NCBI GenBank assembly: GCA_017554485.1
Contig: JAFZIG010000041.1
Location: forward strand, 7,128-71,127
Direction of reading: 5' to 3'
Origin: Acidaminococcaceae bacterium
Lineage (GTDB): Bacteria > Bacillota > Negativicutes > Acidaminococcales > Acidaminococcaceae
Length of the DNA: 64,000 nt
In this document: positions 1-64,000 of the stretch, one piece after another
Layout: each line of letters starts with the position of its first letter
Position numbering within the stretch: the stretch's first letter is position 1
Made by a program: the position numbers and the translations under genes
The notes under the pieces: generated by a model
Database searches by the model: none
Told to the model about the DNA's origin: nothing
Seen by the model: the letters and a program-made list of their open reading frames with translations, nothing else

Positions 1-615
1 ACCGGCCTCCGTGATTCCAACGTGTAGCGGATAATCGCACTGGGACGCCAATAAACGGTAAGCCGCCAGTGTCAGGGGCACGTCATGACATTTCAGGGAT
101 ACTTTGATGTTTCGGTACTCCATATCCTCCAGAATACGGATATGCCGCCAGGCAGCTTCCACCAGGGCTTCTGCCGTGGGATGCCCGTATTTTTCCAGCA
201 GGTCTTTTGGCAGTGAACCGGCGTTTACGCCGATACGAATGGGAATGTTTTTCGGCTTGGCGGCTTCCACCACCGCCTTCACCTTTTCGGTGCCCCCGAT
301 GTTTCCTGGGTTCAGTCTGAGCCCCTGCACACCGGACGCAATCGCCTGCAGGGCAAGCCGGTAATCAAAGTGTATGTCGGCAATCACCGGGATGGGACTG
401 CCTGCCACAATATTTTTTAGCGCCAGAGCAGCTTCCATATCCGGCACAGCGCAGCGGATGACATCGCAGCCCGCATCAGCCAACTGACGGATCTGTATTA
501 AGGTCGTCCGGGCGTCCTGGGTTTTGGTATTGGTCATGGACTGGACAGCGATGGGAGCATCACCGCCAATTGTGACGGAACCGACTTTTATCTGTCGTGT
601 ATTTCTGCGTTCCAT
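1..615 (-). CDS. ispG: (E)-4-hydroxy-3-methylbut-2-enyl-diphosphate synthase IspG, 5' part (runs off the window start)
   Basis: Not in ORF track; manual translation from ATG at 615 gives MERRNTRQIKVGSVTIGGDAPIAVQSMTNT...ADIHFDY...RLNPGNIG...RIGVNAGSL, typical IspG motifs; follows rseP. Confidence 0.95.
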   Translation of the reverse strand, partial: MERRNTRQIKVGSVTIGGDAPIAVQSMTNTKTQDARTTLIQIRQLADAGCDVIRCAVPDMEAALALKNIVAGSPIPVIADIHFDYRLALQAIASGVQGLRLNPGNIGGTEKVKAVVEAAKPKNIPIRIGVNAGSLPKDLLEKYGHPTAEALVEAAWRHIRILEDMEYRNIKVSLKCHDVPLTLAAYRLLASQCDYPLHVGITEAG

Positions 616-712
616 AGGTCACCTTCTATGAATATAATATTTGTTTTATCACCGGTATAACCGCAGGCGAACTGCACCAGGCAGACATACAAGTCGCCCT
701 GGTGCCAAACAG

Positions 713-1732
713 TTACCGTGTCAGATCTTTAAACGTAGCAAAAATCGTTAGGGCCAGGATCATGGCCACGCCCACCTTCTGGATGTTCTGCATGGCTGTC
801 TTCCCCAGTTTATGTCCGGTTACCGCCTCAATCAGCAGAATCAGGAAATGGCCGCCATCCAGTGCCGGCAGAGGCAGTAAGTTGATAATTGCCAGATTCA
901 GGCTCAGCATGGCCGTAAACTGCATGAGCCGGTCGAAGCCTTTATGGGCTACCTCGCCGGCCATCTTGGCAACGCCTACCGGTCCGGAAAACTCGGCCTT
1001 GGTTTTACCTGTTACCATATGATACAGCGAAGCATACATGTTCTTAATTATATTTTTCGTAGCGGTAACTGACGCAACTGCCGCTTGGACAGGCGACAGA
1101 TCCACCTTCTTTAATGAGGATACCACCCCGATAAAAGGCTTGCCGGTTTCAGGATTCACACCGGGCGTAACCGTTATCGTTAACTTTTCTTTATCTCTCT
1201 GAATCTCAAAAGGAATGGGCTTTGTACCTGCCTCTGCGATACAGTTCCGTATATCCAGCCATTTATTAACCGGTTTTCCATTTATAGATAGTATCCGGTC
1301 ACCTTCTTTTAAGCCGCTATGCTCCGCCGGATATCCTTCTATAATCTGACCTAACACAGGTTTATCTACCGGTACCTCCATCCCAAAGGCAAGAAAAATC
1401 CCGAAAAAAATCAACACCGGCAATAGAAAATTCATCAGGGAACCGGCCAAAATCACCAGCATCCGGGAAGAAACCGGCTTGGAATTGAAACCTCGTTCCA
1501 AATCTTCGGGATCTTCCGGATCCATCCCTGCAATTTTATTGTAGCCCCCCAAAGGCAACATGCGCAGCGAATACAGGGTCTCCCCTTCCTGCTGCTGATA
1601 AATGGTCGGTCCAAAGCCGATAGAAAACTCTTCTACCTTCATCCCTGTCAGTTTGGCCGTGATGAAATGTCCGAACTCATGGACCGTAACTAAAATGCCA
1701 AATACAAAAACACAAGCTAATATTGTTAACAA
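713..1732 (-). CDS. rseP: RIP metalloprotease RseP (M50, PDZ)
   Basis: HEFGH zinc motif, PDZ-like middle, NLLPLPALDGG motif; follows dxr. Confidence 0.95.
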   Translation of the reverse strand: MLTILACVFVFGILVTVHEFGHFITAKLTGMKVEEFSIGFGPTIYQQQEGETLYSLRMLPLGGYNKIAGMDPEDPEDLERGFNSKPVSSRMLVILAGSLMNFLLPVLIFFGIFLAFGMEVPVDKPVLGQIIEGYPAEHSGLKEGDRILSINGKPVNKWLDIRNCIAEAGTKPIPFEIQRDKEKLTITVTPGVNPETGKPFIGVVSSLKKVDLSPVQAAVASVTATKNIIKNMYASLYHMVTGKTKAEFSGPVGVAKMAGEVAHKGFDRLMQFTAMLSLNLAIINLLPLPALDGGHFLILLIEAVTGHKLGKTAMQNIQKVGVAMILALTIFATFKDLTR

Positions 1733-1834
1733 ATGCTGAGCTCCTTACATAAAACACTTTTTGCCTGCGCAAGGGCAAATTCTTGCAGACTTTCCATCGA
1801 TAACGAATATTTCTTTTACGAATCAGTAAAAGGA

Positions 1835-3022
1835 TTACCTGTGCGTAATCAATTCCTTCGTCCTTACACGGACGTTCCGGTCCGTTTCTTCAATTTCATC
1901 CAGACAGGGGTGCGGAATCATACTGTGAGAATCAACAACACGTTTTACGATTTCCGGTATATCCAGGTACGCAATTCTCCCGTCTAAAAATGCCGTTACA
2001 CATTCCTCGTTGGCGGCATTAAAGACACAGGGCAGGCTGCCTCCGGCTCTGCCGCAGTCAATGGCTGTCTGAAGAGATGGAAAAGCTTTCTTGTCAGGTT
2101 CCTCAAAGGTCAGATTTCCGCAACGGATTAAATCTAACTGTCCAAAGTTGCAGCTATAGCGTTCCGGATAAGAAAGCGCATACTGGATCGGTAGTTTCAT
2201 GTCCGGTATACCTAACTGGGCAATCACCGCGCCGTCGTTAAATTCCACCATAGAATGGACGATGCTTTGGGGATGGACCACCACGTCAATTTTATCATAA
2301 GGCATATTGAACAGCCAGTGGGCTTCGATAACTTCTAGGCCTTTATTGGCCAGAGTAGAACTGTCGATAGTAACCTTTGGACCCATGCTCCAGTTGGGGT
2401 GCTTCAGACATTGAGACAGAGTTACATGTTTCAGATCTTCCTTGGTTTTTCCGCGAAAGGGCCCACCGGATGCCGTCAAGATTAGTTTTTTGACTTCACT
2501 GCTTTTCCTGCCCTTTTCTGTAAAAGTAAGACAGGGGTGATACCCGCCACGCAGAGATTGAAAAATGGCGCTGTGCTCGCTGTCTACCGGCAGCAGGCTT
2601 ACGTTATGAGCCACTACTGCCTGCATGACAATATGTCCGGCAGCCACCAGTGTCTCTTTATTCGCAAGGGCAATGTTTTTGCCGGCTTCTATGGCAGCCA
2701 GTGTGGGACGCAGCCCGGCGTACCCTACCATAGCGCCCAATACCGTATCCGCTTTATCGTAAGTGGCGGCAGCAAGCAAACCTTCCCGCCCTGCAAGTAT
2801 CTCCGTTTTCCCATGATACTGCTTTTGCAGTTCAGCCGCGGCGTCTTTATCTGTCAGCACTGCCAGGTTGGGCTGAAAGGATTCTATCTGCTGCCGCATC
2901 AGATTAACATTCCTGTGGGCTGCCAGAACACGTATCTTCAGTTTTTCCGGATTGGCAGCCGCTACTTCCAGGGTCTGACGGCCAATGGAACCCGTGCTGC
3001 CCAATACAGAAATATTCTTCAT
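1835..3022 (-). CDS. dxr: 1-deoxy-D-xylulose-5-phosphate reductoisomerase
   Basis: LGSTGSIG, LANKE, PVDSEHSAIFQ, LTASGGPF, HPNWSMG, NKGLEVIEA motifs. Confidence 0.97.
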   Translation of the reverse strand: MKNISVLGSTGSIGRQTLEVAAANPEKLKIRVLAAHRNVNLMRQQIESFQPNLAVLTDKDAAAELQKQYHGKTEILAGREGLLAAATYDKADTVLGAMVGYAGLRPTLAAIEAGKNIALANKETLVAAGHIVMQAVVAHNVSLLPVDSEHSAIFQSLRGGYHPCLTFTEKGRKSSEVKKLILTASGGPFRGKTKEDLKHVTLSQCLKHPNWSMGPKVTIDSSTLANKGLEVIEAHWLFNMPYDKIDVVVHPQSIVHSMVEFNDGAVIAQLGIPDMKLPIQYALSYPERYSCNFGQLDLIRCGNLTFEEPDKKAFPSLQTAIDCGRAGGSLPCVFNAANEECVTAFLDGRIAYLDIPEIVKRVVDSHSMIPHPCLDEIEETDRNVRVRTKELITHR

Positions 3023-3074
3023 TACAAACTCCCGTTCCGCCGGCTATGAACCTACGGACAATAATCGGATTAAA

Positions 3075-3905
3075 TTAAACACTCAATAACTTCATCACAT
3101 AATATACTGCCGGTACGGCGAACAGCAGACTGTCAAAACGGTCCAGCACTCCGCCATGGCCGGGAAAGAAATTTCCAGAATCCTTGATTTCAAAAGAACG
3201 TTTCAGTATAGATTCAATCAAATCCCCCACAGGTGCGAAAAATGCAACCGTTAACCCTAACAACAGCGCAGGAATCAGGCCAGTATGCAACCCATGATAC
3301 GCGATACCACCCGTTACTGCAAAAGCAAAGATAAATCCTGCTGCTGCGCCTTCCATGGATTTTTTAGGGCTTACAAAACAAAATTTATGTTTGCCCAAGG
3401 CTATGCCAAAAAAATAAGCGAAAGTATCACTGGCCCAGGTACCTAACAGTACCATCCATAAAGCAAGCTCTCCCTGTGAAAAATGAAGTCCCAGATAATT
3501 TATACATTCTGGAGAATATTCCCGAATTAGGGGAATATGGGCAAACAACAGGCCCACATACAGTAAAGCCATCAACGAATTGGAAACATGCAAAGACCAA
3601 TTTGCTTCGCCGCAGTTACAGTGCCTGAATAAGCCCTCAAATAAAATACCAAGTACTGCAAAAGTTAAAATTGGCATAAAATATTCTTTTTTCCCGGCAC
3701 CAGCCGCAGCAACCAACAACATGGACGGTAAAAAAGATGTCAATTTATAAGTATGGACATCTTTTGCATCGGCCATCCGGGCATATTCCCGCCAAGCCGC
3801 TAATGATAGGATAATAACAGCAACCGTGAAAAACAGGCCGCCTCTTGTCACCAGAAACACAGCCACCGGTATGCCGATGATCCCCGTTAAAATACGTTTA
3901 AACAA
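3075..3905 (-). CDS. cdsA: phosphatidate cytidylyltransferase
   Basis: Multi-TM protein with SPKKSMEG and IKDSG..PGHGGVLDRFDS motifs. Confidence 0.95.
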   Translation of the reverse strand: MFKRILTGIIGIPVAVFLVTRGGLFFTVAVIILSLAAWREYARMADAKDVHTYKLTSFLPSMLLVAAAGAGKKEYFMPILTFAVLGILFEGLFRHCNCGEANWSLHVSNSLMALLYVGLLFAHIPLIREYSPECINYLGLHFSQGELALWMVLLGTWASDTFAYFFGIALGKHKFCFVSPKKSMEGAAAGFIFAFAVTGGIAYHGLHTGLIPALLLGLTVAFFAPVGDLIESILKRSFEIKDSGNFFPGHGGVLDRFDSLLFAVPAVYYVMKLLSV

Positions 3906-3970
3906 AATCCTTCATCCTTCAGGCAACACTGCTTCTTTCACAGTGTGCTTCTAAAAATATAATGAATAAA

Positions 3971-4756
3971 CTACTTTTGGACAAGTCCGCCAAATCGTCG
4001 TTCCCGGTTCTGATAAGCTTTGATCGCTTCCACCAGCAAATCCGGTGTGAAATCAGGCCATAAAACCGGAGTTGTCCAAATTTCGGAATAAGCAATCTGC
4101 CATAACAAAAAGTTACTTATCCGTAGGTCCCCGCCGGTACGGATCAGAAGATCCGGAGCAGGCAGTCCTTTAGAATATAAATTATCTTCAAACACAGAGG
4201 CATTGATATCTTCAATATTTAACGCACCATCCGCTACTTGCCTGGCGATAGCTTTAACAGCATGAAGAATTTCCGCCTGTCCTCCGTAATTAATTGCCAG
4301 ATTCAAAATAATGCCAGTATTATACTTTGTTTCTTCTATGGCATGATCCATCCTCTCATTCACGATAGGAGGATTTTCGTCCCTCGATCCAGCAAAACGT
4401 ACCTGTACATTATTCTCTTTCATTTCCTGTAACTGAATGCTGAGGTTATGACTGATCAGTTTCATAAGAAACTGTACTTCCGGCAAAGGACGTCTCCAGT
4501 TTTCAGTAGAAAAAACATATGCCGTTAATACTTTGATTCCCAGACTGTCAGCTGCTTTTATAATCGTCTTTAAAGAATCTACACCCGCTTTATGGCCTAA
4601 GGTCCGCACGCCTCCCCGTGATTTTGCCCAACGACCGTTGCCATCCATAATAATCGCAATATGTTGCGGCATATTGGACAGATCCAGTCCGTCAGTGTTT
4701 ACTTTAACCTTGGCTGGTTTGGAACTGATAGTTTTTTGAATTAACGTTTTTAACAT
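3971..4756 (-). CDS. uppS: undecaprenyl diphosphate synthase (isoprenyl transferase)
   Basis: HIAIIMDGNGRWA, FSTENWRRP, DLLIRTGG..RISNFLLWQ motifs. Confidence 0.97.
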   Translation of the reverse strand: MLKTLIQKTISSKPAKVKVNTDGLDLSNMPQHIAIIMDGNGRWAKSRGGVRTLGHKAGVDSLKTIIKAADSLGIKVLTAYVFSTENWRRPLPEVQFLMKLISHNLSIQLQEMKENNVQVRFAGSRDENPPIVNERMDHAIEETKYNTGIILNLAINYGGQAEILHAVKAIARQVADGALNIEDINASVFEDNLYSKGLPAPDLLIRTGGDLRISNFLLWQIAYSEIWTTPVLWPDFTPDLLVEAIKAYQNRERRFGGLVQK

Positions 4757-4789
4757 AAAGACACGCCCTTTGGTAAAAGAAAAATGTAC

Positions 4790-4817
4790 CTCCCCCCCTG
4801 CCGAAACAGAAGGGGAG
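4790..4817 (-). terminator. GC-rich hairpin after the ferredoxin gene
   Basis: CTCCCC(C/T)(C/T)CTG...CAG stem; followed on the minus strand by GTACATTTTT. Confidence 0.5.
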
Positions 4818-4831
4818 TTTACGGCAAGAAA

Positions 4832-5008
4832 TTATTCCTGAGAAATCGCGCCTACCGGGCAGTTCGCCGCGCATGCGCCGCATTCTACACATTCGTCAGC
4901 GGTGATCTGGTATTTGCCTTCACCGTCTTCTTTCGGTGCGCCTACCGGGCAAGTGCTGGCACAAGTGCCACAGCCTACGCAAGCGTCAGTATCAATTTTA
5001 TAAGCCAT
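4832..5008 (-). CDS. 2[4Fe-4S] clostridial-type ferredoxin, 58 aa (below ORF-track cutoff)
   Basis: Manual translation MAYKIDTDACVGCGTCASTCPVGAPKEDGEGKYQITADECVECGACAANCPVGAISQE*; two CxxCxxCxxxCP motifs; AAGGAGG RBS upstream. Confidence 0.95.
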   Translation of the reverse strand: MAYKIDTDACVGCGTCASTCPVGAPKEDGEGKYQITADECVECGACAANCPVGAISQE

Positions 5009-5224
5009 GCTTGAGCACCTCCTTTCTCCTCTTCGTAATAGTACTCAATAGAATTTTATAGCCAGGCAGTTCCTGCTGCCCGACAACATATTCTTCCATA
5101 CGGCAATTATCTTTAATATCATGCCGATATCCGGAAGAAATACGTACTACCTGATAATCAAAGCCAATGACTGTAGTAATTCTCTTTACTCTTGCAAGCG
5201 GCAGGTCAACAAAAGACACAAAAC

Positions 5225-5787
5225 TTATACTTCCATAATTTCTTTTTCTTTTGCCGCTATTACCTTGTCAATTTCTTTCATCATTTTATCAGTCAGCTTC
5301 TGTGCCTTATCCTGACCTTCTTTGGAATCATCTTCTGTAATCTGCTTTGCTTTTTCAGCCTTTTTAATCCCGTCAATAATATCACGGCGCATGTTACGGA
5401 TGCTCACGCGGGCTTCTTCCGTACGCTTATTGGCCGTTTTCACCAGTTCTTTTCTGCGTTCTTCCGTCAGCTGGGGAAGATTTAACCGGATAACGGAACC
5501 GTCGGTATTGGGATTCAGTCCCAAATCGGAGGTCATGATCGCCTTGGAAATCGCTTTGACCATGCTCTTTTCCCAGGGGGTAATAACAATCATGCGGGGT
5601 TCAGGTACACCGATATTGGCTACCTGGTTGATAGGTGTGGGAGTACCGTAATAATCCACTGTAATCTTGTTCAGCAACGCAGGAGTAGCCCGTCCCGCAC
5701 GCAGACCAGCCAAATCTTCGCGAAGATAGGAAATGGACTTTTTCATTTTTTCTTCATTGTTTGTTAAGAGTTCCTCAATCGTAGCCA

Positions 5788-5788
<1 letters not shown>
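5225..5788 (-). CDS. frr: ribosome recycling factor
   Basis: LRAGRATP, YYGTPTP, DLGLNP, LTEERRKEL motifs; TAATG overlap with pyrH stop. Confidence 0.97.
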
Positions 5789-6534
<746 letters not shown>

Positions 6535-6594
6535 TTAACAGTCACTCAAAAACTAAATTCCAGATAGATGATACTTGCTGACATATTTCAAATC

Positions 6595-6623
6595 ATTATA
6601 CCACATCTTGCGTTAATCTACAA
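6595..6623 (-). promoter_or_regulatory. sigma-A promoter for pyrH
   Basis: TTGTAG-17nt-TATAAT with extended -10 TG. Confidence 0.6.
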
Positions 6624-6627
6624 AGAA

Positions 6628-6657
6628 AAAAGACTGCAAAATAATTTGCAGTCTTTT
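6628..6657 (-). terminator. intrinsic terminator after tsf
   Basis: 13-bp perfect stem AAAAGACTGCAAA/TTTGCAGTCTTTT, 4-nt loop, followed by a T tract. Confidence 0.8.
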
Positions 6658-6669
6658 ATGTCAGACATA

Positions 6670-7551
6670 TTATTTATTTACGAAAGCAGCAACTTCTTCC
6701 GCAAAGTTTTCTTTTTTCTTTTCAATGCCTTCACCCAACTGGAAACGTGCAAAACGGGCAACATCCGCATTTTTGGATTTCAACAGTTTGCTGATGGTCA
6801 GGTCGCCACCCCGGATATATTCCTGATCAACCAGACATACTTCTTTATAATATTTGTTGATACGACCCATAACCATCTTGGCAATGATGTTTTCCGGTTT
6901 GCCTTCGTTCCGGGCCTGCTCGGTCAGAATCTCTTTTTCATGCTCCAGTTCGGAAGCAGGAACTACGGAACGATCTAAGAACTGGGGATTAGCAGCGGCA
7001 ACCTGCATGGCAATATCTTTGCCCAATTCTACATCTCCGCCTTTCATATCTACGAGAACACCTATTTTTCCGCCTGCATGGATATAGCTGTAAACTTTGC
7101 CTTCTGCACTTTCATAACGGACAAAACGACGAACGGAAATGTTCTCACCGATTTTGGCAATGGCTTCGGTAACAACGTCTTTTACAGCTTTGCCACCCAG
7201 TTCAGAAACCAGCAGAGTGTCAACATCAGCCGGATTGGTTTTGGCAATATGTGCGGCAATGGATTTTGCCAATGCCTGGAAGTTTTCGTTCTTGCCTACA
7301 AAGTCAGTTTCGCAGTTAACCTCTACAATTACGCCTACTTTGCCGTCTTCAGTAACATGAGCCGCAACAGCACCTTCCGCGGCAACGCGGCCGGCTTTTT
7401 TCGCAGCCTGGGACAATCCTTTTTCGCGCAGGAAGTCGATTGCTTTCTCCATATCGCCTTCGGTAGCGACCAGTGCTTTTTTGCAGTCCATCATGCCAGC
7501 ACCGGTACGTTCGCGCAGTTCTTTAACAATTGCAGCTGTAATCTGTGCCAT
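6670..7551 (-). CDS. tsf: elongation factor Ts
   Basis: ELRERTGAGMMDCKKAL, VEVNCETDFV motifs. Confidence 0.98.
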   Translation of the reverse strand: MAQITAAIVKELRERTGAGMMDCKKALVATEGDMEKAIDFLREKGLSQAAKKAGRVAAEGAVAAHVTEDGKVGVIVEVNCETDFVGKNENFQALAKSIAAHIAKTNPADVDTLLVSELGGKAVKDVVTEAIAKIGENISVRRFVRYESAEGKVYSYIHAGGKIGVLVDMKGGDVELGKDIAMQVAAANPQFLDRSVVPASELEHEKEILTEQARNEGKPENIIAKMVMGRINKYYKEVCLVDQEYIRGGDLTISKLLKSKNADVARFARFQLGEGIEKKKENFAEEVAAFVNK

Positions 7552-7601
7552 ATTAAAATCCTCCTGTATTTTAATAGTTTCTGATAATTTTACAGTTAAA
7601 T

Positions 7602-7627
7602 AAAGGGAACCGCGACGGGTTCCCTTT
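7602..7627 (-). terminator. hairpin between rpsB and tsf
   Basis: 10-bp stem AAAGGGAACC/GGTTCCCTTT with a short U tail; partial terminator or mRNA stabiliser. Confidence 0.5.
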
Positions 7628-7674
7628 CGAGAGCATCACACTAAAGGTTCCGGAACCGAAAACCATTTGTGAAA

Positions 7675-8418
7675 TTATTCTGCATCTGCAGCAGATTCTT
7701 CCGCAGGAGCTTCTGCCGCTTCCGCGGTCTGCTGGCCCTGACGGCCTTCCAGTACGGCGTCAGCCATCTTGCTGGCCAGTAAACGTACGGCACGAATCGC
7801 GTCGTCGTTTGCCGGAATTACATAATCTACTTCGTCCGGATCGCAGTTGGTATCTACGGTGGCTACGATCGGGATATTTAACTTGCGGGCTTCCAGCACC
7901 GCAATGTGTTCTTTGCGGGGATCCACTACGAACAGGGCTGCCGGCAGTTTCTTCATTTCTTTGATGCCGCCCAGGTTCCGGTTCAGCTTTTCCATTTCAT
8001 GACGCAGACCCAAAACTTCTTTCTTCGGCAGAACGTCAAAGGTTCCGTCTTCTTCCATCTTTTCCAGCTGGCGCAGACGGGCTACCCGCTTCTGGATGGT
8101 CTTGAAGTTGGTCATCATGCCGCCCAGCCAGCGTTCGTTCACAAAGAACTGGTTGCAGCGGATCGCTTCTTCCTTCATAGCTTCCTGAGCCTGTTTTTTG
8201 GTACCGACGAACAGAATGTTGCCGCCGTTCTGTGCAGTCTCACGAATAAAGTTGTAAGCTTCGTCAACTTTTTTAACGGTCTTCTGCAGGTCAATGATGT
8301 AGATACCGTTACGTTCGGTGAAGATGTACTTCGCCATTTTGGGATTCCAGCGACGGGTCTGATGACCGAAATGTACGCCGGCTTCCAGCAACTGTTTCAT
8401 AGAAATAATACTGCTCAT
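7675..8418 (-). CDS. rpsB: 30S ribosomal protein S2 (start revised from 8550 to 8418)
   Basis: [38 protein letters not shown]; GGAGG RBS before ATG 8418. Confidence 0.98.
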
Positions 8419-8515
8419 GTTTTTTCCTCCTGTTTTTCCTCCGCAGCCTTCTTTGTATTCGGGTTCACCGCCTGCGCGGACAGTACCCATCCGGCTGCGT
8501 GTGTATTGAAACACT
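8419..8515 (-). promoter_or_regulatory. structured rpsB 5' leader (probable S2 autoregulatory element)
   Basis: About 95-nt GC-rich leader between promoter and RBS; CGCAGCC...GGCTGCG ends can pair. Confidence 0.5.
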
Positions 8516-8521
8516 TGAAGT

Positions 8522-8550
8522 ATTATAGCACAGTCATTATTATCAGGCAA
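8522..8550 (-). promoter_or_regulatory. sigma-A promoter of rpsB-tsf
   Basis: TTGCCT-17nt-TATAAT with TG extended -10. Confidence 0.8.
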
Positions 8551-8578
8551 GGCCTTTTTTAAGATTACACTAATATTT

Positions 8579-10081
8579 TTATTGCATGATTCCCAAAGTC
8601 TTTTTTATGTTCTGTGCCATCTCCCCTGCAGCAATGACATCCTTATGGATGACTGGCAGCGTTTCCAGCGCGGTGACCTGGGCCGGTACGGGAGTCTCCG
8701 TTTCCGTCGCCAGCCTGTGAACCGCAGCAAAGGGATCCTTTTCATCCAGTCCTTCGCCTTTGCCGATCCCCTCCAGAACTGTTGAACAGAACTTGTAGGG
8801 ACTTGCGGTAGACAGGACGACGATGTAACTGTCATCACCGCTCAAAAGACGGTATTTTTCAGCTGCCCGCCAGGCCACAGCCGTATGGGGATCGATCAGA
8901 TATTCAAAATCGTTGTGGACACGTCCTATGGTGTCCACCGTTTCCCTTTCGTCGATCCACGCAGCAAAAAACAAATCACGTACCTGATCTGCCACATCTT
9001 TGGAAACTTCGTATTTTCCCGCAGCGTTCAGCTGAGCCATCCATTCCGCAACCTGTGCCGCGTCATTTCCCGTCAGGTCGAACAACAGCCGTTCCAGATT
9101 GCTGGAAACCAGGATGTCCATAGAAGGCGAAACCGTTTTATTCAACACGCGGTTTTTATCATACACACCTGTATTGATAAAATCTGTCAGCACGTTATTG
9201 GAATTGGAAGCACAAATAAAGCATTTAACCGGAAGACCCATCTTCTTGGCGTAATAACCTGCCAGTATGTCGCCAAAGTTGCCGGTGGGAACAGAAAAAA
9301 TAATCTTTTCTCCCGGCCTGATGCGCTCATTTGCTACCGCATCGGAATAAGCCTTGAAATAATAAGCAATCTGCGGCGCCAGTCTTCCCCAGTTGATAGA
9401 ATTGGCAGACGAAAATACCCAGCCGCATTCCTTCAGTTCTTTTTCCAGATCAGGGTCAGCGAATATATCTTTTACGCCCCGCTGGGCATCATCAAAATTA
9501 CCGCGGATACCGAAAACCTTTGTGTTATTACCCTGCTGGGTCACCATCTGCAGTTTCTGTACCTGGCTTACACCATCATCCGGATAGAATACAATGATTT
9601 CCGTGCCCGGAACATCGGCAAAACCTTCCAGGGCAGCTTTACCTGTATCACCGGAGGTCGCAACCAGGATAACGATCCGGATATCCGATCCTGTCTTTTC
9701 CTGAGCTTTCGTCATAAGACGGGGTAAAATCTGCAGCGCGAAGTCCTTAAATGCCATAGTGGGACCGTGCCATAATTCCAACACGTCCGTATGTTCTCCC
9801 ACCTTGCGCAGCGGCGCCGGGTCAGTCCCGAACTTTTCGGGTGAATAAGCTGCTGCAGCACAATCTCCCAGCTCTTCTGCACTGTAATCCGTAAGAAAAT
9901 AGCTCAGGATTTTGGCGGCACACTGTTCGTAGGACAACGCGTTCATCCCCAGTATCGCATCCAAAGAAAGGTACGGAAATGTCTGGGGAACAAATAACCC
10001 GCCGTCACCGGCCAGACCTTCTTTAATCGCATGGGCGGAAGATACCTTGCCAACCTGCCCTCTGGTACTAACAAATAACAT
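8579..10081 (-). CDS. thrC: threonine synthase
   Basis: [21 protein letters not shown] (PLP Lys), [25 protein letters not shown]. Confidence 0.95.
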
Positions 10082-10409
10082 TTTACCTTGTCTCCTCTTT
10101 CACAAAATTAAAAAACTGCCACGGCCCGGGTCGTCCTCAACAAATAATAAATTCAACCGGTATGCTTGCCGCATTTGTTTTCTTTATTTTTCTCATGCAG
10201 ATTTACTCCTGCGATTATATATAGTACCCTAAAATATGGAAAAACGCAAATATCTCTGCTATAATTTATATTAAAGATAAAGACATTTAAGAATTTTATA
10301 GTCCCCTAATTACTAAAATTTTGTTTTTTTATTTTTCAAAACCGTTTTTTACTGTTACAATTACATTAAAAATACATTGCATATATCTTTTGCAGAAAGA
10401 GGCATAAAA

Positions 10410-12326
10410 ATGTCGATTAAAATTGCCTGCGGACAAATGGAAGTCGTAGCCGGCCGCCCGGACTTTAATACGAAAAAAGTATTACAGTTAATCAGCCAGG
10501 CGAAAAATGAAGAAGTCGATATCATACTATTTCCTGAACTGGCTGTCCCCGGTTACCTGGTTGGCGACCTGTGGGAACAGACAGCTTTCCTTGAGGACTG
10601 CAAAACCTTCGGCCAACAGATCATTGCCGCAACAGAAGGTATCACCGTCATCTTCGGCAATGTGGCAATTGACCGCAAACGAAATAACAAAGATGGGCAT
10701 ATACGCAAATACAATGCAGCTTTTACCGCGCAAAACGGAAAGCTGATATCCACTGAGCAGGGTTTGGATTTTGTAGCCAAAACACTTTTGCCTACCTATC
10801 GTATGTTTGACGATTCACGATATTTTGAAAGCCAGGAAATGTTACTGAAGGATAAACGCGTTTCCCTGAAAAACGGTATGGGATCCGTAGCAGTAACAAT
10901 TCGCGGCTGCGAGTATAAGCTGGGCATCCTGCTCTGTGAAGACAGCTGGACCGAAAACTATCCTCTTTCTGTACCGTCCATGCTGAAACAAGGCGGTGCT
11001 CAGATATTATGCAACCTTTCCTGCTCACCGTTTACTTTAAAAAAGAACAGTAAACGCCATCTGGTCTTCGGAAAACAGGCAAAAGAACTGCAGCTCCCGC
11101 TGATTTACTGCAATTCCACGGGCATCCAGAACACCGGCAAAAACATCTATGCCTTTGACGGACAGAGCTGCGTTTACGGGCCTGACGGCATGGTCAAGGC
11201 TGCAGCATCTATGTTCGAAGAAAAACTGCTGACTTTCTCATTGGATAAAGAAAGCGCAAAAATACGCGCCTACTCCGCAGAAGATGAACTGATTTCCACA
11301 GAAGACGATGAAACTGCTATTTTATATAAAGCCATACGCTACGGTACAGAGCATTTCCTGAAACAAACAGGCATCAAACGCATGGTTTTAGGCGCCTCCG
11401 GCGGTATCGATTCAGCGGTTACCGCAACCCTGTTTACCGATATCTTGGGCCCTCATCAGGTTTTGCTTGTGAACATGCCAAGCCGCTACAATTCCGAACT
11501 TACCAAGAATCTGGCCCAGCAGCTGGCAGAGAATCTGGGGTGCTGTTACACGATCGTACCTATCAATGACAGTGTGGCCCATACTGTGGAACAACTCTAT
11601 ACCCCTATCCACAATTACACTACCAACCGCGATTTTAAAGTGGAACTGAATGGGCTGATGTATGAAAACATACAGGCCCGGGACCGCGGGTCCCGGCTTC
11701 TGGCCGGTTTTTCCGCCGCATTCAGGGGCGGCATCAGCTGCAATGCCAACAAAGCGGAAATCACTGTCGGCTATGGCACATTCTACGGTGATCTGATCGG
11801 CCTGTTCTGCCCCCTGGGAGATTTATGGAAGCATCAGGTCTATAGACTAGGTAAATACATAAATGAATACGTTTATAAACGAAAAGTGATTCCCGAACTG
11901 ATCTTTACCATCCGTCCCAGCGCAGAACTGTCAGAGGAACAGACTGTAGGAAAAGGCGGAGACCCCCTGATTTATACCTATCACGACTACCTGCTGCGAG
12001 CCTTTGTAGAAAATTGGGAAAAAGCTTCCCCTGCCGAAATCCTGAAGCATTACATTGAACAGGACCTGGAAGCATTTTTAGGCTGCAAGGAGGGTCTTGT
12101 TTCTCTGCTCTTCCCAAGCCACGCCGCATTCTGCCAGGATTTGGAGCACTGGTACAACGTCTTCACCGGCTTAGCTGTGGCCAAACGCATACAGGCGCCT
12201 CCGGTTTTAAGCCTGAGTCCCCGCGCCTTTGGCACCGATTACAGAGAAGCGCAGCTGACAACCTATTATTCTCTGGAATACAAGGAAATGAAAGATAAAT
12301 TATTAGTACAGGAGCGCTTATTTTAA
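10410..12326 (+). CDS. nadE: glutamine-dependent NAD+ synthetase (start revised to 10410)
   Basis: N-terminal nitrilase domain (FPEL, K, LCED) plus SGGIDS, ENIQARDRG, PSAEL synthetase motifs. Confidence 0.93.
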   Translation: MSIKIACGQMEVVAGRPDFNTKKVLQLISQAKNEEVDIILFPELAVPGYLVGDLWEQTAFLEDCKTFGQQIIAATEGITVIFGNVAIDRKRNNKDGHIRKYNAAFTAQNGKLISTEQGLDFVAKTLLPTYRMFDDSRYFESQEMLLKDKRVSLKNGMGSVAVTIRGCEYKLGILLCEDSWTENYPLSVPSMLKQGGAQILCNLSCSPFTLKKNSKRHLVFGKQAKELQLPLIYCNSTGIQNTGKNIYAFDGQSCVYGPDGMVKAAASMFEEKLLTFSLDKESAKIRAYSAEDELISTEDDETAILYKAIRYGTEHFLKQTGIKRMVLGASGGIDSAVTATLFTDILGPHQVLLVNMPSRYNSELTKNLAQQLAENLGCCYTIVPINDSVAHTVEQLYTPIHNYTTNRDFKVELNGLMYENIQARDRGSRLLAGFSAAFRGGISCNANKAEITVGYGTFYGDLIGLFCPLGDLWKHQVYRLGKYINEYVYKRKVIPELIFTIRPSAELSEEQTVGKGGDPLIYTYHDYLLRAFVENWEKASPAEILKHYIEQDLEAFLGCKEGLVSLLFPSHAAFCQDLEHWYNVFTGLAVAKRIQAPPVLSLSPRAFGTDYREAQLTTYYSLEYKEMKDKLLVQERLF

Positions 12327-12329
12327 ATT

Positions 12330-12878
12330 ATGAAGAACAAAACGGATTCCCTTTACCGCGCTGTTTCCCTGGCTGCCGTTTTCTGGACAACGGTGTCCAT
12401 GTCAGCCTATACCCCTCATGAAACAGGGTCACGGACTACGGCCAGCGGCGCCAAAGCCAGAGAGGGATATACCTGTGCGGCGAATTTTGTTCCCCTTGGA
12501 AGCATTATCATTTACAACGGGCACAGGTACGTCGTCCAGGACAGGATGAACCCAAAATATAACCGGCATGTAGATATTTTTATGGAATCCTACAAAAAGG
12601 CCATTGAGTTCGGCCGCAAAGAAGCAAAAGTCCAGGTCTTGACACAGGGAGATACCAAAATTAAACCTTCCGGTAAAAAAGAGTCTAAAAATCAGCACAA
12701 AAATATGTCGGAAGAGAAAGTCCCTGCAAAAGAAAATCATAAAGAATCCACTCCAACGGTTATACAGTCCCCACAAGTATCACAGCCACCTCATACGGAA
12801 AATTCATCCAATGCTTCCCATGACAATTCTCACACTCCTGAAGCGCCTATGGTACTGAAGCCCCAGGCCAGACCATAG
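12330..12878 (+). CDS. 3D (MltA-like) domain protein with low-complexity C-terminal tail
   Basis: SAYT..TTASG, VPLGS, VQDR, HVDIFM..KAIEFGRK pattern. Confidence 0.75.
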   Translation: MKNKTDSLYRAVSLAAVFWTTVSMSAYTPHETGSRTTASGAKAREGYTCAANFVPLGSIIIYNGHRYVVQDRMNPKYNRHVDIFMESYKKAIEFGRKEAKVQVLTQGDTKIKPSGKKESKNQHKNMSEEKVPAKENHKESTPTVIQSPQVSQPPHTENSSNASHDNSHTPEAPMVLKPQARP

Positions 12879-12891
12879 ATTCTGTTAAAAT

Positions 12892-12950
12892 AACAGAGAC
12901 ACCGGCACTGATCAGATTCCTGATCTGACAGTATGGTGTCTCTTGTTTTT
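12892..12950. terminator. bidirectional terminator between the 3D gene and fabK
   Basis: Long stem AACAGAGACACC...GGTGTCTCTTGTT with A/T tracts on both sides. Confidence 0.75.
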
Positions 12951-13009
12951 TATATTTCATTGGTCTGAAAACCATTAAATCGTAAAGCGCTGCCTGCCTC
13001 AACCTTCAA

Positions 13010-13954
13010 TTACAATTCAATACTGGCAGCTTTTGCCAGTGCTGCTTTGGCATCAGCGATTACTCTTTCCACTACATCTTTGCAGGGCAGCACTTCGTTC
13101 AGCACATTCAGGCTCTCGCCCACCATGATACTGCCGTTTTCGGTGTCGCCTTCCTGCATGCCCATACGGGATGTACCTGTCCCCATTTCCATCAGCGTTG
13201 CGTTTGGCGCACCGCTGATCTCTGCCGCAAGATATTTGCGGGTAAATGCATTTGCCAGACAGCGCACGCCCATGTTTCTTGACTGACCGGTCACCACGCA
13301 GTCCGTATCCGTCGCCTTGACGATCATCTCTTTTGTCTTGGGATGAACCGGACACTCCGTGGTCAGCAGGAACCGGGAACCCATCTGCACGCCGTCCGCG
13401 CCCATAAGCAGGGCTGCCGCCATGGCACGCCCGTCAGAGATGCCACCTGCCGCCAGCACCGGAATGGGATATTTTTCCCTAAGCACATTGGAAAGCAAGG
13501 CCATGCAGGTCATAGTACCGATATGCCCACCGCCTTCCATGCCTTCGATCACCATGGCATCCGCCCCGGAAGCCGCGATGCGCTTGGCCAGTTTCACATT
13601 AGGTACCACCGGGATCACTTTCACTCCGGCTTTATGCAGGGGTTCGATCCAGGGAATCGGGCTGCCTGCGCCCGTAGTAACGAACGCGACTTTTTCCTTG
13701 CAGACAATATCTGCAATTGCATTTAAGTTAGGCGCCATCAGCATCAGGTTGACACCGAAGGGTTTATCTGTCAGGCTCTTTGCCTTCTTAATTTCTTCTT
13801 CCACCCATTCGGCAGACCGTCCCCCTGTACCGATGATCCCGGCGCCGCCTGCATTGGATACGGCAGCAGCCAGCGTTCCGTCACTGCTCCAGGCCATGCC
13901 GCCCTGGATAATCGGATACCTGATCCCCAACAATTCACATAACCTGTTTTTCAT
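13010..13954 (-). CDS. fabK: enoyl-ACP reductase II / nitronate monooxygenase family (start revised to 13954)
   Basis: YPIIQGGMAW, PFGVNLM, EGMEGGGHIG, AAGGISDGR, GVQMGSRF; GGAGG RBS. Confidence 0.8.
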   Translation of the reverse strand: MKNRLCELLGIRYPIIQGGMAWSSDGTLAAAVSNAGGAGIIGTGGRSAEWVEEEIKKAKSLTDKPFGVNLMLMAPNLNAIADIVCKEKVAFVTTGAGSPIPWIEPLHKAGVKVIPVVPNVKLAKRIAASGADAMVIEGMEGGGHIGTMTCMALLSNVLREKYPIPVLAAGGISDGRAMAAALLMGADGVQMGSRFLLTTECPVHPKTKEMIVKATDTDCVVTGQSRNMGVRCLANAFTRKYLAAEISGAPNATLMEMGTGTSRMGMQEGDTENGSIMVGESLNVLNEVLPCKDVVERVIADAKAALAKAASIEL

Positions 13955-14043
13955 AAGAACCTCCAATCTGCAATCACGTTTCACAACACTATACAAAATA
14001 CGTTAAAACAAAAACAATTATACACCCGGTCTGTTAAAACAAT

Positions 14044-14469
14044 TTACTGAAACAGTCGGGACAGCAGAATAATAATCGTACCTGCAACTGCGCCGATGAC
14101 ACCGATAAACAGAAAAGCCGGTAGAATAAAGAAAATAATACCCAGTACGATCAAGGCAAAAATAATCCAGGTCAGCAGACCTCCGCCCAAACGGTATACC
14201 TTTAAACGTTCAGAATTCCGGCTATCTTCATAGGGTCTGTCCCCTTGCCGGAAATCATCCTGCTGCCAGTAGCTGTCCTTTTCCTGGTACTCGGCACGCC
14301 TGGTATAGCCTTCTTCCCCGCCGGAACCTTCCATTTCAATGGTAGTTCCGTCAAAGTTGTCCCGCTCTTCCCGCGTCAGGCTTTTTGCTTCAATATCAAC
14401 CTTTTTATGACAGTACGGGCATTCTGTAAGACTGTCATCAAATTCATGCTTGCAGAATTCACATAACAT
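14044..14469 (-). CDS. hypothetical membrane protein with N-terminal zinc ribbon
   Basis: CEFC...CPYC at N-terminus, acidic linker, C-terminal hydrophobic helices. Confidence 0.7.
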   Translation of the reverse strand: MLCEFCKHEFDDSLTECPYCHKKVDIEAKSLTREERDNFDGTTIEMEGSGGEEGYTRRAEYQEKDSYWQQDDFRQGDRPYEDSRNSERLKVYRLGGGLLTWIIFALIVLGIIFFILPAFLFIGVIGAVAGTIIILLSRLFQ

Positions 14470-14494
14470 GAGTCATCCTCCCGGCGAATACGCC

Positions 14495-16048
14495 TCACGA
14501 AAAAATCATGTTCATAAACGCGTCTTCACTCATGTAACGGGGATCAAAAGCTTCCAGCTGCAAAACATCCTGAATGATACCGGACCGTTCCGCAACACGC
14601 TTTGTGTCAATATGCACCTTTTCAGCATAGGGCGCCACGTCAAGCAGGTATGTTCTGGTAATCTTTATATAATTATCCAGGATTGCCAGAGTCCAGATCA
14701 TAATATCTTCGTCACTGAAACAGGCCACGGGACGGAGCGCATAAAAATCTCCCCATATCTGTGTCAGGTTTTTCCGGTCCTCCCAGGACATGTGAAGCAG
14801 TTTGCCAAAATGCAACAGGTACTGGTGTACCGGATCCTCTTTCCGGAGGGCAGCCGGTTTGTATTTCATGTCCTTTACAGCAGGATATACCGGTTTCAGC
14901 GACATGTCCGGCGCCCCTGCACAGGCGACCATATGCATCACCAATGCGGGATTAGCGTTAACGAACTGCTCCCAGTCCGCATCGGGATGAGCAACCCTGT
15001 AACAGGCAAGAAACGCCGAAAGCTGATTATAAAGAGTCTTCTGTGCTACAGAATCAACAATCACACTGCGCAGGTATTCGGTGATCAGATTGCCGTCCTC
15101 AAACACATGAGCTATGCACAGAATACCCCGGATATCAACGGTTTCATCAACCGGCAGGCTCAGCTCCGAAATACTGCCTGTAAAAAAGTCTTTACAGCTG
15201 AACCAGCCGTCGGCTTCCTCACGCTCAATTGTAAAGACCATCAACTGGATCTTCAGCATTGATTCCAGCAAATCGGTCAGGGCCTTATTGGCCTTTCCGT
15301 GACGGGGATTCGGATGTTCAGTATAATATTTATAGAAATGCTCTATCGGCCTTTCATTGGTATCCCGCAGACGGTAATCAAAAATAAAATATTCCCAAAA
15401 AGAAGCAAACAGCTCCGGTCTCTCCTGATTCCTTTCCGGTTCCGTTTCCGTTCCGAAATACGCATAACAGGCGCGGCGCCTGTCGAAGGAGAAACGGGGA
15501 TCATCAAAATACTTCTGCATCATGTCAAACAAGACGGAAAGTTTCTGTCCCAGCTGCATGAACACCTTTGTTTCCAGATCGGGTTCCCGGTTGGTCCGGT
15601 ATTTCTCATACTCTTCCGGAAGGGAACCGTCTTTTTGAAACAGCAGGAGTCTGCCGTCCGTCCCCAGCAGCTTAAGCCGGCACTTGGCTGCTGCCGTATC
15701 GTTGCTGATAGCCTTCTTCTGCTTTAAAAAAATGAGCAGCCGCTGGATTACGGAAAGGAAATAATCCACATTGTCATAATCCAGTTCGAAATCACCGATA
15801 TTCCGCTGACACCAGCTGATACAATAGACAAAATCCTCACCGGTCATGTCGCCAATTTTATAAGAAGTATTCCCACAATATATCAAAAGGTACATAACCT
15901 GCTGCCAGATTTCCAGCAGTTCGTCATCCGTGGCGCCCCGGAAAGCTTCCGTACGCAGGAACTGTTCTGCATACCTGCGCTCCAGGACAGTATTCCAGCC
16001 TTCGTCATCATTATATAATTCGTTAATTACATCGTAGATATTTGTCAT
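14495..16048 (-). CDS. hypothetical protein, 517 aa
   Basis: Long ORF; ATGA overlap with murB stop; no motif recognised. Confidence 0.8.
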   Translation of the reverse strand: MTNIYDVINELYNDDEGWNTVLERRYAEQFLRTEAFRGATDDELLEIWQQVMYLLIYCGNTSYKIGDMTGEDFVYCISWCQRNIGDFELDYDNVDYFLSVIQRLLIFLKQKKAISNDTAAAKCRLKLLGTDGRLLLFQKDGSLPEEYEKYRTNREPDLETKVFMQLGQKLSVLFDMMQKYFDDPRFSFDRRRACYAYFGTETEPERNQERPELFASFWEYFIFDYRLRDTNERPIEHFYKYYTEHPNPRHGKANKALTDLLESMLKIQLMVFTIEREEADGWFSCKDFFTGSISELSLPVDETVDIRGILCIAHVFEDGNLITEYLRSVIVDSVAQKTLYNQLSAFLACYRVAHPDADWEQFVNANPALVMHMVACAGAPDMSLKPVYPAVKDMKYKPAALRKEDPVHQYLLHFGKLLHMSWEDRKNLTQIWGDFYALRPVACFSDEDIMIWTLAILDNYIKITRTYLLDVAPYAEKVHIDTKRVAERSGIIQDVLQLEAFDPRYMSEDAFMNMIFS

Positions 16049-16968
16049 TCTTCTCCTAACACCAGTACTTCCGGTACTAATATAACGTTATAGTTTTCCT
16101 TAATTATCTTTTCAATATATTCAATGAGCTGCAATACATCTTTTGCCGTAGCATGATCCGCATTGACAATAAAGCCTGCATGCTTAACTGAAACTTCCGC
16201 GCCGCCGATGCGGAAGCCTTTCAGGCCGGACTCTTCCACCATCTGACCTACAAAATGTCCTTCCGGGCGTTTGAAAGTACTGCCCGCGCTGGGCATATCC
16301 AGCGGCTGCTTGCTGATACGCCGTTGGCTGAAATCATCCATCTTGGCCTGGATTGCAACTTTATCTCCCTCTTTAACCTTCAGCTTCACAGCCAGCACAA
16401 TGACATCGGAAGCCTGCAGGGCGGAATGACGGTAGGCAAACTGAAGATCCTCCCTGCCCAGGGTTTTTACTTCGCCTGACCGGGAGATGACTTCCACGGA
16501 CACTACCGTATCTTTCATTTCCCCATCGTAAGCGCCGGCGTTCATGTAGACAGCGCCCCCCAGGCTGCCCGGTATGCCCACGGCAAATTCCATTCCCGTA
16601 TACCCGGCTTCCCCGATAATACGGCAGCACTGGGCCAGAGACACGCCACTGTCAAAAATAAAGTTATTGCCATTCTGTTCCCAGTGTTTCAGGGCGTTGC
16701 CAAGCTTCAGCACGATACCCCGGATTCCCTTGTCCCGTACCAGAAGGTTGGAACCATTCCCGATCACGGTCAGCGACACTTTTTCTTCCTTGGCAATGTG
16801 CAGCACTTGCAGCAGGTCTTCCCGGTCCGCGGGGACCACCAGTACATCCGCCGGTCCGCCGATATGGAAAGATGTATGCAGGGACATGGGTTCAGCGAAC
16901 CGTACCTGCCCCCTGATTTCCGATTTTATACGTGAAGCCGTTTCCTGTGTCAGCATTTTATTCCGCAA
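16045..16968 (-). CDS. murB: UDP-N-acetylenolpyruvoylglucosamine reductase
   Basis: HTSFHIGGPAD, GNGSNLL, GIPGSLGGAVYMNAGAY, QPLDMPSAGSTFKRP, KHAGFIVN. Confidence 0.97.
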   Translation of the reverse strand: MRNKMLTQETASRIKSEIRGQVRFAEPMSLHTSFHIGGPADVLVVPADREDLLQVLHIAKEEKVSLTVIGNGSNLLVRDKGIRGIVLKLGNALKHWEQNGNNFIFDSGVSLAQCCRIIGEAGYTGMEFAVGIPGSLGGAVYMNAGAYDGEMKDTVVSVEVISRSGEVKTLGREDLQFAYRHSALQASDVIVLAVKLKVKEGDKVAIQAKMDDFSQRRISKQPLDMPSAGSTFKRPEGHFVGQMVEESGLKGFRIGGAEVSVKHAGFIVNADHATAKDVLQLIEYIEKIIKENYNVILVPEVLVLGEE

Positions 16969-17293
16969 CTTCCTTTACCACATCTGTAATGGTCTTCGAA
17001 ACATCCTGGAACATCAGCTGGAACCGCTGGAAGGCATTCAGGTAATTCATGGCCAGCGGATTCAGCTGCAGGGTACGCATCATATCATTGAACTGCGCTT
17101 CCTTTTCTGCCGGAATCTCTTTTTTCTGGTAACGGGCAATCTCCACTTCCTGCCCCAGCTGCATGAACCGGGCAATCAGAGCCTTGGTATCCGGCTCCGC
17201 GGATAATTTTTCCTTGGCTTCTTTCAATACAGCAAACTCACGGGTAGCCCGCATCTCCCTTGCCAGTTCATTAGCGCAATCATATACTGTCAT
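16958..17293 (-). CDS. YlbF/YmcA (Com_YlbF) family protein
   Basis: VYDCANELAREMR..EF..LKEAKE..., helical, about 110 aa; overlaps murB start. Confidence 0.8.
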   Translation of the reverse strand: MTVYDCANELAREMRATREFAVLKEAKEKLSAEPDTKALIARFMQLGQEVEIARYQKKEIPAEKEAQFNDMMRTLQLNPLAMNYLNAFQRFQLMFQDVSKTITDVVKEVAE

Positions 17294-17354
17294 TGTGTAT
17301 TCTCCCCTTCAATATAGTTTTCAATTTTACACACGCCATTTATTGTAGCACATT

Positions 17355-18404
17355 TTATCGTATCTGCCCATAGGGAATATTTAAATGTTGCCATCCTTGT
17401 ATATCACCCAAGGTAAAATGCCACCATTCTTCCTTACTCTGGGTAAACCCGCACTCTTTCATCACAGCGACCAGCATGTCCCGCAGGCTTCGCTGCCGTT
17501 CCGTACCGCCCGCAAAACCGGGGAACTGGCGGACAGATACTTCATCAAAATCACTGATCATCCGCACTGCTTCCCCACTGGCCAGATCATACAGGCTTAC
17601 ATCTACCGTTCGTCCGGTATTTCGGTCTTCTCCTTTGTCCGGTCCGGGCAGCATGTCTTTTTTATCCTTCGGCAGCAAATCGGAAGCCAATTTAGAAACA
17701 TACCAGGGACGGTATCCTTCCCAAACAATAAGGCCATACCCCTGTGCAGCCAGTTTGTCTGCTGCTGTTTTCAGCGCAGCTGCAGTTTCTGTTTCTGCAT
17801 AGGCTTCTGCAACGTCATACAAAGGAACGCCAAAAATATTATCCGTTCCAGCATAACGTAAATCAAACTTTACATTGGGAACGACCGACCTGATACGCAC
17901 AAGTCTGGCCGCTTGTCCCTGCTGCAGCTTTGCCGGCATAACAGCCTTTGGGGCCAAATCTTTTAGTGACTGATAATTCTTACTGGCTTCCAGCCGGAGT
18001 ATTTTGTTGCTTTCACCTGGAAAAAAGTTCCGGGCAAACCGTTTGCCGCCGATTTTACAGACGATTCCATTCCCTTCCGCGTCCCGTTCAAAATGTACCG
18101 GGGCTTCTGCAGACATTAACGGTCCCTCTTCATTCAGCGTATAAGAATCAAAGCGCTCCTTTTTTAATGGGAATACATTGCCCATGCTGAAATCCCTGTT
18201 ATCTCTGTCTGAAAGATAAACAATCTGCAAAACACCTTTTTCTTCACGAAGGAGAAAAACCGAAGCATTGCCATAATACATACCTAACAGAAATTTCACA
18301 TCCTTCGGTACCGCTTTTGCAGCCAGCGTGACAGAAATCAGGGCAAACTGGAAGAAAACTGTCAACAGAATAAAAGAAACTATTTTCTTCTTCATTTTCA
18401 TCAT
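17355..18404 (-). CDS. secreted M15D (VanX/D-Ala-D-Ala dipeptidase-like) protein, degenerate Zn site
   Basis: Signal peptide; DLRYAGTDNIFG, WEGYRP, VDVSL, EEWWHF; the His of SxHxxG is replaced (GEDRNTG). Confidence 0.8.
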   Translation of the reverse strand: MMKMKKKIVSFILLTVFFQFALISVTLAAKAVPKDVKFLLGMYYGNASVFLLREEKGVLQIVYLSDRDNRDFSMGNVFPLKKERFDSYTLNEEGPLMSAEAPVHFERDAEGNGIVCKIGGKRFARNFFPGESNKILRLEASKNYQSLKDLAPKAVMPAKLQQGQAARLVRIRSVVPNVKFDLRYAGTDNIFGVPLYDVAEAYAETETAAALKTAADKLAAQGYGLIVWEGYRPWYVSKLASDLLPKDKKDMLPGPDKGEDRNTGRTVDVSLYDLASGEAVRMISDFDEVSVRQFPGFAGGTERQRSLRDMLVAVMKECGFTQSKEEWWHFTLGDIQGWQHLNIPYGQIR

Positions 18405-18406
18405 CT

Positions 18407-19198
18407 TTACTTTCCTACACCAGGTTCCACAATTTTAAAACGTACATCTGATAAAGCATTCAAATTCTTGCGAACCTTGAGCACCTTTTCCAAATCAATT
18501 TCCCCATAAATAATTTCCTCGCTGTCGCCGCCTTCAGCAATAATATGGTTCATGGGGTCAATGATGCGGGAATGTCCGTAGAAGGGATCGCCCTTAAAAG
18601 ATCCGACACAGTTTACCGCCGCCAAGAATACATGATTTTCAAAAGCACGGGCCCTGGAGAGCAGGTCAAATCCGTCCCCCCGGCGTGTTGGCCATTCTGC
18701 CGGACAGACAATAAGCTGCGCGCCCTGCAGGGCCAGATAACGGTAAAACTCCGGGAATCGCAGATCGTAGCAGATGGTAGCGCCGCAGCACACACCGTCC
18801 AAATCAAACACATTAAAATGCTCTCCCGGTGCGAAGAACCTTTCTTCTTCAAACATGCCGAATAAATGTGTTTTGCCATATTCATACACGATTTTTCCTG
18901 CTTTACTGATAGCCGGAATCATATTATATATCCTGCCGTTTTTACGGATGGGCAGAGAACCGGGCAGTAGTGAACACTGATATTTTCGAGCAATCCCGCA
19001 CAGAGTTTTAATCAACGGGCTGTCCAGGGTCACTGCTTCTTCTTTGAGATGACCCAGAGAATACCCCGTGTTCCAAATCTCCGGCAGAATCACCAGGTCA
19101 CTTTGTTTTGCCGCTTTTTCCAGCAGATTAAGGCCATGTTCTGTATTCCCTGCACAGTTTCGTTCTTCGATTTCCATCTGAACCAGCGCTATCTTCAT
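18407..19198 (-). CDS. carbon-nitrogen hydrolase (nitrilase family, omega-amidase-like)
   Basis: LPEIWNTGY, YGKTHLF, ICYDLRFPE triad. Confidence 0.9.
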   Translation of the reverse strand: MKIALVQMEIEERNCAGNTEHGLNLLEKAAKQSDLVILPEIWNTGYSLGHLKEEAVTLDSPLIKTLCGIARKYQCSLLPGSLPIRKNGRIYNMIPAISKAGKIVYEYGKTHLFGMFEEERFFAPGEHFNVFDLDGVCCGATICYDLRFPEFYRYLALQGAQLIVCPAEWPTRRGDGFDLLSRARAFENHVFLAAVNCVGSFKGDPFYGHSRIIDPMNHIIAEGGDSEEIIYGEIDLEKVLKVRKNLNALSDVRFKIVEPGVGK

Positions 19199-19251
19199 AT
19201 TTTAAACCTGCTTTCTACATTTAATTTTTCTTGATTTTTATAAATAATAAA

Positions 19252-19827
19252 TTATATTTCCGCATCCTCTTTCGGAAGCATGTTCCGCTTCTCAAGAGAA
19301 AGCATCACCCATGTTTCCAAAATGCGCAGTAACTTGGTACCGATAAAGTCATTTTGTGAAAGCGGACGCAGTAAGGCTGCAGGTAGGTTATGCCAGTGAG
19401 CACCTATTACATCTGTAAAAACCTGGTCTCCGGCAGCCAGTATTCCCGAACTCCCCTTTGTCACCTCATCGGCCACCTCCGGAAAAGACTCCTTTAGCAG
19501 GCGGAGCACGCCGGTATACGCCCAAGGTAAGGGTTTCCCGGCCCAGGTCAGAAGAGGAATGCACAGCCCTTTCCCGGCCAGTTGCCTGGCAATAACCTCC
19601 GTCCGTTTGCCTCCGTTATTAGAAGCCAGCAAAATTACAATACCCTGCCCTTCCAGTTTCTGCAACCAGTCCAGGTGTTGCCCCGGTATTTCGCTGCTGT
19701 TGCGTGATAACAGCGTATTGTCGATATCCAGCAGCAGGACCCGGTACCGATGCCTGCCCATCCACTCCGGCGTAATCTTTTTTAAAGAAGAAAACCGGTA
19801 TTCCGGATTTAACGTTTTCCACATCAT
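19252..19827 (-). CDS. YqeG-family HAD IIIA phosphatase
   Basis: LLDIDNTL, SNN, AGKP, GDQVFTDVIGA. Confidence 0.88.
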   Translation of the reverse strand: MMWKTLNPEYRFSSLKKITPEWMGRHRYRVLLLDIDNTLLSRNSSEIPGQHLDWLQKLEGQGIVILLASNNGGKRTEVIARQLAGKGLCIPLLTWAGKPLPWAYTGVLRLLKESFPEVADEVTKGSSGILAAGDQVFTDVIGAHWHNLPAALLRPLSQNDFIGTKLLRILETWVMLSLEKRNMLPKEDAEI

Positions 19828-21428
19828 GATTCCGTTTCCTGACGGACAACCGTCTCTGCCGGGAACGTTATCACAAACCGGGTTCCCACACCAACCTGGG
19901 AGAATACTTCAATCTGCGCCCCATGCATGCGCACAATCTCTTTGGCAATGGCCAGACCCAGTCCTGTACCTTTGGAGGAACTCTGTGCGTGGGATTTATC
20001 TACTTTATAGAAACGTTCAAAGATAAAGGGAATGTCTTCTTCCGGGATTCCAGGCCCGTTATCCACCACGCTCATTTCCACAGACCCGTTTGCCAATATC
20101 TTTGTTTCATAACGGACATAGCTTCCTTCCGGAGAATACTTGATGGCATTGTCGCCCAGCAGCAACACCAGCTGCACAATCTGGTCGCCGTTCCCCAGAA
20201 TCTGCACACTCTCTTCCAACTGTAATTTCAACGTAATCTGTTTTGGTTCAGCCTTCACTTTCAGCTTTTCTGCCACATTGCGGATTATATCCGCCAGAGG
20301 CAGAGGCTCGGTGTCTGCCACGTTCAGCTTATCAGCAGACTGCAGACGGCTGATGTCCAGCAGAGCGCGGACCAGTCGTTCCAGCCGTTTGGTTTCGCTG
20401 CCGATGAGATCGCAGTAGCGACGGTTGGGATCGCTTTCCTCCAGGCTGTCGCTGACAATATCGTTATAACCCCGGATAATCGTAATTGGGGTCCGCAGTT
20501 CATGAGACACATTGGCCACAAAATCACGGCGGATCTTTTCCATACGGGCCAGCTTACCTAAATAATTGCTCAGCTCTGTACTTAAATGATTGATGGCATT
20601 CCCAAGTTCAGCCACTTCATCTTCGCTTTCCACCTCTACCCTGCGGGAATAATTTCCTTTCGCAATGGCAATAGTTGCATCTTTCATGGAAACCAGCGGC
20701 TTGACAATCTGCCGGGAAAGGCTCCGCACCATAAACAGACTGAGCAGCAATGCCAAAATACCCACAATGATGGTAAAAACATAGACATTGCGCAAAAAAC
20801 CGCCGAAACCGCTGAGAGGTTCCGCCATCAAAATAGCGCCCCGGGGGTGAACTCCGTCACCGTAGGGCACGCCTACTAATATAACCTGCTGCTTAAAATA
20901 AGGGTGGTAAACCTGGGAGCGCACGCTCTCACCCCGGTAAATATCTTTAAGTATTTTATTTACATTGCGGGAAACCTGTCCGCTCTTGATCTCTTCAGCC
21001 AGACGTGTAGTATATTCGTAAACAGGAATACGGTCCGCAGGAACAGAAACGTCCGGCTTGTCTGTTCCAACTTTTCCGGCACTGCCTGCATAGGTCTTAC
21101 CGGCATTGTCCACATCCGCCGCAATGTTAGAAGCCGCCAGGAGATTATAATCGTCGTCGAACAGCCAGATACGGGCGCCCACCAGCCGGTCTACGGCGAT
21201 CAGGTATCGCATCAGCATATACCTATTGTTATCTTTGGTAACAAAGTATTCCACGGTAGCTGCCATCTCATGACCTTTCTGGGCCAGTTCGTCTTCTTTA
21301 ATTTTAAAAAAGTAATCCGCAATTAAATAGGAAGTACCGGCTGTGATGCCGACCACCACAATAAAAATGATAGCCATAAAGCTGTACATCAGCCGGGTAC
21401 TCAAAGATTTATTCACACTGCACCTCAA
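19824..21428 (-). CDS. membrane sensor histidine kinase (2 TM, HAMP, HisKA, HATPase)
   Basis: ANVSHELRTP, DNAIKYS, DNGPGI, GTGLGLAI. Confidence 0.95.
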   Translation of the reverse strand: MRCSVNKSLSTRLMYSFMAIIFIVVVGITAGTSYLIADYFFKIKEDELAQKGHEMAATVEYFVTKDNNRYMLMRYLIAVDRLVGARIWLFDDDYNLLAASNIAADVDNAGKTYAGSAGKVGTDKPDVSVPADRIPVYEYTTRLAEEIKSGQVSRNVNKILKDIYRGESVRSQVYHPYFKQQVILVGVPYGDGVHPRGAILMAEPLSGFGGFLRNVYVFTIIVGILALLLSLFMVRSLSRQIVKPLVSMKDATIAIAKGNYSRRVEVESEDEVAELGNAINHLSTELSNYLGKLARMEKIRRDFVANVSHELRTPITIIRGYNDIVSDSLEESDPNRRYCDLIGSETKRLERLVRALLDISRLQSADKLNVADTEPLPLADIIRNVAEKLKVKAEPKQITLKLQLEESVQILGNGDQIVQLVLLLGDNAIKYSPEGSYVRYETKILANGSVEMSVVDNGPGIPEEDIPFIFERFYKVDKSHAQSSSKGTGLGLAIAKEIVRMHGAQIEVFSQVGVGTRFVITFPAETVVRQETES

Positions 21429-21431
21429 AAA

Positions 21432-22145
21432 TTACGTATTGGCAGGCTCAACAGATTTCCTTTTTAGCTCAAATTTGTATCCGACTCCCCAAACAGTTTC
21501 AATATCCCAGGAAGAATCTTTTGGAATAGCCAGCTTCTGTCGGATGCGTTTGATATGGGTGTCAACCGTACGGGTATCTCCAAAATACGTGTAACCCCAA
21601 ATGGATTCCAATAACTGGTTACGGGAGAACACCTTACCAGGCGCGCAAGCCAGATAATACAGCAGTTCAAATTCCTTCGTTGTAAAGGTGACCGGTTTTC
21701 CTCCGGCAGTGACCTGCATCCTTTCTCTGTCAATGGATAATCCATCGTACTCTATCTTCCGCTTATCACTCAGCTTTTGGAAACCGCTGGCGCGACGCAG
21801 CACCGCCTTCACGCGCGCCACCACTTCACGGGGGTTAAAGGGTTTGGTAATATAATCGTCAGCGCCCTTTTCCAGTCCCAGGATACGGTCGTCGTCCTCG
21901 TCCTTGGCTGTCAGCATAATAATGGGAAGATCATACCGGCGGCGTATTTCTTCGCAGGCCTTGATACCGTCCAGCACCGGCATCATGATATCCAGCAGCA
22001 CCAGATCCGGTTTTTCTTTTTCAATCATAGACAGGGCCTGCTGTCCGTCTTCCGCTTCCACAACCTTAAAACTTTCCTTGTCAAAATAAACTTTCAGAAT
22101 CTCCCTGATCTGCGGTTCATCATCCGCAATTAAAATTTTAGACAT
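21432..22145 (-). CDS. OmpR/PhoB-family response regulator (start revised to 22145)
   Basis: ILIADDE, LLDIMMP, MLTAK, GADDYITKPF, RTVDTHIKRIRQKL, ETVWGVGYKF; GGAG RBS. Confidence 0.95.
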   Translation of the reverse strand: MSKILIADDEPQIREILKVYFDKESFKVVEAEDGQQALSMIEKEKPDLVLLDIMMPVLDGIKACEEIRRRYDLPIIMLTAKDEDDDRILGLEKGADDYITKPFNPREVVARVKAVLRRASGFQKLSDKRKIEYDGLSIDRERMQVTAGGKPVTFTTKEFELLYYLACAPGKVFSRNQLLESIWGYTYFGDTRTVDTHIKRIRQKLAIPKDSSWDIETVWGVGYKFELKRKSVEPANT

Positions 22146-22283
22146 AACTATCTCCTTTACTCTGTTCATCAGATAAATACATCCTTAACTGCAAACATAT
22201 AAACATGTAATACTATCAACCTTGCTATTCAATAGCTATTATACAATATAAAAGCCCCGGAAAACAGAGCCAACCGTTTCATC

Positions 22284-22334
22284 TCACAAAAGATTTACAA
22301 AAATGACGAAAAACAGTCACAGATAAAATACAAA
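22284..22334 (-). promoter_or_regulatory. four direct repeats in 11-bp phase upstream of the response regulator
   Basis: Minus-strand heptamers TTTGTAT, TCTGTGA, TTTGTAA, TTTGTGA (plus-strand starts 22328, 22317, 22295, 22284). Confidence 0.55.
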
Positions 22335-22391
22335 ACAGGCAAACCAAAATGGCCTGCCTGTTGAAAACTGTAATTATTCTTCCATAACTAA

Positions 22392-23063
22392 TTAATTATA
22401 CACCCTTCCGGCACCCAAATATCTGGCGCCCCAATAGCCGGTGAAAACTTCAGCAACGGAAATGCCTTTACTGCAGGATGCATGAATAAATTTGCCATCG
22501 CCAACATAGATACCGACATGGGAAGGCCCGGGGCAATACGTTTCGAAAAATACCAGATCGCCTGTCCGCAGGTTTCCTCTGGGAATATGGGTAATGGCAT
22601 CATACTGGGTATCCACCATTCGCGGCAGGGAAATACCTGCCTTGCCAAATACGTAGCATACAAAACCGGAGCAGTCAAAACCGCCCGGAGACATGCCGCC
22701 AAACATATAAGGAACACCAAGCATACTGTACGCAGCCTTCAAAATGGTCCGGGTCATCATATGATTCCCGTAACGGTCGGGAGGCATGTCCTTGTTCATC
22801 AGGTTGCGGTACGTAGCATCATTTACGATACCGTCAGCTTTTAAACCTTTGGCAGTCTGGAAATCCTTTACTGCTTTTTCCGTAGCCGGACCGAATACAC
22901 CGTCAACTTCTCCAACTTTATACTGAAGAACAACTAACTGTTTCTGGATTTCAATAACTTCCGTACCGCGATCACCTACCGCAAAATCAGCGAAAGCTGT
23001 TGAAAAAGAAAAACAGGATAACGTAGCAGCAACAACAAACGTAGCCAGCTTTTTAAAGTACAT
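22392..23063 (-). CDS. NlpC/P60 cell-wall peptidase with PG-binding domain and signal peptide
   Basis: VDGVFGPATEKAVKDFQ PG_binding_1; LGVPYMFGG..GFDCSG, GDLVFF, HVGIYVG, FIHA. Confidence 0.93.
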   Translation of the reverse strand: MYFKKLATFVVAATLSCFSFSTAFADFAVGDRGTEVIEIQKQLVVLQYKVGEVDGVFGPATEKAVKDFQTAKGLKADGIVNDATYRNLMNKDMPPDRYGNHMMTRTILKAAYSMLGVPYMFGGMSPGGFDCSGFVCYVFGKAGISLPRMVDTQYDAITHIPRGNLRTGDLVFFETYCPGPSHVGIYVGDGKFIHASCSKGISVAEVFTGYWGARYLGAGRVYN

Positions 23064-23364
23064 TTAGAAAACACCTCTCAGATTTTTGTTCTGCAAATTT
23101 CTGAGATACATAAAAAAACATGTAAAAGCAACGAAACCATTACTGCAATTTTATATAAATCTCCAAAAATTAATTATTACAGTATATATTATAACACATT
23201 TTTGACATAAGTTTGTGAACTTTCCAGTCAGGAAAAATGTGTTTCGGTAGAAAGGTGTCTGTTTGATGTCAGTTTGCGCATCTGATAACCATGCGTGTTT
23301 TCATTGATTCCGGAAATTATTTTTTCTTTTTACGCGAAATTCCATACGATTCAATTTGTGAACT

Positions 23365-26300
23365 TTATTTAAAATACCTCACACCGCTTTCAAAGATATG
23401 CTGGTCCTTTTCCCCGTAAATGTTCTGCATCAGTCCGGAAATATAACGTTCGCTGTGACCCATCTTACCCAGGATCCGTCCGTCCGGACTGGTAATGCCT
23501 TCGATTCCGTACAGGGAACCATTGGGGTTCTCCGGGCTGGACATGGTGGGATTACCGTTGATGTCCACGTACTGGGTGGCCACCTGTCCGTTTTTAAACA
23601 GTTCACGGATCGTATCTGCCGGGGCGTAGAACCGGCCTTCACCGTGGGATACCGCAATGGCATGTACATCTCCGGGTTTTACCATGTTCAGCCAGGGTGA
23701 TTTATTGGAAGTGATCCGGGTGTAAACCATCTGGGAAACGTGCCGGCCGATAGTATTGAAGGTCAGCGTAGGAGAATTCGCTTCGAGAGGACGAATTTCG
23801 CCATAGGGAACCAACCCTAATTTAATCAGTGCCTGGAAGCCGTTGCAGATGCCCAGCATCAACCCGTCGCGATTCTGCAGCAGGTCATTGACCGCTTCCG
23901 CGATCCGCGGGTTCCGGAACATGGTTGCGATAAACTTACCGCTGCCGTCCGGTTCGTCCCCGGCGCTGAAGCCGCCCGGCAGCATGATGATCTGGGATTC
24001 CTTAATCCCCTTCACCATTGCCTGAATGGTCTCTTCAATAGCTTGTGCAGTCAGATTCCGGATCACGAAAACATCGCTATCGGCCCCTGCCAGATCAAAG
24101 GCCCGGGCTGTATCGTATTCGCAGTTCTGTCCCGGGAATACCGGAATGAACACTTTCGGTCTGGCAATATTTACCGGGGCCGTTAAGGGCAGTTCCCGTT
24201 TATACAAGGGCTGCTCCAGCAAATCCTCTGGAGTTTCAGACACCGGTGCTTTGGCCGGGAAAATAGGCTCCAGCGTTTCTGTATAGGCTTTCACCAATTC
24301 GCTGTTGGTCAGCGTTACGTCATTGACCGCAATCTCTGCTTTTTCCGTCACAGTGCCCAGCGGCAGATAATCCAGCTCGCCGAACAACGCGTCCATATCT
24401 GAGTCGCCCGACACTTCCAGCAGCATGCCGCCCGGCTGCAGGGTAAACAGACTTTCTGTATGGGGGAACGGCTTTATAAAGGAAAAGCCCAGTGCATTGC
24501 CCAGGGTCATCTTCGTGATACCCGCGGCAATGCCGCCTTCTTCTATGGCAGCGGCAGCCTTGACCTTTCCGTCAAGGATCAGTTGATGCACCCTGCGCAG
24601 ATTTTTCCGCAGAGCGGCAAAATCCAGCACGTCCCCTTCCAGCAGCGGCGTACTCAGGAATATGACTTTATCCCCCGCCGTTTTAAACTCACTGGAAACG
24701 GCTTTGCGCCCATCGATCACATTTACGGCAAAAGATACGAGAGTGGGAGGTACGTGCAGGTCCATAAAGCTGCCGGACATGCTGTCCTTACCGCCTACCG
24801 CCGGAACTTCCATGCTGTTCAGTACGGTGTTGGCACCTAACAGGGCGGCAAATGGCAGGCCCCAGTCTTCTTTGGCTTTCATGCCCTGGAAATATTCCTG
24901 CAACGTCAGGCGGATCGTATCGGGATCTGCTCCTAACGCAACGGCTTTTACCAACGACTGCGTTACAGCGTACATGGCGCCGTGGAAAGGACTCCAGCAG
25001 GCCACTTCCGGATTGTATCCGTGAGTCATAAGAGACGCAGCGTCGGTGTGTCCGTGCAATACGGGGATCTGGGCTACCATACCTTCAGCAGGTGTCAGCT
25101 GCAGTTTCCCGCCAAAGGGCATTTCCACCGTGGCACGGCCAATGGTGGAGTCGAAGCGTTCGCTTAAGCCTTTTTCACTGCAGACATTCAGCCTTCCCAG
25201 ATTTTTCAGCCAAGCTTCTTTCAAATCAGCAGCCTTTGCTACAACGTCCGGCGTCTTATCAAAAACAGATTCACCTGTTATATCTTTTACCAGCACTTCC
25301 GCATGCTGTGCCACGCCGTTGGTGTCCAGGAATTTGCGGGAAATATCCACGATTTTATCGCCCCGCCAGTACATGACCAGCCGGGGTTCCGCCGTAACCT
25401 CCGCCACAACGGTGGCTTCCAGGTTTTCTTCATCCGCAAAGGCCGCGAATTTTTCCCAGTCCTCTTTGGCGATGACCACGGCCATCCGTTCCTGGGATTC
25501 GGAAATGGCCAGCTCCGTCCCGTCCAGGCCCGCATACTTTTTCGTCACCTTGTCAAGATTAACCTTCAGACCTTCCGCCAGTTCGCCGATAGCCACGGAA
25601 ACGCCGCCGGCGCCGAAGTCGTTGCAGCGTTTGATCAGGACCGTAACTTCCGGGTTGCGGAACAGCCGTTGGATCTTCCGTTCTGTAGGAGGATTACCCT
25701 TCTGTACTTCCGCGCCGCAGGTGGCCAGTGAATCCACCGTGTGTTCTTTGGAAGAACCGGTAGCCCCGCCGATGCCGTCACGTCCGGTGCGCCCGCCCAG
25801 CAGTACGATGATATCCCCTGCCGCGGGACGCTTGCGGATGACCGCGCTTTTGGGAGCCGCGCCCATGACCGCGCCGATCTCCATACGCTTGGCTACAAAA
25901 CGGTCATGATAGTACTCCTGCACCTGCCCGGTGGCCAGACCGATCTGGTTCCCGTAAGAGGAATAACCTGCCGCCGCGCCGATGGTCAGCTTGCGCTGGG
26001 GCAGCTTGCCCGCCAGGGTTTTTTCAATAGGCGTACGGGGATCCCCTGCCCCGGTGATGCGCATGGCCTGATACACATAAGCACGGCCGGACAGCGGATC
26101 TCGGATGGCGCCCCCCAGACAGGTAGCCGCGCCACCGAAGGGTTCTATTTCAGTTGGATGGTTATGGGTCTCGTTCTTGAACATCACCAGCCAGTCTTCC
26201 TTTTTACCGCCCACTTCAATGGGTACGACAATGGAGCAGGCATTGATTTCCTCAGAGTCGTCGTTATCCGGGAATTTGTTTTCTTTCTTTAACTTTTTCG

Positions 26301-27144
26301 TGGCAATGCAGGCCATATCCATCAGGGTTATGGGACGGTCTGTATTTTTCCCATAGACCTTATCACGGATGGCCAGATACTGTTTAAAAGCGTCTTCAAT
26401 GGGTTTTGTATAATATCCGGGTTCAATCTCGATCTTGTCCAGATTGGTCATAAACGTGGTATGGCGGCAGTGGTCGGACCAATAGGTGTCCAGCACACGG
26501 ATTTCCGTAATGGTAGGAACACGTTTTTCTTCCTCTTTGAAATACTTCTGGATCCAAAGCAGGTCTTCCACGCTCATGGCCAGGCCCAGTTCTTTCTGCA
26601 TAGCGGCAATTTCCGCTTCAGAACGTTCCAAAAAGCCCTCCAGCCGTTCCACGTCCGCCGGTTCTTCCCAGGTGTCCTCCAGCGTCTCCGGTTTTTCCAG
26701 CGCCGCTTCCCGGGCTTCGATAGGATTCACCAGGTATTTTTTTACTTTTTCAAATTCAGCATCGGTCAGGTTCCCCTTCAGCACATATACCTTGGCAGCG
26801 GCAACCAGCGGTTTTTCCTTTTGGGTGATCAGCTGGATGCACTGGGCCGCAAAATCTTCCCGCTGGTCATATTGGCCGGGCAGCAATTCTATCGCAAACA
26901 TTTTCTCATCCGCTGCGGGAACCAGTTCTTCCATAACCGTATCCACAGGCGGTTCAGACAAAACCAGCTGCAGCGCCTGATCAAATTCATCTTTTGATAG
27001 GCCCATCACATCATACCGGGCCAGTATGCGGACCTTTTCCAGTCCGTCCATCAGCAGGTTGTTTTTCAAGTCTGCCAGCAGGCCTTTCGCTTCTATGGCA
27101 AACGCATCCTTCTTCTCTACATAAATTCGTCTGATGTCGCTCAT
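23365..27144 (-). CDS. purL: phosphoribosylformylglycinamidine synthase, single-chain (synthetase + glutaminase)
   Basis: YWSDHCRH, ETHNHPT, GGAIRD, DFGAGG, GGFSAGD, LGICNGFQ, SHGEG, MGHSER. Confidence 0.96.
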   Translation of the reverse strand: MSDIRRIYVEKKDAFAIEAKGLLADLKNNLLMDGLEKVRILARYDVMGLSKDEFDQALQLVLSEPPVDTVMEELVPAADEKMFAIELLPGQYDQREDFAAQCIQLITQKEKPLVAAAKVYVLKGNLTDAEFEKVKKYLVNPIEAREAALEKPETLEDTWEEPADVERLEGFLERSEAEIAAMQKELGLAMSVEDLLWIQKYFKEEEKRVPTITEIRVLDTYWSDHCRHTTFMTNLDKIEIEPGYYTKPIEDAFKQYLAIRDKVYGKNTDRPITLMDMACIATKKLKKENKFPDNDDSEEINACSIVVPIEVGGKKEDWLVMFKNETHNHPTEIEPFGGAATCLGGAIRDPLSGRAYVYQAMRITGAGDPRTPIEKTLAGKLPQRKLTIGAAAGYSSYGNQIGLATGQVQEYYHDRFVAKRMEIGAVMGAAPKSAVIRKRPAAGDIIVLLGGRTGRDGIGGATGSSKEHTVDSLATCGAEVQKGNPPTERKIQRLFRNPEVTVLIKRCNDFGAGGVSVAIGELAEGLKVNLDKVTKKYAGLDGTELAISESQERMAVVIAKEDWEKFAAFADEENLEATVVAEVTAEPRLVMYWRGDKIVDISRKFLDTNGVAQHAEVLVKDITGESVFDKTPDVVAKAADLKEAWLKNLGRLNVCSEKGLSERFDSTIGRATVEMPFGGKLQLTPAEGMVAQIPVLHGHTDAASLMTHGYNPEVACWSPFHGAMYAVTQSLVKAVALGADPDTIRLTLQEYFQGMKAKEDWGLPFAALLGANTVLNSMEVPAVGGKDSMSGSFMDLHVPPTLVSFAVNVIDGRKAVSSEFKTAGDKVIFLSTPLLEGDVLDFAALRKNLRRVHQLILDGKVKAAAAIEEGGIAAGITKMTLGNALGFSFIKPFPHTESLFTLQPGGMLLEVSGDSDMDALFGELDYLPLGTVTEKAEIAVNDVTLTNSELVKAYTETLEPIFPAKAPVSETPEDLLEQPLYKRELPLTAPVNIARPKVFIPVFPGQNCEYDTARAFDLAGADSDVFVIRNLTAQAIEETIQAMVKGIKESQIIMLPGGFSAGDEPDGSGKFIATMFRNPRIAEAVNDLLQNRDGLMLGICNGFQALIKLGLVPYGEIRPLEANSPTLTFNTIGRHVSQMVYTRITSNKSPWLNMVKPGDVHAIAVSHGEGRFYAPADTIRELFKNGQVATQYVDINGNPTMSSPENPNGSLYGIEGITSPDGRILGKMGHSERYISGLMQNIYGEKDQHIFESGVRYFK

Positions 27145-27180
27145 GTTTTGGCCTCCATGAATAGAAAAGTGTAATATGGA

Positions 27181-28371
27181 TCAATAATACTCATTAATAT
27201 AATTCAAGCATTTGGGAAACAATGCGTCAAGGAACGAAAGCAATTCGGGCGTATAGGATCGCATCCTGATCTTACCGGCCTCTACCAGCTGGCTAAAGGT
27301 GAACGCGCCGAAATAAAGCTGGGTAAAAGCTCCCATGGTGATCACCGCGTCCGCATTGCCTGCTGCCTTCGCCAGATACAGGCTGCCGGTATCAACCGAA
27401 AGAGTTACAAGGCTGTTATTCTCTTCCAGAAGCTCGTCCTGCAGCAGCAGGGTAACCTGCCCGTCCAGGCAGTTCTCCGGTAATTCATAACGTCGCAGCG
27501 CCTGCACCGCGTCGAAGCAGCGCGCCATCATGAACGGTTTCACCCGTCCCGCCCGGTCCGCATCCGGGAAATCAAGCCAGGTCAGGTCGTCCTCCATGGC
27601 TTCCCAGTACAGCTTATCCGCCGCTGACCGGTGTTCGGCCGCATATCGCAGCAACGCCCATTTTGCATCCGGTGTCAATGCCACCAGTTCCTGAATATAA
27701 AATGTTTTATCCTCCGTAATCTGATAAAACATGTAACCCCGGGGCTCACTGCCGTGATATACAACAGCCGCCTGCACCTTTTCCATTTGGTGCACGGCCA
27801 GCAGTTTTCGCCACTGGAAGTCCGTGCGGATGGGCAGTCCGTTATACCCCTCTGCCAGCGCCGCGTACAGACCTTCAAACAGTTCACTGTCATAAGAACT
27901 GTAATGCCTGATCCACAGCTTCCCAGAAGGAACCGGCACAACAAGCTTTTCTATGGGAATCTCATATACGTGCTTGCAATAGCAAAACGCGAAATCGTAT
28001 TTTTGGTAAATACCGGCATAAGCAGGCATCAAAAGGGCAAAAGCGCATTCTTTTCTCCGCAACACACGGAATGCAGACTGCAGCAGTTCTTTTGTCAGGT
28101 TCTGTCCCCGGTCTGCCGGATCTGTTGCAACGCCCACAATATAGGGAACGCGTTCCTCCTGTCCCCGCAGCAAAATCCCGTACGGATTAAGATGCAGCAT
28201 GTTCTGCAGATGCCCGTCCTCTTCTGAAAAGCCGCCCAATACCAGGTTATGCTGCAGACAGTATTCCTGAAAGTACCATTGGAAGAAAGGATCTTCCTGT
28301 TTCTCAAAGCAGTAGTCCCAGAGTGCCATGACCTGGGGCAGCTCTGCCTCTGTTACAATTTTACAATTCAT
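27181..28371 (-). CDS. Eis-like GNAT acetyltransferase with C-terminal SCP2-like domain (start revised to 28371)
   Basis: YIVGVATDPADRGQNL, LLMPAYAGIYQKYDFA, C-terminal AFTQLYFG. Confidence 0.8.
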   Translation of the reverse strand: MNCKIVTEAELPQVMALWDYCFEKQEDPFFQWYFQEYCLQHNLVLGGFSEEDGHLQNMLHLNPYGILLRGQEERVPYIVGVATDPADRGQNLTKELLQSAFRVLRRKECAFALLMPAYAGIYQKYDFAFCYCKHVYEIPIEKLVVPVPSGKLWIRHYSSYDSELFEGLYAALAEGYNGLPIRTDFQWRKLLAVHQMEKVQAAVVYHGSEPRGYMFYQITEDKTFYIQELVALTPDAKWALLRYAAEHRSAADKLYWEAMEDDLTWLDFPDADRAGRVKPFMMARCFDAVQALRRYELPENCLDGQVTLLLQDELLEENNSLVTLSVDTGSLYLAKAAGNADAVITMGAFTQLYFGAFTFSQLVEAGKIRMRSYTPELLSFLDALFPKCLNYINEYY

Positions 28372-28429
28372 AGATTCCCCAAATAATCTCCTGCTTTTTC
28401 TCTTATTTCCGATTTCCGGCAAACTTCAG

Positions 28430-29344
28430 TTATTTTACAAGCAGACTGTATTTTTTCACCATGAACACAGGGTGCAGCGCTTCTTTCGCCTTACGCAACC
28501 CTTCATGCCCCATGTCTTCTTCCCGGTTGAGATATTTCATATCCGGCCATACATACTTAGCGCACTCAGTCTGGATAGCAGCATACAGGCCGCGGATTTC
28601 GGGATTGGCCTTTTCTACATTCTCATCACAGACCTCTCCGTTGATAGTCTTGCCAAAACCGAAAGCTTCAATCTTTCCGTTCACACGGATGGCCCCGCCC
28701 CGTAATCCCAGGGCCTCAAAATTCACAAAGGCTTCCTGCAATGCGCGAATCTCCCAGAAGATGCTGGGGTCAGTATCCATCCGGGCTTTACACCACTCTT
28801 CACCAAAATACAGGCATTCGGCGAAATTTTCCGGATTGATCATTTCAAATACGTAATCCGGGTTCTCCCGTTTAAAAGTATTGTAATGGTTTTTCTGACC
28901 ATGGTAACGGCGGCCTCTCAGAGTCGCCAGGTCCTCCTGCAGATACACATAATCCCAACTGTCGCGGTTTTCCACGAACTCTTCCCCGCCTTTCAGGCAG
29001 CTCAGACGTTGCAGGGAGCATTCATAGATGCCGCGAAATTCAAAAGAGCCCCCTTCCGCTTCTTTGATTTCCTTTGCCAGAAGAGGCAGGTCTTCGTCTT
29101 TGCCGCCGAAAGGCTGCAGATAAAAAACATCATCTTCCAACTGCACCTTGATCAGCAGGAAGCCGAATTTTTCTGTCCACCATGTGCGGTAATAATCCCG
29201 CCAGATATACAAGTTTGTAAATGCGCATTCCGAGCCGAAATGTTCCGGCTTATTCAGATACGATTCAAACAGGGCGCGGTCATTGACCGCGACTTCTTTA
29301 AATTCTAAAATGGAAATACCCCTCCCCGGATAAAGAAAACCCAA
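28430..29344 (-). CDS. DUF2156 (phosphatidylglycerol lysyltransferase C-terminal-like) protein; start uncertain
   Basis: SECAFTNLYIW, DYVY..DLATLRG, NVEKAN, YLNREEDMGHEGLRKAKE. Confidence 0.85.
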   Translation of the reverse strand: MGFLYPGRGISILEFKEVAVNDRALFESYLNKPEHFGSECAFTNLYIWRDYYRTWWTEKFGFLLIKVQLEDDVFYLQPFGGKDEDLPLLAKEIKEAEGGSFEFRGIYECSLQRLSCLKGGEEFVENRDSWDYVYLQEDLATLRGRRYHGQKNHYNTFKRENPDYVFEMINPENFAECLYFGEEWCKARMDTDPSIFWEIRALQEAFVNFEALGLRGGAIRVNGKIEAFGFGKTINGEVCDENVEKANPEIRGLYAAIQTECAKYVWPDMKYLNREEDMGHEGLRKAKEALHPVFMVKKYSLLVK

Positions 29345-29462
29345 TAACTAATTATAAAGACACTCAATAACAAGAAATCCATTAAATTAACAAAACTAAA
29401 ACTGTAACCCACTGTATTTAATTTATTATTATATCATATTTCTATTCAACATTAAACTAAAA

Positions 29463-29489
29463 AACCGACTGCCTGTTAAACAGTCGGTT
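29463..29489 (-). terminator. terminator after the zinc-ribbon gene
   Basis: AACCGACTG/CAGTCGGTT stem followed by a T tract on the minus strand. Confidence 0.75.
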
Positions 29490-29537
29490 ATGGATTCTAT
29501 GGGTCTCTTAACGTGCTGTCAAAAGATTTGTATCATA

Positions 29538-29831
29538 TTATTCGTGATTATGACCTGCTTTGCGTTTGTTAAAGCAATCAAAACAATAAACCGGGCGGTC
29601 TTCAGAAGGACGGAACGGGACTTCCGTTTCCTTGCCGCAGTCAGCACAAACTGCCTTGAACATTTCCCGCGGCTGGGTCCCGTTCATACGGGCTTTACGG
29701 GCAGCACGGCAGGCAGAGCAGCGTTTCGGTTCATTAGTAAAACCTTTTTCTGCATAAAATTCCTGCTCAGACGCGGAAAACACAAATTCATTACCGCATT
29801 CAACGCATTTCAGGGTCTTGTCTTCAAACAT
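29538..29831 (-). CDS. zinc-ribbon / CxxC-x17-CxxC domain protein (start revised to 29831)
   Basis: DKTLKCVECG.EFVFSASEQEFY.EKGF.NEPKRCSACR and CADCG...VPF.P..DRPVYCFDC; AAGGAG RBS. Confidence 0.92.
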   Translation of the reverse strand: MFEDKTLKCVECGNEFVFSASEQEFYAEKGFTNEPKRCSACRAARKARMNGTQPREMFKAVCADCGKETEVPFRPSEDRPVYCFDCFNKRKAGHNHE

Positions 29832-29970
29832 AGTTAAGTCACTCCTTTTCTTTGTACCCCATAGGAACAACTATCTTCTTACTGTACCGCTTCTTCCTTT
29901 TGATGTACTTAGAAAATAAGCGAGAAAACGAAACAATAAACTAAGCCGGCCTTGAGATATCCTAAAGTGA

Positions 29971-29998
29971 AGTATACCAAAAATAGAAAACTTGTCAA
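29971..29998 (-). promoter_or_regulatory. sigma-A promoter of the zinc-ribbon gene
   Basis: TTGACA-16nt-TATACT with TG extended -10. Confidence 0.7.
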
Positions 29999-30213
29999 TG
30001 CTAATTTGCAATATTATTGGTTACAATTTTAGTAAAATTTAATAATATAGTACTTTTAGCACTATTTGTTTTAATTCGTGATAACAAAATTGTAAAATCT
30101 GTTACATTTTTCGCTTTGCAACCTGCTTAGGAAAACACGGAACAATTCGCCCGTATGTTTGCCGGCACACTGCATTTAATCAGTATTTCCTTGGCTATAA
30201 GCAGACATAACAA

Positions 30214-30813
30214 TCAGTATTGCGTCAGGTTGGAATAATCCAGCGTGTAAGACCGCCCCCAGTAATAAAAGCAGGTTATGGAAGCATTGCCTACATGCAG
30301 ATGCCAGGAACGGTTCAGATCCAGCCCCAGCATGGTACAAATCAGCACCCGGATAATCCCGCCATGGGCAACAAAGGCCACATCACCTTCCGGATACTGG
30401 TCCAGAATACGCTGTACCTCCGGATAAGCGCGCTGCTGTACCTCAGACATGCTTTCCCCCTCAGGAATCTTTGTTTTGGCAGGACTGGCAAAAAAATCCT
30501 TCCATTCTTTTGCGTACTTTTTCTGGATATTTTTACTGTTCATATTTTCCCAGATACCAAAGCTCATCTCCCGCAGCGCGTCCGTTGTCTGCGGTTCAAG
30601 GCCCTTTGCCCTTCCAATGATTTCTGCCGTGGTCCTGGCGCGTTGCAGGCTGCTGGTGTAAATTGCCTGCAGCGGCACGTCCTTCAGAAAGCGTGCAACT
30701 TTTTCAGCCTGTTCGATTCCTTTCTGATTCAGAGGAATATCCGTCTGGCCCTGAAAACGCAAGGCATTGTTGTAATCGGTTTCCCCGTGACGGATCAGAT
30801 AAAGCTTTGCCAT
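30214..30813 (-). CDS. cobC: alpha-ribazole phosphatase (histidine phosphatase; start revised to 30813)
   Basis: LIRHGET, FGIWE, PEGES, VAHGG; last gene of the cob cluster. Confidence 0.85.
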   Translation of the reverse strand: MAKLYLIRHGETDYNNALRFQGQTDIPLNQKGIEQAEKVARFLKDVPLQAIYTSSLQRARTTAEIIGRAKGLEPQTTDALREMSFGIWENMNSKNIQKKYAKEWKDFFASPAKTKIPEGESMSEVQQRAYPEVQRILDQYPEGDVAFVAHGGIIRVLICTMLGLDLNRSWHLHVGNASITCFYYWGRSYTLDYSNLTQY

Positions 30814-30885
30814 GATTCTCCTCCCTTTCGTTGCTCTGGACAGCAACGTTCTCCTTCCCAAATTATTTGTTCTGTCAGCTTGCCT

Positions 30886-31749
30886 TCAAACAGATTTTTT
30901 CTGTGTTTCCTGAACTTTTAAAGAATAATCTTCTTTTTCATTATGTACGCCGGCTTCTTCAAATGTCTCCATTTCAGCATAGGCCTTGATACCGGCATCG
31001 AACAGGTGCAGACAGGTCAGCGCCCCGATGCCTTCCGAACTGTTCCGCGAAAGGCGTAACGGCGCCTGCAACTGCAGCCTTTGCAATAACTCACTGCAGC
31101 CGGCTTCTGCCGATTCATCACCGGCAAAACAGTACTGTAACACAAACGGATTAAATTTGGCAGCAGCCAGGGCAGCCAGACAGGTAGCCACACCGTCCAG
31201 CATCACAGGCACGCGCATTCCCGCTGCCTGCAGGACAGCTCCTGTCATGGCAGATACAGACGGACACTGCAGCCTTTCCAAAAACAGCAACCCATTTTCT
31301 TCTTCCAGCATGTCCTTCCAGTCCTGTCTCAAATCATTTTCACAGGTCCCAAGGCAGATAAGCCCGGCTTTCTCTTCTCCGATATATTCCCCTGTCAGCA
31401 TAGCACCTTCTTCCAGCAGGTCATATGCCGATTCACCGATGACAAGCAACGGGATAACCATTGCATTGACATAAGCCGCATAGACAGAGATTGCTTTCTT
31501 TTTCAGCATAACAGCTTCAATCTCAGCCGCATGTTTCGCTTCCCCCCACAGCAACAGCAACCGTGTCTCCGGAATTACCACCAATTGCTTATCCGAAGAA
31601 CCGACGATCCCGGCATACCGCGTGGTCATGCTTTCCAACTGGGCAAGGGAACCTACCGGCTTGATCAGGTTGTCAAACCGTTTCTGTGCTGCTTCTAAAA
31701 TTTCTTTGCTTAATGGCTGGATTTTTGTTGCCAGTTCCTCAATATGCAT
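30886..31749 (-). CDS. degenerate CobT paralogue, ArsB-like
   Basis: N-terminal RFDNLIKPVGSLAQLE and C-terminal MLDG..AAL, EGIGA, METFEEA; lacks ADHG, GEMGIGNT and TGRG motifs. Confidence 0.7.
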   Translation of the reverse strand: MHIEELATKIQPLSKEILEAAQKRFDNLIKPVGSLAQLESMTTRYAGIVGSSDKQLVVIPETRLLLLWGEAKHAAEIEAVMLKKKAISVYAAYVNAMVIPLLVIGESAYDLLEEGAMLTGEYIGEEKAGLICLGTCENDLRQDWKDMLEEENGLLFLERLQCPSVSAMTGAVLQAAGMRVPVMLDGVATCLAALAAAKFNPFVLQYCFAGDESAEAGCSELLQRLQLQAPLRLSRNSSEGIGALTCLHLFDAGIKAYAEMETFEEAGVHNEKEDYSLKVQETQKKSV

Positions 31750-31761
31750 GATTCCTGTCCT

Positions 31762-32610
31762 TTACCTGAAATAATAATATGCCAAAAACAATAGGATTAC
31801 ACTACCGCATTCAGTTAAAAAACCGAAAGTGTCGCCTGTCAGTCCGCCCAGATTCCATTTAAGATAGAATGCCAGGACAATGCAGGGAACACAGCTGACA
31901 ATGGCCAGTTTGCACCAGTCAGGACCCAGGAAAAACAGCAGGATTGCCGCAAACAGCACAGCCAGTATCAGATAGGCCGGGCTGCCCCCGGTTTTAAACA
32001 TTTCACCCAGACCTCCGGGCCGGGCGTTAGGAAATGTCAGGATATATACAGCCATTAGTGTCCTGGTAACAATATACATGGAAGCCAGCAGCGGTCCCAG
32101 AACAGCAGGTTGGAACGATCCCAGCAAAGTCACCTTAGCCAGTATCAGGATGATCGCACCGATGACAGCATTGGCGCCCACATGACTGTCCTGCATGATT
32201 TCCAGTTTGCGTTCACGTGTCCGTCCGCTGAAGACGCCGTCCGCTGTATCCATGAAACCGTCATACATCAGGGTCCCAATAAAAAACAGTTCGGCCAGTA
32301 CTAAAAACACACCCATTACATTGCCGGAAAAACCTGCCAGCATACCAAACCGGGCAGCCCCCCACATCAGGGCCCCCATAATCGCACCTACCAGCGGGAA
32401 ATACGGTACGGAACGGGCAAAATCATCCGGGAACCAGACTTCCCGTTTTGTCATCCGTATCCTCGTTAAGAACTCCAGACAGGTAAAGAAATCCCTCAGG
32501 TAACGGAACGGGCCGGAAGAACGTTCCGGCAGCGTAATATTCAACCGGTTCCAGAAACCGGTTTCCACCTCAACTTCTGTTCCTTTGGTTTTCAAATTCT
32601 CATCTGCCAT
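31762..32610 (-). CDS. cobS: adenosylcobinamide-GDP ribazoletransferase (cobalamin synthase)
   Basis: FLTRI, YFPLVG, DGFMDTADG, GGLTGDTFG; multi-TM. Confidence 0.92.
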   Translation of the reverse strand: MADENLKTKGTEVEVETGFWNRLNITLPERSSGPFRYLRDFFTCLEFLTRIRMTKREVWFPDDFARSVPYFPLVGAIMGALMWGAARFGMLAGFSGNVMGVFLVLAELFFIGTLMYDGFMDTADGVFSGRTRERKLEIMQDSHVGANAVIGAIILILAKVTLLGSFQPAVLGPLLASMYIVTRTLMAVYILTFPNARPGGLGEMFKTGGSPAYLILAVLFAAILLFFLGPDWCKLAIVSCVPCIVLAFYLKWNLGGLTGDTFGFLTECGSVILLFLAYYYFR

Positions 32611-32691
32611 GCTGTACTCCTGGTAATGTTTAACGTAAAAATGTGCTGAAGAGAAACTAATCAGGTTTGAAGTTCATTCAGCCCAGAATGC

Positions 32692-33708
32692 TTACGCTCC
32701 TGTAAGTTCCCGATAGGTATCTAATGCAGAACGCAAAATACTGATCGCCAGGGAAGCGCCGGTACCTTCTCCCAGGCGCATGCCCGCATGGACGACAGGC
32801 TTCAGCTGCAGCACCTCCAGCATCTTGCTGGCACTTAAATCAGAAGATAGGTGGGAGCACAGCAAATACTTCGCGCAATTAGGATTGATTCCATAAGCAA
32901 TCAATGCGGCAGCCGTTGCGTTCACGCCGTCTATCATAGTGGGCACATGCCGCGCCGCACCGGCCAGTATCATGCCGGCCAGACCCGCGTGATCGTAACC
33001 GCCGACTTTGCATAACACGTCCATCCCGTCTCCGGGTTTAGGCTTATTCACTTCCAGGCCTTTACGCACAACTTCAGTCTTGATTTTCATCCGTGCATCG
33101 TTGATGCCGCTGCCCCGTCCTGTAGTCAGTTCCGCCGGCAGGTCCAAAAATCCCGCAGCAATGGCAGCGGTTGAAGTGGTATTGGCAATCCCCATCTCGC
33201 CAGTCTCCAGCAGATTGCAGCCGCCGTCTATCGCTTCATCAGCAATCCGCATACCTGTTTCCAGTGCCGCTACGGCCTGCTCATACGTCATGGCCGGTCC
33301 CTGGGTAAAATCATCGGTTCCCCAGGCAATCTTGCATTGCCGCACGTGGGAAAACGACTGCAGATCAAAGTTCGTTCCAACATCTACTACAACCATATCC
33401 GCACCGGCATGACGGGCCATTACGTTAGCGCCCGCGGTACCCCTGCCGTACCCGTTGATCATTTGTAACGTAACTTCCTGAGGAAAAGCGCTGACACCGT
33501 ATTTACAGATACCGTGATCTCCGCACATCAGCAACATCACCGGTCTCAAACCCCGGATGCCCCTTCCGTCCGTCATCATGAGATAATCCGCTGTCAACCC
33601 CGGCAAAATGCCGAAGTCTTCACCCAGCGCCAAGGCAGCTTCCCACTCTTTCAGCACTTCCTTACGAATATTATCATTTGGCACTGAAATATATAAATCT
33701 TCTAACAT
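32692..33708 (-). CDS. cobT: nicotinate-nucleotide:lower-ligand phosphoribosyltransferase CobT, ArsA-like
   Basis: GDHG, VSAFP, GPAMT, GEMGIANTT, TGRGSG, KVGG, MRLGEGTG (catalytic Glu present); lacks the N-terminal KPxGSLG motif. Confidence 0.85.
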   Translation of the reverse strand: MLEDLYISVPNDNIRKEVLKEWEAALALGEDFGILPGLTADYLMMTDGRGIRGLRPVMLLMCGDHGICKYGVSAFPQEVTLQMINGYGRGTAGANVMARHAGADMVVVDVGTNFDLQSFSHVRQCKIAWGTDDFTQGPAMTYEQAVAALETGMRIADEAIDGGCNLLETGEMGIANTTSTAAIAAGFLDLPAELTTGRGSGINDARMKIKTEVVRKGLEVNKPKPGDGMDVLCKVGGYDHAGLAGMILAGAARHVPTMIDGVNATAAALIAYGINPNCAKYLLCSHLSSDLSASKMLEVLQLKPVVHAGMRLGEGTGASLAISILRSALDTYRELTGA

Positions 33709-33777
33709 AGGATGACTCCATTTATTCCAAAACCCTGAACACCATGCCCGGTAAACTGTCTGTGTATCCCGTCTGTT

Positions 33778-34350
33778 TTACGCAAAACGGAACGCTAACC
33801 GCTTGATATCCACAGCCTGCCCAGCCACCACATAAAAAACCTGATCGGCTGCTTCCCCGATCTGCTGGTTCACCCAGCCGGAAATATCCCTGTATTCCCG
33901 GGCCATAGCATTATCCGGCACAATTCCGTTACCCACCTCGTTGGATACAAAGACCACGGTCCTGCCGCAGGCTTTGGCTGCATCCAGCAGTGTGTGCATA
34001 CGTTCCCGTACCACAGCCGCTTTTTCAGCCGTGGTGCCCTGAGGCGCATCTTTACCATATAATATATTGGTCAGATAAAGGGTAATGTCATCAAATAAAA
34101 TAGCATCTGTTCGTTCCCCTGCTTCGGGAAAAACTTTTTCTGCCTGATACGGAGCTTCAAATGTGATCCATCTTTTTCCCCGGCGGGACTGATGCAGCTT
34201 CACACGTTCCGCCATTTCCTCATCCAATATTTCCGCCGTGGCAATATAACCGCAAAGGTTACCCGCATGCAGCACATACTTTTCCGCAAATTCACTTTTC
34301 CCGCTGCGGGCCCCGCCCAGCACCAATACAAGCCTGTTCTCTCCATCCAC
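33778..34350 (-). CDS. cobU: bifunctional adenosylcobinamide kinase / guanylyltransferase (start revised to GTG 34350)
   Basis: GGARSGKS P-loop, YIATA, LHQSRR, SNEVGNGIVP; GGAGG RBS at 34361-34365. Confidence 0.93.
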   Translation of the reverse strand: MDGENRLVLVLGGARSGKSEFAEKYVLHAGNLCGYIATAEILDEEMAERVKLHQSRRGKRWITFEAPYQAEKVFPEAGERTDAILFDDITLYLTNILYGKDAPQGTTAEKAAVVRERMHTLLDAAKACGRTVVFVSNEVGNGIVPDNAMAREYRDISGWVNQQIGEAADQVFYVVAGQAVDIKRLAFRFA

Positions 34351-34367
34351 TGCAGCATATCCTCCTG

Positions 34368-34595
34368 TCACTGGCGCAACGGCACATGCAGATAATAGTC
34401 AATGACCCAGACAAATTGGCCGTTGCTGCGTTTCACCCTGTGCCATTTCATGCCGTCAATTAACGCGGTATTCAACAGTTTGACCTGCTCATTCGGCTCA
34501 AAGGAACCGATGGCCGGATACTCTTTTCCCGCATGCTGCCTGAATTTTACATCCGTTCCTACAACATAAGCTTTTTTAATCTCCGGTTTCCACAT
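34368..34595 (-). CDS. small stand-alone bacterial SH3-domain protein
   Basis: VVGTDVKFRQHAGKEYPAIGSFEPNEQVKLL...WHRVK..NGQFVWV..YYL; GGGAG RBS. Confidence 0.75.
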   Translation of the reverse strand: MWKPEIKKAYVVGTDVKFRQHAGKEYPAIGSFEPNEQVKLLNTALIDGMKWHRVKRSNGQFVWVIDYYLHVPLRQ

Positions 34596-34785
34596 AAAAG
34601 AATCTCCCTGTAAAGAAACTATTTTTTAGAAAATATTTTGTAAACAGTTCATTCTGTCTAAGCATATATACATTTAATTCTGTCACAGGCAATCTCACAA
34701 AAAACGTTTGGCGATTCGTTTCTGATAAAAGATATCATCAAACAACTCAGTTAATTAACTTTAACTATTTTATTATACCATAGAA

Positions 34786-34816
34786 AATGCCCCCTGACTA
34801 TGTGTCAGGAGGCATT
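34786..34816 (-). terminator. terminator after pduO
   Basis: AATGCC(T/C)CCTGAC...GTCAGG(A/G)GGCATT stem followed by TTTT on the minus strand. Confidence 0.7.
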
Positions 34817-34895
34817 AATGATGAAATTCATGTAAAACACAGAGATATTCAGGTTATTGCAATGTTAAATGTACACGAATCAACAAGAATCAACT

Positions 34896-35426
34896 CTATT
34901 TCTTTTCTTCCACGCCAACTTCCGTTTCCACACGGGCCAGGATAAAGCACAGATCTGACAACCGGTTTACACAGATCAGCAGCTGCGGGTTCACCGGTTC
35001 CGCTGAATTCAGACGCAACAGCTGGCGTTCAGCGCGGCGGGTCGTGGTGCGGGCAATATCCAGGGCGCCTGCGCCGGGCGAATCCCCCGGAATAAGAAAA
35101 TGGCTTAAGGGCTGCAGCATCGAATCAAATTTATCGATAGTGCTTTCAAACAGTTTCACATGATCTTCCGTAATGTACGGCTTGGGCAGATTTAAACTTG
35201 CCACGTCAGCCATCATGGACAACAGCAGCTTCTGTACATTAAGAATAGCTTCTTTTACGTCGTCCCGTTTGACCAGCGACCGGGCCAGACCCAGCGCGGA
35301 ATCAACTTCATCCAGGTTGCCGTAGGCTTCTACACGGTCCGAGCACTTGGAAACACGTTCACCGGTATAAAGGCCGGTGGTTCCCTTATCGCCTGTACGG
35401 GTATACACTGCAGCTTTTTTCGACAT
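34896..35426 (-). CDS. pduO: ATP:cob(I)alamin adenosyltransferase, PduO type
   Basis: VYTRTGDKGTTGL, RVEAYGNLDE, ARTTTRRAER, NRLSDLCFILAR. Confidence 0.92.
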   Translation of the reverse strand: MSKKAAVYTRTGDKGTTGLYTGERVSKCSDRVEAYGNLDEVDSALGLARSLVKRDDVKEAILNVQKLLLSMMADVASLNLPKPYITEDHVKLFESTIDKFDSMLQPLSHFLIPGDSPGAGALDIARTTTRRAERQLLRLNSAEPVNPQLLICVNRLSDLCFILARVETEVGVEEKK

Positions 35427-35640
35427 ACTTCATTACCTCCTAACATTATGTTTGTGCCGGTAAAACGGCACGCGGACATGATCTCTGCCATTACTCAAAT
35501 GGTACCTGGGAACCACTGATTAATACATGTTTCCCTAAAACATCACATCCCCGCAGGTTTTAATGAGAGTACGGGGCAAAGGAAACGCTGATAAAACCTT
35601 CCGCACGACAGCACAGACAGGCATTCCAGTATCTCCCAAA

Positions 35641-35674
35641 AAGACCCAGACAAAATGTTAAAGTTTTGTCTGGG
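35641..35674 (-). terminator. terminator after ndk
   Basis: 11-bp stem CCCAGACAAAA/TTTTGTCTGGG followed by TCTTTT. Confidence 0.75.
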
Positions 35675-35684
35675 CCAACAAATC

Positions 35685-36101
35685 TTAATAAATTTCTTCC
35701 GGTTTAAAGAAATTTTTGATTTCCCGTTCCGCAGCTTCCGGGCTGTCGCTGCCATGGATTACGTTTTCGCCTTTATCCAGCGCAAAATCGCCGCGGATGG
35801 AACCAGGTGTGGATTCGATGGGGTCGGTCACGCCCATCATAGTACGGATGGCTTTAATGGCGTTAGGACCTTCCACAATCATGGCTACCAGCGGACCGCC
35901 GGTAATGAAAGCTTCCAGTTCCGGGAAAAACGGTTTATCAACATGCTCTGCATAATGATATTTAGCCTGATCTTTCGTCATAACCAACATCTTCAGCGCG
36001 CAGATCTTTAAACCGCGGCGTTCAAAACGGGCAATGATCTCGCCGATCAAATGCTTGCGTACTCCGTCGGGTTTTACCAATACCAATGATTTCTGATCCA
36101 T
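35685..36101 (-). CDS. ndk: nucleoside diphosphate kinase (start revised to 36101)
   Basis: [32 protein letters not shown]. Confidence 0.97.
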
Positions 36102-36247
36102 GTTTTTCTCTCCTTTAAAAATAATATTGCTTTGCAAAATGTATCAATCCGGGCAATAACCCCGGTATGAATCATAATAAATAACTGCTATATCAGGTAA
36201 ATCGCCAGTTTGAAAACCAGGAATAGTAATTATGCTATCAGTTATAA

Positions 36248-37123
36248 TTATTTTTCCAGCTTGCCCTGCCGTTTCATTTCTTCAGCCTGCCTGCGCAGCA
36301 GCGCTACGCGTTCCTCGGTAGAAGGATGAGTGCTGAACAGTTTCTGCATATCCTTTGCGCTGAAAGGACACATAATAAACATATGGGCTGTAGCTTCCGT
36401 GGCATTGCGCATGGTCCGGCGGGTCGAGTACTGAGAAATTTTTTCCAGCGCATCCGCCAGATAATTCGGGTTACCGCACAAGGCACCGCCGCCTTCATCT
36501 GCTTTATACTCGCGGCTGCGGGAAACCGCCATCTGGATCAGGGCTGCCGCAATAGGAGCCAGTATCAGTAACAGGATAGACGCAATGGGATTGCTGTTAT
36601 TCCGGTCACGGCTGCCGCCGCCAAACCATAATGCAAACCGGGAAACCGTAGTAATAACGCCGGCCAGGCTGGCCGCTACGGTACTGATGAGGATGTCACG
36701 GTTTTTAACGTGGGTCATTTCATGGCCCAGCACGCCTTCAATTTCTTTTGGGGAAAGATAATTCATCAATGCCGTGGTAACAGCCACAGCAGCATGCTCC
36801 GGGTTACGGCCGGTTGCAAAGGCGTTAGGCACCTGATCGTCTATGATATACACTTTGGGCATGGGCAGGTTCGCCCGCTCTGCCAGCCGTTTTACAATAC
36901 CGTATAAGGCCGGCGCGGAATTCTCATCCACCTGATGGGCCTTATACTGGGACAACACCATTTTATCACTGTTCCAGTACGTGAAAAAATTCATGGCCAG
37001 GGAAAAGATAAGCATGATCAGCATGCCTTGCTGGCCTCCGGCAAAATCGCCTACCATGACCAGAAGCAGGGTCATCAATGTCATTAAAAACGCTGTTCTC
37101 ATAATAACAAACACACTCCTCAC
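36248..37123 (-). CDS. htpX: zinc metalloprotease HtpX (M48)
   Basis: PNAFATGRNP, HEMTHVKNRD, SRSREYKAD, FSTHP. Confidence 0.95.
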   Translation of the reverse strand: MRSVFVIMRTAFLMTLMTLLLVMVGDFAGGQQGMLIMLIFSLAMNFFTYWNSDKMVLSQYKAHQVDENSAPALYGIVKRLAERANLPMPKVYIIDDQVPNAFATGRNPEHAAVAVTTALMNYLSPKEIEGVLGHEMTHVKNRDILISTVAASLAGVITTVSRFALWFGGGSRDRNNSNPIASILLLILAPIAAALIQMAVSRSREYKADEGGGALCGNPNYLADALEKISQYSTRRTMRNATEATAHMFIMCPFSAKDMQKLFSTHPSTEERVALLRRQAEEMKRQGKLEK

Positions 37124-37245
37124 AACAAATTTATGCCGCTGAACGATCCCTGAAAAGAATGATTATAATTATTTTAAGTTCCCGGCAAAAAGAATTTTTG
37201 GTTATCATTGAGATAATTATCTAAATTATTATAACAGACTTTATC

Positions 37246-37680
37246 CTATTTTTCAATTTCTCCTTTTATGGCCTGCAGCATATCTTCGCTGTTCTCCCTT
37301 ACCTTGCGGATCAGGATGGGGTTCAAAAGTCCGGCGATCATGGGAATGCCGAATTCAAAATCCACAGCCAGGGAAACATTGACACCATCCTCTGTGTCCA
37401 GCAACTCCCAGGCGCCTTCCATCTTTTTCAGGTCCCCTGCAGTCTGCTTATACGTTATCTTAAAAGTTTCCGGGTAAAAGTCATCCCGTTCAGTCCAGAC
37501 GATCTTTCTCCCGTCTACGTTGGAGATCCAGTGGGAAATGTCGTAATTCTCACCTTTCTCCAGCACATCCACGCTGACCAGATTCTTCATAAATTTAGGA
37601 TAGGAGGCCATATCCTGTATCACATCAAATATTTTTTGTTTTTCACCTTTAATCACAATCTCTGACTTTACAAACGGCAT
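37246..37680 (-). CDS. SRPBCC / polyketide-cyclase (START-like) domain protein (start revised to 37680)
   Basis: DMASYPKFM, W.E.D, GDLKKMEGAW, FEFGIP..LLNP; about 145 aa. Confidence 0.85.
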   Translation of the reverse strand: MPFVKSEIVIKGEKQKIFDVIQDMASYPKFMKNLVSVDVLEKGENYDISHWISNVDGRKIVWTERDDFYPETFKITYKQTAGDLKKMEGAWELLDTEDGVNVSLAVDFEFGIPMIAGLLNPILIRKVRENSEDMLQAIKGEIEK

Positions 37681-37769
37681 ACAAATTCCTTCTCTCAAAT
37701 TCAAAAAATAAAGTAACAATCTATGTTAAAAAAGCAAATCAAAAATTATGCACTATGAATGAAACATCC

Positions 37770-39011
37770 TTACAAATCGTCAATGGCGTCTGCAACCTGT
37801 TTAATGCAGCTTTGCAATACTTCCAGCACGTGGTCAACTACAGATATCGGCATGATCAGCGGCGGTTCGATCCGGATCACTTTAGGATTGTTCAGCGTGT
37901 AGGCAACAATGATATGCTGATCAATCATTAAGGCCATCAGCATACCGCCGGCGCCCTCTTTTGCCAAATCCATGCCGATCATCATGCCGCGGCCGCGAAC
38001 CTCTTTGATGACCTGGGGAAATTCTTTGGCAATAGCATCAATACCTTTCTTAAAATAAGCACCTGTTTCCGCGCTGCGCTGCAGCAGGTTCTCTTCTTCT
38101 ATCACCTGCAAAGTCGCCAAACCGGCCGCGCAGGCCATCTGCCCGCCGCCGAAGGTTGAGGTGTGCAGGAAAGGCGCCTCAATCAGTCCCTTCCATGCAG
38201 CTTCCGTACCGATCACGGAACCGATGGGCATGATGCCGCCACCCAAAGCTTTGGCCACCGCCATAAGATCCGGTTTGGCTCCGTCGTAGTCCACTCCGAA
38301 CCAGGTTCCGGTACGGCCGATACCGGTCTGAACCTCATCGGCGATCAGCAGCGCCCCATGCTTATGGGCAATAATTTCCGCCTGCTTCATGTATCCGTCA
38401 GCCGGAACATTGATGCCGCCTTCCCCCTGAACAGGTTCCAGGATCACAGCTGCCGTATCTTTATCCACAGCCGCTTCCAAAGCAGCCACATCGTTATAGG
38501 GAACGTGCACAAATCCATCCAGCAGCGGTTTGAAAGGATCCCGGTACATGTCCCGTCCGGTTGCCGTTAAAGAGCCGAAGGTCTTACCATGAAACGCATT
38601 ATGGGCCGCAACAAACCTTTTGCGTCCGGTAGCCAGCCGTGCCACTTTCAGACAGCCTTCCACCGCTTCCGTACCGCTGTTGCAGAAAAAGTTGTACTGC
38701 AGATCGCCGGGCGTGATCTCAGCCAGCTTTTCCGCCAGCAGAGCAGCCGGTTCGTTAAACAACACCTTGCCGCACATGGGCATGTTGTGTAATTCCCGTT
38801 CCACTGCTTCCACGACCTTCGGATGCTTATGTCCTACCGCAAACATGCCGAAACCGCCCAGGCAGTCAATAAATTCCTTGCCCTCTGTATCGGTTATAGT
38901 CCAACCTTCCGCACGGGCCTCAACGCTTGAAAGTCCCATAAAACGGAACAGCCGTGTGGAAGAAGGATTGATATATTGTTCATATTTCAGCATAATCTCT
39001 TCCGGATTCAT
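37770..39011 (-). CDS. class III PLP aminotransferase, putrescine aminotransferase (PatA)-like (start revised to 39011)
   Basis: IDCLGGFGMFAVGH, FFCNSGTEAVE, AFHGKT, EPVQGEGG, DEVQTGIGRTG, VAKALGGG. Confidence 0.9.
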   Translation of the reverse strand: MNPEEIMLKYEQYINPSSTRLFRFMGLSSVEARAEGWTITDTEGKEFIDCLGGFGMFAVGHKHPKVVEAVERELHNMPMCGKVLFNEPAALLAEKLAEITPGDLQYNFFCNSGTEAVEGCLKVARLATGRKRFVAAHNAFHGKTFGSLTATGRDMYRDPFKPLLDGFVHVPYNDVAALEAAVDKDTAAVILEPVQGEGGINVPADGYMKQAEIIAHKHGALLIADEVQTGIGRTGTWFGVDYDGAKPDLMAVAKALGGGIMPIGSVIGTEAAWKGLIEAPFLHTSTFGGGQMACAAGLATLQVIEEENLLQRSAETGAYFKKGIDAIAKEFPQVIKEVRGRGMMIGMDLAKEGAGGMLMALMIDQHIIVAYTLNNPKVIRIEPPLIMPISVVDHVLEVLQSCIKQVADAIDDL

Positions 39012-39051
39012 AATGCCTCCAAACAAATATAATCTTCTGTTGAATGATTGT

Positions 39052-39636
39052 TTATTCCTCTTTTGTACGTTTGGGAATATCCCTATCCCGGTTGTTCATG
39101 TTACCGTGATGAAAGAAGAATATAGTATCCGTAGTAAAATTCCGTTCCGCATCTTTACCGGATTTCACAGCAATTCCCAAGTCCAGACGCCAGGCTTCCA
39201 TCCCGTGCCATTTAGATTTTTGTTCATTTATGTATTTTACATCTGTATTCTGCAGGTGTTCCTGTACCCAAAGGGATGCTCCATCCAGTTCCGTAGTGAC
39301 GGGAACACCGACAGCAACTTCCCTGTCAGTCCATACGACATCGGCTCCCGACACTTCCAACAGGTCTCTATGTTCACGTCGGCCAGAGTCCCTCAGCTGC
39401 CAGTTCTCACGTTTCAGTAGCAGTATATCATCCACGATCCTGTGGGCCATTTTTGATTCTTCACTAAGATCAAACGATTTAACCGTGGTATCTGACAGGT
39501 CTTTGGGTTTTTCCTGCGTTCTGGAAGCATAAAAGACCCCGGCAGCCCCTGCCAGCAAAAGCAATATTAAAATAAATAAAATAAAGATTCCCAAGCCGCC
39601 TTTCTTGCTTTCATGGGAACGGTTGCTGTCCTGCAT
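39052..39636 (-). CDS. hypothetical single-pass membrane protein
   Basis: N-terminal TM helix after KKGG; RBS GAGGGG; lies between xerD and the aminotransferase. Confidence 0.7.
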   Translation of the reverse strand: MQDSNRSHESKKGGLGIFILFILILLLLAGAAGVFYASRTQEKPKDLSDTTVKSFDLSEESKMAHRIVDDILLLKRENWQLRDSGRREHRDLLEVSGADVVWTDREVAVGVPVTTELDGASLWVQEHLQNTDVKYINEQKSKWHGMEAWRLDLGIAVKSGKDAERNFTTDTIFFFHHGNMNNRDRDIPKRTKEE

Positions 39637-39663
39637 GTGCAGCCCCTCTTTTCCGCACCCTGT

Positions 39664-40551
39664 CTATTTGCGCGGATGCGCTTTCTCATAAACCGAACGC
39701 AGCCTTTTATTAGTCAGGTGCGTATATATCTGTGTTGTAGAAATATCGGCATGACCCAGCATTTCCTGCACACTCCGCAGATCCGCTCCGTTATCCAGCA
39801 GATGTGTAGCAAAAGAGTGACGCAAGACATGTGGAGAAATTGTTTTTGATATTCCAGCCTGCCTGCCATATTGCTTGATAATCTCCCAGACACGCTGCCG
39901 AGTCAGTCCCTGACCCCCCAGTCCTAAAAACAGGGTTCCCGGATCATTCTCATCCTTCATTAAAAACGTGTTTCTCGCTTCCGTAATATATCGCTGCAGG
40001 TATTCTGCCGCCACGCTTCCCAGGGGGACAATCCGTTCCTTGGAGCCCTTGCCGAAGGCAATCACGTAACGCATGGGAATATTGACACTGGCAGTTTGTA
40101 CAGTAACAAGTTCTGAAACACGCATCCCCGTAGCGTATAACATCTCAAGCATCGTACGGTCCCGCAGCCCTTCTGCGGTCGAAAGATCAGGGGCTTCCAG
40201 CAGGGCCAGTACTTCTGCTTCTGTCAGGACTTTGGGCAGATGTACTCCCTTGGTCCCCGCCTCAACCGCTTCCGCCGGATCCGCCTGCAGATAATTCTCC
40301 GTGATCATAAAGCGGTAAAACGCCTTGATCGCCGCCAGCTTCCGGGCTATGGTAGCCGCAGCCCTGCCCTGCAGTTTCAGCTTCGTAATGTAACCGATGA
40401 TCTGTGAACGCTGCACTTCCGCCAGTTTGTCTTCCGAAACGGAAAGAGCCTTGCAGAAGATCCGCAGATCCCGCTGATAGGAAAGCTGGGTATTGTCCGA
40501 AAGACCAAGCTCTACCTGCAGATATTCCATAAATAATGCAAGATAATCCAC
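39664..40551 (-). CDS. xerD: site-specific tyrosine recombinase XerD
   Basis: LEMLYATGMRVSEL, GKGSKERIVP, SPHVLRHSFATHLLDNGADLRSVQEMLGH..TTQIYTH. Confidence 0.92.
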   Translation of the reverse strand: MDYLALFMEYLQVELGLSDNTQLSYQRDLRIFCKALSVSEDKLAEVQRSQIIGYITKLKLQGRAAATIARKLAAIKAFYRFMITENYLQADPAEAVEAGTKGVHLPKVLTEAEVLALLEAPDLSTAEGLRDRTMLEMLYATGMRVSELVTVQTASVNIPMRYVIAFGKGSKERIVPLGSVAAEYLQRYITEARNTFLMKDENDPGTLFLGLGGQGLTRQRVWEIIKQYGRQAGISKTISPHVLRHSFATHLLDNGADLRSVQEMLGHADISTTQIYTHLTNKRLRSVYEKAHPRK

Positions 40552-40683
40552 GCTTTCACTCTCCCCGGTTCTCCTGTCCGTTCCTTAACGCTGTAATATG
40601 CTGCTATTTCTTCTTCCCTGTTTTGTGTTACTCTGACATAAAAGTACACGCCGCAATCTTCATGATGCTCCCCTCAAAAAAGA

Positions 40684-40712
40684 AAAACAACGCATAAGCG
40701 CTGTTCTTCTTT
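40684..40712 (-). terminator. terminator after hfq
   Basis: Minus strand AAGAACAGCGC-TTAT-GCGTTGTTTTT followed by CTTTTT. Confidence 0.65.
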
Positions 40713-40725
40713 TTTCACAGCAACC

Positions 40726-40989
40726 CTAGTCTTTCTTTTCCGCTTTTTCCGGCTGCATAATGGTAATATTGGCGATCGGAGAAATGGTGGAAACCGCATG
40801 CTTATACACCAGCTGCTGTTTGCCGTCATTTTCAATGATAATGGTAAAATTATCAAAGCCGCGGACCAGGCCCCGGATCTGGAAACCGTTTACCAAATAA
40901 ATAACTACCGCCAGGTTCTCCTTGCGGACATGGTTCAGAAAGCTATCCTGCAGATTCATCAATGCTTTAACGTTTGTTGTATTTGTCAT
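40726..40989 (-). CDS. hfq: RNA chaperone Hfq
   Basis: [38 protein letters not shown]; follows miaA. Confidence 0.96.
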
Positions 40990-41115
40990 GCTCTCCAGCT
41001 CCTTTTATATCTTTCTTCCTAAAAACTTATTGATCATCTTTTAATTCAAAAACAAACCTGATTTAATTTTACTTCTTCCCAGTTAGTATCTTAAATTTTA
41101 CAACCTTTTGCCATA

Positions 41116-42033
41116 TTACACAAGGGCATTCGCCATATCTGTTACAATTTTTTCATAGTTCAGGTCTCTGTCAACAGTTAACCAATGTATATACGGCATT
41201 TTTTTATACCAGGTGATCTGCCGTTTTGCAAAATGACGGGTTCCCTTTTTTATATTATCTATTGCCGTTTCACGGTCGCACTGCCCGGTCAGGTATTCCT
41301 CCATCTGGCGATACCCCAGGCTTCGCATGGAAAGGCAGTGATCCATGGAAAGACCTTCCTTGAGCAGAAAGCGTACTTCTTCTTCCAGACCATCCCGGAT
41401 CATCCTGTCCACACGGCGGTTGATTCGTTCATACAAAAGTTCCCGTTCCATAGACAGTCCGAAGACCGTAGCGTCATATTTCAGTTCTTCCCGTTTCTGC
41501 TGTGACACCCTGTCGCCGGACAAGGCAGTTTCCAGAGCACGAACCACCCGGCGGATATCATTGGGATGAAGCCGCGCTGCCGCAGCCGGATCTTCCTTTT
41601 GCAGCCATGCAAACAGTTTGCCTGTTCCCTGTTCTAACGCAAAAGTTTCCAATTGCCGGCGCAGTTCCGGATTCTCTTCCACCTCGCTGAAACGGTAATC
41701 CTCCAGCAGCGCTTTAATATATAACCCGGTGCCGCCCACAATAACAGGTAAATTGCCCCTGTCTGTGATCTCGTGAATAAGCCTTGCTGCCTGCTGCTGA
41801 AAATCCGCCACACTGTAAGACGCGTCCGGTGGGAGGATGTTTATCAGATGATGGAGTACCATCGCCAGTTCTTCCTCAGATGGTTTGGCTGTTCCAATAT
41901 TCATTTGCCGGTAGACCAGCATACTGTCACCGGAGATGATCTCGCCCCGAAACCGTTTTGCAAGCGCAATGCCGCAATGGCTTTTCCCGGTTGCAGTGGG
42001 CCCCAGGATCACCACTACTCTTTCTTTGACCAA
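41116..42033 (-). CDS. miaA: tRNA dimethylallyltransferase
   Basis: GPTATGKS, DSMLVYRQMNIGTAKP, VGGTGLY, LHPND..RVVRALE, FAKRQITW. Confidence 0.96.
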   Translation of the reverse strand: MVKERVVVILGPTATGKSHCGIALAKRFRGEIISGDSMLVYRQMNIGTAKPSEEELAMVLHHLINILPPDASYSVADFQQQAARLIHEITDRGNLPVIVGGTGLYIKALLEDYRFSEVEENPELRRQLETFALEQGTGKLFAWLQKEDPAAAARLHPNDIRRVVRALETALSGDRVSQQKREELKYDATVFGLSMERELLYERINRRVDRMIRDGLEEEVRFLLKEGLSMDHCLSMRSLGYRQMEEYLTGQCDRETAIDNIKKGTRHFAKRQITWYKKMPYIHWLTVDRDLNYEKIVTDMANALV

Positions 42034-42825
42034 TTATAACCTCTTTCGTATCCCAAACCGCACGGCACTGTATTTTGTACCCACAAACTCCGTGCAACCA
42101 AACTCCTGTAAAATCTCCACGCTGCGTTCTTTGATTACAACTCGCGGCGCCACTTTTAATGCCAGATCAACCGTTGCCGGTGACAGAGGTTCATCGTAAG
42201 CCAGCGGACGCAGGGGCACCATTTCCGATGACTTCCGTACCGGCTGCCGGAACATGGGGTCGAAATACACTGCGTCAAAACTGTCGGCGGACTGCGCCTT
42301 CAAATATTCTCTGGCTTCCGTATGGATGATCTCGATACGCCGCAGGTCTGCGTTCAGTTCCGCAAACTTTCCTTTGTAGGACGCGGCGCCCCGGCTGGTA
42401 AGGAACCAGAGTGGCAGCGAAGCTTCCAGACCTATAACTTTGCCCGTCTCTCCGGCGGCATGGGAGGCCAGCAGCGCGTCGGCTGCCAGACCCACGGTAC
42501 AGTCCAAAACACGCTGCCCCGGACGGATATCCATAGCTGTCAGGAAATTATCATTCTCGTGACGCTGTACGACCCGCTGCCAGCGAACCTTGCCTAATCC
42601 CGGATGATACAGCAGCATGCCTTCCCGGGAGTAGAGCTGCGGTCCTTTCTTTCCTGCGATCAGCAGGGCGTCCGCCTGCAAATCATCCAGCATGGCATCC
42701 AGGGAACCGTTCTCATAGCGTTCTACATACGGTACCTGCAGTTCTGCCGCCCAGGCTTTTGCCACAGCTTTCATCCGGCGGGCATCGTTTTTATTGCAGG
42801 TCACCGCAAATTTAATATCTTTCAT
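42034..42825 (-). CDS. class I SAM-dependent methyltransferase (RsmJ/YhiQ-like)
   Basis: VLDCTVGLAADA, YFDPMF motifs; ATGA overlap with mutL stop. Confidence 0.8.
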   Translation of the reverse strand: MKDIKFAVTCNKNDARRMKAVAKAWAAELQVPYVERYENGSLDAMLDDLQADALLIAGKKGPQLYSREGMLLYHPGLGKVRWQRVVQRHENDNFLTAMDIRPGQRVLDCTVGLAADALLASHAAGETGKVIGLEASLPLWFLTSRGAASYKGKFAELNADLRRIEIIHTEAREYLKAQSADSFDAVYFDPMFRQPVRKSSEMVPLRPLAYDEPLSPATVDLALKVAPRVVIKERSVEILQEFGCTEFVGTKYSAVRFGIRKRL

Positions 42826-44936
42826 TTATCGTACGGTACAGTATTCTTACCGGGCAGGTCAAAGCCTGTCCGCTTAAACAGTTTATACAGTTCATCACTG
42901 GTCACCGCGATCATGCAGGGACGGCCGTGGGGACAGGTGAAAGGATGGGTAGTGTTGCACAGGTCGATGATCAGCTGGCGCATCTGCCGCATGTTCAGCA
43001 CTTCCCCGGCTTTGATAGCTGCCCGGCAGGCCGTCATGTGCAGCACATCCTGACGCAGCTCACTGGCCTCCGGCGTGCGGTGCTCCCGCAGATACTGCGC
43101 AATTTCTTTAATGAAATCTTCCGCGTCTTCGTTCCGTATGTCGCTGGGCAGGCTGGCCACCCGTACGGAATTCTCCCCGGCGGTAGTGATGTCCACGCCT
43201 AATTTATAAAACTCATCGTGATATTGTTCCAACAGCTCCACATCCTCCGGCTGCAGGGTAATATACAGAGGAATCAGCATCTGCTGGGCAGGAATGTCGT
43301 TATGGGTCAGCACCAGCCGGTCATACAAAATACGTTCATGGGCCGCATGCTGGTCGATTAAATACAACGTATCTTCTGACTGGGCGATGATAAAGGTTTT
43401 GTCCACCTGCCCGATGGGCCAGATGGTTTCCAGTGCAGACTCTCCCGCAGCCTGGAAAGCAACAGCATGTTCCGTTTGCAGCGGAGACTGTTCGTCCAGC
43501 AGCTGGCGTGTTTCACCCAAACTGTAGAGAGGTTCCTTCGGTGCGTCTTCGCCATAGGCTTTATCCGGGCGTTTCCAGATCGTGTTCAACGGTTGTGAAG
43601 AGCCCTTTCGAAGCGGGTTCCCCGTTGAGAAATCCCCTCTCGGTTTACCTGCGCCGGATCCATTATGAAAACCGGTCTGCCCACAATAGTTATTTTCATT
43701 AAAACTTTCCCCGAAATCACGGTTCAGATGACCTAATCTTCCTGCTTCAGCAGCGTCACCGAACATATTCTGCTGATTTGCTGCCGACACTTCTGAAACA
43801 GAGCCGTTCCCAGCAGCCGATACGTTCCTGGCAGTCTGCGCCAATAATCCCGAACTGTTCTCCACCCGTTCCAGAACTGAAGCCAGCGCCTGCCGGTTCT
43901 GTTCCTGCAGGTTCTTTTCCTTTTCCGCATGCAAGGGTTTGGTCAGGGCGTCGGTTAAAGCACGATACACCGCTTTATACACCGTACCTTCGTCGCTGAA
44001 CTTGATCTCGCTTTTCTGAGGATGCACATTCACATCGATGGCTGCCGGGTCCACCCGGATATCCAGCACGGCAAAGGCAAAACCCCGCTTGGGGATCTGG
44101 GACTGATAGGCATGCTCGATAGCCTTGCTGATCATCACATTGCTGATGCTGCGTCCGTTTACCAGGATAGTCTGCCAGCCCCGGGTTCCTTTTAACAAGG
44201 TGGGCTTGCCGATAAAACCGGTGACGGTAACATCCGCAAACACCTTATCCAGATTTACGGGCAGCAGATCGTCAGAAACCTTTTTCCCATATAAGGCCGT
44301 AATCGTATCCTTCAGATTGCCCAGCCCCGGCGTAACCATGACCTCTTTGTCGTTGCTGGTAAGCTTGAACCGCACATCCGGACGGGCCAAAGCAATCCGT
44401 GTCAGCATTTCCGTTATATAACGTCCTTCCGTGGAAACCGTCTTTAAAAACTTCCGCCGGGCCGGCACGTTATAAAACAAATCTTTTACAATGATTGTGG
44501 TCCCTAAGGGACCGCCGGTCTGGATACATTCTTCTTCCTGACCGCCGTTTACTTTAATGGACGTGGCCAGGTCTTCCTGTTTGGGACGGGTCAGCAGCTC
44601 AAACCGGGAAACGGAAGCAATACTGGGCAGCGCTTCCCCCCGGAACCCCAGGGTCTGGAGGCGGCGCAGGTCGTCTACCTGACGGATCTTGCTGGTGGCG
44701 TGGCGCTTCAAGGCCATACGGGCATTCTGTTCCGTCATGCCGCAGCCGTTGTCTGCCACCCGGATGTACTCCGTGCCGCCTTCAAAAATCGTAACATCGA
44801 TACTGTCCGCTCCGGCATCCAACGCGTTCTCCACCAGTTCCTTCACCACCGACGCAGGTTTTTCCACTACCTCGCCGGCCGCGATCTGATTGGACGTATT
44901 GGTATCCAGCAAACGGACTTCTGCTTCCTGAATCAT
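42822..44936 (-). CDS. mutL: DNA mismatch repair endonuclease MutL (start revised to 44936)
   Basis: IAAGEVVE.PASVVKELVEN, TLGFRGEAL, DQHAAHER, ACRAAIK, CPHGRP. Confidence 0.97.
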   Translation of the reverse strand: MIQEAEVRLLDTNTSNQIAAGEVVEKPASVVKELVENALDAGADSIDVTIFEGGTEYIRVADNGCGMTEQNARMALKRHATSKIRQVDDLRRLQTLGFRGEALPSIASVSRFELLTRPKQEDLATSIKVNGGQEEECIQTGGPLGTTIIVKDLFYNVPARRKFLKTVSTEGRYITEMLTRIALARPDVRFKLTSNDKEVMVTPGLGNLKDTITALYGKKVSDDLLPVNLDKVFADVTVTGFIGKPTLLKGTRGWQTILVNGRSISNVMISKAIEHAYQSQIPKRGFAFAVLDIRVDPAAIDVNVHPQKSEIKFSDEGTVYKAVYRALTDALTKPLHAEKEKNLQEQNRQALASVLERVENSSGLLAQTARNVSAAGNGSVSEVSAANQQNMFGDAAEAGRLGHLNRDFGESFNENNYCGQTGFHNGSGAGKPRGDFSTGNPLRKGSSQPLNTIWKRPDKAYGEDAPKEPLYSLGETRQLLDEQSPLQTEHAVAFQAAGESALETIWPIGQVDKTFIIAQSEDTLYLIDQHAAHERILYDRLVLTHNDIPAQQMLIPLYITLQPEDVELLEQYHDEFYKLGVDITTAGENSVRVASLPSDIRNEDAEDFIKEIAQYLREHRTPEASELRQDVLHMTACRAAIKAGEVLNMRQMRQLIIDLCNTTHPFTCPHGRPCMIAVTSDELYKLFKRTGFDLPGKNTVPYDK

Positions 44937-45051
44937 AATTATCTTCCTTCCGCCGCCATCGGCAGACAGCACAAACAGCAATAGAAACTGCAAACTTTCA
45001 CATTAACCCCACGCCGCCTTATAAGCGGCAGCACAGGCAGCGTTGGGGCTG

Positions 45052-47667
45052 TCAAAGCCCGCCGCTTTCCTTCTTCGCTTCCTGCTGCAATTTATACAAC
45101 GCGTTCAACGCTTCAATGGGAGTCATGCTCATCACATCCATCTGCAGCAACTCGGACTGTAGGGCGCTCATGAACAGGGAACCCATGCCCATGTCCAACC
45201 CGGTCTCTTCTTTAGCGGACGCTTTGGCATTCACCTTGCAGGATTCCGCTTCTTCACAGATATAACCCTTGTTCCGGTCATATTCTTCCAGAATCTCATC
45301 CGCACGCTCAATCACCTTTTTCGGCAGCCCTGCCAAGCGGGCCACATGCACACCGTAACTGCGGTCCGTACCGCCCCGGATAATGCGCCGCAGAAAGACG
45401 ATATCGTTGCCCCGTTCCTTGATGGCCACGGAATAATTCTTAATGCCCTCCAGCACATTTTCCATGGTAATCAGTTCGTGGTAATGGGTGGCAAATAATG
45501 TTTTTGCTTTGATCTTCGTCTGGATATATTCCATCACCGCCCGGGCGATGGACATGCCGTCATAGGTACTGGTCCCCCGACCTACCTCGTCCAGGATGAT
45601 CAGGGAATTCCGTGTAGCGTATTTTAAAATCTGGGCCACCTCGTTCATTTCCACCATGAACGTGCTTTGGCCGGTGGCCAGGTCGTCGCTGGCTCCTACC
45701 CGGGTGAAGATGCGGTCTACCGCACAGATGTCCGCGCTCTGAGCCGGGATAAAGCTGCCCATCTGGGTCATCAGCACCAACAGGGCCACCTGCCGCATGT
45801 AGGTGGACTTGCCTGCCATGTTGGGACCGGTGATGATGATCATCCGTTCATCCGTATTGTTCAGCGTCGCATTGTTAGGCACAAAGATTTCTTTGTCCAG
45901 CAGACGCTCCACCACGGGATGGCGCCCGTCCAGGATCCGGATTTCCCCTTTGTTGTTCAGTTCCGGACGGTGGTAATCATACTTAAAAGCCGCCAGAGCC
46001 AGAGACGCCAGCACATCCAGCCGGGCCAGCGCGTGGGCCGTGTCCTGAATCTCCGGAATGTCTTTGCGGATCTCATCACGGATCGTATTAAAAATATAAT
46101 ATTCCAGTGACTCAATTTTTTCCTTGGCGCTTAAAATCTTGTTTTCAAAATCCTTTAACTCAGGAACGATATAACGCTCCGCGTTGACCAGGGTCTGCTT
46201 CCGCACAAACTCCGGCGGAACGGCAGAGGCCTGTCCTTTGCTGACTTCAATGTAATAACCGAATACTTTATTGAAACCCACTTTCAGAGTTTTGATGCCG
46301 GTGGATTCCTTTATTTTCTGTTCAAAATTCGCCATCCACTGGGAATTGTTCCGGGCAATATCATGGAGCTCGTCCAGTTCCAGGTCATAGCCGTCCCGGA
46401 TCATGCCTCCTTCCCGGACGGTAAAGGGCGGTTCGTCCACAATGGCCGCTGCCAGCGTATCGTGGATCTCCCTGTGCATATGGATGGATAACGATAACTT
46501 CTGCAGCAGGCCGGACTTGGCGCCCTGCAGTTTTTCCTTCAGGGCCGGCAAAGCAGCCAGGGAAGACCGCAGGCTCACCAGATCCCTGGCGTTGGCACTG
46601 CCCACTTCCAGCCGGGAAAGGATCCGTTCCAAATCAAAAACTTCTTTTAAACTTTCCTGCAGGCTGTCTCGCAAGGCAGGATTCATCACCAGCTCTTCTA
46701 CCGCATCCTGCCGTTCCCGGATTTTCAAAAGGTCCAGCAGAGGGCATTCAATCCAGTTTTTCAGGCAGCGGGAGCCCATGGAGGTTCCAGTAAAATCCAG
46801 AATGTCCAGCAGCGTGCCGCGCTTTCCTCCGTCCCGCATGTTTTTGATCAGTTCCAGATTGCGGATAGCCGTAGCGTCCAGGTTCATGAACTGTTCCGTG
46901 GTAATGCGCTCCAGCCGGTTGATCTGGGACAGGTCCGTCATCATGGTCTCGTGGAGATAAGACAATAAATTCTGCACAGAGGAATAGACCAGCGGATCCA
47001 GTTCTATCCGGCCAAAATGCAAGTTAACAAAGTCCTCTGACGCTTTTGCCGGTTCATAGAAAGAATACAGGCAGTCAGGTAACTTGCTCTTCAGCCAGTT
47101 TTCCAGGGCATCCCACTGTTCGATACCGCTTTTCAGTACGATCTCCGAAGGCTGCAGCCGAAAAAGCTGTTCTTCCACGGCAGCGGTACGCTCGCTGCCG
47201 TTGGCTGTGTACCAGCGGCATTCCCCGGTGGAAACATCCGCCAGGGCCATGCACAGCACGCCGTCGTCTTCCTGCAGATACACCAGGTACCGGTTGCCGG
47301 ATTCCTCCAGCAACGCTTCATTCAGCGACGTGCCGGGAGTGATGACCCGGATGACCTCCCGTTTCACAAGGCCTTTCGCCAGTTTGGGATCTTCCATCTG
47401 CTCACAGATGGCCACACGGTATCCCTTTTTGATCAGCTTGGCAATATAAGGCTCCACCGAATGATAGGGAACCCCGCACATGGGGATCCGCTCTTCCAGA
47501 CCTCCGTTGCGGCCTGTCAGGGTAAGCCCCAGCTCCCTTGAGGCGGTTTTGGCATCCTCAAAAAACATCTCATAAAAATCGCCGCTGCGGTAGAACAGCA
47601 ATTCATCCCGATACTGGTTTTTAAAATCAAGATACTGCTGCATCATCGGCGTCAGTTCATTGGCCAT
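45052..47667 (-). CDS. mutS: DNA mismatch repair protein MutS (start probably 47667)
   Basis: TPMMQQY, GDFYEMF, TGPNMAGKST, STFMVEM, DEVGRGTST, FATHYHEL; GGAGG RBS before 47667. Confidence 0.97.
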   Translation of the reverse strand: MANELTPMMQQYLDFKNQYRDELLFYRSGDFYEMFFEDAKTASRELGLTLTGRNGGLEERIPMCGVPYHSVEPYIAKLIKKGYRVAICEQMEDPKLAKGLVKREVIRVITPGTSLNEALLEESGNRYLVYLQEDDGVLCMALADVSTGECRWYTANGSERTAAVEEQLFRLQPSEIVLKSGIEQWDALENWLKSKLPDCLYSFYEPAKASEDFVNLHFGRIELDPLVYSSVQNLLSYLHETMMTDLSQINRLERITTEQFMNLDATAIRNLELIKNMRDGGKRGTLLDILDFTGTSMGSRCLKNWIECPLLDLLKIRERQDAVEELVMNPALRDSLQESLKEVFDLERILSRLEVGSANARDLVSLRSSLAALPALKEKLQGAKSGLLQKLSLSIHMHREIHDTLAAAIVDEPPFTVREGGMIRDGYDLELDELHDIARNNSQWMANFEQKIKESTGIKTLKVGFNKVFGYYIEVSKGQASAVPPEFVRKQTLVNAERYIVPELKDFENKILSAKEKIESLEYYIFNTIRDEIRKDIPEIQDTAHALARLDVLASLALAAFKYDYHRPELNNKGEIRILDGRHPVVERLLDKEIFVPNNATLNNTDERMIIITGPNMAGKSTYMRQVALLVLMTQMGSFIPAQSADICAVDRIFTRVGASDDLATGQSTFMVEMNEVAQILKYATRNSLIILDEVGRGTSTYDGMSIARAVMEYIQTKIKAKTLFATHYHELITMENVLEGIKNYSVAIKERGNDIVFLRRIIRGGTDRSYGVHVARLAGLPKKVIERADEILEEYDRNKGYICEEAESCKVNAKASAKEETGLDMGMGSLFMSALQSELLQMDVMSMTPIEALNALYKLQQEAKKESGGL

Positions 47668-47688
47668 GGTTCCTCCCGGAAGTATTTC

Positions 47689-47778
47689 CGTATTACTCGC
47701 AATTGCGTTTCGATGAATCATATTACCCGCAATCGCGTTACCTGCAATCGTAATTCCCGCAATTGCATTTCCTTCAAT
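47689..47778 (-). repeat. six imperfect 15-nt tandem repeats between miaB and mutS
   Basis: Minus strand ATTGAAGGAAATGCA/ATTGCGGGAATTACG/ATTGCAGGTAACGCG/ATTGCGGGTAATATG/ATTCATCGAAACGCA/ATTGCGAGTAATACG. Confidence 0.75.
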
Positions 47779-49295
47779 CAATCCACTCTTGTTCCTTTTA
47801 CCAGCCAGGTCTGGGCGCTATCGATACAGATATGCACCAGCTGGCCGGGACGGATGGGAAGGCTGCTTCCTTTCTCAGTTTTACTGTGTGGCGTGCAATC
47901 CTTCCCCGATTTTATATCAGTTTCGTTGTTTTCTTCGTTGGCTGCAACTGCGTCCTGTTGCCACAGCACCAGTTTATTACCTCTTGTGCGGCCGCTCCAG
48001 ATCTCCGGATGTTTATCCGTAGGCCCTTCCGCCATCACTTCCACCGTCTGCCCCACCAGCCGCTGATTGATGCAAAGGGACTGCCGGTTCTGCACGTCCA
48101 TCAGCTTCTGCAGGCGGGCATGCTTCACATCCTCCGGCACCTGATTCTCCATGCGGGCCGCCGGGGTGCCGCTGCGTTTGGAATAAATAAAGGTAAAGGC
48201 GGAATCAAACCCTACCTCTTCCACAAGGCTGCAGGTCTCCGCAAAATCATCTTCTGTTTCTCCGGGAAACCCTACAATAATATCTGTCGTAATAGAAGCC
48301 TGGGGAATATAACGGCGGATGGTCCGCACCAATTCCATAAAATGCTCCCGGTTATAGCCCCGATTCATGGCTTTTAAGATCCTGCTGCTGCCGCTCTGCA
48401 GCGCCACGTGGAAGTGTTCGCACAGATGGGCGCCATTGGCTATCGTTTTAATTACTTCTTCTGACATGTCGCGGGGATGGCTGGTCATAAAGTGGACCCG
48501 TTTCACACCCGGCACCGCATCCACCACTTTTAAGAGAGCAGCAAACGGTTCCTTCTCCAATGCTTCCGTAAAACCGTCTCCTACCGCCACCGTAACCGAC
48601 CGCAGCTTTTCTTCCTCGTGGTTCCGGATAAAATCCTTACCGTAGGAATCCACATTCTGCCCCAGCAGGGTAATCTCCTTGTACCCGTTGGCCACGGCGG
48701 TACGAACTTCTTCCAATATATTATCAATGCTGCGGCTACGCTCCCGTCCCCGGACGTACGGCACGATACAGTAGGTACAGAAGTTGTTGCAGCCGTACAT
48801 GATGGGGATCCAGGCGCTGAAGCCGCTTTCCCGCACACGCTGTCCTTCAAACTCGCTGCTCTGCACTTCCAGGTTCGTATAAACGCCTCTGCGGCGTTCA
48901 TCCAGATAATCCTGCAGGATCTTTTTAAAAGAATTCACATAAGAAGTACCCAACAGCAAATCAATCTGGGGGTATTTCTTAACCAGGGCCGCTCCGTCTT
49001 TCTGGGCCATGCAGCCCGCCACACAGATGATCTGTCCCGGATGATGGGCCTTCACGTTCTTCAGTTCGCCGATCTTCCCCAAAATCCGAAGCTCGGCACT
49101 TTCCCTCACACAGCAGGTGTTAACGACAATTACATCCGCCTTAAATAAATCCTCCGTGCGAATATAGCCAAGCTCTGCCAGTTGCCCGGCATAATGCTCC
49201 GCGTCGCTTTCGTTCATCTGGCAGCCGTAGTTAAGAATAGCGTAAAAACTCTTTCCCTTATTCATTTCTGTTTTAAAACTTCTGTTGACAACCAT
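47778..49295 (-). CDS. miaB: tRNA-2-methylthio-N6-dimethylallyladenosine synthase
   Basis: YGCQMNESD, NTCCVRE, GCMAQ, CNNFCTYC radical-SAM motif, TDIIVGFPGET, C-terminal TRAM. Confidence 0.95.
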   Translation of the reverse strand: MVVNRSFKTEMNKGKSFYAILNYGCQMNESDAEHYAGQLAELGYIRTEDLFKADVIVVNTCCVRESAELRILGKIGELKNVKAHHPGQIICVAGCMAQKDGAALVKKYPQIDLLLGTSYVNSFKKILQDYLDERRRGVYTNLEVQSSEFEGQRVRESGFSAWIPIMYGCNNFCTYCIVPYVRGRERSRSIDNILEEVRTAVANGYKEITLLGQNVDSYGKDFIRNHEEEKLRSVTVAVGDGFTEALEKEPFAALLKVVDAVPGVKRVHFMTSHPRDMSEEVIKTIANGAHLCEHFHVALQSGSSRILKAMNRGYNREHFMELVRTIRRYIPQASITTDIIVGFPGETEDDFAETCSLVEEVGFDSAFTFIYSKRSGTPAARMENQVPEDVKHARLQKLMDVQNRQSLCINQRLVGQTVEVMAEGPTDKHPEIWSGRTRGNKLVLWQQDAVAANEENNETDIKSGKDCTPHSKTEKGSSLPIRPGQLVHICIDSAQTWLVKGTRVD

Positions 49296-49439
49296 TCTCT
49301 CTCCACGCTTTACATAATAAACTTAGTAAGATATTATACCATATTTTCCTTTATTTCACGAGAAAGAAAAAGGAATGAACCCATTTGTCCGAATTCATTC
49401 CTTGCCGTTCGACTATTTCATTCCTTTGTGTTTGATTAC

Positions 49440-50360
49440 CTATTTCAAAAATCCGTTAATGATCTGTTCTTCCGCCTGTTCCTGCGTCAGGCCCAGGGTC
49501 ATCAGCTTCACGATCTGCTCACCGGCGATCTTGCCGATGGCCGCTTCATGGACCAGGGCTGCGTCCACATTGTTGGCGTCCAGCTGGGGAATGGCTAGTA
49601 CCCTTGCCTTGTCCATGATGATGGCGTCGCACTCCGTGTGGCCCTTGCAGGCAGCGTTGCCGGTAATGCGGGAGGAAAACTCCTGGAAAGACTCTTCCCT
49701 TGCCACGGAACGGGATACCACATCCGCCGAAGCGCCGTCACCGTTCAGATACGTTTCATAAATGCTCTTTGCATTCTGGCTACCGTGGGTCATAAGGCGT
49801 TCCCGCACCGCCAGGGACGCGTTGGCCGCCAGTTCCGCTTTCGTGGTGCGGACGGTGGAGTCCACCCCCTTGATCTGGACCATCTCCATCTCCATGGAGC
49901 TGCCTTCTTCCAGATAGGCTTCCGTCACCGGGTTCAAGATGCGTTTGCCCCGTCCGTCCCCTTCGCCGTAATGCTTCTCCACATATTTTACTTTGCTGTT
50001 TTTCCCTACAAAGAAACGGTGCACCCCGTCGTGCTCCGAATCCTGCACACCGCAGTTATGGATGCCGCAGCCCGCCACGATTACCACGTCGCAGTCTGCC
50101 CCGATATAAAAATCATTGTACACGGTTTCCTTTAATCCGCTGTCGCTGAGCACCACCGGGATGTGCACGCTTTCCTTTTTGGTGCCGGGCTTGATGCGGA
50201 TGTCGATGCCGCTCACATCGCTCTTGGAAACAATGTCAATGTTGGCCGTGGTATTGCGGGCCGCCAGCCTGCTGTTAGCACGGATGTTGTAGGCGCCGGC
50301 AGGCACCTCATGGAGATCCGCGATCTCTGCCAGAAGTCGTTTCTGAATTGCATCAATCAC
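49440..50360 (-). CDS. SufB/SufD-family Fe-S assembly protein (SmsB-like)
   Basis: VHIPV, AGCGIH, KGHTECDAII, LVHEAAIGKI, LMTLGLT..AE..II.GFL. Confidence 0.88.
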   Translation of the reverse strand: MIDAIQKRLLAEIADLHEVPAGAYNIRANSRLAARNTTANIDIVSKSDVSGIDIRIKPGTKKESVHIPVVLSDSGLKETVYNDFYIGADCDVVIVAGCGIHNCGVQDSEHDGVHRFFVGKNSKVKYVEKHYGEGDGRGKRILNPVTEAYLEEGSSMEMEMVQIKGVDSTVRTTKAELAANASLAVRERLMTHGSQNAKSIYETYLNGDGASADVVSRSVAREESFQEFSSRITGNAACKGHTECDAIIMDKARVLAIPQLDANNVDAALVHEAAIGKIAGEQIVKLMTLGLTQEQAEEQIINGFLK

Positions 50361-51099
50361 AGCTCACACCTCCCCGTTTCAGGCAGCCGCATACACCGAC
50401 CGCGTTCCCCGTTCCCATCAGTTCGGGAAAAACTTCTTCCTTCGAACCGTGTCTGGTCACCTGACCGTTGGCCAGCACCACGATCTCATCCGCAATCTCC
50501 AGGATCCGTTCCTGGTGGGAAATGATGAGGATGGAACGGGTATTGGCAGTACGCATCCGCTCGAAGACACGGATCAGGTTCTGGAAACTCCACAGGTCAA
50601 TGCCCGCCTCCGGCTCGTCAAAAATGGCCAGTTGAGTGCCTCTTGCCAGCACCGTGGCAATCTCGATCCGTTTTAATTCGCCACCGGACAGGGACGCGTT
50701 GACTTCTCGGTTGATATAATCCCGGGCGCAAAGCCCTACTTCCGACAGATATTCACAGCTGGCACTGACGGTGAGCTGCTTGCCTGCCGCAATCCGCAGC
50801 AGGTCCAGCACCGTGATGCCTTTAAATTTCGCAGGCTGCTGGAAGGCAAAACTGATGCCTAACTTCGCCCGCTCCGTAATGCCCATGTCTGTAATGTCTT
50901 CCCCGTTAAACAAAATGTGGCCTTCACTGGGCTTCTCAATGCCCGCGATGAGCTTGGCCATGGTGGACTTGCCACCGCCGTTGGGCCCGGTGACCACCAC
51001 AAATTTCCCATCATCAATTTTTAAATCCAGATGCCGGATGATCTCTTTCTCTTTACTTTCATCCTGCACGTTAAAGCTGATATCCTTTAACTCTAACAT
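50353..51099 (-). CDS. SufC-like ABC ATPase (SmsC-like) with Cys-rich C-terminus
   Basis: GPNGGGKST, LSGGELKRIE, FDEPEAGID, ISHQ; tail VCGCLKRGGVSCD; overlaps the sufB-like start. Confidence 0.88.
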   Translation of the reverse strand: MLELKDISFNVQDESKEKEIIRHLDLKIDDGKFVVVTGPNGGGKSTMAKLIAGIEKPSEGHILFNGEDITDMGITERAKLGISFAFQQPAKFKGITVLDLLRIAAGKQLTVSASCEYLSEVGLCARDYINREVNASLSGGELKRIEIATVLARGTQLAIFDEPEAGIDLWSFQNLIRVFERMRTANTRSILIISHQERILEIADEIVVLANGQVTRHGSKEEVFPELMGTGNAVGVCGCLKRGGVSCD

Positions 51100-51226
51100 A
51101 GTTCCTCTCCAGTAATTATCTTTGTTATTTGATCAGCCGTAATCGTTGCTCCCTCATGCTATAACTCTGTAGGCAGTAACTCACTGCTTCATGTTTCCCT
51201 GCAATACTGCATGAAACAAACACCGC

Positions 51227-51487
51227 TTAACCATTCTTCTGTAATGCTTCCCCAATCGCGATCGCCAGCTGGTCGGCGCAGGACGTACCCCGTCCGCTGC
51301 AGTCATTGCCCCGCAGCAAAGCCGCGATATCTTTTGCGTCGGCGCCTTCAACCAGTTTCCCGATGGCCAGCAGGTTGCCCGGACAGCCGCCGGTAAATGT
51401 TACGTTATGTAATCTGCCCTGTTCATCCAGCGCAAAGTCAATCCGCCGCGAGCAAACGCCGCTGGGTGTATATGAATAGTTCTTCAC
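51227..51487 (-). CDS. TIGR03905-family TSCPD-domain (4-Cys) protein
   Basis: YTPSGVCSRRI, FTGGCPGNL, LRGNDC..RGTSCADQLA. Confidence 0.88.
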   Translation of the reverse strand: MKNYSYTPSGVCSRRIDFALDEQGRLHNVTFTGGCPGNLLAIGKLVEGADAKDIAALLRGNDCSGRGTSCADQLAIAIGEALQKNG

Positions 51488-51524
51488 GTTCTGATTTCTC
51501 TTTTCCAGTTAATTTTAATATTTA

Positions 51525-53122
51525 GTGTCTGCTCAACAATTCACTTTTTTTGAAAAATAGCTATAGAAAACCCACTATCTATCTGCTCTTCAAAATTTTG
51601 GTTTTCTGTTCCTGCTCATCTGAAACTGCAGATTGGAACGAACCAAAAATATTGGTTACCAGCACTGAAAGGGCTATGGTTGTTAAGGATGTGTCCTTCC
51701 GTTTCCGGGAGATTAATCCCATACCGTTTCTGTGCTTGGCAACGCTGAAGTATCTTTCAATTTCGATACGGTCGCTTTTGTCTTTGGCGATCTCCCTGGC
51801 AATCTGCCGGTTTGTTTCTTCATTAGATGATGGCCTCCCAAGCTTCGGCCCGCTGATCCGTATTTCATTCTTTTTGCAAAAGCCGATGTTATCTTGTGTC
51901 CGGTAAATCTGGTCTATCAAAACACGTTTTGGATAACAATGGTTCCGGTACTTGTACGCTTCCAATGCATTTTGGAGCAAAGCTCCTTCATTGTATGCGT
52001 CAAAGGAAAGGTGTTCTATCCTTGCAAAGCCGCGCTCGTCAACACTGAGATGAAGTTTTGCCCCAAACTCGGTCTGTTTGCTGACCTTGCCTCGCACGAT
52101 GGGACGCACATAAGGCTGGCTGATGCTCACAATCCGATTTGCCACCTGGTGCACATCGTTTTCATACATGTATTTTTGTTGTGCATAGAGGACATGGATA
52201 GTAATGATGTTATTGGCAAATTTCTTGTCCGGGGCATAGCCATCCTGCATAAAAGCATCCAAATAATGCAGGTTTCGGCGGACATACCCGAGCTGTTTCC
52301 GGATAGCGTTTCGTATGCGCTCTTTAGACGGCTTCTTGGATTTTGCAAAAGCAAGGTATTCTTTATGAGCAACTTTTTGGTAGATTCGTGGCTTCACAAG
52401 AGCATACCGGCTGCAAAACCAGTCAAGCATTGCTTCCAGCTTCAACCGGGCTTCATTCAGCAGTGATGTGTCCTGCGGGAAACGGATATTCTGGGGCGCA
52501 ACAGTAGCGTCACAGATTTGCGTGGCAATTAACACACCGGATTTGGCAGAACCAAATCGTTTTTTGAGCCTGCGTGGCTTAGGCATGACATCGCAAAGCG
52601 CGTCGTTCGCTTTGATGACAAATTCTACTTCGATTCGCTTGCGCCATTCCACAAGCAGCGTCGGTACAAACGGCGGCACATGCTGGAATGTTTCCAGGCC
52701 GATGAAGTACTGGTAATAGGGGTTTTCCCGAATCTACTTGACAAGATCCCGGTCTGAGAACCCCATTCGCAGCTGGATGATCAATGAACCAAGAACCATC
52801 CTGCATGGCTTTGCTACGTTTCCGATACCGGAAGGGAACAATGCCGCATAAAGTGCTTCCCAGGCTTTCCATGGCAACTGGCTGGCTCTTTTGAACCATT
52901 CATTTTCACAATCCAGCTGCATTCCGCAGGAAGCGTTGAAGCGAATGAAACTTAACTGCTGGTACTCAAAGTCGGTAGGTTTGTACATGATTTTTGCTCC
53001 AAAGTGCAAGCTGCAAAGCCCATGAATACGTTTTTTCGGTAAAAAAACCTTGCACTTTTAGTATAGCAAAAACCTCTGTAACCCGCTTGGTTATGCTATT
53101 TGTTTAATTATTGAGCAGATAC
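51525..53122 (-). mobile_element. IS5-family insertion sequence, about 1.6 kb, flanked by TA
   Basis: Terminal inverted repeats GTGTCTGCTCAACAATT (left) vs GTATCTGCTCAATAATT (reverse complement of right); TA at 51523-4 and 53123-4. Confidence 0.88.
51579..52988 (-). pseudogene. IS5-family DDE transposase interrupted by an in-frame TAG at 52734-52736
   Basis: ORFs 52734..53009 and 51579..52679 are in the same frame: ...FSDRDLVK*IRENPYYQYFIG...; IATQICDAT, RPIVRGK..EFGAK, VLIDQIY, DRIEIERYF. Confidence 0.88.
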
Positions 53123-53128
53123 TATATA

Positions 53129-53157
53129 ATTATATCATGAATTTACCGATATGTTTA
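53129..53157 (-). promoter_or_regulatory. host promoter whose predicted TSS coincides with the IS insertion point
   Basis: TAAACA-17nt-TATAAT with TG extended -10; -10 box ends about 6 nt before the IS boundary. Confidence 0.5.
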
Positions 53158-53389
53158 GTGATTCAAGAAAAAGTAAAACGGCTTTATTTAATATATTAAT
53201 TCAATAGGAAATGCAATGGCGTGTTATTACATTAATGAAAAAAATCTGTTAAATTATAATCGAGCAACGTTTTGTCTGTTTGATCTTCCTTAAAATTATT
53301 CAACCAACAAAATTTGTAAAAAGGTATAGCTATTTTCATAATATGTGGTAAAATAGGAAAGTATTAATCAGCATAAGGAGAGTTATATT

Positions 53390-54220
53390 TTGTCTGAACT
53401 GTTAAAAGCCATCCTGTTCGGTATCGTGGAAGGCGTCACCGAATGGCTGCCCATCTCTTCCACCGGCCACATGATCCTGTTAGACGAATTCATCCACTTA
53501 GGGGTCAGCGCCGAGTTTTACAAACTGTTTGAAGTGGTCATCCAATTAGGAGCCATCCTGGCCGTTATCATTTTATATTTTAAAACCATCTGGCCTTTCC
53601 GCAATAACAACGGTTCCATTACCCTGGACCGGAACACCCTGGACTTATGGGGCAAGATCATCGTGGCCTGCTTCCCTGCTGCCGTCATCGGCGTGTTGTT
53701 CAATGACTGGATGGAAGAACACTTCTTTACACCGGAAGTAGTAGCCATCACCCTGATCCTGTACGGCGCGCTGTTTATTCTCATCGAGTCCCGGAACATC
53801 GGTTCCGGCCAGGTGAAAAACGTGCACGATATTTCCTATAAGAAAGCTTTGCAGGTAGGCATCTTCCAGCTGCTTTCCCTGGTGCCCGGCACCTCCCGTT
53901 CCGGTTCCACCATCATCGGTGGCCTTCTCATCGGCCTGCAGCGCAGCGTAGCCGCAGAATTTACCTTTTACCTGGCAATCCCCGTCATGATCGGTGCCTC
54001 CCTGCTGAAGCTAATCAAATATATAATGAAAGTAGGTTTCGTGTTTAACGGCAGCGAATTGCTGATTCTTGCGGTGGGCTGCGTGGTAGCCTTCATCATC
54101 AGCATCCTGGTAATCCGCTTCCTGATGGCCTACATCAAAAAGCACAACTTTACGGTGTTCGGATATTACCGTATCGTACTTGGGTTAATGGTGCTTGGCT
54201 ATTTTAGATTGTTGAATTAA
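53390..54220 (+). CDS. uppP: undecaprenyl-diphosphate phosphatase (BacA)
   Basis: GIVEGVTEWLPISSTGH, IQLGAILAV, VPGTSRSGSTI, AAEFTFYLAIP. Confidence 0.96.
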   Translation: MSELLKAILFGIVEGVTEWLPISSTGHMILLDEFIHLGVSAEFYKLFEVVIQLGAILAVIILYFKTIWPFRNNNGSITLDRNTLDLWGKIIVACFPAAVIGVLFNDWMEEHFFTPEVVAITLILYGALFILIESRNIGSGQVKNVHDISYKKALQVGIFQLLSLVPGTSRSGSTIIGGLLIGLQRSVAAEFTFYLAIPVMIGASLLKLIKYIMKVGFVFNGSELLILAVGCVVAFIISILVIRFLMAYIKKHNFTVFGYYRIVLGLMVLGYFRLLN

Positions 54221-54233
54221 CAAAACGATAAGC

Positions 54234-54264
54234 AATACCCGGAGCCGGCAAGGCTCCGGGTATT
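54234..54264. terminator. bidirectional terminator between uppP and the GGDEF gene
   Basis: 13-bp perfect stem AATACCCGGAGCC/GGCTCCGGGTATT. Confidence 0.85.
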
Positions 54265-54357
54265 ATCTTTTTCAAGCATTATAGTAAAACCGGATTTATT
54301 ACGGCAAGGTCACGTCCAACGCCCCATCAGTGTTCCGGCCGGGTCAGGAAGCCAGAT

Positions 54358-55713
54358 TCATTCCCTCATGACAGCTCCCATACTCTTCAGTTGGTTTTTC
54401 CGTTTGTACATCATCGCATCGGCCCGGTCAAAGACATCCTGGAACGTGTTGTCGTGCCCCGGTATAAAATCGGACATGCCTGCGGATACCACGACCCTGC
54501 CTTCCCGCAGGTTTTGCTCGACCTGTTGGTCAAAAGCGTCCAGTATCTTCTGCCGCTCCGCAAAATCACGTCCCTTTATGACAACTGCAAACTCGTCGCC
54601 GCCGGTACGGAAGACCGGACTGTGGGCGTAGTGCTCACAAATCATGGCGCTGGCAGCGCAGATCAGCGCATCCCCCGCCTGGTGACCACGGGTATCGTTC
54701 ATCAGCTTAAGCCCGTTTATATCAAAGGCAGCAACGGCAAATTCATGTATCGCCCCTTCCTGTATCATGAGGTTGAGCTTCGATTCCTCTTCCACGTAGG
54801 ACAGCTTGCTTTTTACACCGGTAAGGGCATCCTTGTAGGCCAGCGCAGACACCTTGTCGATATGGGCCTGCAGGTCTTCACGCATATTCCGGATCTGTGT
54901 GCCCAGTTCGCGGATCTCATCGTAAGACCGGCGTTCCATTTCCGTGATTGTTATATCAGTCGCATCGGAGGGCTTTTCTTCCGGCGGCGCTACGCCGGTG
55001 ACTGTCCTGGTAAAGGTGTTTACGTCCACGGCCAATTCCCGCATCTCGTCATTAAGTTCACGGAACCGCCGCCGCAGTCTGCTGGTTGCTATCAATACGA
55101 TTACTGCCCCTATCAGAAGGGACATGATACAGCCTGCCAAAATCGTGAACCCGACCCTGCTGATCTGGTTGTCGTACCACTCCGCGTCGCAATCCGCAGC
55201 CACAAAACCCACGATTTTAGCGGAAGAATTGTAAATCGGGCAATAAGCGGTGTAGAACCTGCCATAATCATCCTCATAAGGTTCCTCCGTGACAGCCGAC
55301 GTTCCCCCTGCCGCTTTCAGAAGCGCATCGTTTATCTGAACCGCTTCCCCGAAGACAGCCGCATTGGCCGGCGCCGGATCAATAGTAAAGATAAAGGTGC
55401 CGTCATCGTTCTTCCGGATCCCGTAAATATATTTTACGGTCGTATGGTTCAGGAAGGTAGACAAGGTGTCATAAACTGTCCGGTATTCTTTTGCTTCAGT
55501 ATTGTTTTGTGTAATTTTTTCATAGGCGTCACCGTCGATCATACTCGCTGCGGTTCTGGCAATATCCAGCATCCGGTCATGGATCTGTGTCTTCAGGGCA
55601 GTCTTTGCCTGGCTCATCAGAATCATGCCTAACACTATATTTGCCAGCAGGAGCAGGAGTGATATAAGAATCAGTGCCTGGGTCCTGAAACCTAAATTCC
55701 TGTCTTTCACCAT
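54358..55713 (-). CDS. membrane diguanylate cyclase (2 TM, Cache-like sensor, GGDEF)
   Basis: DALTGV, FDINGLKLMND..GHQAGD, RTGGDEF, VFDRADAMMY. Confidence 0.92.
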   Translation of the reverse strand: MVKDRNLGFRTQALILISLLLLLANIVLGMILMSQAKTALKTQIHDRMLDIARTAASMIDGDAYEKITQNNTEAKEYRTVYDTLSTFLNHTTVKYIYGIRKNDDGTFIFTIDPAPANAAVFGEAVQINDALLKAAGGTSAVTEEPYEDDYGRFYTAYCPIYNSSAKIVGFVAADCDAEWYDNQISRVGFTILAGCIMSLLIGAVIVLIATSRLRRRFRELNDEMRELAVDVNTFTRTVTGVAPPEEKPSDATDITITEMERRSYDEIRELGTQIRNMREDLQAHIDKVSALAYKDALTGVKSKLSYVEEESKLNLMIQEGAIHEFAVAAFDINGLKLMNDTRGHQAGDALICAASAMICEHYAHSPVFRTGGDEFAVVIKGRDFAERQKILDAFDQQVEQNLREGRVVVSAGMSDFIPGHDNTFQDVFDRADAMMYKRKNQLKSMGAVMRE

Positions 55714-55826
55714 AATCCTCCATCACGCTGTTTACATTGCTCTTATTATAATCAATCCGGTCTTTCTTCAGAGGGGCAAGCGGAACTTGAAATTCACAAA
55801 ATCACTGTCTAAAACACCGGTATCCG

Positions 55827-57296
55827 TCACTCTTCAATCACCAGACGTTTTTCAATGGACGCTGTAATAAAAGGCCGGGAGGTAAAATATTCTTCCAGCA
55901 GTCCCAGGCTCCGGGTAGCAACAACCTTTGGCATACCGTTGCGTGCAACCTCTGCTTCGGAGATACCCAGACCCGTCTGCAGGTTTTTGAAATGGAACTT
56001 GTGCATGCCTACCCGCAGTATTTCTTCGTCCCCCACTTCCTGCCCGTACATAGTAAGACTGACAACTTTTTTCTTCTTCCGGTTGTACACCACCCGCATA
56101 CCTTCAGAGAACTGATAGAACTCCGTATGGGCGTCCGCATCAAAGGCCTCCTCCCGCAGCATGTATTTCATCATGCGCCGCAACTGCTTCCCGGTGACCA
56201 TATAACGGTATACTTCTTCATCAAAAGGCTCCATTTCCTGCAGATCCTTCAGGGTCATGACGGGCCCGATAAAATGGCTGCGCAGACTGCCGGAAGCATG
56301 CAGCATAATGTCCAGCCCCAGGGAAATTTTAAAGGCATCCGCAAAGATTTTCCCCACCTGGGTCTCCCGGTTGCGGACAGGATGTGTGTACCGTTCCGGG
56401 AAACGGGTCAGGATCCGGTTGTATTTGGTTTCCGTAATATTGTGATATTTTTCAATGACTTCCTTCAGCACCTCATCCTCCGGGCAGTTCTCCGGCGTGA
56501 TGGGGATCAGCTGCCAGGTATAGCTGTCAATGCTGTTCAGGTCCGTGTCCACCATAATATCAAAGCGGCCGATCTGGTCGGTGCCGGAAGCAGCCTGGAC
56601 GATGGGAATGCCGTTGACCTCAATGGGTTTTTCCAGCAAAGTATGGCTGTGCCCTCCGATGATCAGGTCAACGCCCCAGCGGGGATCCAGTATGGCTGCC
56701 AGTTTCCGGTCCGCCTCAATGCCGATATGGGTCAGGAGCACGGTAAAATCAATGTCCTCCGTTTGGTAGGCGTCGCAGATACGGCCCACTTCATCCGCCG
56801 CTTCCTTGATATCCACCAGGGTGCCGATGAGATTTTCCAGCTTGGTCTTCTGCAGCACTTCTTCCGTCAGTATGCCGATGAAAAGCACCTGCATCCCGCC
56901 AATCTTCAGAATGCGGTGTGAATGGAAAAGGCGCCTGCCATTGGTCTTCAGGTACATGTTGGCATTGATGATGGGAAAGTTGGCGCACTTTTCCAGAAAC
57001 AGCAGGTGGGCCAGCCCGTAATCCACCTCGTGGTTGCCGATGGTTACTACATCCGGCGCCAGCAGGTTCATGATTTCTATGGTGGAAACGCCCTTGTATT
57101 CCTTATCGATGAGAGAACCCTGGAACATATCCCCTGCGATGGCGTAAACTACATTTTCTTCTTCCCGGCGCACTTTGTTCACATAGCCGGAAAGCATGGA
57201 AACACCGCCCACCAGCTTGTTGTCTACCTTTTCTACCATAAAGTCCCCATGCAGGTCATTGGAATGAAGCAAGGTCAGTTTCTTTAAGTGTTTCAT
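55827..57296 (-). CDS. bifunctional metallophosphatase / 5'-nucleotidase, no signal peptide
   Basis: HSNDLHG, AGDMFQGS, GNHEVDYG, LTHIG, IGGHSH; 5'-NT C-terminal domain. Confidence 0.9.
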   Translation of the reverse strand: MKHLKKLTLLHSNDLHGDFMVEKVDNKLVGGVSMLSGYVNKVRREEENVVYAIAGDMFQGSLIDKEYKGVSTIEIMNLLAPDVVTIGNHEVDYGLAHLLFLEKCANFPIINANMYLKTNGRRLFHSHRILKIGGMQVLFIGILTEEVLQKTKLENLIGTLVDIKEAADEVGRICDAYQTEDIDFTVLLTHIGIEADRKLAAILDPRWGVDLIIGGHSHTLLEKPIEVNGIPIVQAASGTDQIGRFDIMVDTDLNSIDSYTWQLIPITPENCPEDEVLKEVIEKYHNITETKYNRILTRFPERYTHPVRNRETQVGKIFADAFKISLGLDIMLHASGSLRSHFIGPVMTLKDLQEMEPFDEEVYRYMVTGKQLRRMMKYMLREEAFDADAHTEFYQFSEGMRVVYNRKKKKVVSLTMYGQEVGDEEILRVGMHKFHFKNLQTGLGISEAEVARNGMPKVVATRSLGLLEEYFTSRPFITASIEKRLVIEE

Positions 57297-57392
57297 TGGT
57301 TGTCCTTTCTGCTGCTTTCAGCAAAAAAAATCTTTAAATGTCTTTGGAGTAAAACGAAAAAAACGCTTCGAAATGAATAATGACATATTTTT

Positions 57393-58103
57393 CTATGCCT
57401 GCCACACATACTTTGTGATCACATCGATGCAGGAAAGCCGTCCGCCTTCCATATAAGCCCCCGTATCACACAAGATGATGTTGTTCTCCCGGATCACAGG
57501 GTACTTGTCCCAGGCAATATCCTTAAACATGTACTGCAGGTTCTGGATAGGCGTATGCCCTACTATAACGGTTTCTTTACCGTTATACCCGTTGTAAAAC
57601 TCATCCCGGATCCAGATCAGGTCTTTTTCCTGCTGCTGATCCAGGGGAACACCGGGCTTTACCCCCGCGTGGCAGAAATAATAATCCCCGATACGGTAAT
57701 ACAGAGGAAGGTTCCTGGCATAATCCAGTCTGTGCCGCAGCGCCTTGGGGCCCAGCTCCTGCAACTGCGGCAAAGTCTTGTCCCCGCCGTAGATCAGCCA
57801 TTGGCTGGTGCGGTTCAGGAGGCGTACATCCAGTTCGTCCCTGGTTTTAGCCAAGGCATCGAAATAATCCAGCATCTCCCGCTCATGATTGCCCATAAGA
57901 CAGATGACCGCTTCCGGATGCTGCTTCTGCAAATGCATCACATAATCCAAACACTGCAGTGATTCCGGTCCCCTGTCCATCAGGTCTCCCAGAAAAACCA
58001 GGATGTCCTGTGCCGGATCAAATTTGATGCGGCGCATCAGCGTTTTCAGTTTTTCGTACTGGCCGTGCACGTCGCCTATGGCCATAATGCGGCTGCCAAT
58101 CAT
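57393..58103 (-). CDS. PPP-family (PrpA/ApaH-like) metallophosphoesterase
   Basis: IGDVHG, GDLMDRG, GNHE, HAG, GHTP, DTGA. Confidence 0.9.
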   Translation of the reverse strand: MIGSRIMAIGDVHGQYEKLKTLMRRIKFDPAQDILVFLGDLMDRGPESLQCLDYVMHLQKQHPEAVICLMGNHEREMLDYFDALAKTRDELDVRLLNRTSQWLIYGGDKTLPQLQELGPKALRHRLDYARNLPLYYRIGDYYFCHAGVKPGVPLDQQQEKDLIWIRDEFYNGYNGKETVIVGHTPIQNLQYMFKDIAWDKYPVIRENNIILCDTGAYMEGGRLSCIDVITKYVWQA

Positions 58104-58344
58104 TATAATCCTCGCATCATCAACAATTTAATTAAATATCTTTATAATTATTTTAACCGATTTTGGTATTTTAGTAAATCGTCATAGATTTGACAAAAAT
58201 AATAAGTATACTGACTGCGAAAAGAAAAAAGTTTCATTATTTACGTTTAAAAATCTTTACGTTTATGAATTTCTTTTGGATAATATCTGTAAAACGCATC
58301 AGTTTACATTTTTTACTGAGTTAAAAAATACGGAGGTAACGCCT

Positions 58345-59277
58345 ATGAAAAACTGGAAAATGACGGCAGCAGGACTTCTCGCTGTTTCCTTTTTAACTGC
58401 AGGGCTTGCCTGCCCCCTCCCTGCCGGTGCGGCTGCAGTAAACCAGAAACAGTCCGCTACTACAGAGTATAAAGAAGGTTCGGTGATACCGGCTTCCAAA
58501 ACGGAAGCCATGCGGCTGGCTGCCAAAGAAAAAGCTTTATCAGAGTATTACATCACCAGCGGCAGCAAGCTGGAAAAAGCCATCTCCCGGCTGGAAAGCC
58601 TGGATCCTGGCAAAACCGGGCTGGATGCAGGAAAACACTATTTTTACCGTATGGACAAAGCACTGACCGGCAATTATTTTCAGCACGTGAAAGCCTTTAC
58701 CCGCAATTTGGAAACGCTGGTGGGCGAATACTTTATTGCCAAAGACAACAGCTGTGTGTTCCGCCGTTTCCCGGAAGACGGGAGCTTTGAAATGCTGGAT
58801 GGCACTACGGAAAAACTGCTGAAGAAGGTTGAAATCTACCGGGCCAGTGCAATTATTCCGTTGAAAGGCAAAGGCAAGGTCCTGGTACGGGTTCCCGGCA
58901 ACCTGCCCTATGACCTGACGCTGACCAGCCTTACGGAAAACATTGCCACCATCAATGAGGAAAACGGCCAGCTGACTATCTCCGGCAACGCACGGGGCTA
59001 TGCGGATGTGTTGGCGGAAGTTGAGATCGGCGGTTATGTAAAGACGGAAAAACTCCGGTTCGCTGTCATGGACGACAGGGACATCTCCAATTATGAAGCA
59101 CGTCAGTATTATCCGGTCTATGTGGGAATGGGCTGGGGCTGGGGCTGGGGCTGGGATGGCCCGCATCACCCGGGGCCGCCTCCCCCACGTCCCGGTGGCG
59201 GCGGACATGGTCCCCATCCCGGCGGCGGTGGCGGTCATGGCCCGAGGCCCGGCGGCGGTGGCGGTCCGCGGAGATAA
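58345..59277 (+). CDS. secreted hypothetical protein with GW and PGGGG repeat tail (start revised to 58345)
   Basis: GGAGG RBS, signal peptide ending in AGA, C-terminal GWGWGWGW..PPPP..(PGGGG-HG)n. Confidence 0.8.
   Translation: MKNWKMTAAGLLAVSFLTAGLACPLPAGAAAVNQKQSATTEYKEGSVIPASKTEAMRLAAKEKALSEYYITSGSKLEKAISRLESLDPGKTGLDAGKHYFYRMDKALTGNYFQHVKAFTRNLETLVGEYFIAKDNSCVFRRFPEDGSFEMLDGTTEKLLKKVEIYRASAIIPLKGKGKVLVRVPGNLPYDLTLTSLTENIATINEENGQLTISGNARGYADVLAEVEIGGYVKTEKLRFAVMDDRDISNYEARQYYPVYVGMGWGWGWGWDGPHHPGPPPPRPGGGGHGPHPGGGGGHGPRPGGGGGPRR
59131..59154 (+). repeat. (GGCTGG)4 perfect in-frame hexamer repeat
   Basis: Read directly; encodes GWGWGWGW. Confidence 0.9.
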
Positions 59278-59357
59278 GAACGCAGACAGGCTTCCTGCCC
59301 CAGGCATTCAGATTTGAATTCAGACTCTTACAAATTAATCACAATATGCTCATGAAC

Positions 59358-59404
59358 AACGGCGCTGCAACTGTGAAGCACAGTCTGAAGCGCCGTTATC
59401 TTTT
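59358..59404 (+). terminator. terminator after the GW-tail gene
   Basis: AACGGCGCT...AGCGCCGTT stem with inner CTGTG/CACAG, followed by ATCTTTT. Confidence 0.65.
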
Positions 59405-59564
59405 ATGCATGTTTGCAGACGAACGAATCATGGATTCTACAATTCTTTTTTGCAAAATTCCACATAAAACCGAATTTCGTGATATAATATTTTTGATAAG
59501 GAGTTTTAATGAAACAAATTAACGGAAACTAAAATTTATACTGCTGCAGAGGAGGCAATGCAAC

Positions 59565-60077
59565 ATGGAAGAAAAGAAAATCTATACCGAAGAAGAAATC
59601 GAACAGCTGGCGGAACAGGCTTCCCAGAACGCCATGGAACATTTCAAGCACGGGCTGAACTGCGGTGAATGCGTACTACAGGGTTTCCTGGATTTAGGTA
59701 TCAGTGAATATCCTCCCGAAATCATTGCCCTGGTATCCGGCATGGGCGGCGGCATGGGTTTCACCAAACACACCTGCGGCGCGGTGAATGCCGGCATGGT
59801 AGTCATCGGCAGCAAACAGGGCCGTAAGAATCCCTACGCCAAAGAGACTTTCGCAGAACGGGTGGATGAACTTCATCACGAAGAGACCGGCATCTATCCC
59901 CGCCACGCCGTTTATGTAAAAGATGTCATCAAAGAATACGGCACCATCGAATGCCGGGACCTGTGCTTCCCCTTTGACGAATCCACCAAAGAAGGCATGA
60001 AAGAACGGGCCCGCAACTGCAAAAAGATCATCGGCTTCTGCGCCAAGGAAGCGACCAAAGCTGCACTGAAAAAATAA
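59565..60077 (+). CDS. C_GCAxxG_C_C family putative redox protein
   Basis: GLNCGEC, GMGGG, TCGAVNAG, IECRDL, NCKKII. Confidence 0.88.
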   Translation: MEEKKIYTEEEIEQLAEQASQNAMEHFKHGLNCGECVLQGFLDLGISEYPPEIIALVSGMGGGMGFTKHTCGAVNAGMVVIGSKQGRKNPYAKETFAERVDELHHEETGIYPRHAVYVKDVIKEYGTIECRDLCFPFDESTKEGMKERARNCKKIIGFCAKEATKAALKK

Positions 60078-60095
60078 TTAATCAGTGAACAGATG

Positions 60096-60127
60096 CCGGT
60101 ATCAGTTTTGTGCTGATACCGGTTTTT
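60096..60127 (+). terminator. terminator after the C_GCAxxG gene
   Basis: 10-bp perfect stem CCGGTATCAG/CTGATACCGG followed by TTTTT. Confidence 0.8.
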
Positions 60128-60208
60128 GCATAACCGTCATGAATGCATCAAATGAATCTGCATAAATCATATAAATCTGTATAAAGAGTTTTTGAATCGG
60201 AGGAATAT

Positions 60209-61906
60209 ATGGCAAAACGTATTTTAGTCGTCGGCGGCGTGGCCGGAGGCGCCTCTGCGGCAGCCCGGGCCCGGCGTCTGGATGAACACGCGGAGATCAT
60301 CATCTTTGAACGGGGACCCCACGTCTCCTTTTCCAACTGTGCCCTGCCCTACTTTCTCAGCCGCACCGTGGCAGACAGCGCAGACCTGGTGATGATGGAC
60401 CCGGCCCAGTTCAAAAAGAAATATAACATTGAAGTGAGGACAGAAAACGAAGTCACCGCCATTGACAGGGAAGCAAAAACGGTTGCTGTAAAAGATCTTG
60501 CAACCGGTAAAGAGTACAAAGAGACTTACGACGCCCTGATCCTCTCCCCCGGCGGCGAACCCATCCTGCCCGGAGCCATTGAAGGCATCCGCAATGAAAA
60601 TGTCTTTGGCATCCGCAACGTTGTAGACATTGCCAAACTGGATTCCTACATCCGCACCCATAAAGCGGAAGACATTGCCGTGGTGGGTGGCGGCTTCATC
60701 GGCTGCGAGATTGCGGAGAACCTGGTACACGCAGGGTATAAAGTTACATTGATCGAAGCCATGGACCAGGTCATGACCCCCTTTGATTACGATATGGCCC
60801 AGATCCTGCATAAAGAGATGCTGGACAAGGGTATCACCCTGGTACTGAAAGACGGCGTGAAAAAAATCGGCAGCAATGCCATCGAACTGGCCAGCGGCAA
60901 ACAGGTGAAAGCTGACGCTGTGGTCATGGCTGTAGGCATACGCCCGGAGACCACCCTGGCAAAGAATGCGGGGCTGGCAATCGGGGAAACGGGAGGCATC
61001 AAGGTAAACGCCAACTTCCAGACCAGCGACCCCGCTATCTATGCTGTGGGAGACGCCATCGAAGTATTCAACAGGCTCACCCGCAAGCCCATGCGGCTGG
61101 CCCTGGCCTGGCCTGCCCAGATGGAAGCCCGGGCCGCGGCAGATCATATCTACGGCATCCGCAACCGGCAGAAAGGCTTTATCGGCTCCTCTGTGATCCG
61201 CATTTTTGATCTGCTGGCTGCCAGCACCGGACTCAATGAAAAGGCGGCCAAAGCAGCAGGGATCCCTTATCAGATTGCTTATGTGATCCCTTCCGACAAG
61301 GTGAGCCTCATGCCGGATGCCCATCCTATCCACGTGAAAGTAATCTTTGAAACGCCTACCGGACGGCTGCTGGGGGCACAGGCCATCGGCAAAGGCGAAG
61401 CAGACCGCCGCATCGACGTGATCGCCGCCCTGATCTCCATGGACGGCACCCTGGAAGACCTGAAAAACATGGAATTATGCTACGCGCCGGTAGTGAGCAC
61501 CGCCAAAGATGCGGTCAACATGGCAGCCCTGGTAGGACTGAACCTGCTTCACGGCGTGTACCGCCAGGTTCCCCTGACACAGGTCCGGGAACTGGTGGAA
61601 AGCAACGCCTGCATCATCGACGTGCGGGAACCTGGGGAATACAGGAACGGCCATCTGCTAAACGCCGTCAATATCCCCCTGAGTCAGCTGCGTCAGCGTA
61701 TGGATGAGATCCCGAAAGACAGGCCTGTCTACCTTCACTGCCGTTCCAGCCAGCGCAGTTACAACGCCATCATGGCCCTGCAGCACTGCGGCTTTGACAA
61801 CTTATACAATATAGCAGGATCCTATCTTGCTATCTGCCTCTACGAATATCCTCAGAACGTCCTGTTCAACCGGGAGAAAATCGTAACGGCATATAATTTT
61901 AATTAA
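60209..61906 (+). CDS. CoA-disulfide reductase / NADH oxidase with C-terminal rhodanese domain
   Basis: GGVAGGAS, SFSNCALPY, VGGGFIG, YAVGDA, LCYAP; rhodanese DVRE..EY..GH, HCRSSQRS. Confidence 0.9.
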   Translation: MAKRILVVGGVAGGASAAARARRLDEHAEIIIFERGPHVSFSNCALPYFLSRTVADSADLVMMDPAQFKKKYNIEVRTENEVTAIDREAKTVAVKDLATGKEYKETYDALILSPGGEPILPGAIEGIRNENVFGIRNVVDIAKLDSYIRTHKAEDIAVVGGGFIGCEIAENLVHAGYKVTLIEAMDQVMTPFDYDMAQILHKEMLDKGITLVLKDGVKKIGSNAIELASGKQVKADAVVMAVGIRPETTLAKNAGLAIGETGGIKVNANFQTSDPAIYAVGDAIEVFNRLTRKPMRLALAWPAQMEARAAADHIYGIRNRQKGFIGSSVIRIFDLLAASTGLNEKAAKAAGIPYQIAYVIPSDKVSLMPDAHPIHVKVIFETPTGRLLGAQAIGKGEADRRIDVIAALISMDGTLEDLKNMELCYAPVVSTAKDAVNMAALVGLNLLHGVYRQVPLTQVRELVESNACIIDVREPGEYRNGHLLNAVNIPLSQLRQRMDEIPKDRPVYLHCRSSQRSYNAIMALQHCGFDNLYNIAGSYLAICLYEYPQNVLFNREKIVTAYNFN

Positions 61907-61924
61907 CGAGGGGAGATTTTAACC

Positions 61925-62725
61925 ATGTATAAAGCAATGACCATCGCCGGTTCGGATACCAGCGGCGGTGCCGGTATGGAGGCCGATTTAAAAACATTTC
62001 AGGAACTGGGCGTGTACGGCATGACCGCCCTCACCTGTATCGTAGCCCAGAATCCCAATGCGGACTGGGCCCACGAGATTTACCCCATTGAAACAAGCGT
62101 GATCGAAAAACAGATCACCACCATCCTGCAGGGAATCGGCTGCGACGCCATGAAGACCGGCATGCTGGGCAGCGCCGACCTGGTGGAACTGATAGCCGCC
62201 ACCATCGACAAATATAATTTAAAGAAAGTCGTCATCGACCCGGTCATGGTCTGCAAAGGCATCGACTCCATCATGGTGCCGGAAGCCGCCGCGGCCACCA
62301 AAGAGCTGCTGGTAAAACGGGCCCTGGTCATGACACCGAACCTGCTGGAAGCCGCCTACCTGGCGGACATGCAGCCGATTACCAAAGTTGAGGAGATGAA
62401 ACAGGCCGCTGCGGTCATCCATGATAAAGGCTGCCAGTATGTCATTATGAAAGCCGGCGACCGCCTGCCGGGAGATGACGCAGTGGAACTGATCTACGAC
62501 GGCAAGACTTTTACGGAAAAACGTCATCCGAAGATTCCCAACTCCTATAACCACGGGGCCGGCTGCACCTTCTCCGCCGCCGTCACCGCCTGCCTGGCCA
62601 AAGGCATGACCGTAACGGACGCTCTGAGTAAAGCCGAGGCCCTTATCGACGCAGCCCTGCGGGGTTCCTTCCGCATGAACCAATGGTCTGGCGCTTTGAA
62701 GCACTGCGCCTGGAGAGAAAAGTAA
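61925..62725 (+). CDS. pdxK: pyridoxal/pyridoxine kinase, ThiD-like PdxK
   Basis: AGSDTSGGAGMEADLKTF, DPVMVCKG (Cys typical of Firmicute PdxK), HGAGCTFSAA. Confidence 0.85.
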   Translation: MYKAMTIAGSDTSGGAGMEADLKTFQELGVYGMTALTCIVAQNPNADWAHEIYPIETSVIEKQITTILQGIGCDAMKTGMLGSADLVELIAATIDKYNLKKVVIDPVMVCKGIDSIMVPEAAAATKELLVKRALVMTPNLLEAAYLADMQPITKVEEMKQAAAVIHDKGCQYVIMKAGDRLPGDDAVELIYDGKTFTEKRHPKIPNSYNHGAGCTFSAAVTACLAKGMTVTDALSKAEALIDAALRGSFRMNQWSGALKHCAWREK

Positions 62726-62956
62726 AATAATTCTTTCTCCTTGCGCCGGCATGAATCAGGCAACCTGTGGCAGAAAAAGAGTAATTGAATAACAGGCACG
62801 CAACGTAAAACTCACAACATAAAATGCATAAAAACACGCAACGCTCTGTCAAAGAACGCTGCTTGTTTTTTTATATCATTATTCATTTAAAACTACTGAC
62901 GCCTGTATAGAGGGACGCAATTCTTTCATCATTTTTCAAAAACTGACAAAGCCGCT

Positions 62957-64000
62957 CTACCCCGTATAGTTTTCGTCAAAATATCTGTGAATGAAGAACG
63001 GCACCGTCAGGTTCATCATCAGCAGACGCACGATTTGGTACGTCAGGATAATGGACACGTCGGCCCCCATGCTCATGCCCGCCAGGCACATTTCCGTCAT
63101 ACCGCCGGGAGCCATGGCCAGGAACGCCGTCACAATGGGAATCCCGTAATAGCGGACCAGTATCTCCGCCACCACGATGCTCCCGCCGATGATCAGCAGT
63201 GTCCCGACGATGGCGTAAGGCAGCAGCACCCTTGTCCGGTACAGCCGTTCCTTGTCCAGCATGCATCCCATGTACAGGCCGATGTTCATCTGGGCCAGGT
63301 TCATAAGGATGGGCGGAGGCTTTTGCAGATTCACGTTACAGATAATGGAAAATGCCGCCGTGGCGATGATCGGACCAATTAAAGCCGGCGTAGGAACGTT
63401 CAGCTTTTTGGCAGCCACAAAGCCGAATCCGGCCACGGGGACCAGAATCAGCCAGGTAAGTCCCGTGTTGTCCCCCACAGGCACCAGCAGCCCCTGAGGA
63501 ACTACCGTGGCGCCCAGAAGATGTATCACCAGAAAGGGAACGGATATGACTACACCGAACAGGCGGATGGTCTGCTGCATGACCACCACATTGGCATCCA
63601 CCCGGGGATCTTCGTCCGCCAGCAGCATCATCTGGTTCAGCCCGCCGGGCAGCATGCCCATGATACAGCTCAGCAAATTGGCAAAGGTGTGTTTATACGT
63701 GAACCAGGCCACCAGCAGCGATATACCGATGGCCACAAAGGAAGCACCAAAGACGCCCACCACATGCTGGGACATCTGCACCAGCGTTTCATGGGTAAAG
63801 CTCCGGCCGATGCCGTAACCTGCGGCCAGCAGTCCCAGGTTACGCCATAATTGCGGCCAGCGCATTTCCGTCCAGACAAAGAATTTCAGCACAGAGGCGG
63901 AAATGATCCCACTGAGCATGAACGGGATGGGGATACGGAAATAAAACAACAGCAGTCCCAGCAAAAACGCCATTACCAAGGCTGTCAACCGTTTCTTCAT
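62957..64000 (-). CDS. AbrB-family duplicated membrane protein
   Basis: Two homologous halves (MLPGGLNQM / MAPGGMTEM; QQTIRL / YQIVRL); ATG at 64000. Confidence 0.85.
   Translation of the reverse strand: MKKRLTALVMAFLLGLLLFYFRIPIPFMLSGIISASVLKFFVWTEMRWPQLWRNLGLLAAGYGIGRSFTHETLVQMSQHVVGVFGASFVAIGISLLVAWFTYKHTFANLLSCIMGMLPGGLNQMMLLADEDPRVDANVVVMQQTIRLFGVVISVPFLVIHLLGATVVPQGLLVPVGDNTGLTWLILVPVAGFGFVAAKKLNVPTPALIGPIIATAAFSIICNVNLQKPPPILMNLAQMNIGLYMGCMLDKERLYRTRVLLPYAIVGTLLIIGGSIVVAEILVRYYGIPIVTAFLAMAPGGMTEMCLAGMSMGADVSIILTYQIVRLLMMNLTVPFFIHRYFDENYTG

Follow-up and report, generated by a model that had tools for sequence, protein, structure and literature searches.

The cobamide nucleotide loop operon of a rumen Succiniclasticum, cobU-A-cobS-B-cobC, encodes two dissimilar CobT-like proteins, A and B. 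Together they may constitute a two-protein NaMN:base phosphoribosyltransferase of the ArsAB type, with A as the catalytic subunit, B as a pseudoenzyme that completes the active site of A, and a base that is likely phenolic; we put the probability of this reading at roughly 0.6. An ArsA/ArsB-like pair for cobamide lower-ligand attachment had been proposed in the initial annotation of the sequence, and the proposal finds support in the placement of A in the ArsA clade, in a B subunit that is stripped of catalytic segments and maintained by selection, in the operon context, and in natural fusions of the two proteins.

Whether a given microbe or host can use a cobamide depends on the identity of the lower ligand. 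Very few producers of phenolyl cobamides are known: production has been established experimentally in Sporomusa ovata, V. parvula and Pelosinus fermentans and predicted for 27 species besides (PMC6461909, PMC8123684); these cobamides make up 20-34% of the corrinoids of the bovine rumen and 16% of those of human faeces (PMC8123684). In the literature that we searched, no link was found between Acidaminococcaceae and phenolyl cobamides.

Operon structure and synteny

The operon lies on the minus strand of the window, the whole 64-kb stretch of DNA that was analysed (Table 1). The assignments of its outer genes are well above threshold: cobU scores 189 bits with Pfam CobU and 182.7 bits with NCBIfam NF004469 (cut-off 161), and cobC scores 179.2 bits with TIGR03162 of NCBIfam (cut-off 162.9) and matches Pfam His_Phos_1. 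As first described, cobS separates the two CobT paralogues. Both A and B are maximal ORFs, and therefore neither has a hidden N-terminal extension.

Table 1. Genes of the nucleotide loop operon and its upstream neighbours, in order of transcription
Feature	Position	Strand	Remarks
PduO-type ATP:cob(I)alamin adenosyltransferase	34896-35426	-	TIGR00636, 161 bits (cut-off 108)
75-aa ORF	34368-34595	-	overlaps the start of cobU by 4 nt; membership of the system uncertain
cobU, bifunctional adenosylcobinamide kinase / cobinamide-phosphate guanylyltransferase	33778-34371	-	first gene of the operon
Putative A subunit, ArsA-like NaMN:base phosphoribosyltransferase	32692-33708	-	338 aa; catalytic motifs complete; DBI_PRT, 344 bits
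cobS, cobamide (5'-phosphate) synthase, membrane protein	31762-32610	-	Pfam CobS, 149 bits
Putative B subunit, minimal ArsB-like pseudo-CobT	30886-31749	-	287 aa; DBI_PRT in two stretches, 130 bits
cobC, alpha-ribazole phosphate phosphatase	30214-30861	-	last gene of the operon

The five-gene order was found in all 18 Succiniclasticum genome loci recovered, and this recurrence shows that the A/cobS/B arrangement is not a matter of chance. The order is also conserved in five further full loci (L019, L021, L022, L025 and L026), and a partial locus (L020) contains cobS-B-cobC. Other Acidaminococcaceae thereby share it, a MAG named Phascolarctobacterium among them. The position of cobU is constant across all related loci. 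The taxon labels of these relatives are NCBI names ('Acidaminococcaceae', 'Phascolarctobacterium', 'Selenomonadales', 'Sporomusaceae'). Rumen metatranscriptome contigs cover the operon, and one of them spans the cobS-B-cobC junctions.

Partition of motifs between the two paralogues

The ORF sequences bear out what had been noticed of the motifs in both proteins. A matches Pfam DBI_PRT (PF02277) from end to end (E 1e-102) and passes the cut-off of the NCBIfam CobT equivalog TIGR03160 (329.5 against 319.3 bits). It contains GDHG, GEMGIANTT (33175-33201), TGRGSG and LGEGTGA (E314 at 32767-32769). The canonical N-terminal KPxGSLGxLE of CobT is replaced in A by GEDFGILPGL (33595-33624), and the protein ends in ...YRELTGA, without the MxTFxEAGV tail. 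B is 51 aa shorter than A, close to the 50 aa of the first estimate, and fails both NCBIfam cut-offs (TIGR03160, 112.8 against 319.3 bits). Its core fold is preserved, as are KPVGSL (31645-31662) near the N-terminus and EMETFEEAGV (30946-30975) near the C-terminus. Comparison with A and with both S. ovata subunits, ArsA and ArsB, shows three deletions of about 17 aa (ADHG and the base-binding loop), 30 aa (GPAMT) and 38 aa (NTT...TGRG), so that B is devoid of the ADHG, GPAMT, GExGxxNTT and TGRG segments, the phosphate-binding motifs among them. A glutamate remains at the catalytic-base column of B (SSEGIGA, 31021-31041) but is not conserved among its homologues. Neither protein has the one-chain complement of a canonical CobT, since both end motifs are missing from A and every catalytic one from B.

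A motif census places this division in a wider frame. Of canonical CobTs, 79% carry the N-motif and 75% the C-tail. In the A clade the C-tail is found in 0 of 111 proteins and the catalytic motifs in about 100% (the S. ovata ArsA chain of 348 residues was aligned to residue 336, its last 12 residues falling outside the alignment). Of the B class (n=218), 100% of the sequences have the N-motif, 98-100% have the C-tail and 0% have the catalytic motifs. The view of A and B as complementary halves therefore holds at this locus but not as a peculiarity of it, for judging by the census the ArsAB family as a whole shows such complementarity. What is new here is the minimal size of B, with 260-290 aa where the subunits of catalogued pairs have at least 340 aa, and the splitting of the pair by cobS.

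Affinities of the paralogues and the nature of the base

In a search of solved structures A finds S. ovata ArsA as its best match (4hdk_A, 251 bits; CobT, 181 bits or less), with which it shares 44% identity. The phylogeny against ArsA, ArsB and CobT that the initial annotation had called for groups A with ArsA: in a neighbor-joining tree it falls inside the S. ovata ArsA clade with a bootstrap of 98%, and of 100% once fusion halves are added. B gives closer scores, 68.9 bits to its best match ArsB (4hdk_B) and 65.7 bits to a CobT, and joins all degenerate CobT paralogues in one cluster with 83-89% bootstrap, to which long-branch attraction may contribute. By these sequence comparisons B is one of a large class of degenerate CobT paralogues that resemble ArsB; at orthology to S. 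ovata ArsB itself they hint weakly. The AlphaFold model of B is confident (pLDDT 89.7, pTM 0.87) and has the CobT/ArsB fold at TM 0.79-0.80; all CobT-family chains compare at TM 0.74-0.80, so that ArsB and CobT are not separable by fold.

The odds moderately favor a phenolic native base. At the positions of Salmonella CobT S80, Q88 and L175, A has F75, M83 and M172, and S. ovata ArsA has Y, M and M; the phenylalanine is a conservative change from the tyrosine of ArsA. PDB entries titled 'CobT S80Y/Q88M/L175M complexed with p-cresol' carry Y/M/M at the same positions. Phenylalanine and methionine at the S80 and Q88 positions are also reported for the DMB-activating Propionibacterium BluB/CobT2 (PMC4657239), and these residues of A are for that reason not diagnostic of phenolic specificity. 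Nothing supports the earlier suggestion that erosion of B or insertion of cobS has altered lower-ligand specificity, since the positions known to govern specificity are in A, where their residues resemble those of ArsA.

The enzyme might instead be an A:B heterodimer of the ArsAB type that activates benzimidazoles or purines scavenged in the rumen and yields a conventional cobamide. S. ovata ArsAB also activates DMB, as PDB entry 4hdr ('ArsAB in complex with 5,6-dimethylbenzimidazole') indicates, and both the residues shared with BluB/CobT2 and the departure from tyrosine at position 75 would fit such a base. We regard this as unlikely, because A sits firmly in the ArsA clade, whose only characterized members are phenolic-base enzymes, and because phenolyl cobamides are reported from Negativicutes only (PMC6461909). 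Their 20-34% share of bovine rumen corrinoids likewise speaks for phenolic bases, and the known producers named alongside that figure are S. ovata and V. parvula only (PMC8123684).

Selective constraint and natural fusions

B is under purifying selection. Its dN/dS of 0.07-0.10 is similar to the values of cobS, cobU and cobC; that of A is 0.03-0.07, rising to as much as 0.12 when the most distant locus is compared. B keeps its place in the operon across homologues that range from 85% to about 30% identity. A decaying pseudogene is ruled out by the dN/dS of about 0.07, by an intact ORF at every locus, by the confident fold and by transcript coverage.

Within Succiniclasticum, conservation of A averages 0.87 and drops to its lowest values, 0.62-0.69, over residues 1-40, and that of B is highest at residues 21-40 (0.94) and 261-280 (0.91). 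Invariant residues of 11 distant B homologues (28-47% identity) cluster in LIKPxGSLxKLE and AG..Y.EM.TF....V, along with a few core glycines and alanines. The constraint on the two proteins is thus reciprocal, which counts for a heterodimer. Phascolarctobacterium-type A keeps KPAGSLGKLE, and among the sequences compared full decay of the N-terminal motif in A is specific to Succiniclasticum.

The two proteins also occur joined. In about 10 cluster representatives a single chain combines an N half resembling ArsA (46-69% identity with the S. ovata protein) and a C half resembling B, and the motifs of these fusions are divided into A-type and B-type sets as in the separate genes. Examples are P0286, P0298 (from a Sporomusaceae MAG) and the P0333 cluster; one fusion cluster has 1533 members. 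Several of the B halves are short, about 250-290 aa. The fusions are located outside cob operons. They are not gene-calling artefacts of overlapping genes, since they recur on many contigs and their modules are separated by linkers of 15-40 aa. The AlphaFold model of one natural fusion (pTM 0.92, pLDDT 90) has well-ordered B-type end motifs and an N half that superposes on ArsA chains at TM 0.95-0.96. No prior description of A-B fusions was found in the literature searched.

These patterns bear on the alternative that A is a self-sufficient homodimeric enzyme of the CobT type and B a slowly decaying relic or a protein of unrelated role. A could be active alone: none of the catalytic motifs is missing from it, its score exceeds the threshold of the canonical CobT equivalog, its gene is not adjacent to that of B, and the DBI_PRT signal of B amounts to only 130 bits. 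The low dN/dS and lasting operon position of B nevertheless render this decidedly improbable, as do the concentration of its conservation in precisely those two end motifs missing from A, the natural fusions with the same motif partition, and the lack of the C-tail throughout the A clade when three quarters of canonical CobTs have it. That B is a non-catalytic CobS adaptor, for instance docking the phosphoribosyltransferase or the ribotide at the membrane synthase instead of or besides capping A, would suit its place directly downstream of cobS in every locus of the split arrangement (with a gap of 12 nt here) but is highly improbable, as tandem and fused arrangements join B to A and not to CobS, and the conserved motifs of B are the ends of a canonical CobT.

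Proposed mechanism

A working heterodimer of A and B in which only A is catalytic is quite probable; the natural fusions, the model of one of them and the reciprocal conservation of motifs speak for it indirectly. A would carry the whole catalytic large domain, with the base pocket, the NaMN phosphate loop and the Glu171/Glu314 pair. B would be a pseudoenzyme, its own three active-site segments gone, that retains the CobT core for a tight dimer together with KPxGSLxxLE at its N-terminal and MxTFxEAGV at its C-terminal end. Such ends reportedly form, in the CobT dimer, a small domain that closes over the active site of the partner, as described by Cheong et al. in 1999 and Newmister et al. in 2012; a statement of the in-trans role of the small domain was not found in the open literature searched. 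If the ends of B act in the same way, the A:B heterodimer would have one composite active site, formed by the large domain of A and capped by the small domain of B. The small-domain motifs of A would be free to decay because they would cap a dead site, and in Succiniclasticum they may have decayed for this reason. We infer heterodimer formation, completion of the site of A by B in trans, and the phenolic substrate from these data.

The physiological base would most likely be p-cresol or phenol. The resulting alpha-ribotide would be condensed with AdoCbi-GDP by CobS and then dephosphorylated by CobC. The product, a base-off phenolyl cobamide, would suit the His-on methylmalonyl-CoA mutase, an enzyme that succinate-to-propionate fermentation requires.

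Relation to known systems

The closest characterized system is S. ovata ArsAB (PDB 4HDK, 4HDM, 4HDN, 4HDR and 4HDS), a NaMN:phenol/p-cresol phosphoribosyltransferase likewise composed of two CobT paralogues and likewise from Negativicutes. A shares with S. ovata ArsA the catalytic role, the Y/F-M-M residues at the S80, Q88 and L175 positions and the absence of the C-terminal tail, within the 336 of 348 residues of the S. ovata chain that were aligned; it differs in also lacking the GSLGRLE core of the N-terminal motif. Loss of ADHG and of the NTT phosphate loop is common to B and S. ovata ArsB, as is retention of the end motifs (KPxxSL and MKTFGEAEV in S. ovata). ArsB of S. ovata is, however, of full length (346-350 aa) and keeps the glutamate of LGEGTGA, whereas B has 287 aa and the three active-site deletions. 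The S. ovata arsA and arsB genes are reportedly adjacent, with an overlap of 8 bp, according to Chan and Escalante-Semerena in 2011; here cobS lies between A and B. Salmonella enterica CobT, a NaMN:DMB phosphoribosyltransferase, has the same fold and chemistry, and its E174 and E317 correspond to E171 and E314 of A (PMC9561151). It forms a symmetric homodimer that has two active sites, each chain containing all motifs, and at the present locus those motifs are split between two genes. The single-chain ArsA-ArsB fusions have the same partition as the Succiniclasticum pair but in one polypeptide.

The arsAB pairs of Shelton et al. (2019), from Veillonella, Dialister, Pelosinus, Sporomusa and others, belong to the same bacterial class and have the same inferred function. 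They were recognized as cobT genes with sequential gene IDs and products of 300-800 aa each (PMC6461909), and in the tandem-cobT table the accepted pairs have 340-401 aa per subunit and include neither Succiniclasticum nor Phascolarctobacterium (PMC6461909). The family of these two genera is thus not among the phenolyl cobamide producers listed by that census. As the rule requires adjacency and at least 300 aa, it is blind to the present arrangement, in which cobS intervenes and B falls short of that length.

Implications

Acidaminococcaceae that obtain propionate by decarboxylation of succinate might rank, unrecognized, among the main gut producers of phenolyl cobamides, the candidates being Succiniclasticum of the core rumen microbiota and Phascolarctobacterium of the human colon; they would do so by way of a fully subfunctionalized ArsAB in which B is reduced to a trans-acting 'lid' pseudoenzyme of 260-290 aa. 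We offer this tentatively, at somewhat less than even odds. If true, it would help explain the phenolyl fractions of rumen and human faecal corrinoids quoted above, and the tandem, cobS-split and fused arrangements would be alternatives of one heterodimeric enzyme. With an ArsAB-like activity, abundant succinate utilizers of the gut would become candidate suppliers of cobamides that cannot serve ruminants or humans as vitamin B12. Such an activity would also require of prediction pipelines a rule that pairs an ArsA-clade protein with a degenerate B at any spacing or length. The separate, tandem and fused forms would offer a natural example of a shared-site homodimer turning into a catalytic subunit and a pseudoenzyme partner. 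The prediction is directly testable, since a cultured strain, Succiniclasticum ruminis DSM 9236, exists.

Flanking sequence

The PduO-type adenosyltransferase gene lies directly upstream of the operon on the same strand, in conserved synteny. It is probably transcribed separately, since a terminator-like GC hairpin with a U-run follows it at about 34780-34812, inside a weak Rfam alignment. No cobalamin riboswitch was found upstream of cobU, either at Rfam gathering thresholds in the whole window or at E<=1 in 34300-35000, where weak chance matches overlapped the pduO terminator. The 75-aa ORF has no Pfam match; it is found with 69-95% identity in L001, L009, L011 and L016, and in truncated or degraded form in L004, L005 and L007.

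Operon structure and conservation

The window comes from the chromosome of a Succiniclasticum (family Acidaminococcaceae, class Negativicutes), and its nearest genome loci are those of Succiniclasticum isolates and MAGs from rumen and gut, S. ruminis DSM 9236 among them; the window DNA itself is present in gut metagenome runs. Two CobT paralogues, A and B, lie on either side of cobS in an operon flanked by housekeeping genes, with intergenic gaps of 12-81 nt from cobU to cobC. The order cobU-A-cobS-B-cobC is found in 18 of 18 Succiniclasticum loci, and also in the more distant loci L019, L021, L022 and L025 (partially in L020), where B is 31-50% identical and one locus lies on a 2.16-Mb contig. 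Locus L026, in which A is listed at NCBI under a Phascolarctobacterium MAG, has the same order with a B of only 261 aa. Locus L024 displays a classical tandem, in which another short B (271 aa, with a C-terminal tail like that of Sporomusa ovata ArsB) adjoins a 346-aa A. In two bovine gut metatranscriptomes, contigs that share 85-95% identity with the window cover the whole operon, and one contig runs from the end of cobS through all of B into the start of cobC; the depth of contigs says little about expression level, and some of the signal may stem from carried-over DNA.

Coordinates of features in the window and in related loci
Feature	Positions	Strand
PduO-type adenosyltransferase	34896-35426	minus
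Terminator-like hairpin	~34780-34812	
Region ahead of cobU, no cobalamin riboswitch found	34372-34895	
Variable 75-aa ORF	34368-34595	minus
cobU	33778-34371	minus
CobT paralogue A, 338 aa	32692-33708	minus
A-cobS spacer, 81 nt	32611-32691	
cobS	31762-32610	minus
CobT paralogue B, 287 aa	30886-31749	minus
cobC	30214-30861	minus
ORF, 517 aa	14495-16048	
ORF, 333 aa	58276-59277	
DDE-type transposase	51579-52679	minus
A of L026	4001-5011	
B of L026	5887-6672	
Fusion gene of L027	5001-7031	
Fusion gene of L028	5001-6794	

The 75-aa ORF (MWKPEIKKAYVVGTDVKFRQHAGKEYPAIG...) overlaps the start of cobU by 4 nt and has no Pfam match; L001, L009, L011 and L016 show 69-95% conservation, and in L004, L005 and L007 the ORF is truncated or degraded. 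The A-cobS spacer is a strain-variable insertion or deletion, because metatranscriptome contigs of related strains lack it (81-85 nt skipped). Cobalamin riboswitches are frequent on Firmicutes nucleotide-loop operons; ahead of cobU, searches found none, whether over the whole window at Rfam gathering thresholds or over 34300-35000 at E<=1. The 3' side of pduO has a GC hairpin and U-run resembling a terminator.

Relationships of the two paralogues

Among solved structures, A scores 251 bits against S. ovata ArsA (44% identity) and at most 181 bits against any CobT. In a neighbour-joining tree that included 48 canonical CobT representatives, A, the A partners of related loci and S. ovata ArsA form one clade with 98% bootstrap, rising to 100% once natural fusions contribute their N halves, which supports the ArsA-type assignment of the initial annotation. 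The best solved-structure match of B is ArsB, by a marginal 68.9 against 65.7 bits, and its AlphaFold model (pLDDT 89.7, pTM 0.87) has the CobT fold, in which ArsB and CobT are indistinguishable by fold comparison. When 1.84 billion cluster representatives were searched, about 50 of the top 150 proved to keep the N-terminal motif and to have lost all three catalytic motifs, many of them 255-300 aa long. This places B in a large group of degenerate paralogues of CobT. The tree puts all such paralogues, with S. ovata ArsB among them, on a single side (83-89% bootstrap), a placement to which long-branch attraction may contribute.

Two variants were seen among the B-like proteins. In P0108 (370 aa), a B homologue of Succiniclasticum type, the C-terminus is prolonged by ~80 aa with many Cys, His, Asp and Glu residues (…CGCGCHDHEDCGCGDHHHDDCGCGDEDCDCEDGDEE…), which look like a metal-binding tail. 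A second degenerate class, full-length, comprises P0261 (349 aa) and its relatives P0266, P0323, P0287 and P0296, and forms a separate branch; GMGCLGAGAEFS replaces GEMGxxNTT, and SASCGSG replaces LGEGxGA.

Partition of motifs and selection

The initial annotation had A retaining the catalytic machinery without the N-terminal motif, and B retaining both end motifs without the phosphate-binding ones, and the alignments agree. The Pfam DBI_PRT match of A extends from end to end (344 bits), and A also exceeds the NCBIfam CobT equivalog cut-off; it contains GDHG, GEMGIANTT, TGRGSG and LGEGTGA; GEDFGILPGL stands at the canonical KPxGSLGxLE site, and the C-terminus (...YRELTGA) is without the MxTFxEAGV tail. 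The family match of B (287 against 338 aa) is confined to its two ends (130 bits, under the NCBIfam cut-offs), which retain KPVGSL and EMETFEEAGV. Compared with A and with S. ovata ArsA/ArsB, B has deletions of about 17, 30 and 38 residues, which take out the ADHG/base-binding loop, the GPAMT loop and the NTT...TGRG phosphate-binding region. Both are maximal ORFs, so hidden extensions do not explain the missing motifs.

A motif census found the N-terminal motif and the C-terminal tail in 79% and 75% of canonical CobT (catalytic Glu in 98%), in 26% and 0% of the A clade (n=111; catalytic motifs ~100%), and in 100% and 98-100% of B (n=218; catalytic motifs 0%). The complementary halves noted earlier are thus real, but going by the census they are a property of the whole ArsAB lineage and not of this locus; specific to Succiniclasticum is only the complete loss of the N-terminal motif in A. 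Phascolarctobacterium-type A retains KPAGSLGKLE, and its presence in L026 beside a 261-aa B indicates that erosion of B and erosion of the motif in A are not strictly coupled.

Against the 18 Succiniclasticum loci, dN/dS is 0.07-0.10 for B, similar to cobS, cobU and cobC, and 0.03-0.07 for A in most comparisons. On this sequence evidence, B is a maintained gene under specific constraint. Within the genus, conservation of B peaks at residues 21-40 (0.94), 181-200 (0.90) and 261-280 (0.91), and that of A is lowest at residues 1-40 (0.62-0.69 versus a mean of 0.87). Invariant residues across 11 B homologues (28-47% mutual identity) concentrate in LIKPxGSLxKLE and AG..Y.EM.TF....V; a handful of glycines and alanines in the core are invariant too. 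The Glu of B at the catalytic-base column is substituted in deeper Succiniclasticum lineages and other genera (DSRGNGA, DSSGVGA, NGIGIGA).

Proposed mechanism and lower ligand

According to the original CobT structure papers, the base pocket of each subunit is reportedly closed by the small domain of its partner, said to be made of N- and C-terminal segments; in ArsAB, the active site is said to be functional in ArsA alone. The two subunits of Salmonella CobT pack tightly across a large interface (PMC9561151), and E171 and E314 of A are counterparts of E174 and E317 in that enzyme (PMC9561151). The partition of motifs fits a cross-subunit lid exactly: pocket and chemistry would come from A, lid and dimer scaffold from B, and the lid of A, which would face a dead site, would be free to decay. 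CobS would then couple the ribotide to AdoCbi-GDP, and CobC would take off the phosphate. A, with its catalytic motifs complete, could also be active by itself, without B.

The PDB entries titled 'CobT S80Y/Q88M/L175M complexed with p-cresol' carry substitutions at three positions; A has F75, M83 and M172 there, and S. ovata ArsA has Y, M and M. From the ArsA clade membership, these ArsA-type pocket residues and the finding of phenolyl cobamides in Negativicutes only (PMC6461909), we infer a phenolic substrate for A and B, a reading limited by the occurrence of F/M at pocket positions in a DMB-specific enzyme (PMC4657239) and by the acceptance of DMB by S. ovata ArsAB. The specificity positions sit in A, and the suggestion in the initial annotation that erosion of B or insertion of cobS shifts specificity is unsupported. 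Succiniclasticum depends on methylmalonyl-CoA mutase for its living, a lifestyle that a phenolic lower ligand would suit. Phenolyl cobamides bind this enzyme well and are the native cofactor type of Veillonella parvula (PMC6759758).

Natural fusions and significance

Joint action of A and B is suggested by single-chain ArsA-ArsB proteins, two proteins fused in other genomes being a classic sign of acting together. About 10 cluster representatives of 597-736 aa are such fusions (P0269, P0273, P0274, P0286, P0288, P0298, P0300, P0301, P0330 and P0333; loci L027 and L028). The N half is ArsA-like (46-69% identity to S. ovata ArsA) with complete catalytic motifs; then come a linker of variable length (15-40 aa) and a B-like C half with KPxGSL, the C-terminal tail and no catalytic motifs. 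Called as single genes and located apart from other cob genes, the fusions turn up on numerous contigs; 1533 members belong to one cluster, and another comes from a Sporomusaceae MAG. The AlphaFold model of P0286 (616 aa; pLDDT 90, pTM 0.92) implies a confident placement of the module pair, and its N half superposes on ArsA chains with TM 0.95-0.96. Good order is also seen at its B-type end motifs (pLDDT 86-96), against 68 and 49-73 for the corresponding regions of the B monomer model, a comparison only suggestive between different proteins. The fusions would offer convenient single-polypeptide versions of the enzyme for study.

ArsAB itself is already known. To predict producers of phenolyl cobamides, the published census asked for adjacent cobT genes with products of 300-800 aa, and the subunits were 340-401 aa in all accepted pairs seen (PMC6461909); Succiniclasticum and Phascolarctobacterium are both absent from its tandem-cobT table (PMC6461909), and the literature searched yielded no link between Acidaminococcaceae and phenolyl cobamides. 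It therefore seems that the minimal B, the cobS-split operon and the natural fusions have so far gone undescribed. The finding matters because phenolyl cobamides are reported to make up 20-34% of bovine rumen and 16% of human faecal corrinoids and known producers are very few (PMC8123684).

Elsewhere in the window, two sizeable ORFs (517 and 333 aa) are without a Pfam match, and a DDE-type transposase (PF13586) lies amid housekeeping genes.

Follow-up and report, generated by a model that had tools for sequence, protein, structure and literature searches.

To our knowledge, pigment pathways are the only known setting of a chemistry that leads from a thioester through an aldehyde to an amine. 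In the tambjamine YP1 pathway of Pseudoalteromonas tunicata, a fatty amine is made by TamH, a PatA/PigE-like transaminase fused to a thioester reductase homologous to AAR (PMC9594044). PigE, from the MAP pathway of Serratia prodigiosin biosynthesis (PDB 4ppm; NF053554), likewise unites a class III transaminase and a reductase that is homologous to AAR, uses NAD(P)H and carries a catalytic Cys; both PigE and TamH are single polypeptides encoded in a pigment gene cluster, and both lack the conserved partner proteins described below. A fatty amine is also produced in Streptomyces albus (tambjamine BE-18591; bioRxiv 2025.08.11.669332) by the stand-alone reductase TabE and the stand-alone omega-transaminase TabA, the genes of which lie in a secondary-metabolite cluster that also provides a dedicated ACP and thioesterase. 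In this study we describe a PatA/PigE-like aminotransferase (AT) encoded beside an SRPBCC/START-fold protein in a rumen Succiniclasticum of the Acidaminococcaceae, the genome of which is 94% complete, together with a thioester reductase (RED) from the same genome. AT and RED are like PigE and TamH in their enzyme classes and like TabA and TabE in standing alone, but they are encoded on different contigs in housekeeping contexts, RED is AAR-like whereas TabE is ALDH/LuxC-like, and each has a partner, the SRPBCC protein for AT and a protein here called UNK316 for RED. Our best explanation, which we hold with moderate confidence, is that AT and the SRPBCC protein are one functional unit and constitute the amination branch in a split route of the PigE/TamH type.

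The window, that is the whole stretch of DNA that was analysed, is 64,000 nt long, and both genes of the pair lie on its minus strand. The AT gene (37770..39011, 413 aa) was assigned to the class III, or omega, aminotransferases by Pfam, NCBIfam and PDB matches; its most likely start is the ATG at 39011 behind a GGAGG, the longest open reading frame begins with a TTG at 39026, and IDCLGGFGMFAVGH is present in it. The SRPBCC gene (37246..37680, 144 aa), the putative co-transcribed partner of AT, was assigned by Pfam and an AF2 model and likely starts with the ATG at 37680, which is preceded by GAGAGAAGGAATTTGT. The spacer of 89 nt between them (37681..37769, minus strand) contains the ribosome-binding site of the SRPBCC gene and neither a terminator-like site nor an Rfam match, and no Rfam match was found in the region 36000-41000. 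The annotated neighbours of the pair are mutS, mutL, a methyltransferase gene, miaA, hfq, xerD, the gene of a 194-aa membrane protein, htpX, ndk and a PduO-type adenosyltransferase gene, with no aldehyde dehydrogenase or transporter gene among them. The arrangement described in the original prediction, an aminotransferase followed directly by a co-oriented SRPBCC gene without a dehydrogenase or transporter nearby, is thus what the locus contains. A weak promoter-like site (TAAACA-17-TATATT, 9/12 matches, a consensus match alone) lies just 5' of AT at 39026..39054 on the minus strand, and AT may equally well be transcribed from here or as part of transcripts that run on from xerD and the gene of the 194-aa protein. 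A strong promoter-like site is also present where the SRPBCC gene ends (37228..37256, minus strand; TTGAAA-17-TATAAT with a TG extension, 11/12 matches); it probably serves htpX and would mark the downstream limit of the AT-SRPBCC unit.

The 194-aa membrane-anchored protein (39052..39636, minus strand) corresponds to the N-terminal half of a YibQ-like divergent polysaccharide deacetylase, as judged from the full-length form in relatives, in which a protein of 393-444 aa is encoded at this position and carries Pfam PF04748 in its C-terminal half. The short form is kept in seven species of the genus with 70-81% identity, and the full-length form is found in three species. In sporulating Negativicutes and other phyla the gene is absent upstream of the pair, and it is probably a neighbour outside the AT-SRPBCC unit.

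AT matched Pfam Aminotran_3 with 342 bits. Its best NCBIfam model was NF008570, the putrescine aminotransferase, where 454 bits fall short of the cut-off of 612, and it also scored below the cut-off of a second PatA equivalog (TIGR03372, 394 bits against 659) and of ArgD (TIGR00707, 370 bits against 410), so that none of these equivalog assignments is reached. The second-best model was PigE (NF053554), with 403 bits over model positions 377-734, and RED matched positions 1-355 of the same model with 217 bits, so that AT and RED correspond to the two parts of one protein in the manner of a Rosetta stone; the scores of both are far below the PigE equivalog cut-off. Among solved structures the best relative of AT was E. 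coli PatA (YgjG; 4uox, E 2e-111; PMC4244111), and the match to PigE (4ppm) had an E value of 1.9e-84. In the tree, the pair-linked ATs fell into one supergroup with E. coli PatA (SH-aLRT 100), the ArgD-like paralogues, with about 40% identity to AT, formed a separate clade (SH-aLRT 100), and this quick version of the tree does not separate a position of PatA inside the pair-linked clade from one beside it. The catalytic and PLP residues K254, D225, Q228, E197 and R380 are retained in AT, which shares with PatA the PLP site, the Glu243-Arg426 pair, Lys183 and, at the hydrophobic entrance, Phe327 and Leu419 (PatA numbering). The PatA-type Lys183 takes the place of the carboxylate-binding Arg of ArgD, OAT and GabT in 72 of the 73 AT orthologues. 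Other substrate-site positions differ from PatA in most orthologues: the lid residue Tyr402 is replaced by Gly in 72/73, Phe91 by Tyr in 67/73 (Phe in the AT of the window), and Gln119 by Lys or Arg in 63/73 and by Glu in 9. At the N terminus, PatA extends about 36 residues beyond the AT of the window, and PatA in E. coli, unlike AT, has no SRPBCC neighbour.

The SRPBCC protein matched Pfam Polyketide_cyc PF03364 with 61 bits (cut-off 23) and PF10604 with 41 bits. Its AF2 model (pLDDT 93.9) has a helix-grip fold with a beta-sheet and a long C-terminal helix. The top fold match was TTHA0849, a START-domain protein of Thermus thermophilus HB8 (2d4r), which has almost the same fold (TM 0.94, rmsd 1.2 A over 141 residues) at 24% identity, and the same entry was the top PDB sequence match (E 1.5e-16). 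The pocket of TTHA0849 was reported to be very small, about 18 cubic angstroms (PMC13525633), and would therefore be a poor fit for a long acyl chain. The folds of type II polyketide aromatases/cyclases (ZhuI, TcmN, WhiE-VI) were matched with TM 0.79-0.89; an identity of this kind was considered and rejected, as no ketosynthase or ACP genes occur in any of the examined loci. In public databases the SRPBCC protein is named RatA toxin, COQ10 or aromatase/cyclase and AT is named putrescine aminotransferase, and these names are probably misleading. A Rosetta-stone search of longer SRPBCC homologues (268-482 aa) found none fused to a RED or AT domain, and a 2026 review of bacterial START proteins nowhere mentions an aminotransferase.

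AT and the SRPBCC protein are a conserved unit across several phyla. Of 32 related genomes, 31 have the AT gene directly 5' of the SRPBCC gene. The same order, with varying flanks, was seen in 74 of 80 loci found with an alignment of 7 SRPBCC sequences as query; these loci come from Negativicutes, other Bacillota classes and Sumerlaeota, and Symbiobacterium, Thermincola, Heliorestis and Halanaerobiales are among the taxa covered. The spacer in other taxa has a median of 28 nt (range 12-200 nt). In a further sample the SRPBCC gene lay directly 3' of AT in 18/21 genomes and within 3 kb in 2 more, and of the 201 genomes sampled only SRPBCC-positive ones (20 of 21) had an orthologous AT. Three loci (L037, L038 and L040) have an SRPBCC homologue without AT, beside the uninformative neighbours SNF2 helicase, ACT/DUF5612 and KduI, and in one MAG the two genes are on separate contigs. 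The pair was found in 0/74, 0/51, 0/15 and 0/9 genomes of four large Negativicutes families. Monoderm Firmicutes and Sumerlaeota do carry it. The original prediction had proposed gene-neighbourhood conservation as a check on itself and lack of conservation as grounds for dismissal; because the pair is conserved across phyla, those grounds fall away. In Thermincola, Symbiobacterium and Carboxydocellales the pair is followed by genes for a GT4 and a 755-aa membrane protein; in the Succiniclasticum genome the latter has no homologue and GT4 only a weak match of 55 bits.

No acyl-ACP reductase had been visible in the window to the original prediction, and the genome-wide search for an acyl-ACP/CoA reductase that it had proposed was positive. 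RED, an AAR/PigE-N-like thioester reductase, is encoded on contig C114 (23317-24378), between dus and greA-lysS and directly behind UNK316. It matched the AAR model TIGR04058 with 117 bits, the N-domain of PDB 4ppm with E 1.9e-34 and cyanobacterial AAR (6jzq) with E 1.9e-24; the Cys of its CFACMAET motif aligns to the catalytic Cys294 of AAR, and a nucleotide-binding loop, GASGSIGS, is present. Unlike AAR, RED has no aldehyde-deformylating oxygenase partner. UNK316 is very conserved (66% mean column identity) and has neither an invariant Cys nor a recognisable glycine-rich nucleotide loop. In a wide VIA-align search its model resembled AAR (Z 15.3) and the carmabin terminal amidation domain TAD (Z 12.9; PDB 9e4s; bioRxiv 2024.10.28.620694), the next entries having at most 9.8, and Foldseek gave no clear fold (TM at most 0.48). 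On its model, the predicted fold of UNK316 is AAR-like with the catalytic Cys missing. UNK316 and RED are adjacent in five distant pair carriers (Sumerlaeota, Thermincola, Symbiobacterium, Heliorestis and Frackibacter), and AT, SRPBCC and RED are contiguous in one Bacillota MAG. The pair and RED loci are unlinked in nearly all genomes, AT or SRPBCC was found within 6 kb of UNK316 in 0/80 metagenome loci, and no acyl carrier protein or acyl-activating gene adjoins either the pair locus or the RED locus.

The two loci are connected by their distribution. Among 301 Negativicutes genomes, SRPBCC and RED were both present in 102 and both absent in 184, with SRPBCC alone in 5 and RED alone in 10. 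Genomes that carry RED alone have lost AT as well as SRPBCC, and within the Acidaminococcaceae, SRPBCC and RED were lost together in four genera. Both loci lie in long syntenic housekeeping blocks and the relatives counted are not independent, and the co-occurrence may partly reflect common descent and, in reduced genomes, the loss of both together. In the second sample of 201 genomes, RED was present in 21/21 SRPBCC-positive genomes as compared to 108/201 overall, and 87 of the 108 RED-positive genomes lacked the pair. RED is thus far more widespread than the pair and must have a role that does not need AT. As the pair is almost confined to RED-carrying genomes, it most likely converts a reductase-made aldehyde into a primary amine rather than degrading putrescine. 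In the proposed route, RED would reduce an acyl thioester (acyl-ACP or acyl-CoA) to the aldehyde via a Cys-bound acyl intermediate, AT would turn the aldehyde into a primary amine with PLP and an amino acid donor, and the SRPBCC protein would bind the aldehyde or amine, which is reactive or poorly soluble, and pass it on. Within this scheme the supply of the aldehyde by RED, the carrier function of the SRPBCC protein, the part played by UNK316 and the hydrophobic nature of the substrate are inferred.

The chemistry would be otherwise the same if the substrate were a small polar thioester, such as a dicarboxylyl- or aminoacyl-thioester leading to an omega-amino acid or a polyamine precursor, with the SRPBCC protein as a small-molecule chaperone or cyclase. 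We consider this unlikely. The very small pocket of TTHA0849 speaks for it, the high conservation of all four proteins across phyla would suit a universal small metabolite, and in 13 of 38 non-Negativicutes loci, as well as in one Sporomusa-like genome, a member of the S-adenosylmethionine decarboxylase family is encoded close to the pair. The Lys or Arg that prevails at the position of PatA Gln119, a residue contacting the distal group of putrescine, also fits a polar substrate, but the Glu of nine orthologues means that this position is no fixed determinant, and the carboxylate-binding Arg of ArgD, OAT and GabT is replaced by Lys as in PatA. The genes of AdoMetDC and spermidine synthase do not co-vary with the pair, Succiniclasticum has no spermidine synthase, and the characterised AAR-type reductases, AAR and TamH, use fatty acyl thioesters. 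A polyamine link was also rejected for the Negativicutes, where AdoMet_dc occurs in 39/41 relatives regardless of the pair and the distribution of spermidine synthase does not track that of the pair.

An ordinary aminotransferase for putrescine or cadaverine, serving polyamine turnover or envelope diamines, with an SRPBCC protein that handles the cyclic imine or is merely co-transcribed, is less probable still. E. coli PatA is the closest solved structure and the best NCBIfam match of AT, groups with it in the tree apart from the ArgD-like paralogues, and shares most of its substrate-site residues; yet AT falls below both PatA cut-offs, Gln119 and Tyr402 are not retained, and no transporter is encoded near the pair. 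The whole genome has no PatD-like aldehyde dehydrogenase and one weak, partial Aldedh match (57 bits), which would leave an aminoaldehyde no onward route. The doubt that the original prediction had cast on PatA/PatD-type putrescine catabolism is therefore borne out. Its wording of a lipid-amine or envelope-diamine module stands in part: RED and the near-confinement of the pair to RED-carrying genomes, which a diamine enzyme leaves unexplained, favour aldehyde amination of the PigE/TamH type, whereas the failure to find the pair in the four large Negativicutes families and its presence in monoderm Firmicutes and Sumerlaeota count against envelope diamines. It appears very improbable that the two genes share no pathway and are adjacent through conserved synteny or co-transcription, with an SRPBCC protein that is Coq10/RatA-like or a general lipid or stress protein. 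The pair does sit in the long Negativicutes housekeeping block mutS-mutL-miaA-hfq-xerD ... htpX-ndk, and the public annotations as RatA toxin, COQ10 or aromatase/cyclase point this way, but the adjacency outlasts a complete change of both flanks across phyla, the two genes are gained and lost together, and the SRPBCC protein reaches 31 bits with NF007999, the RatA/PasT/Coq10 model, for which the cut-off is 258. The pair-carrying organisms are strict anaerobes in which ubiquinone is not expected, and this counts against the Coq10 reading.

For the split PigE/TamH-type route, one candidate product is the long-chain alkylamine of lipids of the N-glyceroyl alkylamine type. Phosphoglycolipids with an N-glyceroyl alkylamine were described long ago in Thermus and Deinococcus, and N-glyceroyl alkylamine lipids were recently reported in Bacillota. 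Our search found no literature joining alkylamine, Deinococcus, aminotransferase, reductase and lipid, and the name Moorella did not occur among the homologues found. It is conceivable, though we doubt that the full proposal holds, that UNK316, RED, AT and the SRPBCC protein make this alkylamine. Amine lipids would then occur in Succiniclasticum, Phascolarctobacterium, the Sporomusa group and the other carriers and be missing from Acidaminococcus-like genera and the large gene-free Negativicutes families, and the sugar head group would be built or trimmed by the pair-adjoining GT4 and membrane protein in Thermincola-like carriers or by the YibQ-type deacetylase in Negativicutes.

Two enzymes of a chemistry familiar from pigment pathways are found in the core genome of many anaerobes, and each is accompanied by an unstudied protein of high conservation. 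Should the product be a fatty amine, the genes would become candidates for the synthesis of alkylamine lipids in Thermus, Deinococcus and some Bacillota, and TTHA0849 and its START-protein family would gain a first biochemical context. The presence or absence of the genes could then predict which Negativicutes of the gut and rumen make amine lipids.

The aminotransferase and the START-fold protein of this window are encoded by a close gene pair, and the original prediction was correct that both genes are co-oriented; they lie on the minus strand. Judged by the source names of near-identical proteins, the window belongs to a Succiniclasticum (Acidaminococcaceae, Negativicutes). The PatA-like class III aminotransferase gene (AT, 37770-39011) encodes 413 aa from an ATG start behind GGAGG, the longest open reading frame having a TTG start 15 nt further upstream, and the downstream gene (SRPBCC, 37246-37680) encodes 144 aa from an ATG behind a purine-rich site. 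The 89-nt spacer contained no terminator-like sites and no Rfam matches, and a weak promoter-like site lies ahead of AT. A near-consensus extended -10 promoter-like site (37228-37256, minus strand, TTGAAA-17-TGnTATAAT) overlaps the SRPBCC stop codon; it is probably the htpX promoter and would act independently of the pair. The gene order is mutS, mutL, methyltransferase, miaA, hfq, xerD, a 194-aa membrane protein, the pair, htpX, ndk and a PduO-type adenosyltransferase, so that, as had been stated, the annotated neighbours include neither an aldehyde dehydrogenase nor a transporter. At the position of the 194-aa membrane protein gene (39052-39636, minus strand), upstream of AT, relatives encode a YibQ-like divergent polysaccharide deacetylase (PF04748) of 393-444 aa, and the 194-aa protein corresponds to its N-terminal half. 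Seven species of the genus share the short form, which lacks the catalytic domain, at 70-81% identity, and three species have the long form; the short form thus represents a retained domain loss rather than a fresh pseudogene.

Conservation of the pair reaches far beyond shared synteny. An SRPBCC orthologue was present in 32 of 41 related genomes, with the AT orthologue directly upstream in 31, the sole exception being a partial match in a 72%-complete genome. The pair lies inside a long syntenic block in Negativicutes, and in sporulating lineages it is still there behind other upstream genes (spoIVA, hom, thrB, a GNAT). A wider scan with one genome per species gave 80 loci, and AT was found 12-200 nt (median 28) upstream of SRPBCC in 74 of them, the taxa including Sumerlaeota, Symbiobacterium, Thermincola, Heliorestis, Frackibacter, Carboxydocellales and many further Bacillota. 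Two of the six exceptions lay at contig ends, one was a MAG with the genes on separate contigs, and three were SRPBCC homologues without AT nearby. In a second sample of 201 further genomes, an orthologous AT (E 1e-129 or better) occurred in 20 of 21 SRPBCC-positive genomes and nowhere else, adjacent to SRPBCC in 18 and 1.7-3 kb apart in 2.

The flanks of the pair vary. The 38 loci outside Negativicutes carried a GT4 glycosyltransferase (12), a 755-aa membrane protein (9), a fumarylacetoacetate-hydrolase (FAA-hydrolase) family protein (11), ndk (9) or, 1-4 genes downstream of the pair, an AdoMet decarboxylase family gene (13; for example L026, L028, L030, L035 and L071 of Sumerlaeota and relatives, and L036, L045 and L073). 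In Sumerlaeota, the latter stands in a tight same-strand string with genes for an FAA-hydrolase family protein, ThiF, an amidinotransferase/DDAH-like protein, argininosuccinate lyase and a class I/II aminotransferase. GT4 and the 755-aa protein come after the pair in Thermincola, Symbiobacterium, Carboxydocellales and related MAGs (L036, L039, L042, L043, L049, L073). The 755-aa protein has no clear Pfam family and matches DUF7144 and SLATT_4 weakly; two of these loci have an L,D-transpeptidase with PG-binding domains and CorA upstream.

The best family models for AT were PatA (454 bits, cut-off 612) and then PigE, matched over its C-terminal half (model positions 377-734, 403 bits); among solved structures, E. 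coli PatA is the closest (E 2e-111). Residues were read off an alignment against the PatA structure paper (PMC4244111). AT keeps the catalytic Lys, the Asp at the pyridine nitrogen, the Glu-Arg pair, the hydrophobic entrance residues Phe327 and Leu419, and the Lys that in PatA replaces the carboxylate-binding Arg of ArgD, OAT and GabT. In PatA, Gln119 holds the far amino group of putrescine and Tyr402 closes over the site (PMC4244111), whereas these are Lys and Gly in the AT of the window. Among 73 orthologues, the PatA-type Lys and the Gly at the Tyr402 position are each found in 72, and the Gln119 position is K in 41, R in 22, E in 9 and Q in 1. In a quick maximum-likelihood tree, ArgD-like paralogues were separate (SH-aLRT 100) from a PatA-like group of pair-linked ATs, E. 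coli PatA and a 475-aa paralogue class, the internal order of which is not settled. The SRPBCC protein matches Pfam PF03364 (61 bits) and has a predicted helix-grip fold (pLDDT 93.9). Among solved structures, the Thermus thermophilus protein TTHA0849 is by far the nearest relative (TM 0.94, rmsd 1.2 A); it has no known function, and its internal pocket is given as very small in a 2026 review (PMC13525633).

A genome search for an acyl-ACP/CoA reductase found RED, a thioester reductase of 354 aa on contig C114 of the same genome. Against the PigE model, RED scores 217 bits over positions 1-355, the N-terminal half. It also matches the cyanobacterial acyl-ACP reductase (AAR) model (117 bits), PDB 4ppm residues 50-355 (E 1.9e-34) and AAR 6jzq (E 1.9e-24), and the Cys of its motif CFACMAET is aligned to the AAR catalytic Cys294. 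The locus order is tilS-hpt-ftsH-birA-coaX-dus-UNK316-RED-greA-lysS. UNK316, the highly conserved protein encoded directly upstream of RED (C114:22353-23303 of genome G000; L108:8354-9304), had no sequence match in Pfam, NCBIfam or PDB, shows 66% mean column identity between phyla and carries the motifs ERxGTDGD, DGSGLKNTLER and GRSFGTNV. The best structural match of its model (pLDDT 84.7) was AAR (Z 15.3 over 248 residues, 10% identity), followed by the AAR-like carmabin terminal amidation domain (Z 12.9), with all other matches at 9.8 or below. No Cys is invariant in its alignment, so it is no reductase working by the AAR mechanism. UNK316 and RED are immediate neighbours in this order here, in 6 of the 10 distant genomes inspected and in 54 of 80 metagenome loci. 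RED is absent from at least 14 UNK316 loci that have room for it downstream, and UNK316 may therefore work with other partners as well.

Four lines of evidence indicate that the pair locus and the RED locus belong together. AT and RED correspond to the C-terminal and N-terminal halves of PigE, as in TamH, a characterised fusion of a PatA/PigE-like transaminase and an AAR-homologous reductase that makes a fatty amine (PMC9594044), and their distributions agree. Presence or absence of the pair and RED agreed in 39 of 41 relatives. Among 301 Negativicutes, SRPBCC and RED were both present in 102 and both absent in 184, with SRPBCC alone in 5 and RED alone in 10; both are missing from four genera inside Acidaminococcaceae and ten other families. 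UNK316 immediately precedes RED in each of five distant carriers (Sumerlaeota, Thermincola, Symbiobacterium, Heliorestis and Frackibacter), RED occurred in 21 of 21 SRPBCC-positive genomes of the second sample (108 of 201 overall), and one Bacillota MAG carries AT, SRPBCC and RED contiguously. The pair's distribution is nested within that of RED, not symmetrical: in the second sample, RED stands without the pair in 87 genomes, and in RED-only genomes AT and SRPBCC are lost together, with at most a 475-aa PatA-like paralogue present. It follows that the pair seems to rely on RED, whereas RED has a role of its own. All of these co-occurrence counts are raw numbers from relatives that are not independent. 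Neither AT nor SRPBCC lay within 6 kb of UNK316 in any of the 80 metagenome loci. A second PatA-like class, roughly 460-490 aa long and sharing 44-48% identity with the AT of the window, forms its own clade (L207-L210, L217; other Negativicutes). It is found in genomes with RED and without the pair (in the second sample, RED is present in 14 of 15 carriers of this class), and may be an alternative partner of the reductase.

In the most likely mechanism, to which we give slightly better than an even chance, RED would convert an acyl thioester to an aldehyde, AT would aminate it, the SRPBCC protein would hold the aldehyde or amine, and UNK316 would assist RED. A hydrophobic-chain substrate would be favoured by the fatty acyl thioesters used by characterised AAR-type reductases and by the START-fold partner; the PatA-like hydrophobic entrance of AT, without a carboxylate-binding Arg, points the same way. 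The small pocket reported for TTHA0849 would argue against such a chain, as does the lack of an ACP or acyl-activating gene adjoining either locus. Ordinary putrescine catabolism is unlikely, as originally predicted: AT falls short of the equivalog cut-offs and differs from PatA at two substrate-site residues, and the genome offers a single weak Aldedh match and no PatD-like dehydrogenase. The envelope-diamine module also proposed, with the pair serving attachment of diamines to peptidoglycan, is not supported: four large Negativicutes families gave no instance of the pair (0/74, 0/51, 0/15 and 0/9), yet monoderm Firmicutes and Sumerlaeota carry it. A polyamine role is suggested by AdoMet decarboxylase genes near the pair in other phyla, but Negativicutes do not bear it out, since almost all of them carry the family and Succiniclasticum has no spermidine synthase. 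The one AdoMet_dc family gene of Succiniclasticum genomes scores weakly (about 58 bits; C49:2009-2320 in G000) and, as in neofunctionalised SpeD homologues, could encode a pyruvoyl ornithine or arginine decarboxylase instead of an AdoMet decarboxylase.

As a hypothesis of low probability, relatives of these genes may supply the alkylamine of Thermus and Deinococcus phosphoglycolipids. Such a lipid is documented in Thermus (PMC9636437), the source of the nearest solved relative of the SRPBCC protein, and Moorella thermoacetica is listed with such compounds in a 2026 paper citing Bale et al. (PMC13274423); the literature searched named no genes for the alkylamine. The GT4 and large membrane protein by the pair in some Bacillota, and the YibQ-type deacetylase in Negativicutes, would suit head-group assembly. 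However, the present genome has no clear homologue of GT4 or the 755-aa protein, and only a truncated deacetylase gene.

The enzyme chemistry is already known from PigE and TamH, and TabE/TabA perform comparable chemistry with a different reductase family. The split form in the core genome with two dedicated partner proteins had no description in the literature searched. The window shows that this gene set can be split over two housekeeping loci, that the AT-SRPBCC pair is an inseparable sub-unit of it, and that the distribution of this sub-unit is nested inside that of the reductase.
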